A stretch of 58,517 nt of DNA, filler included, from Asterionella formosa (Eukaryota): NCBI GenBank assembly GCA_002256025.1. It is 7 parts of 7 records of this genome, joined end to end, with 100 filler letters (N's around TTAATTAATTAA, not from the genome) between each part and the next. Parts side by side here need not be neighbours in the genome. Positions count along the whole stretch, not along the records: positions 16,774 to 25,053 come from NKIB01012287.1; 6 more parts are not named here. One strand, written 5' to 3'. The notes beneath the pieces are model-generated. The model was not told the origin of the DNA and made no database searches. It worked only from the letters and a program-made list of their open reading frames with translations. Below, piece by piece: positions 1-58,517 of the stretch. The stretch's first letter is position 1. Every line of letters begins with the position of its first letter. A program made the translations under genes and the position numbers.

Positions 1-250
1 TAGTTACTTGAATGTATCTATATATTATCTGAAAAAATCACGTTAATTATTTGATCAGAGTAGTATCAAGCATGCATTCCTGATCATCACTATATTACGT
101 GATCACCTTCACATAATTATTTGAAATACTTCAATTAATTCTGTAATTTAGTTCACATTCCCTTATAATTTTGTTCACGTAATTCTATAATATAGTTCAC
201 ATAATGTATTAAATTTGTTTATGTAATTCTGTAATTTTGTTCACGTAAAT
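1..250. repeat. Dispersed AT-rich repeat family copy followed by a degenerate ~22-bp tandem array
   Basis: 1-133 closely matches 50021-50146 (TATCTATATATTATCTGAA...CATGCATTCCTGATCATCACTATATTA...TTGAAATACTTCA). 137-250 has ~22-bp units like AATTCTGTAATTTTGTTCACGT. Confidence 0.75.
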
Positions 251-1641
251 TTAAAAGTACTATCAAATATGTTGAAAACTAATTCAACTACCCGTATTTC
301 ACATTACATGGGAAACAAATCTCGATATGCAATCAAACAAAGCAGTTCTTTCAGAATGGCATCTTCAGTGTCTATAAGGACAATGCAAGACTAACAGAAG
401 CCGTTCATTCTGAAAGAAAAAATTATTCATTCTTGAACAGGCATCATGGTGCGAAATTGCAACAGGAATGCATTACACTGACTTCCTTCTTGTCCTTGAA
501 ATGACTTCTTCATTGACCTGCAAGGATTTACATAACACAGTGTGTCAGTAATTCATTTAATAGAACTCCTAGCAACAGCAGAAAGCAACACACGCATGTG
601 CTATTCAACTGTTTCACGAAGCAGTCCAATTGACAGCAAGACACCGGCATTAGCCACCAGGCAGCACCGCAACTCACTGATGCATTCAAAATAATGCTCC
701 TGTTGTGAAATGGACGGCTAAAATGGAAAATAAATGTAGAGATCAATAACAAAAGCGTGTGATTTATCGCTCGCTTTGCTGATGTGATGACAAAAACTGA
801 GGATTAAGCTTACCTTAGTAAAATCTTCTATTGCGGGTCTTCATATTGCATCATTTCACCTTCTATCACTCCTGCTTTCAAAAAACACTCCTTTTCTGAA
901 AAGGCCTGTTCAAATGTCAAATGAATGTTGAGAACAGCACCATATCATTATGAATTATCAATCGCTTGGTGATATGATAGCAAAAAAGCAAGAACAAAAA
1001 TTACCTTAAAAGCACCCATGGTGGACGATCTCAATGTTGCATCATTCCACCTTTTGTTGGTGCAACAAACCATACTATGTGAGCTGGCTGATAAAAGATT
1101 TGTTTATAGTGAGGCAGCTGAAAATCTGGAAGGGGGATGCTTTTTATAAGGGTCGTCCCCATGTTGAAAATAAATTGTTCACAGTGGTGTTGAATGTTGG
1201 CGTTTTTATGAATTCAGAGGGTCAAAAATCCTGTCGCAGCCATGACTTCATCTTTGTACCAACAGAACCTACAATCTACACGAAAAAATCTGGCGCAGTC
1301 TTGTTAAAAATTTCGCCGGGAAAAATTTCTGAGGCTACAAGTGTGACTTGAACAAATGTGACAAGAGGGAGAGGACACAGCCAATATTTACTCCTAATTG
1401 CATATGCACTGGATGAGCTACCATTAGCCTCGTCTTACTATAGTAAAAAAATACGCCTAGAATTCTATTGAAAACAATCAACTGATGAGTTATCCAATCC
1501 ACTTGCATGATGAAATTTAAATCTGTTGTGTCTTCCTCAATTCTGTGTGATTTGTACATTCAGTGCATTGTAGCAACTGCATGGCAAACCATCGGTCCCA
1601 TGCTTGTTCCGCCTAAAAATAGCTCTTGGATCCCTCAAGTG

Positions 1642-2050
1642 TCATTGACTCCATTGACGATTTTTCCTTCTCATTTCATCTTCTAGAATGGCTTCTGTTA
1701 CTGATTTCACTCCATCTGGCCCTAATCGGTTTCCAATCAAATACAGTTTGGTCAAAGCGCACCCTCTCCTGATCCCATAAGACAACGCCATGGTGGCTCC
1801 TTCTTCCCGAATGTGATTCCCTGCCAAGTAGAGCATATGCAAGGCAGATCCAAACAAAGCACGTGCCTATGATCTAATCCCATCATTGCCAACTTGGTTG
1901 AATGCAAGATCCAACGATCCCAAAACGCGGTGTGTTGAAATCCCAACAGCCAACGTATTATAACTTACCTTCGTTGCCCAAGTTGTTGTAACCTGGTTTG
2001 AGAATGAAGATTTGAATTCTGCAGCAGGGCCACTTTGACTAATCGTGCGT
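1642..2050 (-). pseudogene. Degenerate ribonuclease-inhibitor-like LRR gene fragment
   Basis: LRR units in different frames: LGSLDLAFNQVGNDGI, LYLAGNHIREEGA, LTKLYLIGNRLGPDGVKSVTEAI. Frameshifts separate them. Boundaries approximate. Confidence 0.6.
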
Positions 2051-2599
2051 CCGATGACTGCAATACTCGCTGTGATAATCAATCTACCAATTGTGAGTAC
2101 AGATGGAGTATTTGAGGGAAAAAAGCTCCAAGGGGTAGGAACAACTGAGCCACGACACAGCGCAAGAAAACAACATGCACTTGGGGTGCTTGTACCAGTA
2201 ATTAACTTGGTTAGCTACTATCGTTGTTGCATGAGTGCTTCTGATAAGCGCTCTCTCGAATCTGCGATGCTTTGGCGTAGTGGTGCGACATAAATTTGCC
2301 AATTTGACATTGACAATGCGCACTTACTTCAGCCTACAGCGGCGATGTTTATGGTTGCGTCAATTTGGTGCATGTTGATGGCGAAAACTCTTTTCGCTGT
2401 CATTTCTTGGCCGATTCATACCTTCTCGGCATATGTACCACCATACGTTACTTGAGTTGTCTTTCGCAATGATTTATCCTCTAAAACAATTTTATCTTGA
2501 ACTTTTAAAATTTGTAGTTGTAACATCAACTAGTTTTGTCTTGGAAATCACTGTATGATTTTGAACCATCACATGAAAATCTCGAAGAGAAGTCTTGTT

Positions 2600-2899
2600 C
2601 ACTATAATAGTTCATATTATTTATGTGAAGTGCACAACTATAAACTGTAGATTGTCCATGCATGAAATAAGACACCACAAATATCCTTACTATTTCACAA
2701 ATAAAGATGCGTGTAGTAAATGAATTTGCCACAAGAGGAGGATATTAGATGAACTTTGAAATCAATTATTTGAAACATCAACAAATTCAGTCTTGAGTTC
2801 AAAGTTCATTGTGAAAAATTCACATGAAATCGTTAAAAGTAACCTTTCTACGGGAAGAGTGGCATTAATTCATGTGAAGTACCACGCAATTAACACTCA
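2600..2899 (-). repeat. Dispersed repeat, inverted copy of the family at 40985-41545
   Basis: Reverse complement reads TGAGTGTTAATT..GTGGTACTTCACATG..TTAATGCCACTCTTC...TGAAATAGTAAGGATATTTGTGGTGTCT, matching 41007-41170 and 41457-41484. Confidence 0.8.
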
Positions 2900-2947
2900 A
2901 ACTATTAATATCATTGTTAGAATTATTTTTATTATTATTATGATTAT

Positions 2948-2948
<1 letters not shown>

Positions 2949-3023
<75 letters not shown>
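2949..3023. repeat. (AGT)25 microsatellite
   Basis: Perfect trinucleotide run. It explains the spurious poly-Ser and poly-Leu ORFs. Confidence 0.95.
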
Positions 3024-3024
<1 letters not shown>

Positions 3025-3420
3025 CAAAAATGGGCAAGGGACTCACTCTATGGGGGTATTTGGTAAAGCATTGGAACAAGGCAGCAAAGAGTTCCGACAT
3101 CGATGACAACATGGTCCCAGGAAAATTATATGAGTTGTGGGTACCTTCAGCTATTTCAAATTTATAGATGGTTGTTCACAGATCATGGATACACAGAAAC
3201 GAAATTTTCCATAGCACAATCTGATCTTGATCAGCAAATTACACAATACTACCAGCATACGGACAAAATATGCAGATGGGATTCCCATCTTCTCAATCAT
3301 ACTACAGGATCTCCTTGACTCCCAACTGAACCGAAAAATCAGGTTTCTGGAAAGATCAAAATACTTATTTTACGCATCCAAAAAGCATTCACAAAAGGGA
3401 CAGGAATCTATATACACGTT
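3025..3420 (+). mobile_element. Degenerate 3' end of a non-LTR retrotransposon (Ambal/L1-like ORF2 tail)
   Basis: Broken peptides GxGLTLWGYLVKHW...LWV and DQQITQYY...WDSHLL resemble the Trp-rich C-terminal region of algal LINE ORF2. Stops and frameshifts present. Confidence 0.35.
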
Positions 3421-3826
3421 TTTCCCAAGCAATACAGTACAGGAGCAAGAACTCCGACACCAGCAATCCGTCAAAAATCTCGTGTGTGGCCTACAAGAAC
3501 CCACTACAAACAATCCACACTAAGAATCCAATTACCAAGCTGACATACACAACTCAGCAACATGGAAAGGAAAGACTGCAGCTACTGATTTTTTTCAATA
3601 CTCCTACTCAAGGGAGTGACCACCAACTCATATTCCACCGCCCCACCTCACTATGGGCAATGGAGCGCCATAATGTCAAATCTAGAAAAAGGCTAGGATA
3701 ACGGCACTATAAAATGATTGATATATAGTAGTAGTAGTACAAAGAGGCAATAGTAGCACTGGTAAGCACCCTCTCTTGCTCACCATGGATGGAGATGCAT
3801 ATTTACAGCTGCACCTTTAACTGAGT

Positions 3827-4090
3827 CCGTTTCCGTCGCACCGTACCTACAAAGTATACAACACACTAGAAGCAGATGAAAGAACCAAAGGAATTGACAA
3901 GAAACTCATGGACATAGACCAAAATAACCGAAATCTACCCAACAGCATCATTAAATTGAGTAAGGCTTTTGACAATGTCCAGGCATCTAAATCAGATCCA
4001 GACAGACCGTTTCGGTTGCACCGTACCTACGCAGGATACAACACGCTATGAGCAGATGAAAGAACTACAGGAATCGACAAGAAACTCATG
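3827..4090. repeat. Diverged direct repeat, ~84-bp unit at 180-bp spacing
   Basis: 3827-3910 CCGTTTCCGTCGCACCGTACCTAC...GACAAGAAACTCATGG versus 4007-4090 CCGTTTCGGTTGCACCGTACCTAC...GACAAGAAACTCATGG. Confidence 0.85.
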
Positions 4091-5723
4091 GTGACAGGCC
4101 AATGAAAACAAAGAAACCAACAGAGAAACAGAACCAAGGAGTGGGACGTAAAGAAAATCCTTTACTCAATTACCACTTGCAATATAATTCTCTGGCTGAC
4201 ATTAATAGTGCAGTCTATGAGAACCAATCCAAGAAGTTGCAGCCCCGCAGTTACACATCACGAGGTCTGTTTTTGTCCAAAATAATTTTATTATGTACTT
4301 CAATCGACTCAGTATGTACAACTAAAAAAATGGTTATAAAGGTAAAATTAGCTTTCACCAATATGACCACTTTGCATATGCTTAGATACAGTCATTCCTC
4401 GACTTAAGGGTATGATCTATATTCAGATATGTTAAGGACCTCATTTCAGGAGAGAAGTGGCAGTTATCCCTCTTGGAATCGTAACTATCCAAAAAATGGT
4501 TTAAAAAGGGGGCCATCAAGCTTTTTACAAAATCTACGAGGGATAACTGCCATTTCTCTGCAGAAGTTAAATCCTGACGTTATAGGGTACACGGCTATCT
4601 ATTTCATTCTTCATGAAACCCCGTAGATGTAGAGCAATCCTCCTCCAAAAAGTCGACCCAATCGGCTTTATCAACAGTCGCCAAAATATTGGAATCAGAA
4701 TTTGTACGTGCAAAAACGTTCTCGTATACTTATAGTCTTGCGTAGGTATGTTTCGCTGAATAATTCTCAGTCCGAAAAGACTCCAGGATAAGCTCCTGCA
4801 TCACTACACATATTCTGATTGGTTGAATTGAATTTATTCACCTGCTCTAGATTCGCTGAAGTATCCCGGTCTTTTAAAATCTCGCCAGCCACACTTAAAC
4901 CACACGTATTAGATGTACTGAATACTGGTTGGTAAAATCAGTATCGGTAGTTTCATCCTGTCTTCCATGATGATGAACCAAGATTATGTACCACCTGGTA
5001 CTCCGAGTACCGAACAAATACCGTTTCTCTAGGACTCCGGTACTGATTTACATACCGGTAACTACCTTTGTGCGTGGAGTGATATTGAAGCTACAAGCAG
5101 CAACGTACCGGTAGATTCAATATAAACGTATAAACAAGAGCCATGAGCATACATGTTGGCATACTCCTAATTTATTTATGTGTTATGGTTTTGAACAAAA
5201 TTATGTCTACATACAGCAATGTCGATATAGCATCAACGTTTAAAAATCATTTTTGTTTTTTTTAAATGGAACTCTATCAATCTGGCCCCGATTCCTATTC
5301 AATTCAAATATTCAAATGGACACTCGAATCATGGGAATTCATAGTAGGAAACTCCCTGTTCCACGCCGTTTCTACAACCCTAGCGATATTTTCTCCGAAC
5401 TAGGGTTAAGCAGGGGCCTCAACCTTAACCCTACTTACTACATATCCAAAATTTCACTGCCCTACCTTGTACGTATGGGACATTGATCAGCGCCACGACA
5501 ACAAACGTAGAAATAGACAAGAATACGGTATAAAAATGATTATCATTTAGTAGTAGTCGGAATAGTACATGCCGGTAGTCTACCGGTAGTATTATTATCA
5601 ATGGTTGCTATATTTACCGTAAGTATTGAAGATACCCTAATGTAGGTATCAGGTCCCCGGCTCCAGGTAGTCATCCAATGTTCCATTTTTACCGGTAGTC
5701 AACTCAAGAAGGAATGAACGAGC

Positions 5724-6878
5724 ATGAGAATGCAAGCATTGGGAACGGTTCATCGCTTAGTACTGCGACAGCGGCGAACTTTCGTTTCCAAATCTATTGA
5801 CGAGAATGAAGCGTTCGCGAATAAGATCGAATTGCTTTCATCGGAAGCAACACCAGTAAACTTAGTTTCAACAAACCTGGCGAACGGTATTTCAGCAGGA
5901 AATCCAATTGCAGCCCCAGCCGTGGTAAATCGACCCATTAATTCATCATCACAGGCAAAATCCTCTGGAGTTACGAAATGGGATCGATTGTATTCATCTT
6001 GGGCAGAATTGTCAGGGGAAGTCGAGTTGAGTCGCCTAAAGTCGGCAGTCGCGGACTGTTCTACTCAGTTCGACAATGCAGTTCGCTTGGTTTCCGCAAA
6101 GCGAATCGAAGTAGACGAAGCACACCGACTTCATGATGATGCACAGAAGAATTATTCTAAGCTTATGATGAAACGAGATCACTGGGATGCATCCGACGCT
6201 GCACTCTTCATCCAATTGACATCGGAGGAGGTTACTTGTAGACAGCAACTACAAAATGCACGTGAGAGCCTGCGAATGGCTGAAGATGGTGCGGGTCGCG
6301 ACCAACGGGATTACATGGATGCCATGAGACGAAGATATCACGAAGAGCAAATGTGGCAAGACAAATGGAGAGTTGCTGGAACATTTGGAACTTGGTCGCT
6401 GATTGGACTCAATACTATCATCTTTATGGGAGGGCAATACTTTCACATTCGACGAGAGAAAGGTAGACTTGAAGCTATAGAAGATCTGATCAACTCAAAG
6501 TTTCCTTCCGTGGCAGTAGCACCTATTGATAGTGGAACAGTCAAAGATATATCTACTGGTGTTGAATGCCCAGACCCAGAAGGTTTCGTCAGTGTCAGCA
6601 ATATCGATGAAATTGACGAACTCAAGAATGTTGATGCTAAATCCTCCTCCACAGAATTATCCGAAGACCTAAAAGAGCTGCAATCCTCGCCAAAAGCTGT
6701 GCAGAAAGTTCAGGTTTGGTTATCGTCTACCAAAAATGCATGCGCAATGCTGGTCAAGGAAATCGACTGGTCAGCTGCAACGAAGGCAACTGATGAGGTC
6801 CATTGGCCATCCGCTTTTGCAGGTGCAACCATTGCAACAACTGGATTCCTCTTAGCAATCATGTTAAGCAAAAAATGA
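5724..6878 (+). CDS. SHE9: She9/Mdm33-family mitochondrial inner-membrane protein
   Basis: 384-aa ORF with an Arg-rich mitochondrial-type N-terminus, a coiled coil, the family signature RRYHEEQMWQDKWRVAGTFGTWSLIGLN followed by a TM helix, and a second C-terminal TM helix. Confidence 0.88.
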   Translation: MRMQALGTVHRLVLRQRRTFVSKSIDENEAFANKIELLSSEATPVNLVSTNLANGISAGNPIAAPAVVNRPINSSSQAKSSGVTKWDRLYSSWAELSGEVELSRLKSAVADCSTQFDNAVRLVSAKRIEVDEAHRLHDDAQKNYSKLMMKRDHWDASDAALFIQLTSEEVTCRQQLQNARESLRMAEDGAGRDQRDYMDAMRRRYHEEQMWQDKWRVAGTFGTWSLIGLNTIIFMGGQYFHIRREKGRLEAIEDLINSKFPSVAVAPIDSGTVKDISTGVECPDPEGFVSVSNIDEIDELKNVDAKSSSTELSEDLKELQSSPKAVQKVQVWLSSTKNACAMLVKEIDWSAATKATDEVHWPSAFAGATIATTGFLLAIMLSKK

Positions 6879-8291
6879 TGTCCTTCACTTTCATTCATAA
6901 CTGTTACACGCTTTGTCTGAAGCACATCCCTGATGGAGTGAACATGTTCAGTAGGAAATGATGTTCTTCACTTTTGTCCACAACTGTTACATGCTTTATC
7001 TGAAGCACAGGTCTAAAAGAGTAAAGAACTGAATGCACATCCATTTAGTGTTATGCAGGAATACTTAAATCTCTACTTGCTAAGGGCTGTTCTTATCATT
7101 TTGTTAATGGCATCACTTCATTTGAAAAAGTATCATGCAATGGCTACTCAATTTGAACTGAAAATGCTCCTTTCTCCACATAAACTGTATCACATACTAT
7201 GTATCACAGTGTAACACAGTTTTTCCATCTGGTACCATGGGTAGCTACAGTGAAAAAAGGAGCAATTGGTGCAAATTATATTAGCAGTCGAATGATTATC
7301 AGTATATACAGAGTACCTGGTTATGGTATCATATACATGATATCTTGCCATGTATTGGGATCAATGTTCATACTGCCCATGGAAGTTAAATGCCTAATGA
7401 GCTCAAACTTGCTTTGACAAAATGATAGTTGCGCATACTTTTCAGGAAGTATAACGATAAAATGAGGAACAGGTTGACTTGAAAGAAAACTGGCAAATTG
7501 AAAGTCCAAGAAACATCCTGAAAGGCGGAATTTGCAATCATACAAGGAACCAATTTGCGGAGATTTCAAGCCATGCTACAATCAACTGAGCAGCAAGTAC
7601 AGGGGAAGCAACAAATGGGTATTTCAATGGACAGATGTAGTGATGGAGGTGTGGAAAATTGAGATTTGCAGATGGATTGTTGAAAGATCAATTTTTGGAA
7701 ATGCCATTACATGCAGATTGCCTAGAGATCAATCAGATTGTAAAAGTGACTCAAAACATATAAAAGTATCTAATCATTAATTCCTATCATTTGTAAAATG
7801 ATACCTGTTCATTAGTTCACCAACACAACCAAAAGCACCACCATTGTCAATCAGCTGGTTGATTTAACATTGCTAATGGTTTTCTTGTGCTATATTGTGC
7901 TTAAGGGGAATCTCAATGGCCAAGTTTTCCAAAATAGATAAGGAGTGACATAAAGTACTATAGGCATTTGTTGAGAGGGTTGACTAAAACTTTGTTGGTG
8001 AAACTTGAAGAAGTTTTACCTATAGGAAAAAGGGCTAAAACAAGACAAACATTTGACTATGGTGAGGGTTGCATGTGTGGTACTCAAACTAATATGGGTG
8101 GTGCTTTGATAGAACCACACCAGCAGCAAGTTGCGGTAATATTCCTTGAACGAACATTTTAATCTGGGATAAAGATAGCTAAATAATTAGTTTCAGCAAA
8201 ATTACCGCAACTTGCAGGTATCCTGATCCCCACCTGTAATAGTAGAAAACTTGATGTATTAATTCAGCTACACATGCAACATGTTGTGCTT

Positions 8292-8391
8292 NNNNNNNNN
8301 NNNNNNNNNNNNNNNNNNNNNNNNNNNNNNNNNNNTTAATTAATTAANNNNNNNNNNNNNNNNNNNNNNNNNNNNNNNNNNNNNNNNNNNN
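8292..8391. other. Artificial scaffold linker
   Basis: N44-TTAATTAATTAA-N44 (stop codons in all six frames). Confidence 0.97.
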
Positions 8392-8751
8392 ACGATGTAC
8401 AGTTTTAGAAAGGAAGTAATCTACTGACAACGACAGCCCTGAAAAATTTATTACAATACATTTAGTTACGATTTTCCCCAATTTCGACCGCAACATGATT
8501 CGAGTAAGCACCGGTAAGTGGTAAATCTATACGCAGGTCATGGCACATCCTGGTACCAGGTAGTACCTGGTACCAGGTTTACGTAAACGTGCTGTACAAG
8601 GTCCCGGTATATAATTTGTACCTCATGGTAAAAATTATATACCGGTATATATATAAGAAATTCTTACACTTACAATATTATGGCTACATTAATCGAGGAG
8701 TCATTTTCGTACATGATCTGATACTCGATAACCGCTGCCTCACAATTCTTT

Positions 8752-9155
8752 TGATTTCAAACTGAAACTGAATCTGACACTGAAACGGAAAAGGAAACGG
8801 AAACTTTCCAGGGTTTATATGAATTGAATGATCCTTCTAAGATTGGCAGGCCCACCCAGTAGGGGTGAGGTCGGGGGTTCGATACTGTCGAATGCCCCGA
8901 ACTGTATCACGGACTCATAGGTAGGGATCAGGGCTGCAAAGGCACGATTTCCTTCTCTGCACCAAGCACGGGAGATAGGGACATATAATGTCCCCCACCA
9001 CCTAATGATAATCCGGCATGATGACAACCAGGTAGAATAGGGACCGTCAGTAGAAACGGTGTACTCCTTTGAGCGGTACAAGAAGCAAAAGCTCCTGCTA
9101 GCAAGAGACGATACGGGAAGCGTGCAAAACTTCCCCCCCTACTTAGGATTGCTCA
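8752..9155 (-). mobile_element. Probable solo LTR (Gypsy-like)
   Basis: On the minus strand it starts TGAGCAATCCT, the same 11 nt as the Gypsy LTR at 46677, and can end ...AATCA. Flanks TCTTT and TGTTT are a 4/5 target-site match. Internal TATAAA. GC-rich island in AT-rich DNA. Confidence 0.5.
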
Positions 9156-11618
9156 TGTTTAAATTCTTTTGTTACGAGATACGTCATACATGATAGTATA
9201 GTATAGTTTACTGACTGGTATGATGTTGTAATTCTTCTTTTTATCATTCCACTTGTTTCCATGATTGTTTTTTATTTTTTATTGCTTCCACGGAATTACG
9301 ATCGTTCAACAACAATGGACACACTGCCTCTTTAATTGCGATTTGAGATTGCAATTGGGTTGACGATGAAGATTTCGTTTGCTGACATACACAACAAGGC
9401 AAACATGATGGCTCAAGCAAAACGATAATGATAATTCGCCTTCGCTCTAGTTTTGAAGTCTCTGTAAAACGCTTGCTTTGATTTCCTTATCTAGTTCTTT
9501 TCCTCTCCCACCTTTCGGACTCAGCATCATCAAAAGGGTTCTTGGCCGGAACCATTTTTTCTAATTTCCGTCTTGCTTCTAGCTTTGCTCCTCCTATCTC
9601 TTTTCTTTTTTCCACATCGGTTGTCAGGGTGCATGTCAGCTGTACGTATGCCTGCAAGCCAGTAGAGATTATGTTGTTGTGGGAAGCAATTATCGTGTCC
9701 AGTTGTTCAGTCATTTGTACTTCTCTACCAGCTGGTGATATGGAAATTTCTCAGGAACATATTCAGGAAGCAGATCAATTTGACATTGCGAATTGCTACT
9801 TGAACACAAGTAAACTCTAATGGCATTCAAACCATTCAATTCGCTAACACAAGCATCCGTAAAAGTTGATTCTCTTCCTATGCATCTCCATGATACTAAA
9901 TGTTTATGCTTTTGATCATCAATTAATAGCGTCGATGAGATCATTTAGGTCTTCTGTTTCTTTACTCTACATTGTATTCTTGCATCAGCATGAAAAGAAA
10001 TCAATCCAATTACATTCCTCTGTGAGCGAGCGACAAAACCTTGCTAAATTTTTTAATTTCGACTCGATATTGTTTCCTCTGATGGATTAAAAAACTTTCC
10101 ATTTCAAAAATATCCTTTTGCGGAAGTGGAACAACAAAATTACCATGATCACCACGACCTTTCTAATAAAAAACATTTCAACATTTTTAAAATCACGTTC
10201 CAACATTTTCATCGTTTGTATGAAAGCAAATTCAAGCAATCGCATCTGGCTGTGCATCGAGACATGAGAATAAAAACATATCAATTCCCATCTGCGCATC
10301 CAATCAAATAATAAGGATGGTGTGTCAAGGGTAAGGCAATTAGCGTGGGCATAAATTTTCAGTGATTGTTCACTCATGGACAGTACAATGGACGAAAAGG
10401 GAGGGAATCGTGCCACAGTCGGGAAACTTGTTGTTCCAAATCAAGACACTGGGACAGGGGTCCCTGTCGAATGTTCAGTACCATTTCACAAAAAGGAACT
10501 TGGACTAAAAATATTGCCACCGTGTGGCCCCATTGGTTCCGTACTGATACACCATGTATGTGGCATGCATTGTCGCCAAATCAAAAAAGGCAATCCATTG
10601 GATTCCCCCCAAGGATCGGAAAGCTACGGTTTGTTTGTTGGTCTCATTTGGTGTAGCCAAATCATTATCAAACATCATACCTGCCAGATCACCTAAACTC
10701 AGTTTGAATAGTAATTGACGTGTCATAGTAAATTTTGTACAATCACTTGTCGTTGGGTCGATCATGGTTTGCTTGGCTGGTTCTGACTGATGTGGTGATT
10801 GTGGGTCAAGTTCGTAAATGTTTCATGCGAGTAATGGTACTGCTACTGCTACTGATTGTAGTATCAGTAGTTGCAACAGAGGATGGAATGGATATATAGA
10901 GGGATTGTTGAAGCACTCGTGTGATGACTATGGCTGGATTGAGGGGCGATGTACCGGTAGTTGTAGGTTGAATGCTCGACTAGTGCATAGTGAAGTCATC
11001 GATTAGTCTGTTTTCCAAGTAAAAGATATCCATGATCCCTACCCTCAGATCCTCTTCGAAAAAATTAATCAATCTCCCTCTTAACCATGATACGTGTGAA
11101 TGATTCTATCAAGCGCAATTGGGGGTCGACTATTCGACGAAAAAAACAATGGTCGCCATGGTCGGTGTTACAATACTTGTTTTGTAACCAATGTGATAAA
11201 AATATTTTATGTAGGGGTTTAGGGTTAGGGATCGATTCCTGGTTTATCGAAGCCACAGTGATGTGCTGACCGCACAATATCAGCCACCTCCGTGGCCACA
11301 CAAGACGACGCACGTTAACCAAATGATACCTGTAGGTGCCACCGCCCTGCGCGGCTGCGAACATCTCGATAATTCGTCCTTCTTCTTGCCGTCGGCAATT
11401 TTAACAATTTTATGTTGACGATAGGAATATGTGAGTATAATGAGCAGACAGCTATGTACTGTATGGCACATCAATTTGTACGAGGTAGACAACTGTCAAT
11501 CCTTCCTTCCTTCCTTTTATAATTATCATCATCATCACCATCAACAACATAAATAATATATATATATACAATCATAGCCACATTATTCTCACAGACTCGC
11601 ATCATTACAGCAAACAGA

Positions 11619-12395
11619 ATGACCATCATCAAGGCTGACACCGTCATGTTCGGCTTTCTCCTCGTCCTGGCCATATCGTCGTTAACATGCGTCCAAGCCT
11701 TTGTCGTCCGACCGACCAACACAATACGTGCAAGCACTTGTGTTACAGCACCTCCTTCCAGGTTGCTTCGCAGCATTCGCAGTAGCAGCCATCATCAGTT
11801 ATTTGCACCTCGAACAAGTGCCACTACTGCAATAACTCAGCTACGTTTGACAGACATCCCCATGAGTAGTACACCATCTGCACCTCAAGAACAACAACAA
11901 AACGTCATTGTCAAAGTTTGGCTCGTCCTGAAGAAAACATTGACTGAATTTACAACTGGATACATGGGTGGGTACTTCATTTCGGCTCTATGGGGAATCA
12001 TTAAAGGAGGAATGATTGATCCAGCCCGATGTGCGAGGTGGGGTATGATGTTTGCTCCCATTAGTGCCATTTATGGTGGGTGTGATGCTGTGGCCAAGCT
12101 ATTCTTTGGGCTGACGGAACAAAGTCTCTGGAATGCAGTTATCAAGAGTTCTGTTACTGGAATTTATTTGGGACGCATGGGTGGGGTTGTGGGCATGATC
12201 AAGGGTGGAGCCCTTTATGGTACCATGACTTACTTTTTAACAAAACAAAGGGCCAACCAGCAGATCGAGCAAGCAGCAGCTGCTGCTGCAGCTGACATTA
12301 TGAATGACAAGCGACCATCAGCACTCAATCAGGGGCCTGCTCCAGCTTTGGATGTTGACTTTGAAGTTATCCAAGATAAGGATATTGACGCATGA
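11619..12395 (+). CDS. Tim17/Tim22/Tim23 (PRAT)-family membrane protein with bipartite plastid-type presequence
   Basis: Signal peptide ending CVQA|F, then a Ser/Thr/Arg-rich transit region, then four Gly-rich helices (GYMGGYF, WGMMFAPISAIYGG, WNAVIKSSVTGIYLG, GMIKGGALYG) typical of the Tim17 fold. Confidence 0.65.
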   Translation: MTIIKADTVMFGFLLVLAISSLTCVQAFVVRPTNTIRASTCVTAPPSRLLRSIRSSSHHQLFAPRTSATTAITQLRLTDIPMSSTPSAPQEQQQNVIVKVWLVLKKTLTEFTTGYMGGYFISALWGIIKGGMIDPARCARWGMMFAPISAIYGGCDAVAKLFFGLTEQSLWNAVIKSSVTGIYLGRMGGVVGMIKGGALYGTMTYFLTKQRANQQIEQAAAAAAADIMNDKRPSALNQGPAPALDVDFEVIQDKDIDA

Positions 12396-13395
12396 TTTTA
12401 CAATTGTTGATTGTGAGAAACATTATTTTGCCCAATAATATTAGTATAGCAACATGAGTGGATTTTGGGCTACTATTTCTCAAATTGGAGGTTTAGATCA
12501 ATGATGCAGAATAAGAAAAAAGTTACTCTATCATAATGAGAATAAATTTAGTTTTACCATTTTCAAGCAATGAGTAACATGCACTACTGGTACAGCAATT
12601 ATGGTCAAACTCAAGGAATAGTCAGGCAATGAAGGGAATTGTACACTGGTCCATGGAGTCAACTACATTGCTAAAAGTAACTACTAGACCTGTTAATCAT
12701 AGATGAATGCTTGGAGGTTCTTCAGTGTTGGGGTAAATTGAAGGACAAGCATGATGATAGAGATGATAATGGCAATGAAAGAACAACATCAATATCAACA
12801 GGGGAAAGCNNNNNNNNNNNNNNNNNNNNNNNNNNNNNNNNNNNNNNNNNNNNNNNNNNNNNNNNNNNNNNNNNNNNNNNNNNNNNNNNNNNNNNNNNNN
12901 NNNNNNNNNNNNNNNNNNNNNNNNNNNNNNNNNNNNNNNNNNNNNNNNNNNNNNNNNNNNNNNNNNNNNNNNNNNNNNNNNNNNNNNNNNNNNNNNNNNN
13001 NNNNNNNNNNNNNNNNNNNNNNNNNNNNNNNNNNNNNNNNNNNNNNNNNNNNNNNNNNNNNNNNNNNNNNNNNNNNNNNNNNNNNNNNNNNNNNNNNNNN
13101 NNNNNNNNNNNNNNNNNNNNNNNNNNNNNNNNNNNNNNNNNNNNNNNNNNNNNNNNNNNNNNNNNNNNNNNNNNNNNNNNNNNNNNNNNNNNNNNNNNNN
13201 NNNNNNNNNNNNNNNNNNNNNNNNNNNNNNNNNNNNNNNNNNNNNNNNNNNNNNNNNNNNNNNNNNNNNTTATCATCCTCAATTATCTTGATCCACAAAC
13301 TCTTCATCATCTCATCAGTTTTTGGAACGATTGAATGATTGATAGAACGACCATGAATAATAGTACTAGAGGAAGCAAAACTTCCAATCAAAATA

Positions 13396-15267
13396 ATGGC
13401 AAAGGATGATGACGACGAAACCTTGACATTACCTGTCCGCCATGACTGCAAGGTTTTTAATTTGGAGAACGACTCATCAAGCAACATCCTTTCGGAATTT
13501 GCACAAGACTTTTACGCCTCCGAGAATGTTGACGGTCTTGCGGATATATTGAGTTGTCATGACTTTGTTGACGAACCTTTTCGTTTTGCACCATCGTGTT
13601 CCATTACACTCGAGCCTTCGTCGGACATGCTGTTGTCCGCCATTTCCAATCAAGTACCAGATGCACTACCGGTAGTATTAGATGAAACAATAGCAAGAAC
13701 TGCTACCAAAATTACGTCACATTCTCGGGCATTGGCTATTTTGGCAGTGATTGTGATGCTTGGTGCAGCCGTGTTTGGTATTGTTCTATTGGAGGGTTAC
13801 GAATCAGGTCGACGACCATTTGAGTTACTGCGCCCAGTTACGTCGGCTCCGACCTATATTCCTGTCAAGCCATCCAATCTCACAGTGGGGGTATACTATT
13901 ATCCGTGGTACTATAATGACTTTCATTCGCATGGCAGCTATTTACGAAATCAATTGCAGCCACCACAATATCCCAGTCTGGGAGAATACAATGATCATGA
14001 TCCAATTATTATTGGACAACATTTGGCGTGGAGTCGTCAAGCAAATGTACAACTTTGGGTAACATCATGGTGGGGACCGAACGACCGAACAGACATTGCA
14101 ACACTCAAAATTATGAAACATCGGGATATTGGTACCAATAAGGTTGCATTGTTTTATGAATCTAGAGGGAGGATTTTGGGAGGTTCTGGGTTGAAATTAG
14201 ACAACGTTGCGTCTGATATGGACTACATCTGTACCAATTACTTTGGAAATGAAAAGTATTTTACCATTCATGATGGTCGACCTGTATTATTTGTGTACCT
14301 GACACGCAAACTGCACGAATTAGACTTGTTGGTAAATGTTATTGATTCCATGCGAATCACAGCAGCATCGCATGGTTACAATCCATACATTGTTGGTGAT
14401 CAAGTATTTGCCAGAGCTCCCATTAAACAAGAAGGATCGTACCTCCCATTCGATTACTTGGATGGAGTCACCGGATATGACGTGTTTGGTAGTATTATGA
14501 GTACCCAAACCAACCAACAGGCTAGTTCCTCCTATGCTGGCACAAACGAGGGTGTTCAGGAATACATTCAACAAAGTCAAGAATGGAAGCGATTGGCCCA
14601 ATTGCAATCTTGTACCTTCATTCCCGCAGTGACACCCGGGTACAACGATCGTGGAGGGAAATCCAAGGATGCAGACAAACATATCCCGCTAAGTCGACGC
14701 TTGACAAGAAACGAGGAGGCTGGATCACTGTTTCGAACCTTATTGGAAGAAGCCAGATATTTAGTTGATGAGGGGGCATCCAATTTGCTAATGGTAACTT
14801 CCTTCAATGAATGGCACGAAGATACTCAAATCGAACCTACTGTTATAACCGATTCCGTCACTGCTTTACCACTAGCATTGACACAAGGAGTAGAATACGA
14901 AGGTTACGGAGCATTGTATTTGAACATTTTAAGAAACATGACGGAAGACGATGATGACGATACTTTTATGATTCATTCGTCAGTGAATGCCACATCGTCT
15001 TTGATTCACCAAAATTCATCAGTAATTGGGAACTTGGCGAATGCAACATTAGGCGGGAATGCAACAAGAAGCAATAATACCATCAGTAGATTGAATGCAA
15101 CAGCTTCCAACTCAACCAATGGAGGGTTGACGACGAATGCAACACACTGGTATGAAGGATTGCGTTTGAATTCAACCATGACGGGTAGTCAAGTCCCTAA
15201 TTGGACAATTGAAGAGTTGAATGTAACAAATACAAATAGGACTGTAGTAATGAATTCAACAAATTAA
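13396..15267 (+). CDS. GH99-like (endo-alpha-mannosidase/mannanase) glycoside hydrolase, type II membrane protein
   Basis: One TM helix near aa 112-131, then VGVYYYPWY, LGEY..HD, TSWWG, RPVLFVY, PGYNDR and the catalytic TSFNEWHEDTQIEP motif. Confidence 0.85.
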   Translation: MAKDDDDETLTLPVRHDCKVFNLENDSSSNILSEFAQDFYASENVDGLADILSCHDFVDEPFRFAPSCSITLEPSSDMLLSAISNQVPDALPVVLDETIARTATKITSHSRALAILAVIVMLGAAVFGIVLLEGYESGRRPFELLRPVTSAPTYIPVKPSNLTVGVYYYPWYYNDFHSHGSYLRNQLQPPQYPSLGEYNDHDPIIIGQHLAWSRQANVQLWVTSWWGPNDRTDIATLKIMKHRDIGTNKVALFYESRGRILGGSGLKLDNVASDMDYICTNYFGNEKYFTIHDGRPVLFVYLTRKLHELDLLVNVIDSMRITAASHGYNPYIVGDQVFARAPIKQEGSYLPFDYLDGVTGYDVFGSIMSTQTNQQASSSYAGTNEGVQEYIQQSQEWKRLAQLQSCTFIPAVTPGYNDRGGKSKDADKHIPLSRRLTRNEEAGSLFRTLLEEARYLVDEGASNLLMVTSFNEWHEDTQIEPTVITDSVTALPLALTQGVEYEGYGALYLNILRNMTEDDDDDTFMIHSSVNATSSLIHQNSSVIGNLANATLGGNATRSNNTISRLNATASNSTNGGLTTNATHWYEGLRLNSTMTGSQVPNWTIEELNVTNTNRTVVMNSTN

Positions 15268-15330
15268 TATAAAGTGCACTGTAAAAACATGAAACCGCCA
15301 CTGAATTCGCCTGTTATTAAATTATTTTCC

Positions 15331-16410
15331 TCAAATATTTTCAAACAGCTCCTTCAAGTCAGTCACTTGATCCACATATGTTCTTCCCGCCTTTTGCATG
15401 GACGACAAGAGCAACTTGGCTGTCTCCTTGGATTGCTCCAGCACAGCATCAGTAATATCAGTAGGTTCTTCATCTGGTTCAAGAATATCTTGAAGCCAAT
15501 AAAGACAACCATAGCTTGTGAACAATTCCTCACCTCGCTGAAGCGCCTTGGTAGTAACCGTTGCCACTATGGGTGATGGACCAAAAGGGATATTGACACA
15601 ATTATTCCTTAGATTGGACTGTGTGTAGTATTCCAGCAAGCCCGCTTCAGAATTTTCAGTCACAATGGCACCATCATTGACTAAATGAGCCACCCATCCT
15701 GGTTGTACTGGTTGATTGGGATTTGTATCAATAAATATGGGGTATCCTTCAAAGGCTTGAGCAACGTTGACTCCCAGCAGGGGTCTAGATCCTACAATAA
15801 ATTGCATATAATTGCTTCTGCTCATAGTGTTGGAGTCGCCTTGATGATCGCTGTCGAAGTAGTTCTGGTTGACCACATCCAAAGTGACATATGGCGATGA
15901 CTCCTCCATGGCAATACCAATGCAGTGTGTTGGATACAGACCTACAATTGTTCCAATATCCATCCCTTGAGCAGCAAACAATCCCATACCGGCTCCAGGA
16001 ATGGTGGATGTCTTGACCGTCACACGTTTGGATAGATCCCGTTGAAATTCATTCCATGCAGTGAAGGATGCTTGGTAGGGCGGGGACGATGAGCCCACTT
16101 CCACAGCTGATGATGCGCTCTGAAGAGCTTGCAACTTTTCCAGAGCTGAACGCAGGGTCCCGAATGAATTATTATTATTATTATCATTGTTGCTGTTGTT
16201 GTTCGTCACTGCTGAACTATCTTGCTGATCAGAAAACAATATCCCCATTTGCCGAAAGGTCGGAGGAGACATTGCCCAACGTCGGACATGATGCGAATGT
16301 GAATGTTGGAATGAACAGACCATATTGGCAACAATACTGACGGTAATACTCAGCAGCAGGACATTACGTCGTTGCAAGACCTGTATGCTCATGCTTCGTT
16401 GACGAGACAT
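15331..16410 (-). CDS. SET-domain protein with N-terminal signal/transit peptide
   Basis: VKTSTIPGAGMGLFA, HLVND, TKALQRGEELFTSYG..YW. Hydrophobic leader ending VCS|F. Confidence 0.8.
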   Translation of the reverse strand: MSRQRSMSIQVLQRRNVLLLSITVSIVANMVCSFQHSHSHHVRRWAMSPPTFRQMGILFSDQQDSSAVTNNNSNNDNNNNNSFGTLRSALEKLQALQSASSAVEVGSSSPPYQASFTAWNEFQRDLSKRVTVKTSTIPGAGMGLFAAQGMDIGTIVGLYPTHCIGIAMEESSPYVTLDVVNQNYFDSDHQGDSNTMSRSNYMQFIVGSRPLLGVNVAQAFEGYPIFIDTNPNQPVQPGWVAHLVNDGAIVTENSEAGLLEYYTQSNLRNNCVNIPFGPSPIVATVTTKALQRGEELFTSYGCLYWLQDILEPDEEPTDITDAVLEQSKETAKLLLSSMQKAGRTYVDQVTDLKELFENI

Positions 16411-16673
16411 TGTTCCACAATGATGCGTGATGTGTGATGGTGTAATGATGAATGATGAATGATGGAGCGACGAGCGATGGTCTGTTCTACCGGTAGACGT
16501 CTATAGTACAACTATTAGGCTACCACATCGTCCATCGGCATGCTGATCTTTTTTATCATATCATGAGGAGATGGCTACTGTATCCCGGTATACCGGAAGC
16601 TAAACTACAGGCAGATGAACCCTGGCCCTGGCCTGGGACAATTCACTCGGTCCCTCGTGCTAGTAGACTACTG

Positions 16674-16773
16674 NNNNNNNNNNNNNNNNNNNNNNNNNNN
16701 NNNNNNNNNNNNNNNNNTTAATTAATTAANNNNNNNNNNNNNNNNNNNNNNNNNNNNNNNNNNNNNNNNNNNN
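16674..16773. other. Artificial scaffold linker
   Basis: N44-TTAATTAATTAA-N44. Confidence 0.97.
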
Positions 16774-17729
16774 GGACGAAGCAAATAAATGCTTACTCAT
16801 TACTTACACTATTTAATTAGCGACCTACAGGATGTACATACATTGTGCACTTGGTACCTGGCACCTTGTACACCTTATAAAGTGTTTGATTTGCGCGGTA
16901 TGGACAAGCAAACTCCTTGATATTTACGGTATTGTAATAGTAAAGTACATGATATACTTATTTATACACGAATAAAAATAAGTATTGCTGTCTTGCTTTT
17001 GTAAACATTATGATCATACAGTACAGTAATCAATCGGTACACTCTATAAACCTGGCATCAAATGCCGGTTGGTATCCGGTACTGTATAGCGGTAATTTGT
17101 GTCATTTATATACGGTATGTTAGGTACATATATAGTCTACATGCTAATATACGTAGCTACAATAACCGGTACCAGGTACATTCATCACAACAGTCTAGTA
17201 TACCGGTAGTACGAGGTACCTGGTAGTGTATCTCCTATACATACACAAGAAATGGATTTGCGTCATCTATCCTCGTCTCGTACATAGTACCTGGTACCAG
17301 GTACCAGTATTACCAGGTAGCTAACAAAGCAAGAAAAATGCATGGTCTTGGAGGAGCCCCATCACCGCACAGCGTTCAGCACTCCACTCCTTGTTGACAT
17401 TTATTATCATACCGGTACCGGTATGCACATTTATTAATGGCGCCAAGCATCATCACTGTGGAGAATCACACCACACGCCAACGATAGCGCAAAGTACGCA
17501 CAACCCCGCACCAACAAAACATTCCTTCCTATTGCTTTCTTTGTTGCTGGAGTGACATTGTCTTACTGGACATAATCATAATATCATACACGGGGGGGAC
17601 AGAGACAGCACAGTTCCTTCACATTGACAAGTTCCTTTGCTCACTTTCTCCTTCAACTGATATACTACCGATAACTGATACCATACATTGTATCAATCAA
17701 CATCACATCCATTGAACTATTCATCAATC

Positions 17730-20700
17730 ATGCCACCAAAGAAGAAGGGCAATGCCAAGGCTCCTGCCAAAAAGGTGACTCAGGAGGATGACGATTGGGA
17801 AGCTTTGCTTCTTGAAACAAACAAGGATGATTCTGCTGGTGGTGCCGACGAAACGGAAAAGACAAAAGATGATGTAGCTCCTACTTCTACTGCTGCTGCT
17901 CCCGTCGATGCGGCAGCTGCCTTTTTGGCAGCTCAAGGACTTTCTTTGGACGACAAGGAAGCAAAGAATAAGAATAAAAAGAAAAAGAAAAAGGGTGCTG
18001 GCGCTGGGGCATCAGAAGATAAAAAGGAAGAACCAAAGGTACGAAGAATTGCCGAGACAGACATGTGCGTGTATATAAAATGAGACAAAAACAAAACAAA
18101 CTCACAGTACCATTTGCCCAATAGATTTCAGCACGAGGTAAATTAGTTGCAGAAAGACTCAAGAAACAGCAAGAAGAAGAGGAACGGATTCGAAAGTTGC
18201 AAGAGGCAGAACAAGCTCGTTTGGATGAACTTCGTCGGATCGAAGAAGAGGAAGAACGGAAATTAGAAGAAGAACGAGAACGAAAGAAGCAAAAAGCCAG
18301 AGAAAAGTTGGAACGACAAAAGAAGGAAGGAACATACATGACCAAGGCTCAAAAACTAAAAGCCAAATTAACACAACAACGATTAGATGCAATGAAGGCC
18401 GCAGGAATGATTCCCACGACGACAGAAGACGAAGAAGCGCCCAAAAGGGAAAAACCAGTTTATAACAAGAAGAAGAAAGGAAAGGATCAACATCATCATG
18501 AAGAATCAACAGAGGAAGTTGTTGTTGTAGCTGAAGAAACAAAAGAACCCGTAGAGGAGGAGGAAGATGATTGGGAGAAGGACGCGGATGACGACGAGGA
18601 CGACGGTGGAAAAGAAAAAGGTGACGTTGCGGAAGAGTCCTCTGGAGACGAATGGGACGCTGATTCACAGGAGGACGACGATGGCGGGAAGTTTGATGAC
18701 CTTGCCGATCGATTGAAAAAGGTGGTAGTTGACGACGACGAAGATGTGGACCTTATTGCAGAAGAAAAGAAGAAGGAACATGAACGTCTGAAAGAATTAG
18801 GGCTCAAGATTGCGGAACGTGAACATCAGGAAGCCTTGAAACGGGCCGAGATGGAAGCCGAGCAAGACGAGCAAGATCGTCAAGTTAGGATGGCAGCTCA
18901 AAAGAAACTAGAAGGAAAGAGAAAGCGAGAAGAACAAGAAAAAGCGAATCTTGAAGCTCGAAAACGAGAAAACTTGCGTTGTCCAATTGTTGTCATCATG
19001 GGACACGTCGATACTGGTAAAACGAAGCTTCTTGATAAGATTCGAAAGACAAATGTCCAAGAAGGAGAAGCTGGAGGTATTACGCAGCAAATTGGTGCCA
19101 CCTATTTCGAGCAGTCAACCCTTCATAAACAGACGGAGAAACTTAACGAAACAGAAAAGTTTAATATTACTGTTCCGGGCATGCTCATCATTGACACACC
19201 TGGTCACGAGTCTTTTGCCAATCTACGTTCTCGTGGATCATCTCTCTGTGATGTTGCCATTCTTGTCATTGATCTCATGCACGGATTGGAGCAACAGACG
19301 ATTGAAAGTTTGAAAATGCTGCTCAAGCGTGGCGTGCCATTTGTTGTGGCCCTGAATAAGATTGATCGATGCTATGCCTGGAAAACATGTAAGGATACGC
19401 CCATCCGTGATGCTCTCAAGGAACAACCCGAAAACACCATTTCGGAGTTTAGAACCCGGGCAACGAATGCCAAAGTGGAACTTGCAGAACAAGGGGTCAA
19501 CTCCAATCTTTACTGGGAGATGGGAGATGATGACTGGGAAAACTCTGACTTTATTCCTCTTGTTCCAACATCCGCTGTTACCGGAGAAGGTGTCCAAGAT
19601 GTACTCATGTTACTTTGCCAAATGGCACAACGAAAGGTCTGGCGACAGCTCATGTGGCACGCCAATCTACAAGCGACTGTTCTTGAAGTCAAGGCTATTG
19701 ATGGTCTTGGTATGACTGTCGATGTTCTCGTTGTCAATGGAACTTTGAAAGAAGGAGATAAAGCTGTCTTTTGTACTTTGGACGGGCCTGTGGTGACAGA
19801 AATCCGGGGTCTCTTGACGCCTCCACCTTCCCGAGAAATGCGTATTAAATCGGAGTATATCCATCACAAGGAAGTTAAGGGAGCCTTAGGTGTGAAGGTG
19901 ATTGGAAACGGACTTGATAAGGTCATGGCTGGTACACCAGTAATGGTGATTGGACCCGACGATGAAGAAGAAGACATCAAGGCCGAGGTCATGTCTGATT
20001 TGTCGACACTTCAAGATAAGCTTAGTACGGATGCAAAAGGTGTCATGGTGCAAGCATCGACCCTCGGAGCTTTGGAGGCCCTCTTGCAGTTCTTGCGCGA
20101 AGATACAAAACCTCCTATCCCAGTGAGTCAGATTGGAATCGGTACTATTCATAAACGAGATGTGACCAAAATCTCGATCATGAACGAAAAAGGCTGCCCA
20201 GAGTATGCAACCATTCTTGCCTTTGATGTGCCCGTTGAGAAAGAAGCTAGAGAGCATGCGGCTCTCATGAATGTTCGCATCTTTACCGCTGACATTATTT
20301 ACCATTTATTTGATCAATTTACAAAGTTTATGGAAGAGCTCGGTGAACGCAGGCGCCAAGAGGCGGCTGAAATTGCCGTCTTTCCCTGCATTTGCAGGGT
20401 TTTGCCTCAACACATCTTCAACCAGAAGGACCCTATTATTGTTGGAATGGAGGTTGTGGAAGGGATCTTGAAGGTCGGTACGCCTCTCTGTGTCCCAGCC
20501 TTAGAGGGCTTACATATTGGTAAGGTTATGTCGATTGAAATGAATGGGAAAGAACAAGACACGGCCAAAAAGGGTGCTTCTGTCGCGGTCAAAATTGTCA
20601 ATGAGGGGAACCCTAATTTGACTTACGGTCGTCAATTCGATGCATCGCACAGTTTGTACTCTACTTTGACTCGGGCATCGATTGATGCCCTCAAAGAAAA

Positions 20701-20773
20701 TTTCAAAGACAAGCTTGACAACGAAGATTGGCGTCTTGTTGTCAAGCTCAAGAAGGTTTACAATATTCTCTAA
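17730..20773 (+). CDS. EIF5B: Eukaryotic translation initiation factor 5B, two exons (17730-18038, 18125-20773), about 985 aa
   Basis: MPPKKKG start and charged N-terminus. 86-bp phase-0 GT..AG intron at 18039-18124 with a CTCAC branch-like site restores the frame. G-domain motifs GHVDTGKT, GEAGGITQQIGAT, DTPGHESF, NKID. C-terminal DWRLVVKLKK. Confidence 0.97.
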
Positions 20774-21008
20774 GGGGGGAGGTAGATATCTAATATAAAC
20801 ATCCCAGTTCTATTGTCGTTGATTTTCCATGCACTCTCATAGTACCTCTGGACGGCTATAACATTGGCAAGTACCACTAGTACTATGTTCTCACGTCTGA
20901 TGCCCGTTACAAAGAAATTCAATTCAGACGAAGACTCACAAAGCTGGTGGTACAATATATTTCCCTTTACTAAACAAGACTATTTCTTCGTTAAAAAAAA
21001 CAAGGAAT

Positions 21009-23823
21009 TCATCGTTTTCGAATGACACTAAGACCATCTCGCATTGGCAAAATCAAAACCTCCACTCGAATATCCTTGACAATCTCACTATTAAACCGAT
21101 GCATCTTATTTGCCAATTGCCGGGCTCGTCGAGTCTTTCGGATTTCATCGTCACTTTTGATTTCTTGCTCATATTGACGTGAAACATTCATACCAGCTTC
21201 GAGAACCAATCCCTTCCACAAAACATTATCAACCACAATAAGTCCACCCTTCTTGAGTAATCGGTCCGTACTAACCAGGGCTTCAACATATTCCACCAGT
21301 CTTGTCTTGTCTGCATCAACAAAGACCATATCAAATGGTGCTGGTTGCAATTCGCCCTTTCCTTGGGCCATTTCTTCAACTGTCGCCAGGGCATCCGTGA
21401 CTTGAATCACATCACATGCCGCCGTCTTATAATGAATTGATTCCCTATTGTCATCGATTGTCGGTAAAACGCCTCCTGCAGCTCGAAGAGCACACGCTGC
21501 TTCGGCACCATGTTCTCCAGTCCCATGCTTGGTCATGATACTCAAATGAGCCATAGCCACTTGCAAGGCCCGAGAATCGCGTTCCAAACTCATCACATAC
21601 GGACCACCCCCGCGACGACTGCCCACCCCAACATAGTTGAGACAATCCCCGACATTGGACGCCCCCTCCAAAAGACACGCAGTAGCGTATCCAGTAAAGG
21701 TCCCCAATTCTAGTATTCGACCTTCTCGTGTCATTGACGCCAATTGGGTCAACCATCGTCCTTGGGCAGCACCTGACACCATGTGTGCACCCGTTGGTAA
21801 CAAAGCACGTGTATTAAATTCCATCTCGCGAAAAAAGGATGGAGGAGGTGTGGAGTGGCCGACACTGTACTCTTCCAAAGATTGAAAGACAACAGGTGGC
21901 TCATCATCATTGGTTGTTCTACTGGACGACCTCCTCTGTGCCAGCATATTTCCATTTTGAATTCGTTGGTGACACGCCTCCGAACATGTTCCCTGAAAGC
22001 TGGATTGACAGTTTTCGCATTGTATAATTCGCTTGTGACAATTAGCATTCCTGCAATTGATCACCAACGATGTTTCGGCTCCACATGTACTGCAACTTGC
22101 CAAGTCATCATCGGTCATGGGTCTACCCAATCGTCCATCAAAGACGAAGTTAGTGCCCTTGAATAGGGGTGTTTCATCTGGGGCTTGTTCCTTGAGAGTT
22201 CGATCGTAGGCAATAATCCCTCCTGCCAATCGTGCAACATTGGTGAACCCAAGTTCTTGTGTCAAGTACGCTCCTACCTTGACGCAACGAATACCACCTG
22301 TACAATAGGTCATAATGGGAGCATCCTTGGGTGTGTCTTTCAGCCGAGCCTTAAGGACATTCCAACTGTCTCGAAAACTCTCAGTTCCAAGTGGTTCGGC
22401 TCCGTCAAAAGACCCAACGTTGGTTTCAAACGAATTTCTACAGTCCAACAAAATGGGCTTAGTAGTCGAAATGTCATCAGTGCATGACCCAATGCCTTGA
22501 TTCTTGAGTTTGGCATGCCACTCGAGTGGTGGCATATCATATCCAGCTTGTTGCCAATCCAGGGCATGGTCCAAGCCATCTGCCACCACTTGAGTTCTGA
22601 CTCGAATGTGCAAGGCTGAAAAGGGAGGAGCCGGTTTTCCACGAACAGGAACCCCTGCGACGGCAAACTCCTCATTGGAAATGGGAATTGGATCCAAATT
22701 AATTCCATTTTCTATATAGTTTCCCACTTGTGGAATTGAAAGGCATGCATCTACAAAGTGTTGCACCACATTGGTTGGGACACTCATTTGTGCATTGATC
22801 CCTTCCCGGGCCACGTAGACTCTTCCCAAGGCACGAAAGGGCGTCCATACTTTTTTCAAAATTGATGCCATGTCATGGGGATCATCTAGTCCATTTGGTG
22901 GAAATGCGTAAAAGGACAACATGGTTTGGCTAGTCGAGTCTAAGNNNNNNNNNNNNNNNNNNNNNNNNNNNNNNNNNNNNNNNNNNNNNNNNNNNNNNNN
23001 NNNNNNNNNNNNNNNNNNNNNNNNNNNNNNNNNNNNNNNNNNNNNNNNNNNNNNNNNNNNNNNNNNNNNNNNNNNNNNNNNNNNNNNNNNNNNNNNNNNN
23101 NNNNNNNNNNNNNNNNNNNNNNNNNNNNNNNNNNNNNNNNNNNNNNNNNNNNNNNNNNNNNNNNNNNNNNNNNNNNNNNNNNNNNNNNNNNNNNNNNNNN
23201 NNNNNNNNNNNNNNNNNNNNNNNNNNNNNNNNNNNNNNNNNNNNNNNNNNNNNNNNNNNNNNNNNNNNNNNNNNNNNNNNNNNNNNNNNNNNNNNNNNNN
23301 NNNNNNNNNNNNNNNNNNNNNNNNNNNNNNNNNNNNNNNNNNNNNNNNNNNNNNNNNNNNNNNNNNNNNNNNNNNNNNNNNNNNNNNNNNNNNNNNNNNN
23401 NNNNNNNNNNNNNNNNNNNNNNNNNNNNNNNNNNNNNNNNNNNNNNNNNNNNNAACGCAATTCGTTTCGTAATTCTTCACAAACGGATACTTTAATGGCA
23501 TACAAAGCAGTTGCGTCGTCAGAATTATTGAAACGTTGCTTCCATTGTAAATTCTTTTCGTGAGCTTCTTGCAATACTTTGTGTCTTGCTTCTTTCTGAG
23601 CGCGAGAAATGGCGAGACGTTCTTCGACAAGGTCTTTATTGGAGGGTATCGAACTCATCGACATGGTGGTGAAGTATCGTTGAGCGACGGTTCTTCGTCT
23701 GATGGTTATCATAGGAATCAGGCCCCGTGATTGTGATGGGATGAAGGCAAGGCGCATCAACAGAAACAAAGATAGGTAGGAGGAACAAGCGCGAAGTAGG
23801 AGACCACGAAAAACTGATGACAT
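21009..23823 (-). CDS. Fusion protein: TrhO/UPF0176-type rhodanese (tRNA U34 hydroxylase family) plus class-I SAM O-methyltransferase (CCoAOMT/TrmR family), with organelle-type presequence; interrupted by N-gap 22945-23453
   Basis: TrhO motifs: LSFYAF, GRVYVAREGINAQ, LDCRNSFE..VGSF.GA, YCTGGIRC, L.GGIIAY, F.G.NFVFDGR, Cys-rich tail. In the same frame: QGRWL, RILELGTFTGYA, FDMVFVDADK, GGLIVVDNVLWKG, LPMRDGL. The N-terminal segment beyond the gap (ATG 23823) is assumed to be the same gene. Confidence 0.88.
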
Positions 23824-24299
23824 TTCGGAGCCAAGAGCAGTCTGTTGTTCCGGCCAATAAAACAAATGGGTGATGTTTTGGAGGAGCGTTGCTAGTAAAT
23901 GTGTGTCCGCTACTAGAATCCCATTTCACGAAAGGAAATATTGAATGGTTTGCTTGTCTTTTTAATGTAATCATGACGGATCGGTTGACATTTCATGATT
24001 TGATCCCACCATAGGCTGCTTTTTAGTACATGTATTGTATAGCAAGTACCACTATCTTCTACGCATATTGTTGTGTCCATTCATTTCTTTAAAATTGGGA
24101 GTACTAAGAAATGGCAGGGAAAGCAACCACGCACACCACAGACGAGCGAGCCAATGTTCGCATTTTTCACTTGCGTGCCTGTGCGTGTCTTCCTATTCGA
24201 ATACCAGGGCTGGTTGTTCGTGGTACCAGGCACCTGGTACTAGTAAATTGCAGACTACCGGTACATTCGAATACCTGTACTTGTCTACCTACCGTTAAT

Positions 24300-25053
24300 A
24301 TCTGAGTACCCGGTATGGTACTCCGTACATGCGCCATACGAACCATGCCGGCGTAACCAACAGATTAGGTACATGCGTGAGTGCTAACAACAATGTACTC
24401 GAAACAGCAATAGAACAGTCATAATACCGGTATTGTAGTTCACCTTTATTCATGATAAGGTTCCCCTCAACAGAACTACAATATCTGCTCTCTCTACCCT
24501 CGTCCACACCTGTGACATTGCGGCTCTTGGCAGCAGTGCAAATCAGCACTTTTTCAGGCGACTGTGCAACACCGACTGCCTGTTTGCTCTCTCCTTTCCC
24601 TTTATCTCGGACCTTCTTACACCATGGCGAATCCACTTGTTTCTGCTGTTTTACCATTCCCTCATCCGCTCTTGACCCCGATCAAGGGTAAACCCACAGC
24701 CCTCACTGTGATCCGCCTTTGCAAGGAAATCTTCGCCAGCCAACGCTCACTCTGTCCACTGTACCATTGCGTGGTGGTGGTGCCAATGATGGTTTTCTTG
24801 GTATTGTCATGGATGCTGCTCCTTATCTCTTATGCGCTGGTGAACCATTTTTACTGCCCAAACATCCCGGTACCCAGCCGCTGCACAGGAGTGCTACTGC
24901 TACACAGTCACAAATCACAGCTTGCAACCGTCTCTTCCACACCTCTCTTGACGCATTCCACTGTTGCTCACAAATCCGCGAAATTCTCTGGCAACAAATT
25001 CTAACAGCCATTGACCCTACTTACTACAAAGTTCTGGAAGAAGCTACATTTGG
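24300..25053 (+). mobile_element. 5' end of a diatom-type Ty1/Copia (CoDi-like) element: putative LTR (~24300-24483) and frameshifted gag from 24624, cut by the scaffold end
   Basis: FPHPLLTPIKGKPT..T...L.KEIFA followed after a frameshift by LRGGGANDGFLGIVM...Y resembles the N-terminus of diatom Copia gag. Left LTR boundary uncertain. Confidence 0.6.
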
Positions 25054-25153
25054 NNNNNNNNNNNNNNNNNNNNNNNNNNNNNNNNNNNNNNNNNNNNTTA
25101 ATTAATTAANNNNNNNNNNNNNNNNNNNNNNNNNNNNNNNNNNNNNNNNNNNN
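25054..25153. other. Artificial scaffold linker
   Basis: N44-TTAATTAATTAA-N44. Confidence 0.97.
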
Positions 25154-25295
25154 GGAATTGCTACTCCCACCACAAATATCATCTACCCACACTCATACTT
25201 CTCATTTCCCAATGTAAGTAAAGAGGATATGCATCAATTTGTTGAATCACTTCAACCAAATGTTCCTGAGAAGAATATTGATTATAATGACCGCA

Positions 25296-26100
25296 TTGTC
25301 ACAAATGTCTTTTTCGACTAGATAACGGAAATCCTCAAACTTGCTAATACCTGCTGCCATGATATTCATACGTTCGACAGTGACCTCAAAACCGATTGCC
25401 AACAGAATGTGGGCGAGTCCGACCAAGTTATTCGCCATGATAATGAGTAGATTTGCTGGGAAAAGAGAATGGTAGTAATTCGCAAATGCAAACGCAAACG
25501 CATGTCGTCAGTGGATTCCCGCTGTAACAAATAGTACTTGTGTGCAGGCAGCACAGTTATGCCAATGCCGTCGTTGAGTGATCAGTTCAACTCCGGCCAC
25601 AGTCGCTATCGCTTGCTGGTCGTCTCCGGAAACCTGTCAGTACGACTCAAGTGCACACGGTCACCGACGCCTGCGAATGATCGTCATCATCCAAATTCGG
25701 TACGTACACGTGACACTACATACTGAATATGAAAATTCGTGACAAACACGTGACGCCGGGCGCCTCGTCCTCGATGGTTCGAATTCGACGCTCCTAATCG
25801 CTCGCACTTTATGCTCTTCTCCGATTCAAAGATAACTCAGGTGGTCATCGGTAGAGCGTGGGTCTGATAAGCCGAATAAATACGCTGGCGTGGTCAGCAG
25901 AACAACTTACATGGTGCAAGAGGAAAGAAAGATAAAGGTTGAAAACATAATCTTAAAGATATATATACCTACGCCATTCTAGCACATTCGCTGTCCAAGC
26001 TCGTACGCTGCACTATTGCTAAAGCACTCTAACGGCTAGTTAGTACACTGTACCATATGACACGGTACGTGCACCCACGCGCACGCACTGCACTGCAATA
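25296..26100 (-). mobile_element. Truncated Copia-like element 5' end: LTR (~25875-26100), half-tRNA primer-binding site (25848-25873), leader and gag start (ATG 25438)
   Basis: Gag-like peptide ILLAIGF....RMNIMAAGISKFEDFRYLVEKDI. PBS GGCTTATCAGACCCACGCTCTACCGA is complementary to a tRNA D-arm/anticodon region. TATATATA lies inside the putative LTR. Confidence 0.55.
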
Positions 26101-26109
26101 TTCGTTCAA

Positions 26110-26350
26110 AATTCCTCTACGTCAATTTGTAGGGAGTTTCATGTAAGCACTATTTGTGTTGGTCCATATTTTTTGATGAGGTCATTTGACAGTTTACTAA
26201 AGACATACTTTCAGCCATTCAGCAAAACACTGCTTGTTCTTTACATGAATAAAAACTTCGGATAGCGGAAATGATCATGAACTCCCCTGACTGATGGTTT
26301 ATGCATTTTCCGACACTTTTATACAAAAAATGTATTCTTTCCTTTGAAAA
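26110..26350 (+). repeat. Dispersed degenerate repeat, homologous to 35655-35900 (inverted)
   Basis: Shared blocks GAGTTTCATGTAAGCACT, TGATGAGGTCATTTGA, GCGGAAATGATCA and TTATGCATTTTCCGACACTTTTAT occur in reverse orientation in scaffold 5. Confidence 0.75.
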
Positions 26351-27749
26351 AATTCGTGATTTGTTGGAAGTTTAACTAGAAGGGGGCCAGGATGCTTTTG
26401 ACTGTTTCTTGATTATTGGCACAACAAGTCTATCAATGACACTTTATTCATACCACAATATGCATCAACATGTATTGATATTTTAGAGGAAAGGGTTCAG
26501 AAATTTATGTCAGTTACTAAGATTATGATTGGTCCCCAACGGAAAATGATATCTCAAATTGGCTTACAAATGGCAAAATTTCATGGAATGAAACATTACC
26601 CTCATCTGATTAGGAAGTTCGCTCTGATCTCCTCTTAATTTCTTTGGTGGATATTTGGAGTCTTTTTTGAAAGACAAATTGAAACGAGCGACCCAGTAAG
26701 CGTGTGAACGGACAATTACATCGATTAAAGCATGACATTTTAACAAGGTCATATGAAACAAGGCAGTTTGCCTTGGCACGAAAAATTGTTTTTGTAAGTG
26801 ATTCATTACATACAGAAAACAAAGAAAAGAAGATGAGTAGAGAAAATACCATCAATGTAAATGAGGGTATTTCAACAGAAATTGATTTCGAAAGAATGAT
26901 TCCGGATACAATGATGTTGCCTAGTAGGTCGCCTGAAAATTTGGGAATATCGCCTAACAAAATCCATTCACCAGCCCTTCCTGTTAAAGTTCAATTCACT
27001 CTCTGCTTCATCATCAAATGGTCTATGGACTATAGCAGGTGTCCCTAATAATATTGGGCATGTATCACGGAGTAAGGATGCACCCTTGTCTCAATCGGTT
27101 CATCCTGATTTACCGAAGGGGGCCAACTACGTAAAGAGCATTGCGAATTCAGCAATAGAAATAGCAAAAATCAAAAGTCTTGAAGATGGGGTTTGGCCTG
27201 TTTCCATTGTAAGGATTGATTTTTATTATCATGTTAAAATTGAAAGTAACATAGCGTTCCCGGCCAAACTACTATTTTCAGATGCCATCCGAAATGGAAT
27301 AATGATTCAAAGGCAGGAATCTCTGGTCGTGAATGGTTTGACTGGGTCGAAGTGAACTGGGAGAAAGGAGATGGATCAAGTTGCTTCCTACACAGTTCCT
27401 GCAAAACTACTTCTTTGGGGAAATGTTATTTTCTCCAACTCAACAACCATTCTCTTAGCGTGTATTCGTTCCTTGAAAAGTTCAACTATAATGAAAATTC
27501 ATATACGTATGTTTTTTGCAAGAGGAGACACCTTATGCAATGATACAACTGAATTGAGCTTTGTTGAATTTCATAACATACTTTCGGCAGCATTTGTTGT
27601 TCCTGCTTTGAAACCACAGGAATCAAGCCAAGGAAATCTCTGAAACCGCAAGAAGTTTTGGAACAGGCAAATACAGAAAGATAATTTTTGTGTTGCCATG
27701 CCTCCACGTCAGCCATTCATGGAAATCAATCGGCTGGGACCAAAAACTA

Positions 27750-29400
27750 ACAAGCGAACGTTGATAAAGATACTAGTACAAGAATAATATAAATGATAAT
27801 GGTAACAATATAGTTTCGCATAATAAATTGGTTATTATGAGGTTTTCACAAACTACAATTTCCTTAGAAATGATTATCCAATGGTCCATTATCTGTTCTT
27901 TTTCACTCCCAAAGAACCTAAGATGGTCCTTCTCGTTTCGTCCGAAATTTTGCTTCTCCACTTTTCAACTGCAGTTCGATATGAGTCTGTAAACTTCTTC
28001 AATTTGATTCCAGAAGGGCTATCATCAGATACAAATTTGTTTTTCAATTTTTTGTCAATTTTGATGCATCCAGAAATGTGGCCAAGAGGTGCATGATTAT
28101 ACCATTTGAAGGAAGCAAGTTTGTCATTACTTTGTTGGATCATTGATTTTACGTAGACAACTTCATCCTTCTTGAAAGAAGAGTTGCAAGGAACTCGTCA
28201 AAATACTTACACTGACTTCAATTTCTGGCAAAAGAGGGAGATACTAATTGTCATCCATCAATTTTTTTCTTCCTTCTAACGTTAAGTTTAACATTGTCAG
28301 CAAAAACGGATGCTCGGAATGTTTCATTTGTTTATCAATAGGTGAACCATCACTGAACACTGCCTGCTACGAAAACAAATAAACACCCTGTCTTCAACAC
28401 TCCATTTTCTGATGCAGAAGAATTGTTGAATGCATTTTCAAACCAAGTCCCGGAAGTTACTTTGTCATACATACAAGCGTTCTCCACAAGTTGTAAGTTT
28501 CACTTGTGGGTGACATACAAAATATTGCATGATATCGGAATCACGTAGCAATCCTGCCATGAGCTGTACTGGTTCGAAATAATGGAGTGTGCGTGGGATG
28601 ATCATATTTGAATTGTTATCAATCATTATTTGTTTGGTCAACAGTTGACCACCAGCTAATGTTGGTGGAAATGAAATGCACATCCATGCGTTTTTTCAAA
28701 GTCTGTTAGGATGGAGCTTGATACCTGCCTTCCATCAAAATATTTCATTGCTTTTGCCTTTAACAGCCATTTCATTAGATGGGCTGATCAACGTAAACTG
28801 GTGGAAGATAATTCTTGTTGAGGAATAACATGAATTCTAATTCAACTGGATGCATGTTTAGAGAATGTTTACTTGGAAGTTGAAATTGAGGAGGAAGGGG
28901 CATTTCCATTGCATTTTCAGGGAGAAAGCCAGTGCAATCTTGAAAATCTGAATATTGCATTGTTTCTGAATTCAACCCTTGGAGAGTTTTTAGTCTCAAT
29001 TGTTTGTCCTCTTGTGACTGAATATTGTTATAAACTGAATCGTTGCTGTCGTCACGTCATGAAGTGGATGATTGTGTTAACTTGATTCAAGGATAGGACA
29101 CATTATCTCTTCTTGTCTAATCTCCCTAAATGCTGCAGCAGTTACACTGCCATCATTAACTTCTTTCCTTGAATGATTAGATGCACTACCTCAATACATA
29201 GTTTCACTATGTATTCCAGGAACTTGATGTTCCTGCATGCAATGTCGACAGTGACCATATGCATATAAAACACGGTTGCTACAATTTCGATTGTGAGACT
29301 CAGATGGGGATTTGTTCTTCCGAAATTTGTAGTTACACAGATAACACCATTGCAATGTGCGCAAAGACATTGCAAATTGCAAATGATGACAAAGTCAGGA
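27750..29400 (-). mobile_element. Degenerate Plavaka-like transposase relic
   Basis: Frameshifted peptides in order QLMAGLLRD, YDKVTSGTWFENAF, VFSDGSPIDKQMKHSEHPFLLTMLNL...RKK, LLPEIE match the Plavaka pattern (TG.W, SD.T/S, HP..LT..N, LP). A Cys-rich N-terminal fragment lies at 29191-29382. Boundaries approximate. Confidence 0.55.
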
Positions 29401-29470
29401 TATGAAAAGGATAGAATGAAAATGAATGAATATATAATAATAAATTGAGCGCCACTTCGAACATGCTGTG

Positions 29471-29748
29471 CTGGAAAATACAGATTCGTGAAATTATCAC
29501 TCCACCATAGAAGTAAATGGAGGTATACCGCTACATATAGCTAGTACAGGCGGCACTAATAGTAATAGTAGTATAGAGCAGAATCAATGTTTTCCTATCA
29601 TCTATGATCTGGAAAATACAGAGTCGTGAAATTATCACTCCAAAATAGTAGTAAAAATGGAGGTATACCGCTACATATAGCTTGTACAGGCGGCACTAAT
29701 AGTAATAGTAGTATAGAGCAGAATCAATGTTTTCCTATCATCTATGAT
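29471..29748. repeat. Tandem duplication, two ~138-bp units
   Basis: 29471-29608 and 29609-29748 are nearly identical (CTGGAAAATACAGA...CCTATCATCTATGAT). Confidence 0.92.
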
Positions 29749-31146
29749 ATGGCTTGCATTTGTAGAAGTCTCACACTAACTATAATTATTATATAACTAC
29801 TAATAGAGTCATCAATATCCATAGTCTGGAATTTAGCTATATTCTGTTAGACCAGCTGGTGTGTCATGAATTATGTTAGCATTTTTAAATTGAAACATAT
29901 TTGATAAGAATATAATCACCGACTCAAAATATCATGATTTCGGGAGCATCTCCCTGCAAGAACTTACCTAAGATTCCTTTAAATTGATTTTTTCAATACC
30001 TTCTGACATTCTATCGCTCAACTTTTTAATGCACATGCCACCAAATTTTTATTTGATGTAATCTAAACGTGCCTTGTTGGTATGTTCAATGGTCTGATTC
30101 ATTGGAAGTATTGCATCAGTACCATTCCATATGAAATCGGCAAGCTCTGGGTCACTCTCCACTTCTTTGCCTAACTCCGGTTTCACTGTGTATAGCCGAG
30201 TTAGGCAGGTCAACATTCGGCAAACCAATCCTGTTTGTGATTGGAAATGCCTTTCATACTACTTGGACCAGATAGGGCGGGATGTTTGATTCTCTTTTGG
30301 GACCAGAAAAAAGCACATTTGATTGATATTCTGTTTTACAGTACCTGCAATTCACGAGGAACTATAACATCAAATGTGCATGTTCACAGCAAAATTTCTT
30401 GGTCTTGAAAATAAAAGCAACTCACAACCTTTGTGACAATTGATCGATCGGTTAAATTTTAGCTAAGCGAGAACGACGTTCTGATAAGGCTGCTGAAATT
30501 GAAGAGTCTTGATAACCATGTATGGACGAGTTTTGAACCAAGCGAATTACGACCTTTGTAGTGATTGAGTTCATTGACCAATTGATAATATCCTTTGGCA
30601 AGTGCAAAATGTTTTTCCCTCAGTGTGTCGTGTACTTGTTGGTCCATGCGATTAGAAAATTTATGATATGGTACCATGTCGTCCATCTGCATCCGGGAGA
30701 TATTAATGTCATCATTGACAGGAGCCATTTTTCTTGTATCAACAACTGAAGTAGAAACGTCATCATTGCTGTCAGTATCAATTACGGGATCCTTTGTACT
30801 AGTAGCTGATGGTGTCCCCATCGACAATGGGGTGTTACCCCCAACGTCTCTCAATCACCGATTGGGTTGCTTTGGATAATTGCCTATTCGCTTTTTCTTT
30901 GTAAACTCATTTTAGAACTTGCTTCTTTGTTCCATACCAGCAGTATTTGCCACATGTCGCTTGTTTCCATGAGCCTCTTTATGGTTTCTTGAAGACATTG
31001 TACTATTTGACAACTGTTGTCGTTGTCTTCCTTAAAGTTCGATGATCTTATATTCTTTTACTGTCCCGCTGCACTAGTAGCAGTCATAGACATATAGTGT
31101 TCTATTGCTTGCTTATTACTCCGACTACCGCTTTTCAGTTTCACGA

Positions 31147-31312
31147 TCATACAATCCTAAAACTATGATGATTTACTATCCCACTGCAGTAGCAACAGTC
31201 CTGAACATATGGTGTTCTATTGGTTTTTAGTTTTACCATCATACAATCCTAAAACTATGATGATTTACTTTCCCACTGCAGTAGCAACAGTCCTGAACAT
31301 ATGGTGTTCTGT
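31147..31312. repeat. Tandem duplication, ~91-bp period
   Basis: ATCATACAATCCTAAAACTATGATGATTTACT.TCCCACTGCAGTAGCAACAGTCCTGAACATATGGTGTTCT occurs twice, with a diverged partial copy near 31059-31107. Confidence 0.88.
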
Positions 31313-33423
31313 TCCTAGTTTACTACTCCGACTACCCCCAGTACAACTGGTACTCTGTATATATATATGATATATTGTTATTGTCATATGATGTACCGGT
31401 ACACATGAAGAGCTCCCAACCAAAAAAGGGGCTTAAACAATTTGCTACCAAAACCCTTGCGGTTATGACTTACACCAATTGAATGGTCTAAATAATTAGT
31501 TTCAACGGACGTAGAAAATATCGATGCAAACAAATTTCAGAAACAATTCCGGTACACGTAGTCATGGAAAACAATGGACTTATAGTGCATTAAGTATTTT
31601 CGAATTATGTATATGCAAGTATGATCATCCCAACCATATCAGATGTTCCATATCGAGAGCGCCTTTGAATTTTATAAATGTATAACACTTAATATATATA
31701 TATATATATTTACTAATTTTATTACTATATTCATGGCATATATATTTTTGAAATCGTTCTGTCATGTTAACAAACAATGCCTGCTGCTTCATGAAAAGAT
31801 ACGTCGTAGTAAAGCACATGACAAGCAAAGAAAGTTTACGCAATACACAACGAAAACCATTGTGGCTTCGACACATTGCGCATTCGAAGGATGTAGCATG
31901 TTTAAGGTAATGAAGCCATCAATGTGGTCCTTGGATGACAATTGTTGGAGAGCAGGACAACAACAAATTGTTAACTAAACGCACATTTCCTTTTTTCTCA
32001 GATGATTCAACAGCTCGTTTCGCTTGTTGGGGAGCACCAATGTAAAACAAAACCAAATTGCGTAAGTGCTCTTGTCGCTTGTTGGACCTATTCACTACTG
32101 TTGGAACAAAACTGACAAAACTTTGACCTTCTCTCAAAGTGAAGATCCCGAGACTTACTTATTTAAGAATTTGTTTTACTGCCAAGTTACTATTACATAC
32201 TTATGCATCCTCAGTTGCATTGATTTGTGGTAAGTGAAGCAAACCAGAGGATACGATGGAATTGCGTGTTCTTGTGTCAATGTAACATGACTAGCTAACA
32301 AATCCTCCTTCTCATAATAACTGTAACTGCATGCATAGGACAATAAAAACAATCAATCAACGGAATAGTCGGCAAGTTCAGAATGACACTTACAGCAGGG
32401 AAAGAAATGCAGCATCAGTAAGGCACTGTCTCGCATACAATTCAGAACAGAGGAAAAAAGAGCGAGAAAGGAATATACATTGAAATGAGTGAAGAGGTGA
32501 CAAACATTCCTCGGGTAGCTGTCGAAACAGAAATATCATTGTTAAATTTGATAGTTAAATTAAGATCTGTTCCAATCCTTTTTTAACAATCCTTGTAACT
32601 AGAAAGATGATCATGTTTAAGATAGATATACGATGAAACAATTCAAATGATAGCATATAGTTTAGCTGATTTTAGGATACGTTGTAGTTATAATTTACAT
32701 TGGGCGATCACGAAAAGTGAAAATAATATGAGAAGGTTTATGATATTGATAGGAAATAATGTTGATCAGTTTATATACATTGTGTGATGATAATGTTCTT
32801 ATTATCATTATACTTCAAGGTCGGTAACATATTAATAAATCATCATATCTACAAGATACCTTGATCATATTTTTGATCAAAAATTATCATACATACGAAG
32901 ATCCTGTGCCACTTAGTGTACGACACCCATGATCCTATATGAATGATCCTTTTTATTTACAGACGAAGTCGTGTAGTGTAAACAATGGAAGTAAGAACAA
33001 GTCCCGTTACTTGTTTGACTGATCCTTTGCATGAAATCCATGAAATGCCATTTGGAAAGCAAGTTGTCAAAGGGCCAGATGGTTATGATGTAAGACAGTG
33101 AAAGGGAAACGCGGACCTTTCCTTTTTTGCGGCGCTTGTGGAGGTGCAGCTGGTGTGATGTTAACCGAGTGTAGTAATTGTTGAACAGAGCACAGTGTAA
33201 TATGCATATTCCGCCAGCGTAGAGTCTACAAAATACACATGCCGGCATAAATACAGCTATAACAAGAAAAAACGACAGGACAATGAATGTGATGGCTGGT
33301 TGCTGAGGATACCGGTATGTGATATGCATCAATCCATGTCACAAATCATATTATAGTGATGTACATATCAACGCATCTGTATACTTAGATCCTATCCACT
33401 GTATGATACTATCATATTAACTG

Positions 33424-33523
33424 NNNNNNNNNNNNNNNNNNNNNNNNNNNNNNNNNNNNNNNNNNNNTTAATTAATTAANNNNNNNNNNNNNNNNNNNNN
33501 NNNNNNNNNNNNNNNNNNNNNNN
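33424..33523. other. Artificial scaffold linker
   Basis: N44-TTAATTAATTAA-N44. Confidence 0.97.
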
Positions 33524-34814
33524 CCACATTGTTGTGCGACTACGTGATATTGCGTACCCTCAATCAGCTTTAGATACCGGTATACCAAAGTCACTCCCTA
33601 ACCCTATCTCTATCATGGGCATGATTCAAATTCAAATCATTCGTACACGTAGTACGTTTACATACAAATATCTGTGCAACATTCCGGTATATAGATGTCA
33701 CTATGATGGACATGATTTGAATTCAAATCAATCGTGTGCATACTGGTACGTACGTTTAAATGCAAAAATATGTGTACTACATATATTCCAGGTACCAGGT
33801 GTACAATAGATGATACAATAGACAGTAGTACCTGGTACCAGTAAAAAACTGCTATGACCCATTGAGTTAGGGTGTTTGTTTGACTCCTCCGACTAATGGT
33901 AAATTCTACCGAATTGCGGATCCGTTTGTTCGATAGTGTCAGAGCAGCATCGATCAATCAAGCTGTCGTGTTAAAAATTCTGATTTAACGATTTCAGCAG
34001 ATGATACGATGATAATAAAACAGCTAAAAAAGGATTTCAATGGCTCACGGCAGTATATACTTTTTTCTAGATAAACAAACGTATATAAATTTATATACAT
34101 TTTCGAGGACGGATTAGATCATGTGTTGAAGCACTTGTTATGCGTGTTATTAGAAAGGTGCAATGAAAACCTGGTATGTACTCCCTACCTGTTATACCCG
34201 TAATCATACATAACGCATTTGCATGATGATGCCGTGCGCCTAAATAATTTGCCATCTCCGTAGAAGTCAATACCAAGACAAGATATACTTTATTGTCGCA
34301 AAAGGAGGTGAAGGTTCAAATCATTATATGGATCGTCGTATATCATATGATGCGGTGACTTCTAAACTTACCCTAATCCGTGTTCTTCATGGTTTTTCGG
34401 TTGATCGACCATTTCAGGCAATCTATCGAGATGAACAACTTGCTCCAAATCTCAAACTAATTACATGGCTGACTAGCCTATATGCTCGGGAAGGAGCCAG
34501 AACTCTCAAAATCTATATTTATTTAAGTTTTGATTGCAAAACGTGTTATTCTGCGTTCAATGGGTCACGGCAGTTCAAAAATATTCTCAATGGGTCATGG
34601 CAGTTTTTAAATTGGTACCAGTACTCACACACAAGTAGACTCGAACATGCATATGCATAAATGCACATCTATCATATACCCATGTATGACTGTCCTACTC
34701 ATGCAACACAAATGATTCAAATTCAGATTGAGCGGTTGTTGATGTTTGCAGCCAGTGATGGTATACATTCAAAAATACATGTATCCATATATATAAATGC
34801 AATAACTCTGCACA

Positions 34815-35180
34815 GGTGTGGCAAGACAGAAACGACTTTGTCCATGGGGCTACAGTTCAAGCAACCAAACTCAAAACGATCTGTACTCTTCTAGTTGCTA
34901 TCACTCAAGCATACAGCAACTCCGACTCTGTTCCTACAGAAGAACAAGGCCACCTCTTTGGCCTCCCACTCTCCCAGTGCATTCTCTCATCTCCCTCTAC
35001 TATGGAGGCATGGCTTACAATGTATCAGAAGGCTCAGGCCCATCTGCCGCCAGGGCACCATCACCCAGTATCTATTACAACGCACTCAACCACGTTGCCC
35101 ACCAGAAACTATCTGATCCCAATCTGCGTCCGAGGGGCGTATCGCGCCCTAGTGTGACCCACCAATCTCCACTTTAGTTG
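34815..35180 (+). mobile_element. 5'-truncated non-LTR retrotransposon remnant (Ambal-like ORF2 C-terminus)
   Basis: WQDRNDFVHG...ITQAY...HLFGLPLS...MEAWL matches the W..RN..(L/V)H C-terminal pattern of algal LINEs. Abrupt compositional shift to C-rich sequence. Confidence 0.55.
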
Positions 35181-35654
35181 AGCTTTTAATGCGTACTTTT
35201 TCTTTTAAAATTTTATTATTCCCTATATATACGTACAATATTCTACATGGCAATAAATATTATTCATATTAGATGATAAATCGAATTTATATGATCATAG
35301 GATCCCCATTATAAGATGCATCACACGAATTAGATGTTTTCTATTTGTAGACACCCCATCTCTGGGCGTAAGGAAGACATTTCCTGCCCCCCGCTTGATA
35401 CCCAGCCATGTCCATAGGCTTGAGATTTAGTGTTCTTATCGTGAAGTTTCCACCCATGTGTAGCAGTCTTATTTGTGGAGATTAAGGACCCATCAGATGC
35501 TAACAAGGCAACCTATCACTCCAATAAGTGTTTTCCCATTGTCCTAATGTCTATGGGTAACACAAACTCTCCCATGGCTGTCTGCAGGTACGTTTCGAGA
35601 AAGAATGTACAACTGGCAATGTTTGGCCTAGATGTTGCTGGCCTCCTCTTAGAG

Positions 35655-35900
35655 AAAGAATACATCTTTTGCATAAAAGTGTCGGAAAATGCATAAGCTG
35701 TGCGTTAGTCAAGGGAGTTTGTGATCATTTCCGCGATGCGAACTTTTTATTTGCGTAAAGAGCAAGCAGTGTATTGTTGAATGGGTGAAAGTATGTCTAT
35801 AGAAAACTTTCAAATGACCTCATCAAGATTCCTTAGTAATATGGACCATGACAAAGAGTGCTTACATGAAACTCACTACAAAATTTATGCAGAGCATTTT
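35655..35900 (-). repeat. Dispersed degenerate repeat, homologous to 26110-26350
   Basis: ATAAAAGTGTCGGAAAATGCATAA, TGATCATTTCCGC, TCAAATGACCTCATCAA and AGTGCTTACATGAAACTC are reverse complements of blocks in scaffold 4. Confidence 0.75.
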
Positions 35901-36336
35901 CTTGCATCTTGAAATGTTGTACCCTCTCCGAGAATACTGTCGCTCAAGTTTTCTCATCTATTTCTACAAAACCTAGAAGACCTTATCTAGTCAAAGTTAT
36001 CAAGCTAATCACCACAGGCTCAATATTTTTGTCTGTGTGTCTGACTAATTCTGTGACCTCCACAAGTAGTATGATTTACCAATTTTCACTTGAGTGAAAC
36101 TATATATGCTTATACTCTCTATGGTTCATGAACCATCCTTTTCACCGGCCAGAACTTGACAACTACTGATTTCTTCTTTAACTCTCAATTTTGAGATGGG
36201 GGATGAGATAAACCACTATTACTTTATGATATATCAGCCTTTATCTGTTTGTCTGACTAATTCTGTAACCTCCCCATAACCCACTATTTTTCTTGTTTAT
36301 GTATCAAAATAATCATTTATTACTCTAATGACTCTT

Positions 36337-39300
36337 TCAAGAAAACAAACTTGGATCATTTTCTTTCAACCGTTTTGCAGATATTTCCAAACATGCTTCA
36401 GCACTCATGACCTTGTTGTTATCATTATTCACAACCAACTGTTCAAGTGTTGCACAACCATATTCTTGCAGATCAGCATTGGAGGAATGGGTTCTCATTG
36501 CTGACAGAATCACGTTAATACCTCCTGCTTCAACAATTGTCACCCTGTTTTGGTCATTGTTCACAGCCATGTTGCTAATTGCTACACAACCATAGTATAG
36601 TAAATTAGCACAGGAGAAATGATTCTTCATAGCAGACAGAATCATAGGGATACCTCCTTCTGCAGCAATCACTACCTTGTTGTATACATTTTCTGCCAAC
36701 ATCCCAAGTGTTCCACAGCTATATTCTTGCAGACCAGAATTGGAGGAATGAGTTCTCATTGCTGATAGAATCACATTGATACCTCCTTCTTCAACAATTG
36801 TCACCCTGTTCTTGTCATCCTTCACAGCCAAGTTCCGAAGTGCTGCACAACCATATTGTTGCACATCCGCATTGGAGGATTGAGTCTTCATAACAGACAG
36901 AATCGTGTTGATACCTCCTGCTTCAGCAATCGTCACCCTGATCTTGTCATCATTCTCTGCAAAGGCCTTGGCATTATCATCACCAATTGATTTGTCTGAA
37001 AGAGAAAGTTTAAACAAGTGTGGATCATTTTCTTTCAACCGTTTTACAGATATTTCCAAACATGCTTCAGAACTCATGACCTTGTTGTTATCATTATTCA
37101 CTGCCAACTGTTCAAGTGTTGCACAACCATATTCTTGCAGATCAGCATTGGAGGATTGGGTTCTCATTGCTGACAGAATCACATTAATACCTCCTGCTTC
37201 AACAATTGTCACCCTGTTTTGGTCATTGTTCACAGCCAAGTTGCTAAGTGCTTTACAACCAAAGTATAGTAAATTAGCAGAGGAGAAATGATGCTTCATT
37301 GCAGACAGAATTGTAGGAATACCTCCTTCTGCAGCAATCACCACCTTGTTGTAGTCAGTTTCTGCCAACATCCCCAGTGTTCCACAACTATATTCTTGCA
37401 GACCAGAATTGGAGGAATGAGTTCTCATTGCTGACAGAATCACATTGATACCTCCTTTTTCAACAATTGTCACCCTGTTCTTGTCATCAATCACAGCCAA
37501 GCTTTGAAGCTCCAAGAGACCTTCGTTTTGTTTACGACCATTCTGCTCATTCCTTCTCATCTCTACAAGAATTGCAGCAATTGGAGATGAAATTGTGGAT
37601 GTTGGAATTTGATGTAAAAGATCTTTTAAGAAAGCCTTTGCAATATCCTTTGCAGATTGATTGCTGTTTGATGTACCTCCTAGATGAAGTTTACTCAAGA
37701 CAGTATTTACCTCAAGAGCCTCAACAATGGCATTGGTGCCATCAATACCAATTGAATTCATACTGAGACAAAGGCAAGTCAAGACAGTATTGACCTTGAG
37801 GGCCTCTGCAAAAGCCTTGGCACCATCATCACCAATTGCATTATCAATGAGTTCAAGATCATACAAGACAAAATTGACCTTGAGGGCCTCTGCAATGGCC
37901 TTGGCACCATTTGCACCAATTGAATTAAAACTGAGATCAAGTTTAGTCAAGACAGCATTGACTTTGAGGGCCTCTGCAATGGCCTTGGCACCATCAACAT
38001 GCACTGAATTTGTAGAAAGATCAAGTGTAGTCAAAGTAGTATTGAGCTTGAGGCCCTCTGTAATGGCCTTGGCACCATCATCACCAATTGAATTATTGAT
38101 GATCTGAAGCTTTGTCAAGACAGTATTGACCTTGAGGGCCTCTGCAATGGCCTTTGCGCCATCAGCACCAATTCGATTATGGCTGAGATAAAGCTCATTC
38201 AAGGTAGTATTGACCTTGAGGGCCTCTGCAATGGCCTTGGCACCAGCAACGCCAATTGAGTTCCTACTGAGATCAAGTACTGTCAAGACAGTATTGACAT
38301 TGAGTGTCTCTGCAAAGGCCTTGGCATTATCATCACCAATTGATTTGTCTGAAAGAGAAAGTTTAAACAAGTGTGGATCATTTTCTTTCAACCGTTTTAC
38401 AGATATTTCCAAACATGCTTCAGCACTCATGACCTTGTTGTTATCATTATTCACAACCAACTGTTCAAGTGTTGCACAACCATATTCTTGCAGATCAGCA
38501 TTGGAGGAATGGGTTCTCATTGCTGACAGAATCACATTGATACCTCCTGCTTCAACAATTGTCACCCTGTTTTGGTCATTGTTCACAGCCAAGTTGCTAA
38601 GTGCTTTACAACCATAGCATAGTAAATTAGCAGAGGAGGAATGATTCTTCATTGCAGACAGAATCGTAGGAATACCTCCTTCTGCAGCAATCACCACCTT
38701 GTTGTATACATTTTCTGCCAACATCCCAAGTGTTCCACAACTATATTCTTGCAGACCAGAATTGGAGGAATGAGTTCTCATTGCTGACAGAATCACATTG
38801 ATACCTCCTTCTTCAACAATTGTCACCCTGCTTTTGTCATCATTCACAGCCAAGTTCCGAAGTGCTGCACAACCATATTGTTGCACATCCGCATTGGAGG
38901 ATTGAGTCTTCATCACAGACAGAATCGTGTTGATACCTCCTGCTTCAGCAATCGTCACCCTGTTCTTGTCATCATTCTCAGCCAAGATCCAAAGTGCTGC
39001 ACAACAATAGTGTTGAACATTAGCATTGGAGGAAAGAGTCTTCATTGCAGACAAAATCATAGTGATACCTCCTTCTTCAGCAATCGCCACCTTGTTGTTT
39101 TCATTACTGTCAGCCAAGTAAGCAAGTGCTGCACAACCATACTCTTGCACATTAGCAGTGGAGGACTGAGCCTTCATTGCAGACAGAATTGCAGTGATAC
39201 CTCCTGCTGCAGTGATTGCCACACTGAAGTTGTCATTTACAGCCAACTTCCAAAGTGCTCCACAACCGTATTCTTGGACATTATCATTTTTTGGATGATT

Positions 39301-40029
39301 CTTCATTGCAGACAGAATCATAGGGATACCTCCTTCGTAAGCAATCGTTACCTTGTTGTTTTCATTCTCAGCTAAGTTCATAAGTGCTCGACAACCATAC
39401 TCTTGAACATTAGCATTGGATGAATAAGTCTCCATCCCTGACAGAATTGTAGTGATACCTCCTTCTTCAGCAATCGTCACCTTGTTGTTGTCATTATTCT
39501 TCGCCAAGTTCGCAAGCTCCAAGAGACCTCCTTTTTGAATGTCAGCATTCTGTTCATTCATTTGCATCTCTGAAAGAAGTTTAGCGATCGTAGACGAAAT
39601 TGAGGTGGTTGGAATTTGGGTTGAAGGCTGAGATTGTGTTGCTGGTGAAGGAGGCTGCAGAGGGATTGGAGTTGTTGGAGCAGGAGGCCCTTGGGTTTTC
39701 ATGTGATCATGATCGCATCTAGGATAGCTCTCTCGCATAGTCTTCCAACCTCCAAACCTTTTCTTTTCGCGAAGCTGAATGTCTGGATGATGAGGAAAGA
39801 GTCCATTCCTTGCGTGATCTGCTCGTGCGGCATGCTCAAAAGCATCATGCAGTTTGACTGTAGCTGCCGTGTCGTTTCGTTGGACGTGTGATGTTGTAAC
39901 GCCTTTTTCTTTGTTGTTGTGATCGTGTTTGTGCCAGAGTCCATTCTTCAAATACTCTACTCGTACGCCATACTCATCCAGAATTGCAGCATCATGGTGG
40001 GGGGCGTATGAACCACTGAAACTCGCCAT
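36337..40029 (-). CDS. 1230-aa armadillo-repeat plus RI-like leucine-rich-repeat mosaic protein
   Basis: Intronless ORF. ~44-aa ARM units (IAEEGGI..ILSAM..HSSNA.VQEYGC.AL..LA) at ~38420-39600, ~37080-37590 and ~36400-36958. 28-aa LRRs (LDLS.NSIG.DGAKAIAEALKVN) at ~37680-38360. Confidence 0.9.
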   Translation of the reverse strand: MASFSGSYAPHHDAAILDEYGVRVEYLKNGLWHKHDHNNKEKGVTTSHVQRNDTAATVKLHDAFEHAARADHARNGLFPHHPDIQLREKKRFGGWKTMRESYPRCDHDHMKTQGPPAPTTPIPLQPPSPATQSQPSTQIPTTSISSTIAKLLSEMQMNEQNADIQKGGLLELANLAKNNDNNKVTIAEEGGITTILSGMETYSSNANVQEYGCRALMNLAENENNKVTIAYEGGIPMILSAMKNHPKNDNVQEYGCGALWKLAVNDNFSVAITAAGGITAILSAMKAQSSTANVQEYGCAALAYLADSNENNKVAIAEEGGITMILSAMKTLSSNANVQHYCCAALWILAENDDKNRVTIAEAGGINTILSVMKTQSSNADVQQYGCAALRNLAVNDDKSRVTIVEEGGINVILSAMRTHSSNSGLQEYSCGTLGMLAENVYNKVVIAAEGGIPTILSAMKNHSSSANLLCYGCKALSNLAVNNDQNRVTIVEAGGINVILSAMRTHSSNADLQEYGCATLEQLVVNNDNNKVMSAEACLEISVKRLKENDPHLFKLSLSDKSIGDDNAKAFAETLNVNTVLTVLDLSRNSIGVAGAKAIAEALKVNTTLNELYLSHNRIGADGAKAIAEALKVNTVLTKLQIINNSIGDDGAKAITEGLKLNTTLTTLDLSTNSVHVDGAKAIAEALKVNAVLTKLDLSFNSIGANGAKAIAEALKVNFVLYDLELIDNAIGDDGAKAFAEALKVNTVLTCLCLSMNSIGIDGTNAIVEALEVNTVLSKLHLGGTSNSNQSAKDIAKAFLKDLLHQIPTSTISSPIAAILVEMRRNEQNGRKQNEGLLELQSLAVIDDKNRVTIVEKGGINVILSAMRTHSSNSGLQEYSCGTLGMLAETDYNKVVIAAEGGIPTILSAMKHHFSSANLLYFGCKALSNLAVNNDQNRVTIVEAGGINVILSAMRTQSSNADLQEYGCATLEQLAVNNDNNKVMSSEACLEISVKRLKENDPHLFKLSLSDKSIGDDNAKAFAENDDKIRVTIAEAGGINTILSVMKTQSSNADVQQYGCAALRNLAVKDDKNRVTIVEEGGINVILSAMRTHSSNSGLQEYSCGTLGMLAENVYNKVVIAAEGGIPMILSAMKNHFSCANLLYYGCVAISNMAVNNDQNRVTIVEAGGINVILSAMRTHSSNADLQEYGCATLEQLVVNNDNNKVMSAEACLEISAKRLKENDPSLFS

Positions 40030-40273
40030 GTTTGCTTGGTTTTCGTTGACTGGTTGGGTGGGTTGGTTGGTTTATTGAACGTGTGATGCTGTAACACTTT
40101 TTTTCTTTCTCTCTCAGCTCTTGTCGTCGTTTATGTTGTCTATGTAATTGTGATGGGCGCTGTAAACATATATACCGAGTATATACTAAAAAGGTTTACA
40201 TCGTGATGTTACGACACGACACGATGCATGCATAGACACAGGTTCCTGGTACCTGGTAGTACTGGTAAAGGTA

Positions 40274-40372
40274 CCTGTGCAAGTTGCGGTCATTTTGCTT
40301 AAATAGACAATTTGATCTAGGATAAAAATAGCTAAATCTTTAGTTCAGCAAAATTACCGCAACTTGCACAGG
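40274..40372. mobile_element. Tc1/mariner-type MITE, ~99 bp, TA target duplication
   Basis: TA-CCTGTGCAAGTTGCGGTCATTTTGCT ... AGCAAAATTACCGCAACTTGCACAGG-TA: 26-bp TIR with one mismatch. Related copies at ~8160-8220 (partial) and 46355-46451. Confidence 0.88.
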
Positions 40373-40984
40373 TACCAGGTACCAAGCAAAACGAAATGAT
40401 TTGCAAGTCGAAGGATAGGATCTCCAAAAAGCAAAAGTCGTATCTTATATTAGGCTGTTGCTAACCGTTGACCCAAACCAAAACCCAAAAACATTTTTTT
40501 TGGATTGGTTTTGGTTTTGGTCAACTGACGAAAAAACGATGCTATCGGTTTTCGGGAAATCCTAAATGCTGTCAACCACCCATCTACTGTGACGTAGGAT
40601 GACAAAACCATTATAAAAAAAGTAAAATATTCTATTAGACTACTTTTATAAATGAGATGATATTATGATTCCTATTTGGGAATTAGTTAGTTTTTCCCGC
40701 AATTTGATCGATGCTGCTGTCTTGTTGTCATCCAACTACACACCAGTTTGTATATATATAATATAGAGTTGTAAATATATACTCCAAGTGCATATTACCA
40801 GGTACATAACAACAACAAGAACATAACAACATCTGTCGATTGCCAACAATCAGCATCCTCGATCATGGTGCCAGCAGTTCTTCCAGCCAAGAGCTCTCTT
40901 TCTCCCTCTGCATGGCAAAAGCAGTTGCAACGAACTGTTGCTGTTGCTGTTCTGGACAAGCATCTAAGCCGCAAAATACGCCAC

Positions 40985-41545
40985 TTTTCGAAATTTCGTC
41001 TACGTATGAGTGTTAATTATGTGGTACTTCACATGCATTAATGCCACTCTTCACGTAAAAAAGATTACTTTTAACGGTTTCATGTGAAGTTTTAACTGCT
41101 TCATGTGAAGTTTTCACAATGAATTTTGAACGCGAGACTGAATTAGTTGATGTTTCAAATAATTCATTTGACTTTTCGAAATTTCGTCTACGTACGAGTG
41201 TTAATTATGTGGTACTACTTCACATGCATTAATGCCACTCTTCACGTAAAAAGGTTACTTTTTACAGTTTCATGTGAAGTTTTAACGGTTTCATGTGAAG
41301 TTTTAACTGTTTCATGTGAAGTTTTAACTGTTTCATGTGAAGTTTTAACTGTTTCATGTGAAGTTTTCACAATGAATTTTGAACGCGAGACTGAATTAGT
41401 TGGTGTTTCAAATAATTCATTTAGGCTAATACATTCACAACACGCATTTTACTTAATGAAATAGTAAGGATATTTGTGGTGTCTAATGTCATCCTCCATC
41501 TGAGATCAAAGTTTTACGGTTGTACACATCACATGAAGAACTCAC
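40985..41545 (+). repeat. Dispersed repeat with internal ~187-bp duplication and a 21-bp minisatellite
   Basis: CTTTTCGAAATTTCGTCTACGTA.GAGTGTTAATT starts at ~40985 and ~41172. The unit TTTCATGTGAAGTTTTAACTG occurs twice in the first copy and five times (41268-41367) in the second. Homologous to 2600-2899. Confidence 0.88.
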
Positions 41546-41794
41546 ACTTACCGGTAAAAAAGCTCCCTCTTCCCAGTTTTCATGTTATGTAGGTTATTAC
41601 CGGTACTAGGTAAATGTACTACTAGCCAGTGGTAGGCAACCCAATTTTTTTACGTGATTATTATTACTCAAAATCAACACTGGTGGAATTATGTCTACTG
41701 ATGAGGATGGTACCAGGTAGTATTGTTTGCCAAATATGTGCCGAACAAGGTCCCTTATTTTAGCTACCGGTTATTCTTATTTTTCTCTCGCCAA

Positions 41795-41894
41795 NNNNNN
41801 NNNNNNNNNNNNNNNNNNNNNNNNNNNNNNNNNNNNNNTTAATTAATTAANNNNNNNNNNNNNNNNNNNNNNNNNNNNNNNNNNNNNNNNNNNN
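41795..41894. other. Artificial scaffold linker
   Basis: N44-TTAATTAATTAA-N44. Confidence 0.97.
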
Positions 41895-42284
41895 GGTGCG
41901 TTGGTACAAACGATCAGGGGATTTGCCGGTTCCACAAACAAGGCAAGCTCTGATTACAAGATTCGACGATACCAATCACCGTGGTGACCAGCAGCCGCCA
42001 TTCCCTCTCCATGCACCTCCTCCTGTTGCTATTCCCTCTCCTTCTACAACTGCTACTGCCGATCCACCATTCCGTGATGAAGTTTGAGACTCCGCAAGCA
42101 AGTAATTAGATGCAAAGAAGCTCGAGATTAATGTAATGCATCAGAAGAATTCTCCAACGATGATGCTGCCCTGCAAAAGTGTAAAACGTAAAGTAATAAG
42201 AAAATAATTTTTGTAGTATTAACGGAGTAAAAATAAACACGGTTTGGGGGGAAAATATATACATGTACAGATAGAAAAATATGC

Positions 42285-42491
42285 ACTGTAAGCCACCGCT
42301 ATGCAATAATCTTAGTGACTTTGGAAAAATTATTTCTTCATGGCTAGATACACTGAATCAAAAATGATTCCTTAATAGTATAGCAGAGAGCATTGTCTAA
42401 CATAAGCTTTGTACTTGCGTCAAGTTTTGATCGTTGAATTACATAAATATTTTTAGTCGAAAGATAGAGTAAAATAGCGGTGGCTTACAGT
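42285..42491. mobile_element. MITE-like element, 207 bp, 18-bp perfect terminal inverted repeat
   Basis: ACTGTAAGCCACCGCTAT (42285-42302) and ATAGCGGTGGCTTACAGT (42474-42491) flank AT-rich non-coding DNA. No clean target duplication. Confidence 0.7.
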
Positions 42492-42875
42492 TTTTAAGTG
42501 GTACCCGGATGTGTGAGATACAAAAGATTGGGCCGAGCAATTTTTGTATCTCTGTCAAATTATACCCATTTTCAGTACCTGCACATGCACCTACCGCAAG
42601 AACGAATCATCATCATACGAATACCGGTACCTGGTACTGGTAGTGCGTTGAGGTGCCAGGGACATTACGGCAGAGACTAACAAAGAGCTTCGGGAAGGAG
42701 GCAGCAAGAAAAACAGACCCTGGCTGTGCGTTCTGTACATCGATGCGAGTGACTTGTAGTCGACGGGCATCAGCGGGCAACTTTCAAAGTATATAAGTTG
42801 TCATTTTCACACTATTACCTATTTAAATTCCTCCCTTACCATTCGAATCGCACGCATCTTTGCATCAATATAGAA

Positions 42876-43521
42876 ATGGCTGTGAAACGAACGTAAGTGT
42901 GCGATGAAGCAAGCTGAAGCATCGTGCAATCGACGTAATGTTAATTCCCACTATTTTCTCACCGCCAGCCTTCGTTGCAGGTTCAGGCAAGTGGACTTGT
43001 GCCTCAAGGAGGGGCACGCTGGCTACGACACCATTCATAAGTGTCCCACACCTATTGGTATGAAGACTGTCTTGCAATACGAAAAGCAAGCCACCCATTC
43101 AGCAGGAGGCACAACAACTCTGACACAACAGCAACAGACAGCCCTGGATGCCAAGAAGAAATCCAAGGCCATGAGTGTGGCCATGGGTCCAGGAAAGCAA
43201 ATTCTCATGAACGCCTTTATGATGTACATGTCTGGGAGCCAACTCAATATTTTCAGTATCAGCATCACGAGCTCGGCTATCCTGTCGCCCTTGACGGCCG
43301 TGTTTTCAATGTCAAGGACCTTTCGCTCCTTGGATGGTGTGGACTTGCAACTGCCGAAATTGATCTTTGTTGCCCTCAATCTGGTTTGGTTTGGAATGGG
43401 CATGTACAAAATGAGTTCCATGAGACTGCTCCCAACTACTAGTGCTGATTGGACTGGAAGTGTTGTTTGGAAGGACCTAATGGAATCGACCAGCATCCCA
43501 CCAATGGCCAGTTTCGAGTAA
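42876..43521 (+). CDS. EMC4: ER membrane protein complex subunit 4, two exons (42876-42892, 42981-43521)
   Basis: [32 protein letters not shown] and [16 protein letters not shown] are EMC4/DUF1077 motifs. An 88-bp GTAAGT..TTGCAG intron gives in-frame MAVKRT-FRQVDL. Confidence 0.92.
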
Positions 43522-43652
43522 ATCTATGGTATTGCATTATCTAGATTTACATATTTAACATAGGGTGGATCTTTGGTCGGATTGCATCTTGATATTTTTG
43601 GAAGAATAAAACTTTTACGAAGCTAGAGATGGATTGAAAACTTTCCAAAAGT

Positions 43653-44633
43653 CTACACTGTCCTCGCCACGGCACTTGCATAAGATACGCTAGATTCATG
43701 CATAGCCTTTACTTGCGATGATTGTTCGTATCGAATGAACTTGACTTGCAGCTCTTCCTTACCCAGAGCCTTATTGTGCTGGATGGCATGCAACCACACA
43801 GACAAAGGATGTCGCCCACAAATTGTATTCTTGGTTTCCTTTATGTAAGCAGCAAATGCTCCTGGCTGCTGCAATTCAATGTAAGACATTCCCTGGTGAT
43901 CCAGATTAGAGATATGCTGAAATATTTGTTCTGTGCCACTGCTGGCCGTTGGTTGGTAACGAAAGCGAGATCCCCAATGGCAGAAGTCTGTTGAAATGAC
44001 GGTTATGACGTCCTTTCGGGCAACAGTACTGGCCAAGACTTTGCCAAAGTGTTTTTCCTTCGTCTCGTTGATGCCTCCAATCATAATGGGTAATATTTGA
44101 ATTTTTTCAAAGACGTTCGCCTCCTTACAAGCCTTGACAATATATGGATAGTGCAATTCACCTGAGTGCTCATCTTCGTCAGTTTTCTGCGACATGGTAC
44201 TGAACTCGCGACTATCAAGTAGCTCCTTTCTTAGGGCTTGGCTAACTCGAAGGATTCCAAGTGGCGTTTCTATCATTGTGGCATTAGAGATGGCACATCC
44301 ATCAAGATACACGTGATGGGATGGGTGAAGTACGAGAATTGTGGTAATACTGTTGTTGGCCTGATATTGTTCCATGTTGAGAGCTTGTACCAGGGCATTG
44401 TAAGCCCATGCAGCAGTTGATCCTGAGTATGAAAATCCTGCATGAGGTCCAATTATGGCTCGAAGAGGAGCATTACTTGTGGAAGTCGTAATTGTATCTT
44501 CGTGTACCTTCGCCATGTAGCTTGACAACGTCGAGTTCAGCAAAGTAGGTTCGTCTTCGTACCAAGATCCAGCATGCTGCGCTCGACGAATATAGGTATT
44601 GTCACCGGACATGGAAGACTTTTTGTTTCCCAT
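43653..44633 (-). CDS. MEMO1: MEMO1-family protein
   Basis: RRAQHAGSWY, IIGPHAGFSYSG, PSHH, EDEHSGELHYP, STDFCHWG.RF.Y, NTICGRHP, SSVSYAS. Start is ATG 44633 or 44612. Confidence 0.95.
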   Translation of the reverse strand: MGNKKSSMSGDNTYIRRAQHAGSWYEDEPTLLNSTLSSYMAKVHEDTITTSTSNAPLRAIIGPHAGFSYSGSTAAWAYNALVQALNMEQYQANNSITTILVLHPSHHVYLDGCAISNATMIETPLGILRVSQALRKELLDSREFSTMSQKTDEDEHSGELHYPYIVKACKEANVFEKIQILPIMIGGINETKEKHFGKVLASTVARKDVITVISTDFCHWGSRFRYQPTASSGTEQIFQHISNLDHQGMSYIELQQPGAFAAYIKETKNTICGRHPLSVWLHAIQHNKALGKEELQVKFIRYEQSSQVKAMHESSVSYASAVARTV

Positions 44634-45334
44634 ACAGAGGACCGTAGTGGGGGATGATTGACGAGATGTAATCAGGTTTGTCAGGGGAAAACGAAACAAC
44701 CAAACGCTCGGTCCGTTTTGACAAATGATGACCATAGATTATCGCAGAACATGATTCTTCGTCTACCGGTAATAAATTTGCCCGTATACAGCTGTTAACA
44801 TACAGCGGGCTAAGGTTAGGATGTGACATCATGTCATACTGTAAACGTGAAAAAAGAATAAAATATAAAATAGTAGAATAAGAAATTTCATTGTAAGGTT
44901 TTATTGAAACTCGAATCTAATGATGAAGTATGTTGAGTTGCACTGGGGCCCATACGTAGGGGCCCCAAGGGAACGACAAGTGAGGTGAGTCCATAGTGGG
45001 ACTCTTAGGGGTTGCCGTTTGGAGGTAAAACAACCGTAGTGATGACAAGCAAGGGCAGCAATCCTTTCTGGGCTCTTAGAGGGTTTGGACTCATGTGCAG
45101 AATAGCATAGGGAAAATAGAGCATAGTGGAAGGCCAATCCATAAATAGTGAGCAAATATGAAAACAGCATGGCCATTCTGGGAGAATAACCTTGAAAGGC
45201 CATTTAATAATTGATTTTGAGAACATGGAATATTAATGACGAGAATGTGCAAGTGTCCAAATTGAAATTCTATAGTAAAGTTTCCACAAGATTAGAAAAA
45301 TGCATACGCTTGACCATCCCTATCCCGATAGCAT

Positions 45335-46328
45335 TTACATGAGCTTCTTCTTTTTGAAATAGGTCTTCAAGTAAGTAACTTGAAGATAAGTCACTGAAAA
45401 CAAAACAGCAACAGAAAAGAAGCTGAAAATACGAATTCGACTGTTGATACTATCCGCCGTTACTCTCATTCTCGCTTCCCGCTTCTCCATGAATCTCATT
45501 TCGTGCAGTATAGTATGAGCTGCCGAGATACTCACAGCAAGTTGCTCCTCTAAGGGAGTCAAATGCTTTTGTTTGATCGTTCCGTCAGTGTCATCATCGG
45601 CGGGGTCTTCACTCACCAAAACGACATCAAAGACTACATTGGCTTCGGTTATTTCTCCCAAGTTCTCCACACATATAGAATAACCGGTAGTATCTTCGTG
45701 GTGCCACGATCTATCAATCTTTCGTTGCATGTTTTCCACATGATTGACAACAACAGGTACAAACCAATTCATTTCTTGCTCCTTCAAGGCCCGAGGTTGG
45801 TTGGGTTTCCTAATAAAGAGCTTTAAGCCGGACTTATGACCTGATTCTTCGAGAAATTCATCCAACATGTTTAGGATTTCTTCATCGGGTTGCTTGGTAA
45901 ACTTTCGAGGCAAGGCACCGTCACCTTCGGATCGGTACTTCGTGAGTTCATAGACTTGATTGAAGAACCATTCTTCGACAGAAGTTGCCATATTTCCGGG
46001 AATGGGAAGGAATACCATGTGAGCATCGTCATCTTGGGGAATGTTGAAGCGGAAACACTGTCTCGAAGAAACACGAACAAGAGTTAGCTACCACTCATAA
46101 ATTGAAAGCCAAGCCGCGAGCAGTGCGTTTAATGCATATCCAATTATGCTCGGTATTTACCTTCGTCTCTTCCTCTGGGACTGACAAAATCATTGGATAG
46201 CCGAACGAACGCTCAACGATCGAGAAAAGCAGCAGACAAGCCACAAGGCTCCATCGCACTGCCGCCGTTGCCGTCATGGTCGTCCTTGGAGTTTTAGAGA
46301 CTACAATACTCCGTCTCCATGTGGTCAT
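45335..46328 (-). CDS. p24/emp24/gp25L (TMED) GOLD-domain cargo receptor, two exons (46328-46161, 46057-45335)
   Basis: Signal peptide, then a 103-bp GT..AG intron (CTAAC branch site) joining EETK to CFRF in frame, second GOLD Cys in YSICVEN, coiled coil EMRFMEKREARMR, TM helix, and dilysine tail YFKKKKLM. Start could be ATG 46277. Confidence 0.9.
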
Positions 46329-46354
46329 GATACCTGAGCACTGGTACCCAGGTA

Positions 46355-46451
46355 CCTGTGCAAAATGTAGTATTTTTGCTCAACTAAAGATTTAGCTATC
46401 TTTATCCCAGTTGAAATTGTTTATTTAAGCAAAATGACCGCATCGTGCTTG
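46355..46451. mobile_element. Diverged inverted copy of the 40274-40372 MITE
   Basis: TA-CCTGTGCAA...AACTAAAGATTTAGCTAT.TTTATCC.AG...ATTTAAGCAAAATGACCGCA is the reverse complement of that element's body. Confidence 0.75.
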
Positions 46452-46485
46452 TACTGCCACCCTTGCTGTACCTGATGGTACCAGG

Positions 46486-46677
46486 TGAAGTATCTAACTA
46501 GAAGTAGTAGTAATTATTGAATATATGAGCTTATAAATTAATCCTTATGTACAACTCATTTCCTGAACTGACATCAAAGTATAGAATGGATGTTAGTCGG
46601 GTTCTCTCATTTCCGATGTATTTGATATAACCCTAACTCTCTCTATATATATCTGTATCGATGTGCAGGATTGCTCA
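46486..46677 (-). repeat. 3' LTR of the Ty3/Gypsy element (~192 bp)
   Basis: Follows the pol stop and a purine-rich tract (GTGTGGGAGAG). Starts TGAGCAATCC and ends GATACTTCA (TGA...TCA termini). Confidence 0.65.
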
Positions 46678-46703
46678 CTCTCCCACACTTGAGGGAAAAC
46701 CTT

Positions 46704-49454
46704 TTACCTATGAAAAGGTTTGATACGACGAATATTAATTCGTTCGGTAATGTGCATAGTGCATTGAAAAGTAACTGTACCATTGGCATGTACTTGAATA
46801 ATAGTATAAGGACCTCGTCCACGATCATCCAAAGTAGTAGGATTATCCAATAATATTAAAATCTCGTCACCCACTTTGTAATCATAAGATCGACGACGGA
46901 AATTAGCACAACGTAAACGTTCGTCAATTATCACTTGTCGATGTTGATGTATTAATTGTAAATCTGAAATCAAAGGAATATTTAATATCATATCACGTTG
47001 AAAAACCCATGCTCCTGGTGAAATACATAATATACCATGAATAGTAGCTCGAGCTGCATGTGACGCAGTTGCAAAACATGTATCCACAATATTTTGGGCT
47101 TGAAATTCATTGATTGGAGGATGAGCCTTTAACATAACTCGTAGACTATTGCTGATAGATTGATGTAAACGTTCACATATATCATTTGCTTGTGGATTCT
47201 TTTCTGTAGTAGTCACATCTTTGATTCCATTCAATACTAACATGTGTAAGAAAGGAGCACCAGTAAATTCACCTCCATTGTCATGTATACAGCGTTCTGG
47301 ACGGGGATATCTAGCTAACCAATCATTTTCAAATTTCATCGCAATATATTCTGATGTTTTATTGGTGATACGTGAAATTTCTGCTAAATTGGTGACTGTG
47401 TCAATACAAGTTAGAGCACGAAATTCAATCGTTTGAGCAGCCACTGTTATCTTCCATGGACCAATTAGATCTACTGCGACTTCTGACCATGGTAAAAATA
47501 ATGCATTCCTGGGCGGAAGTTCACCAAAACCAGTACCAGGTAATTTTGTACGTTGACATGCTTCACATACTCTTACAATATGTTCCACTCTTGCTTTTAA
47601 TGTAGGATGATAAAAATGTGTAGCAATTGTAGCATTTAATCTTGTCATACCCACATGAGCTAACATCTGATGATACCAATTAATAATAGGATCCAATAAT
47701 GATGTAGGAATAGCAATACGCCAAGTATCTCCTGGATTCTTCACAAAACATATTAAAAATATATCATGAAAATTGATAGAAGGAAATTTTAATGGATGTG
47801 TTTGTTGATTGAGAATCAATTGTATATCCAGCAATTGTCTATCATGTATTAAATTATAATCCAGAGGATATTGAATATTTTCTGTCAAGATGGGATGATT
47901 AAGGAAACATGTAAGCAAAGGTTCATCATCTAATTCAATTGAAAAAGTAGAAGTGGAAGTTGATGTTGGAGATTTCGGTCCAATATCAATATCATCCTCC
48001 ACCAAAGACTCAAGCCTCGGGAGGCGAGAGATGGAATCTGCAATAGCATTGTCAGTCCCTTTCACATAGTGAAAAGTAGGATGGTATTCTTCAATGTAAA
48101 GTCGCCATCGTAGAACACGTTGGGTATGTAATGTATTATAAATGAGATTTCGATGATCAGTGTGAACATGTAGAACTGCGCCCAATAACATAGAGCGGAA
48201 TTCTTTGAAAGTTTCTACCACAGAAAGTAATTCTTTTTCAATAGTAGTATAATTCTTTTGAGCAGCAGATAATTTGCGAGAATAATAAGCAACTGGGAGA
48301 TCATTTTGCATAATGACCGACCCTAATTGATAATCAGAAGCATCAGTAAAGATATGAAAAGGAAGATTATGGTCAGGATAACGCATGAGTGTACCTGCAA
48401 CTAACAATGCTTTCATTTCTTCAAAAGCTTGTTGATGGATAGGTATCCAGACAAATGGACTAGTTCCAATTAAATCCGTAAGTGGTCCAAGAACATGCGA
48501 TCGTCTAGGAAACATGTCTCGATAGTAAGTAACAGCACCGAGAAATGATCGAACTTGTTTAAGATTGGTAGGTGAAGACATATTAATCAATGCTCGGACC
48601 TTTTTAGACCAAGGTTTCAGTCCATTAGGAGTTAACCAATAGCCTAACCAATCTGTCTCTTGGACGGCCCATTCACACTTAGATGGATTAATTGTAAAAC
48701 CATTTATCTGTAAACGATATAAAATAGTGTCCAATAAATGAAGGTGATCTGAAAAATTCATTGAAAAACAACCCACATCATCAATATAAATTTCCACATC
48801 ATCTAAATCACTAAGGATCTGTTCCATAGTTTCTTGTGCAATGTCAGATGATTGTTTCACCCCCATAGGGAGGCGTAAATATTTATATAAACCAAATGGA
48901 GTTGAAATAACACATAAGTTTTGACTCTCCTCATCCAATGCAAAAGTATAGTATTGCATGGAAAGATCCAATTTGGTGAAAAATACATATCCAGCACGTT
49001 TAGTGAGAATAGTTTGTATTCGAGGCAAAGGATATATATTGCGATTGATGACTTTATTAAGTTCACGAAAATCTGATACCCATCGGACACTTCCATCCTT
49101 TTTTGGAATAATAAAAGTGGGAGATGCCCATTTAGAAGCACCACATTTTTGGAGGACTCCAATATCACATAATCGTTGTAATTCCGTTTTGAAAACTTTT
49201 AAATGAATATGAGCGACCGGATATGCTCGTTGATGACGAGGGACAGCATTTGATAATAATTCCAAATGTACCTGTTTATGAGGATAGACTTTTAATTTGC
49301 CATCAAAAAATGTTTGATATTTAACCAATATAGATCGTAAACAAGATCGTTGTATTGTTGTCAAATGTATCTGTTTATCCACCACTGTATCAATATTTAC
49401 GTAATTATATTCAGCAGCTTTAATTTCCAGCGCATATGAAGATTCCACAATCAT
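46704..49454 (-). CDS. Gypsy pol ORF (reverse transcriptase, RNase H, integrase)
   Basis: WASP.F..PKKDG..R...DFR.LN, LPMG, YIDD. TDASDYQLG, YTTIEKELL, TDHRNL. HHCC zinc finger, DLIGP, DNGGEF, ERLH, GPY motif. Confidence 0.93.
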   Translation of the reverse strand: MIVESSYALEIKAAEYNYVNIDTVVDKQIHLTTIQRSCLRSILVKYQTFFDGKLKVYPHKQVHLELLSNAVPRHQRAYPVAHIHLKVFKTELQRLCDIGVLQKCGASKWASPTFIIPKKDGSVRWVSDFRELNKVINRNIYPLPRIQTILTKRAGYVFFTKLDLSMQYYTFALDEESQNLCVISTPFGLYKYLRLPMGVKQSSDIAQETMEQILSDLDDVEIYIDDVGCFSMNFSDHLHLLDTILYRLQINGFTINPSKCEWAVQETDWLGYWLTPNGLKPWSKKVRALINMSSPTNLKQVRSFLGAVTYYRDMFPRRSHVLGPLTDLIGTSPFVWIPIHQQAFEEMKALLVAGTLMRYPDHNLPFHIFTDASDYQLGSVIMQNDLPVAYYSRKLSAAQKNYTTIEKELLSVVETFKEFRSMLLGAVLHVHTDHRNLIYNTLHTQRVLRWRLYIEEYHPTFHYVKGTDNAIADSISRLPRLESLVEDDIDIGPKSPTSTSTSTFSIELDDEPLLTCFLNHPILTENIQYPLDYNLIHDRQLLDIQLILNQQTHPLKFPSINFHDIFLICFVKNPGDTWRIAIPTSLLDPIINWYHQMLAHVGMTRLNATIATHFYHPTLKARVEHIVRVCEACQRTKLPGTGFGELPPRNALFLPWSEVAVDLIGPWKITVAAQTIEFRALTCIDTVTNLAEISRITNKTSEYIAMKFENDWLARYPRPERCIHDNGGEFTGAPFLHMLVLNGIKDVTTTEKNPQANDICERLHQSISNSLRVMLKAHPPINEFQAQNIVDTCFATASHAARATIHGILCISPGAWVFQRDMILNIPLISDLQLIHQHRQVIIDERLRCANFRRRSYDYKVGDEILILLDNPTTLDDRGRGPYTIIQVHANGTVTFQCTMHITERINIRRIKPFHR

Positions 49455-49829
49455 AGGTGCATCGAAATATAATAATATATCTCGTCAACGTTCTCTATCA
49501 TCAAAGAATGTGAGAGGATGCATAGGAACAATCATATCCATACAGGACATGGTGTTATTTACGAAGTCAATGGTTAAACCAACTTGACGTAGGAAATCAC
49601 ATCCTAAAATAACATCAAATGTGCATAGACCATTAAAGACTTGACACTTTTGTTGTAAAATAAGAGCGGATCGATTAAATTCCGGTAAAATCAGGTCATA
49701 TAGCATGACACTGGCATGAGATTATTAAGTACCAGCTATGGTATGTATTAATTGTGAAGTCTCGTCAGACAAAGAAATACCTTGAGGCATAACCCGTTCA
49801 TGTATTAAGGATAACGATCCTCCACTATA

Positions 49830-50156
49830 TCGGAATCAAATCAATTGATGTTAAAATATCCTTAGAAGTAAAACAGGAAACCGGAATTGGGCCCTGATAT
49901 GTATATGGAACATCATGTCCATCACATCTAAGCCGCGTATTACGTGAAGTGACCATCACATAAATAAGCCTAGTTGATTTTGAATGCATCACATGAATTA
50001 GTTGAATACATCAAAATACATAGTTGAATATATCTATATATTATCTGAATACATCACGTTAAATATTTGATCAAAGTATCATGCATGCATTCCTGATCAT
50101 CACTATATTATGTGATCACCTTCACATAATTATTTGAAATACTTCACATAATTATT
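49830..50156. repeat. Dispersed AT-rich repeat abutting the Gypsy truncation point; same family as window start
   Basis: 50021-50146 matches 1-133. Confidence 0.7.
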
Positions 50157-50256
50157 NNNNNNNNNNNNNNNNNNNNNNNNNNNNNNNNNNNNNNNNNNNN
50201 TTAATTAATTAANNNNNNNNNNNNNNNNNNNNNNNNNNNNNNNNNNNNNNNNNNNN
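50157..50256. other. Artificial scaffold linker
   Basis: N44-TTAATTAATTAA-N44. Confidence 0.97.
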
Positions 50257-50474
50257 TTTTCAGCGTACAACAAGAGTTGTTGCCACCTGGTTTGGGTTTT
50301 GCATTTAACATTGCTGATTGCATCGCGACACAGGCATAGCTCCCTGCTGATGGCTACCGAACGAAGGATGCTTAGCAATTGGTTCTTGTAGAAGATTACC
50401 TGAAAGCGCTGGACTCAGCCACTACCCATCTACCGCACTCGACACAGGCAATCGAGGTCGTCTGATCGATCACC

Positions 50475-52946
50475 ATGCCGACTGCGCCACCAGAGCTGGG
50501 CGGAGAAGTATCTCCCTTGCTGAGACCGAAAGTATCCCGCAAATTCCACGGTTTTGCTAAGCAGTATACGTACGAATTCCTTGAATCCTTCTATGCGTCC
50601 GCCAGAGACCGAGCCGGTGGGGGAGTAGGATCTGCTGCCTTTCTTATCAGAGATGCTGTCTTGGGGCCGCTTGAAGATCCAGCTGAAGGAGCCTACAATC
50701 CGTACACGCATCACGGACTGCGTCCGGTAATATCGGTCATCTGCCGTCGTCTCTGTGCGGCCAGGGTGGTTCGGTTCTTGAGTCTGGCTGCCGTGTGGAT
50801 GCTCGTTCTTGTGTCCTTCCTGGAACCTCCCAATTGGTGTAGAACCGCTAGCTGCAATGTCGTCCTGTCGATGCGAGGACCTGCCGCCGATGAGCCAACC
50901 CTTGTTGTGGAATACTATCCAAACTCATCTACACTTATGCTCACGGAATATCAAGCAAGTATGCTCGATTTGGGATGTTGGACTGTGCTCGTCATTCGAA
51001 TCTTGCTCCAGATCGGTCGCGATGGCATGTCCCCCCAACGCTACTTTCGACCAGGACCGGCACGATGGCTTAGGACCCTGGAAGTAGTGGTGGTCTCACT
51101 ACTGGGATATTATGTGCTATCCGTAATTACCTATCAGAATAGCTCGTCGGCCAGAGTTTTGGCTCCGTTTTTACGAATTTCAGTGCTCTTTGCCTTTTGC
51201 CGCGAGTGCCAACGAGAGTTTGCGACTTCACTCAAATTTCTACCTGAAGTTTTGTGGTTGCTTTTACTATTGCTTTTGTGGCTGGTTTTCTTTTCTTGGA
51301 TTGGTGTTGTTGCCTTTTATGGATCCGACCAGGGTGACCAACACTTTCCTAATCTTGTGGAAGCCATGTGGACAATGTGGCAAATGACGACAACGGTCAA
51401 CTATCCTGATGTCATGATGCCAGCATACAACAAAATCCGTGGCTCGGCATGGTTTTTTATCATTTACATGGTCATTACCTTTTTCTTCTTGATGAATTTG
51501 CTCCTTGCGAGCATCGTTAATGCTCATGATAATGAATTGGAGTTTAGGGCCAAGGAACAAAAAGCCTTTTGCAAATCCAATTTGAAGGAAGCGTACCGCC
51601 ACATGGATACTCAAGGTGAAGGAAAAATTAATCGAGAAACTGTCATGGCATTGTTTCTTATCCTTAATGAAGATTTTCCGGAAATTAGAAAGGTCCCGGA
51701 TGAAGAATGCAGAATTCTTTTTGCTATTTTGGACAAGGATGGTGATCAATTGATCACGGAAGAAGAATTTATGAGCTTTGGTGTGATTCTTTTACTAAAG
51801 TTCGAAAAGGAATCTACTTATGTCACCTTTATTGAGACGGTATTCCCTGTAGTGTATAAAAGTGTTTCGTACCAGCGGTTCTGCACAATCATTCGCTCGA
51901 CTTATTTTGAGGGGGTGATCGATATCATTCTTGTACTTAACGCTGTTATTGTGGGTATCCAGTCATGGCCCATGTTGATGGGTCAGACTGTTGACATTGA
52001 TCCACATTTGAAAGACGGTGAAATCGACACTGTGTGGGAAAAATTCCAATCGATCTTTACATGCATTTACTTTGTGGAAGTTGTTGTCAAAGTTTTTGTT
52101 TTCGGATGGAAACGATACAGTGAATCGGGGAAAAACATGTTTGACTTCTGCATCACAGGTCTTTCGATTGGTACTACCATTTATGTCTATTACCCAAACG
52201 ACTTTTCCAACAGTATTCTCATTCGCTTAGTCGTCATGGCTCGAGTTTTTCGACTTGGCCGGCTTTTGGCAGCACTGCGACCATTTCAGGTGCTGGCCAA
52301 GATTTCCATGGATATCTTTCCCAAGGCCCGCAACGTGTTGTTGTTGCTGTTTATTATCATGTACATATTCGCAGCCCTGGGTGTTCAGTTGTTTGGGGGA
52401 TGGATCACTCGCGATCCAAGCAACCCAAAATCATCTTTGCTTCTCGGTACTGATTTCGCCGCCGCTGCATACTGGGCCAACAATTTCAATGACATGATTA
52501 GCGGAATGAATGTTCTATTCAACTTGTTGGTAATCAACAACTGGCAAGTTTGTTCTGACGGCTTCGAAGCCGTGGCTCAAAATTTGTTCACTCGTTTCTA
52601 CTTTCTAGCATTTCACATATGTGGAATTATTTTGGTGAATAACCTCGTCATTGCTTTCATTATCAATGCCTTCATTCATGAGTGGGACGTCTTTCATGAA
52701 ATAACAGACAAGAAAGAAGTCCATGGGGAAGCCGTCATTCATAATCGTAGGGCAGCCTTTGATGCTTCGGAAGTGACGGGTACCCCCACTGATCTCACTG
52801 GAAAGTATGTCGTAAGAATTGAGGGAGGAGATATGTCCAGCGAGCATCAACAATTCATGTTGAAATCTATGTTCACAAGGAGTGATAGTTCTGTCCCAAG
52901 TTCCGTCATGGAAAATCACGTTGCCGTTTCGTCCAGTACCATTTAG
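50475..52946 (+). CDS. TPC1: Two-pore channel (TPC family) with EF-hand linker
   Basis: 823-aa ORF with two channel repeats. SFLEPPNWC, pore I MTTTVNYPDVMMPAY, EF loops DTQGEGKINRE and DKDGDQLITEEEF, S4 RLVVMARVFRLGRL, NNFND...LFNLLVINNW pore II. Confidence 0.92.
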   Translation: MPTAPPELGGEVSPLLRPKVSRKFHGFAKQYTYEFLESFYASARDRAGGGVGSAAFLIRDAVLGPLEDPAEGAYNPYTHHGLRPVISVICRRLCAARVVRFLSLAAVWMLVLVSFLEPPNWCRTASCNVVLSMRGPAADEPTLVVEYYPNSSTLMLTEYQASMLDLGCWTVLVIRILLQIGRDGMSPQRYFRPGPARWLRTLEVVVVSLLGYYVLSVITYQNSSSARVLAPFLRISVLFAFCRECQREFATSLKFLPEVLWLLLLLLLWLVFFSWIGVVAFYGSDQGDQHFPNLVEAMWTMWQMTTTVNYPDVMMPAYNKIRGSAWFFIIYMVITFFFLMNLLLASIVNAHDNELEFRAKEQKAFCKSNLKEAYRHMDTQGEGKINRETVMALFLILNEDFPEIRKVPDEECRILFAILDKDGDQLITEEEFMSFGVILLLKFEKESTYVTFIETVFPVVYKSVSYQRFCTIIRSTYFEGVIDIILVLNAVIVGIQSWPMLMGQTVDIDPHLKDGEIDTVWEKFQSIFTCIYFVEVVVKVFVFGWKRYSESGKNMFDFCITGLSIGTTIYVYYPNDFSNSILIRLVVMARVFRLGRLLAALRPFQVLAKISMDIFPKARNVLLLLFIIMYIFAALGVQLFGGWITRDPSNPKSSLLLGTDFAAAAYWANNFNDMISGMNVLFNLLVINNWQVCSDGFEAVAQNLFTRFYFLAFHICGIILVNNLVIAFIINAFIHEWDVFHEITDKKEVHGEAVIHNRRAAFDASEVTGTPTDLTGKYVVRIEGGDMSSEHQQFMLKSMFTRSDSSVPSSVMENHVAVSSSTI

Positions 52947-53489
52947 AGTAAGTCAATCCAATTCTGTCACAATTGACTCTGCGATATAGGCCCTTAGTGT
53001 TCAAATTCCTATGCTTCTTTAGTATGATATACATACCTTCAGCAAGCAGATATTGAAACCCGATTGTTCTGCTCATTTATGAATAGCCTTTAATTGTAAG
53101 TTTGCTCCAAATTGTTATTTCAATGATCAACCCATACCTCCTCGCTTCAATTTCTACAGACAGAGACTATGCTGAATAGTTGTATGAGTTACGGGTTGTT
53201 GTGCTGGAGCCAAGGCTATTTATTCGATTCGATCCAGTCAGTGTTTCAATGCAGAAACTATGTGTAATTCTTTTTTCTTTTTATCTGGGAAGAGTCCAGC
53301 AAAATAGAGACTACTGAGACGTTTGATGAATAAATTGTGTTGAAGCCAAGGCTATTTCAGTCAATGCAGTCATTGTTTCAATGTAAATACACATAGTTAT
53401 CGATTTTCTTTTCTTTCTATCTGGGGAGAGTTGCTTGTGAGGAACACGGTAGGAATACATTACATGAGCTTGTGATGAAGATTGCTGAG

Positions 53490-54303
53490 CTAAATCACAT
53501 GAGCTTGTGCAACGTTGTTGTCTTCGGGAAATGCTTGTACGGAAGCGAATGGCATGTCCTCTGCTGTATTGACGATACATGGGGTGCCACTTGCCATCAC
53601 GCAAATGACCTTTTGAAGGCCGGACTCACCCGAGGAATCGTTGGACACAGTATAGCTGATGCCTAAAACAGCATTACATCCACACGTAGCCGCCTTCTGG
53701 AGAATTTTGCTCTGAGCCTGTTGAATGAGCTTTCCGAGTTTCTTTGCTAATCCATTTAAATCAACAGAAGAACTATTGACACCATCAACGTAGAAGGCTT
53801 CAGCGAAATCNNNNNNNNNNNNNNNNNNNNNNNNNNNNNNNNNNNNNNNNNNNNNNNNNNNNNNNNNNNNNNNNNNNNNNNNNNNNNNNNNNNNNNNNNN
53901 NNNNNNNNNNNNNNNNNNNNNNNNNNNNNNNNNNNNNNNNNNNNNNNNNNNNGCCACCATCAACGTAGAAGGCTTCAGCGACCACTGTAAAAATTATAGG
54001 TTTGGCCATCAGGACAACCATACCGGGAAGTGTATGGACTGTTGATGCGTAGATGTTGGTGATGTCTGGGACAGAGATTTCAAATGAATCGTTTTGTTTC
54101 TTTCCTGGAGGAATTTTGACTGTGAAACTCTGACCAGCGATGGTCACCGAACACTCTTGACCAGCCTTTTTATTCTTTGGAACCGTGACGTTGTAAAGCT
54201 TTTCCTTCCTTCCGATGTTGGGAAGTTTAACACCAGCAAGCGGTGGTGTGGACGCACCTGCTAAGGAGTCGCTGTAACTTGCCTTGCCACTGACCCCTCC
54301 CAT
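53490..54303 (-). CDS. YbjQ/UPF0145-domain protein, paralog A (interrupted by N-gap 53811-53952)
   Basis: N-terminal VTVP....GQ...V...G..F.V.IPPG beta module, then LPG..V...K.II and AQSKILQKA...GCNAVLGI...VMASGTPCIV typical of the YbjQ fold. Confidence 0.7.
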
Positions 54304-55208
54304 TGTTGGTTTCTTTGTTGGGGTTTTGCTTTTATGACTCGTCGTTCAACTACCGGTATCATACTTTCAATAGTTGTACCGGTACACTTGTACTTTTTTA
54401 TATTTTTACCATCATCTAAACACACTTACCCGTAGCTAAATTACGTACCAGCAAGGTGCTGGTAATTCTTTCCTTGTACCGGTACATAGACTTATTAAGC
54501 GTAGCAATAAACTACTGGACTGCTCCTCCCTGGCTTTCTGCACGAATCAATTGCTGAAGGCAAGACGATAGATATACCGGTAGCTGCAGTGGGAATCATT
54601 GCTGTTGCCTTGCTTCTTTTATCCAGATGAGCAACATCAGATTCCCGGTAGATTCGTATTCTCATTTGCCCATACATAATACATCGTTCATGGACGCTGT
54701 TTTGTCACACAAGAAGATTCGATGCTTTTGTTCGACATCAGCAGCATATGCACATAGTGCCGGTAAGCATACGCACAGGTAGAAATCATTTGTCTGATTG
54801 TAGTACCAGGTACCTGGTAGACTACCGAAATATGGCATAATTGATAATATGTGAGCGAGTTTGGCAAATGTGTGCAAGAGAGACAATACCGGTACTCAAT
54901 ATTTGTAGGAATTAGTTGTTCTGGAGCCAAGGCTATCAAGTCGATTCAGACTGTGTTTCAATGCAAAATGTATATGAAATTATTTTTTTCTTTTCTTTTT
55001 ATCTGGGGAGAGACCAGCAACTAGAGACTACTGAGTAGTCGGATAAATTAATTAAGCTGGAGCCAAGGCTATTATTTAGTCAGTGCAGACATTGTTTCAA
55101 GGTAAATACACATAATCGGTTTTCTTTTCTTTCCATCTTGAGAGAGTTGCACGTGAGGAACATGGCTGATACATCACATGAAATTGTGACCAACACTGCT
55201 GAGCTAAA

Positions 55209-55829
55209 TCACCTGAGTTGTGTAACGTTGTTGTTTTCGGGAAATGCTTGTACCGAAGCGATTGGCATGTCCTCTGCCGTATTTACGATACATGGTGTGC
55301 CACTTGCCGTCACACAAACGATCTTTTGAAGGCCACAGTCACCCGAGGAATCGTTGGACACAGTGAAGCTGATACCTAGAACAGCATTACATCCATAAGC
55401 AACCGCCTTCTGGAGAATTTTGCTCTGAGCTTCTTGAATGAGCTGTCCGATTTTTCTTGGTAGTGCAACGAAATCAGATGCTGAACTAGTCGAGTAGGCT
55501 TCAGCGACAGAACCAAAGATTATAGGCTTGGCCATCAGGACAACCATACCGGGAAGTGTTGGGAGTGACGATGCATAGATTCTGGTGATATCATTAACAG
55601 AGATTGTAAATGAATCGTTTTCTTTCTTTCCCGGAGGAATTTTGACTGTGAAACTCTGACCAGCGATGGTCACCGAACACTCTTGACCAGCCTTTTTATT
55701 CTTTGGGACCTTGATTTTGTACAGTTTTTCCGTCGGGAGTATGTTGGGAATTCTTACACCAGCAAGCGGTGGTGTGGACGCACCTCCTAAGGTGTCGCTG
55801 AAACTTACCTTTCCATTGGCCCTTCGCAT
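55209..55829 (-). CDS. YbjQ/UPF0145-domain protein, paralog B (tandem duplicate)
   Basis: Uninterrupted ORF from ATG 55829, highly similar to paralog A. Flanking non-coding DNA is also duplicated (~53200-54345 versus ~54915-55875). Confidence 0.72.
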   Translation of the reverse strand: MRRANGKVSFSDTLGGASTPPLAGVRIPNILPTEKLYKIKVPKNKKAGQECSVTIAGQSFTVKIPPGKKENDSFTISVNDITRIYASSLPTLPGMVVLMAKPIIFGSVAEAYSTSSASDFVALPRKIGQLIQEAQSKILQKAVAYGCNAVLGISFTVSNDSSGDCGLQKIVCVTASGTPCIVNTAEDMPIASVQAFPENNNVTQLR

Positions 55830-58149
55830 TGTTGGTCTCTTTGTTTGGTTTTTGCTTGTTGCTTTATGAGTCGTCACACCTCTCCCGCTGTATAGGCAAT
55901 ATTACTGCGATTTATTGGTTTTAGCCCTGATCCTAATTATATTTTTGCCATGTTACCGGTAGTGCAGCTATAGCTATATGTATATATACACCGGTTGATA
56001 AAACATTGTATTACCGGTACTCACTAGACTACCGGTATACTTTTTCCTATTCGTGAAACCTGTGTGGACTTTACCGTTGCGATACTCCTTTGCTTTCTGC
56101 ACGAATCAATGTAGGTCCCTGTAGTATGTCCACATCAATATCAGGGACGACGAGCGATAGATTCGGTTTCTCATTTGTACGGTACCAGGTACCTGGTAGT
56201 ATGTCCAAATTAAAATCAGGGACGACGATAGATTCGGTTTCTCATGGTACCTGGTACCAGGTACCGGTATTCATGAGCTACCGGTAGGCAGTTTTATCAA
56301 ACCATCAGCAGCAGACGATTCGATGTTCGACATCAGCACATACCGGTACATATGTGCATGTGCACAACATACATCCTGGTGGAAGTGGGAATTTTAGGTT
56401 AAATTGTTACCGGGAACTGCCCCTGAGGGTCATTTTAGTTTATTCCGCACCTAAAATTCAAGAAATGTTTGAGAGTATTTTCTCGTCCTACAGACAAATG
56501 ATGGTACAAGGATACCGACAAAGTAAAACTTCCATTTCCGCTCTTGGAATTTTGTTAGCTGCGGAAAAACCTATCTTTATATNNNNNNNNNNNNNNNNNN
56601 NNNNNNNNNNNNNNNNNNNNNNNNNNNNNNNNNNNNNNNNNNNNNNNNNNNNNNNNNNNNNNNNNNNNNNNNNNNNNNNNNNNNNNNNNNNNNNNNNNNN
56701 NNNNNNNNNNNNNNNNNNNNNNNNNNNNNNNNNNNNNNNNNNNNNNNNNNNNNNNNNNNNNNNNNNNNNNNNNNNNNNNNNNNNNNNNNNNNNNNNNNNN
56801 NNNNNNNNNNNNNNNNNNNNNNNNNNNNNNNNNNNNNNNNNNNNNNNNNNNNNNNNNNNNNNNNNNNNNNNNNNNNNNNNNNNNNNNNNNNNNNNNNNNN
56901 NNNNNNNNNNNNNNNNNNNNNNNNNNNNNNNNNNNNNNNNNNNNNNNNNNNNNNNNNNNNNNNNNNNNNNNNNNNNNNNNNNNNNNNNNNNNNNNNNNNN
57001 NNNNNNNNNNNNNNNNNNNNNNNNNNNNNNNNNNNNNNNNNNNNNNNNNNNNNNNNNNNNNNNNNNNNNNNNNNNNNNNNNNNNNNNNNNNNNNNNNNNN
57101 NNNNNNNNNNNNNNNNNNNNNNNNNNNNNNNNNNNNNNNNNNNNNNNNNNNNNNNNNNNNNNNNNNNNNNNNNNNNNNNNNNNNNGATCTACAGTTTGCC
57201 ACAGTTCACTTTTGTCATTGTTATGGATGTGCTCATTTGTACAAAGCGACGATCGCTTATCACAGCAATCAACCGAAGTCCATGCTGTCTCGTTGATCTC
57301 TGAAATACTAGCTAGTATGCAGCAAGATTTCAAGTGGCTGAACTTTGGGTTGTAGTCTGTTTTGACGGTTGCATGTTAGTAATGTGACCACCATTCTAAC
57401 AGCTCATTTCATGTGTGGATGTGATTTTAAAAAAGAATGTTGACAACTAGACATCATAAAAGCCATGGAAATGATCGTTTGTTAACTATGTAGTCATCTG
57501 ATTTTTTCTGTGCACTATCATCCAAGCAACAAGCCTAGTAGCTATAGAGTCATACTTCTTCATCTTCATTGCCAATTCAAGCGATATTGCTTGCCAGCTA
57601 TCATCGATTAACCACCCTGTTTTCATTGCTAGAAAAACCGTTCGAATGTGTTCATCTATTAATTAACGATTTCAAGTTTTTAAACTCTGACGCATTTTTG
57701 AGCTATTGTTGAATTGAAACAAGCTTTCCGGATTCCCTATCACCATGTCATGAATATTTGTCACCAGAAATTCCAGTGATTGCTGAGTGTTCGGAATTAC
57801 TTTTTCGCTGTGACTGAACATGGATGATAAACAAGACATGATTGTTACATTGATAGGTTCATGCATGATTACTCGAATTCCAGTTCCTATTTTTGCTACA
57901 TAATGTTAGTCTAGTCTTCTGGTACTTCATTCTATAGAAAATGATTGTATATTCCTTGCAAGCTTATGGTTGCCTCATTATGGATAAGATCATGCATAAA
58001 ACCCCTCTGTTTAATCAAATTTTAAAATGTACTTGAATGTGCTGATTAAGGCGCTGGCTTTGTACTAGTTACACCAAGCTTAGTATAATTCTATACTTGA
58101 TTGAACATCATTATTAAAGTAATAGAGAATATGGTTTCATCTGACACTC

Positions 58150-58517
58150 TGATGATGATATTCTTAAGACAGTCAATAGCCACCGGCTAGGCTTAAAATA
58201 TGCTGATGAGGACAAATCGGCAATTGATTTACATGAAACTGAGAAAACCAAGCCCATCTCCAAAACAATTCGCCCTCAATTGTCTACATACTCTGATTAT
58301 GGAAAAAATCGTGATGGCTTCTGGAACTACAATCATATGGCTGTTGTGTCAAGTCGAAGAGAAATTTTATGTTTTAAAGATAATGCCGCATCAATCTTAT
58401 AAGTTTGTTTAACTATTTGATATCTCATCAGGCATCCAGGTTATTCAAAGCAGCAACCTGATGGAGTGAATTCAATACAAATGAATAGTAGCTATGGTGG
58501 CAAGAATTCCATTATGC
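58150..58517 (+). mobile_element. Degenerate DDE-type transposase fragment
   Basis: YGKNRDGFWNYNHM, then after frameshifts FD.SSG and PDGVNS..MNSSYGG..SIM, a motif series I recall from algal and fungal IS630/Tc1-related transposases. Runs off the window end. Confidence 0.45.

What the first reader, a model, noticed from the sequence alone, without database searches (positions are those of the whole stretch)
21009..23823. TrhO hydroxylase fused to an O-methyltransferase: candidate single-protein 5-methoxyuridine (mo5U34) synthase for an algal organelle
Seen: one uninterrupted frame (22944 to 21009, no gap between the domains) joins a TrhO/YceA-type module (N-domain GRVYVAREGINA, rhodanese CTGGIRC at 22284-22304, Cys-rich tail) to a CCoAOMT/Methyltransf_3 domain (~21885-21009). 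Beyond the N-gap is a hydrophobic leader plus Arg/Ser/Thr-rich transit-like peptide. Established: bacterial TrhO makes 5-hydroxyuridine at tRNA position 34, and Bacillus TrmR (YrrM), an O-methyltransferase of this family encoded beside the TrhP hydroxylase genes, converts ho5U to mo5U. Inference: the fusion couples these two consecutive steps and installs mo5U34 on plastid or mitochondrial tRNAs to extend four-codon-box decoding. I know of no description of this fusion or of mo5U in diatom organelles. The motif reads CTGGIRCVK rather than the usual CTGGIRCEK, and the methyltransferase has two insertions.
Basis: partly seen in the sequence, partly recalled or inferred. Interest (0 to 1): 0.88.

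Follow-up and report, generated by a model that had tools for sequence, protein, structure and literature searches.

The report
Diatom tRNA hydroxylase-methyltransferase fusion gene
A diatom nuclear gene joins a tRNA-uridine hydroxylase to an O-methyltransferase and probably makes 5-methoxyuridine on chloroplast tRNAs, but the same fusion was already mentioned in print in 2019 and is common in algae of the red lineage.

Summary
Window 22943..21009 (-) is one open frame carrying UPF0176_N, Rhodanese, Rhodanese_C and Methyltransf_3. It continues upstream across a 509-N gap to an ATG at 23823. Contigs from RNA libraries of three studies cover leader, gap, hydroxylase and methyltransferase colinearly, without introns.

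The novelty claim fails. Sakai et al. 2019 (PMC6599085) state that yceA/trhO is fused to trmR in Phaeodactylum and Phytophthora, and used this to find TrhO. The fusion is also present in diatoms, other ochrophytes, Vitrella, red algae, Paulinella and the amoebozoan Protostelium.

New here:
- The gap hides a conserved N-terminal basic helix plus a PB1-like beta-grasp domain.
- The leader looks like a diatom plastid presequence.
- The methyltransferase is overall a generic CCoAOMT-like enzyme, not close to TrmR. It does share TrmR's Arg-rich tRNA-binding segment, which stand-alone bacterial relatives lack.

Best reading (0.55): a plastid-targeted U34 to ho5U34 to mo5U34 synthase. It is a candidate for the still unidentified U34 modification of plastid tRNAs. 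Nothing biochemical is shown.

The parts
23824..23953 (-). 5' untranslated region, with a 3-codon upstream ORF (ATG GGA TTC TAG, 23924..23913)
   Evidence: RNA-library contigs X1 record 2 and X6 record 13 end at 23953 and 23954. The sequence was read.
23659..23823 (-). 55-aa leader: a hydrophobic signal-peptide-like stretch (SSYLSLFLLMRLA) followed by F (LA|F), then a Ser/Thr/Arg-rich transit-like part
   Evidence: Translation. Highest 9-residue hydropathy 2.30, with [ASGC]F at residues 26-27. The same pattern is seen in 17 of 39 leaders examined, against 6.0 expected from shuffles.
23454..23658 (-). Start of the N-terminal domain: a long basic helix and the first strands of a PB1-like beta-grasp domain. 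The rest lies in the gap.
   Evidence: Identical to P0002 residues 1-68. Model of P0002 1-196: pLDDT 89.2, pTM 0.78. PB1 domains are the top structural matches: 1wmh_B Z 10.4, rmsd 2.2 over 82 residues. No Pfam family in this region in the 4 full-length orthologues scanned.
22945..23453 (.). Assembly gap of 509 N that hides 382 nt of coding sequence (the rest of the beta-grasp domain and a poly-proline linker); no intron
   Evidence: All 4 laid runs hold a contig that skips the 509 N with 382 letters between. P0002 residues 69-196 fill it.
22587..22922 (-). UPF0176_N (acylphosphatase-like) domain of the TrhO module; E. coli K112 is Arg here (HIRVR)
   Evidence: Pfam; alignment with E. coli TrhO.
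22206..22472 (-). Rhodanese domain with the active-site loop CTGGIRC (22304..22284)
   Evidence: Pfam. C200, T201, G202, G203, I204, R205 and C206 (E. coli numbering) are invariant in a 6-sequence alignment.
21969..22160 (-). Rhodanese_C Cys-rich tail (8 Cys, 2 His), probably two zinc sites
   Evidence: Pfam. C267, C270, C292 and C295 are invariant. E. coli TrhO binds about 2 Zn (preprint 10.1101/2025.11.10.687516, passages seen).
21882..21968 (-). Helix and low-confidence linker between the two modules
   Evidence: pLDDT blocks of 68 and 52 for residues 331-350; whole-model pTM 0.57 with mean pLDDT 91.9.
21012..21881 (-). Class I cation-dependent-type O-methyltransferase domain (Methyltransf_3) with three inserted stretches. 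SAM motif LELGTFTGY; DADK and DN metal/catalytic motifs.
21117..21140 (-). Arg-rich segment RKTRRARQ, aligned with TrmR K177-R181 (the tRNA-binding loop of TrmR)
   Evidence: HMMER alignment to 5zw3 residues 175-215. The R178-equivalent position is basic in 149 of 175 fused proteins, against 2 of 15 bacterial stand-alone relatives. Role of R178 and R181: Ryu et al. 2018.
20896..21011 (-). Stop codon (21011..21009) and 3' untranslated region
   Evidence: X1 record 2 ends at 20896; sequence.

Best explanation
An intronless diatom nuclear gene encodes an 895-aa preprotein (55-aa leader plus the 840 aa of P0002).

Inferred route: a signal peptide with an F at the predicted cleavage site, followed by a transit-like peptide, takes the protein into the plastid stroma.

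The mature protein has three parts:
(i) a basic helix plus a PB1-like beta-grasp domain of unknown role (tRNA recruitment or self-association are guesses);
(ii) a complete TrhO module that uses O2 to hydroxylate C5 of wobble uridine 34, giving ho5U34;
(iii) a flexibly tethered SAM-dependent O-methyltransferase that methylates the new 5-hydroxyl, giving mo5U34.

Likely substrates are the single U34 isoacceptors of four-codon boxes: Ala-UGC, Pro-UGG, Ser-UGA, Thr-UGU and Val-UAC. These are the bacterial xo5U substrate set. The modification would help one tRNA read all four codons.

Shown here: the architecture, conserved catalytic residues, RNA contigs spanning the whole gene, and conservation. 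Inferred: both activities, the substrate and the compartment.
For: Architecture and catalytic residues:
- Four Pfam domains in one frame.
- The active-site loop C200-C206 is invariant, K112 is conservatively Arg, and the Zn-type cysteines are kept.
- The best solved relatives of the TrhO part are B. subtilis TrhO bound to tRNA-Ala (9j5o: E 3.1e-22 by sequence; Foldseek E 1.7e-23, TMt 0.82) and 4f67.
- The methyltransferase keeps the SAM motif and the DADK/DN motifs.

tRNA-directed features of the methyltransferase:
- Its Arg-rich helix aligns with TrmR K177-R181.
- The R178-equivalent is basic in 149 of 175 fusions, against 2 of 15 stand-alone bacterial relatives.

Expression:
- One RNA-library contig of 2,933 nt (X1) covers 23953..20896 colinearly. 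X6 and X4 do likewise. Three studies are involved.

Conservation of the fusion:
- 119 of 120 listed hits and 120 of 120 carry both kinds of domain.
- 84 of 147 cluster representatives match both parts.

Literature:
- The fusion was itself the published Rosetta-stone clue for TrhO.
- TrhO makes ho5U34 and TrmR makes mo5U34.

Plastid targeting:
- The window's leader has a hydrophobic stretch followed by LA|F. 17 of 39 leaders show this pattern against 6.0 expected. Seminavis P0022 reads ...SLPSVAS|FQP.
- Named carriers are mostly red algae and algae with red-derived plastids.
- The algal sequences group together at SH-aLRT 93 in a quick tree.

Open question it could answer:
- Plastid tRNAs Pro, Ala, Val (and perhaps Ser, Thr) carry an unidentified U34 modification (review PMC8877259, passages seen).
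Against: - No activity, localisation or nucleoside data exist for any eukaryotic member.
- The methyltransferase is overall nearer to small-molecule catechol-type OMTs than to TrmR. 5zw3 ranks 34th of 44 with 33.7 bits, and TrmR is absent from the Foldseek ranks 1-49 shown.
- Ryu et al. found TrmR orthologues only in Firmicutes. TrmR R86 and R90 could not be tested.
- The TrhO part scores 148.3 bits, below NCBIfam's equivalog cut-off of 170.
- The fusion also occurs in non-photosynthetic Protostelium and Phytophthora, so it is not plastid-specific.
- 22 of 39 leaders lack the plastid-like pattern. That test is a home-made proxy, not ASAFind.
- The review says xo5U derivatives were not found in Chlamydomonas by mass spectrometry.
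- Gene neighbourhood support in bacteria is weak: 1 of 19 OMT loci and 1 of 29 alphaproteobacterial TrhO loci pair the two genes.
- pTM 0.57 gives no fixed arrangement of the two active sites.
Confidence: 0.55

Rival explanations
1. Same chemistry (U34 to ho5U to mo5U), but the substrates are mitochondrial tRNAs, or the protein is dual-targeted to mitochondria and plastid.
For: The fusion exists in organisms without plastids: Phytophthora and Protostelium. 22 of 39 leaders lack the hydrophobic stretch plus [ASGC]F pattern. Several of those are Arg/Ser-rich without a hydrophobic core, for example P0048 and P0027.
Against: The window's own leader has a clear hydrophobic stretch followed by LA|F, the established mark of diatom plastid presequences. 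The algal sequences group apart from Protostelium. The review states that mitochondria read four-codon boxes with unmodified U34. Many leaderless models may simply be truncated gene calls.
Confidence: 0.2
2. The methyltransferase domain does not act on tRNA. It is a catechol or other small-molecule O-methyltransferase (or acts on another RNA or protein hydroxyl) that happens to be fused to TrhO, whose product stays ho5U.
For: The best sequence and fold matches are SynOMT, the Leptospira OMT, SafC, PaMTH1, COMTD1 and CCoAOMTs. The protein atlas neighbours are generic PF01596 clusters. The metal-binding DADK/DN motifs typical of catechol OMTs are kept.
Against: The fusion is kept across red algae, ochrophytes, Vitrella and an amoebozoan, which argues for a coupled function. 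An Arg-rich segment lies at the TrmR tRNA-binding position and is absent from stand-alone relatives. TrmR itself has the same fold and was long annotated as a caffeoyl-CoA-type OMT.
Confidence: 0.12
3. The rhodanese module works as a sulfurtransferase (as the automatic names say) and not as a hydroxylase. The beta-grasp domain would act as a sulfur-carrier-like partner.
For: JGI names it 'predicted sulfurtransferase'. MoaD-type beta-grasp proteins appear among the fold matches of the N-domain at Z 6.6-7.8.
Against: The whole three-part TrhO architecture and every residue tested in E. coli TrhO are kept. The N-domain is internal and has no free C-terminal Gly-Gly; it ends in a poly-proline linker. 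PB1 domains score higher, at Z up to 10.4.
Confidence: 0.05

Closest known systems
yceA(trhO)-trmR fusion of Phaeodactylum tricornutum and Phytophthora spp., noted by Sakai et al. 2019 (PMC6599085)
   Same: Same two-module architecture. The window's protein is 59-74% identical to the fusions of other diatom-like and named diatom sequences and is almost certainly the orthologue.
   Different: The paper gives one sentence, calling the organisms 'bacterial species'. It does not treat targeting, the N-terminal domain, the wider distribution or the function in eukaryotes.
Bacterial TrhO (E. coli YceA; B. subtilis TrhO, PDB 9j5o; Legionella lpg2838, PDB 4f67)
   Same: UPF0176_N, rhodanese and a Cys-rich tail. 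CTGGIRC loop invariant. 35% identity to E. coli TrhO in the alignment. Foldseek TMt 0.82 to 9j5o.
   Different: K112 is Arg. Val instead of Glu follows the loop. The protein is fused at both ends, nuclear-encoded with a leader, and scores below NCBIfam's equivalog cut-off (148.3 against 170).
B. subtilis TrmR/YrrM (PDB 5zw3, 5zw4), the ho5U34 O-methyltransferase
   Same: PF01596 fold. Arg-rich segment before the ...FN helix, aligned with TrmR K177-R181. Works downstream of a U34 hydroxylase.
   Different: Only 33.7 bits, rank 34 of 44. Three insertions. R181 is Gln in the window (Lys in most orthologues). R86 and R90 untested. TrmR orthologues were reported only in Firmicutes.
Cation-dependent class I O-methyltransferases (SynOMT 3cbg, Leptospira OMT 2hnk, SafC, PaMTH1, COMTD1, CCoAOMT)
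   Same: Best overall sequence and fold matches. SAM motif and DADK/DN motifs shared.
   Different: Those align only from the ...FN helix onward and lack the Arg-rich segment. They are stand-alone and their known substrates are small catechols.
PB1 domains (PKC-iota/Par6, NBR1, MEKK3/MEK5, p62)
   Same: Beta-grasp fold over the whole PB1 length: Z 10.4-9.2, rmsd 2.2-2.8 for the best rows.
   Different: No sequence-family match. Foldseek E is only 0.018. It is preceded by a 38-residue basic helix, sits inside a probable organellar tRNA enzyme, and no partner is known.

Membership tests
TrhO (tRNA uridine-34 hydroxylase, UPF0176/YceA) | Three-part architecture: UPF0176_N, rhodanese, Rhodanese_C | tested here: met
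   All three Pfam families score above their cut-offs.
TrhO (tRNA uridine-34 hydroxylase, UPF0176/YceA) | Active-site loop CXGGXR with C200, T201, G203 and R205, plus basic K112 (residues needed in E. coli) | tested here: met
   C200-C206 are invariant; K112 is replaced by Arg. The residue list comes from passages of PMC6599085 and PMC10135228.
TrhO (tRNA uridine-34 hydroxylase, UPF0176/YceA) | Score above NCBIfam's equivalog cut-off (NF001133, 170 bits) | tested here: not met
   148.3 bits in two stretches. The model is built for bacterial proteins.
TrhO (tRNA uridine-34 hydroxylase, UPF0176/YceA) | O2-dependent formation of ho5U34 on tRNA | not testable with these tools
   Needs an enzyme assay or nucleoside mass spectrometry.
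TrmR (tRNA ho5U34 O-methyltransferase) | PF01596 Rossmann-type fold with a SAM-binding motif | tested here: met
   Methyltransf_3 E 1.8e-27. LELGTFTGY and DADK/DN are conserved. Model pLDDT mostly above 90.
TrmR (tRNA ho5U34 O-methyltransferase) | Arg-178 (with R181) in the tRNA-binding loop, conserved in TrmR orthologues and missing in other PF01596 members (Ryu et al. 2018) | tested here: met
   Window RKTRRARQ aligns with TrmR 175-EPKRRRRL. R178 aligns with Arg and R181 with Gln (this is a weak local alignment of 11.1 bits, anchored on the gap-free FN...DG motif). The R178-equivalent is basic in 149 of 175 fusions.
TrmR (tRNA ho5U34 O-methyltransferase) | Arg-86 and Arg-90 | tested here: inconclusive
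   No TrmR sequence could be brought into an alignment of this region (0 hits; 4 hits, none of them TrmR).
TrmR (tRNA ho5U34 O-methyltransferase) | Closer to B. subtilis TrmR than to other PF01596 enzymes (orthologue level, above about 40% identity) | tested here: not met
   5zw3 at 33.7 bits is rank 34 of 44 and is not among the Foldseek ranks 1-49 shown.
TrmR (tRNA ho5U34 O-methyltransferase) | SAM-dependent methylation of ho5U34 | not testable with these tools
   Needs an assay.
Diatom plastid-targeted proteins (bipartite presequence, ASAFAP-type) | N-terminal signal peptide with Phe at +1 of the cleavage site, followed by a transit-like peptide | tested here: inconclusive
   A home-made proxy is met by the window's leader (hydropathy 2.30, LA|F) and by 17 of 39 leaders against 6.0 expected. 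SignalP, ASAFind and HECTAR were not available.
PB1 domain | Beta-grasp fold of PB1 type | tested here: inconclusive
   Z 10.4, rmsd 2.2, 82 of 82 residues, but Foldseek E 0.018 and no Pfam hit. The acidic OPCA and basic-lysine motifs were not examined.

The most novel reading that the evidence does not exclude
This fusion is the enzyme behind the long-unidentified wobble-uridine modification of plastid four-codon-box tRNAs, at least in red-lineage plastids, and the product is mo5U34. That would be the first xo5U-type wobble modification shown in a eukaryote. It would be made by an O2-dependent hydroxylase inside an oxygen-evolving organelle. The conserved basic helix plus PB1-like beta-grasp domain, so far undescribed in the papers and libraries searched here, would serve as a tRNA-recruitment or self-association module.
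Probability: 0.35. Interest if true: 0.7.

Novelty: new member of a known kind. Interest (0 to 1): 0.45.

Why it matters
Plastids decode with about two dozen tRNAs. A 2022 review (PMC8877259) still lists the U34 modification of plastid tRNA-Pro, -Ala and -Val (perhaps also Ser and Thr) as chemically unidentified. No xo5U-type modification has been shown in any eukaryote, although Sakai et al. predicted one.

A plastid-directed TrhO-methyltransferase fusion that is conserved from red algae to diatoms gives a concrete candidate that can be knocked out. The question becomes testable by mass spectrometry in a tractable diatom.

The value is limited because the fusion is already in print, the idea follows directly from bacterial work, and nothing biochemical is known. 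What this analysis adds is the N-terminal beta-grasp domain, the targeting signal, the TrmR-like Arg-rich segment and the taxonomic range.

Tried and rejected
- Whole genome of the window: none is held. Paralogues, cmoA/cmoB and the organellar tRNA sets could therefore not be examined.
- Earlier findings of this scan: nothing by place or by sequence.
- NCBIfam: no model hits the methyltransferase part at E<=0.01.
- Protein atlas for the methyltransferase part: only generic PF01596 clusters, not discriminating.
- Bacterial gene neighbourhood as support:
  - Of 19 bacterial OMT loci found through two peptide patterns, only the Pelagibacteraceae locus L019 has TrhO next to the OMT.
  - Of 29 alphaproteobacterial TrhO loci with 1.5-kb flanks, only L031 has an OMT beside it. 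L051 was dropped from this set because it comes from the unpublished genome G041.
  - The TrhO tally of 48 of 151 genomes includes G041; without it the tally is 47 of 150.
  - Adjacency is rare, so I do not lean on it.
- TrmR R86 and R90: two sub-stretch searches of the PDB sequences did not bring up TrmR.
- Foldseek of the N-domain: no match at E<=0.001.
- Tree: the careful search did not finish in the time allowed. Only the quick tree is reported, and long branches (SAR11, Protostelium, Paulinella, Pelagomonas) are unreliable.
- Literature searches were badly framed (generic terms swamped the list) and are uninformative.
- RNA laying: the N gap itself has no cover by construction. The X3 contigs break at 21941-21973 beside variant 60-mers, which I read as an assembly break at polymorphic sites and not as a transcript boundary.
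- No complex prediction was run.
Full report
THE OBSERVATION

On the minus strand, window 22943..21009 is an uninterrupted frame of 644 codons plus a stop.

Pfam finds four families in this frame:
- UPF0176_N, residues 8-119
- Rhodanese, residues 158-246
- Rhodanese_C, residues 262-325
- Methyltransf_3, E 1.8e-27, in two stretches

The loop CTGGIRC is encoded at 22304..22284. The motif GRVYVAREGINA, the Cys-rich tail and the run of N (22945..23453, 509 bases) are as described. Beyond the gap the same strand reads MSSVFRGLLLRACSSYLSLFLLMRLAFIPSQSRG... from an ATG at 23823.

IS IT ONE GENE AND ONE RNA?

A 99%-identical 840-aa protein from a public collection (P0002) runs from MSSIPSNK, just after the leader, through the gap to the last residue.

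Sixteen of the 18 listed public runs hold part of the stretch, and six hold half or more of its sampled words. I laid four of them, from three studies:
- X1 has a contig of 2,933 nt that lies colinearly on 23953..23454 and 22944..20896, with 382 letters in place of the 509 N.
- X6 (2,706 nt) and X4 (6,354 nt, which also covers the neighbours) behave the same way.
- X3 is broken at 21941-21973, beside polymorphic 60-mers.

No other joint was reported, so there is no intron and no split between the modules. The 382 hidden bases equal residues 69-196 of P0002.

These are contigs of RNA libraries, which cannot prove transcription on their own. However, two independent contigs end at 23953/23954, one ends at 20896, and the contig of the neighbouring gene is separate. 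That is what a 2.9-kb mRNA would give.

The full product is therefore 895 aa: a 55-aa leader plus 840 aa.

IS THE FUSION NEW? NO.

Sakai et al. [quoted passage not shown] They used this as one of the clues that identified TrhO. They also note that trhO homologues are widespread in eukaryotes and that this suggests an xo5U-type modification there. JGI's automatic names already read 'predicted sulfurtransferase/predicted O-methyltransferase YrrM'.

I found no paper that takes the eukaryotic fusion further:
- TrmR/TrhO/diatom: 18 papers hold at least two of the three terms. None of the 14 listed pairs 'diatom' with TrhO, and the three that pair it with a single 'TrmR' have unrelated titles.
- '5-methoxyuridine' with 'plastid': 1 paper, unrelated by its title.
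- '5-methoxyuridine' with 'chloroplast': 11 papers, none on plastid mo5U by title.
- 'TrhO' with 'chloroplast': 5 papers (4 listed), all plant tRNA surveys, reviews or other topics by title.

For these searches I saw the listings only.

HOW WIDE IS IT?

With the window's protein, 835 proteins score E<=0.001 among the 8000 candidates scored. Of the 120 listed, 119 carry PF01596 together with TrhO-type families, and 103 also carry UPF0176_N; the other 17 are N-terminally short records.

In the library of 50%-identity representatives, 5,530 proteins score E<=0.001. Of the 147 new representatives listed, 84 match both modules, 58 match TrhO only and 5 match the methyltransferase only.

A profile of 32 non-diatom fusions finds 548 proteins at E<=1e-20, and all 120 listed carry PF01596 and PF17773.

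Named carriers:
- many diatoms
- Triparma, Pelagomonas, Chattonella, Mallomonas, an ochromonad and Phaeothamnion
- the chromerid Vitrella
- six red algal genera
- Paulinella micropora
- the amoebozoan Protostelium nocturnum

A quick maximum-likelihood tree of 28 rows puts the algal sequences together (SH-aLRT 93), apart from Protostelium, E. coli and a fungal TrhO, and puts diatoms with Triparma (support 100). The careful search did not finish and several branches are long.

The distribution is mostly, but not only, that of red plastids.

THE TrhO MODULE

Aligned with E. coli TrhO, taken from the K-12 record:
- C200, T201, G202, G203, I204, R205 and C206 are invariant.
- K112 is Arg.
- Four cysteines of the tail are invariant.

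The residues shown to matter in E. coli are K112, C200, T201, G203 and R205 (passages). E. coli TrhO binds about two zinc ions (preprint, passages), which fits the 8 Cys and 2 His of the tail.

The best solved relative is B. subtilis TrhO bound to tRNA-Ala (9j5o). The Val after the loop is the norm in the fused forms: 185 of 202. The only failed test is NCBIfam's bacterial equivalog cut-off, 148.3 against 170 bits.

THE METHYLTRANSFERASE MODULE

It is a well-folded class I O-methyltransferase (pLDDT mostly above 90) with the SAM motif and the DADK/DN motifs.

Against a 216-aa bacterial relative it has three insertions:
- about 20 residues after motif I
- about 45-50 residues before FDMVFVDADK
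- about 30 residues before MHRFN

Overall it is not TrmR-like. The cyanobacterial SynOMT (3cbg) and the Leptospira OMT (2hnk) lead at about 67 bits. TrmR (5zw3) is 34th of 44 at 33.7 bits and is absent from the Foldseek ranks 1-49 shown.

Ryu et al. [quoted passage not shown]

When only the C-terminal 74 residues are searched, TrmR 175-EPKRRRRLVAKIDEYN aligns without gaps to the window's KTRRARQLANKMHRFN. The four higher-scoring catechol-type enzymes align only from the FN helix onward.

Using the gap-free FN...DG anchor:
- The R178-equivalent is basic in 149 of 175 fused proteins, and in 52 of 76 in the subset without the diatom-type motifs.
- The equivalents of K177, R180 and R181 are basic in 135, 140 and 139 of 175.
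- Among 15 stand-alone bacterial relatives, the R178-equivalent is basic in 2, and most carry Asp at the R180 position.

The 175 are not independent, because diatoms dominate, and the alignment to TrmR is weak (11.1 bits). I read this as moderate evidence that the fused domain has a TrmR-like RNA-binding helix. R86 and R90 could not be tested.

WHAT THE GAP HIDES

No Pfam family matches the first 200 residues or so of four full-length orthologues.

Folded with 51 orthologues, P0002 1-196 gives pLDDT 89.2 and pTM 0.78: a 38-residue helix rich in Arg and Lys, followed by an alpha/beta domain.

An all-against-representatives structural search puts PB1 domains on top: 1wmh_B Z 10.4, rmsd 2.2 over 82 of 82 residues, with nine chains at Z>=8. 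MoaD-type and ubiquitin-like proteins fall at Z 6-8. Foldseek alone gives nothing below E 0.018.

The pattern V.V....R..L.L..R..R.RVF of this domain persists in the consensus of 60 diverse fusions, and red algal sequences show it too. Protostelium lacks the domain.

The function of this domain is unknown. tRNA recruitment or self-association are guesses.

WHERE DOES THE PROTEIN GO?

By established knowledge of diatom plastid import (recalled, not from a call), presequences are a signal peptide whose cleavage site is followed by Phe, then a transit-like peptide.

The window's leader has a hydrophobic stretch (hydropathy 2.30) and LA|F at residues 26-27, followed by a Ser/Thr/Arg-rich stretch.

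With a home-made proxy, 17 of 39 leaders show a hydrophobic stretch followed by [ASGC]F, against 6.0 expected from shuffles. The 39 are the leaders of 25 residues or more that start with Met, the window's included; 13 of the 52 rows were skipped as too short. Seminavis is a textbook case...SLPSVAS|FQP. Many models that fail look 5'-truncated.

This favours the plastid. It does not exclude mitochondria or dual targeting, and heterotrophs carry the fusion too.

HOW IT PROBABLY WORKS

After import, the TrhO module hydroxylates U34 with O2. The tethered methyltransferase then converts ho5U34 to mo5U34 with SAM.

The whole-protein model is confident for each module (mean pLDDT 91.9) but not for their mutual arrangement: pTM 0.57, with the linker at pLDDT 52-68. 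So the two modules are flexibly joined, with no fixed channel between the active sites.

The expected substrates are the U34 tRNAs of four-codon boxes with a purine at position 35, the bacterial xo5U set. That set coincides with the plastid tRNAs (Pro, Ala, Val, perhaps Ser and Thr) whose U34 modification a 2022 review calls unidentified. The same review says xo5U was not found in Chlamydomonas.

Evidence from bacterial gene order is thin. A Pelagibacteraceae genome has the OMT directly followed by TrhO (L019 5791..7335). But only 1 of 19 OMT loci and 1 of 29 alphaproteobacterial TrhO loci show such pairing.

VERDICT

This is a real, expressed, conserved gene.

It is a new member of a known, uncharacterised kind. 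Three details were not found in the papers and libraries searched here: the beta-grasp N-domain, the plastid-type leader and the TrmR-like Arg-rich helix. It is also a concrete route to an open question about plastid wobble uridines.

Noticed in passing
window 22945..23453: The assembly gap is written as 509 N, but contigs from RNA libraries in all four laid runs have 382 letters there. The gap is over-sized by 127 bases and hides 128 codons of this gene.
   Followed up: yes
window 23454..23658 and the gap (P0002 residues 1-196): A conserved N-terminal module with no Pfam family: a 38-residue basic helix plus a PB1-like beta-grasp domain (Z 10.4 to 1wmh_B). It is shared by diatom, other ochrophyte and red algal fusions and is absent from Protostelium.
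   Followed up: partly
window 18197..20773 (+): Convergent neighbour: an eIF5B/IF2-type translation GTPase (GTP_EFTU, IF-2, GTP_EFTU_D4) with an acidic and basic low-complexity N-terminus. Its stop lies 123 bases from the 3' end of the fusion gene's RNA contig.
   Followed up: partly
window 23913..23924 (-): A three-codon upstream ORF (ATG GGA TTC TAG) sits in the 5' leader of the RNA contigs, 100 bases before the main ATG.
   Followed up: no
L019 5791..7335: In a Pelagibacteraceae MAG, a 216-aa PF01596 O-methyltransferase is followed directly, with no spacer, by a 297-aa TrhO, between gatB and a MATE-like membrane protein. This is a bacterial split counterpart of the fusion. A second, divergent pairing is in L031.
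   Followed up: partly
window 20861..23789: Sixteen positions differ between the window and one or more RNA-library contigs. P0002 differs from the window's translation at four residues (N/D, F/Y, A/V, I/N). I read this as strain or allelic variation, not editing.
   Followed up: no
P0239 (Protostelium nocturnum), P0177 (Paulinella micropora): TrhO-methyltransferase fusions also occur in a non-photosynthetic amoebozoan and in Paulinella. In the quick tree Paulinella joins Pelagomonas on long branches. Contamination or gene transfer was not examined.
   Followed up: no
P0206, P0228 (Guillardia theta); P0264 (Cokeromyces); P0185 (Chrysoparadoxa): The nearest TrhO-only eukaryotic records include a cryptophyte, a fungus and another ochrophyte. 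Some may be truncated gene models of fusions.
   Followed up: no
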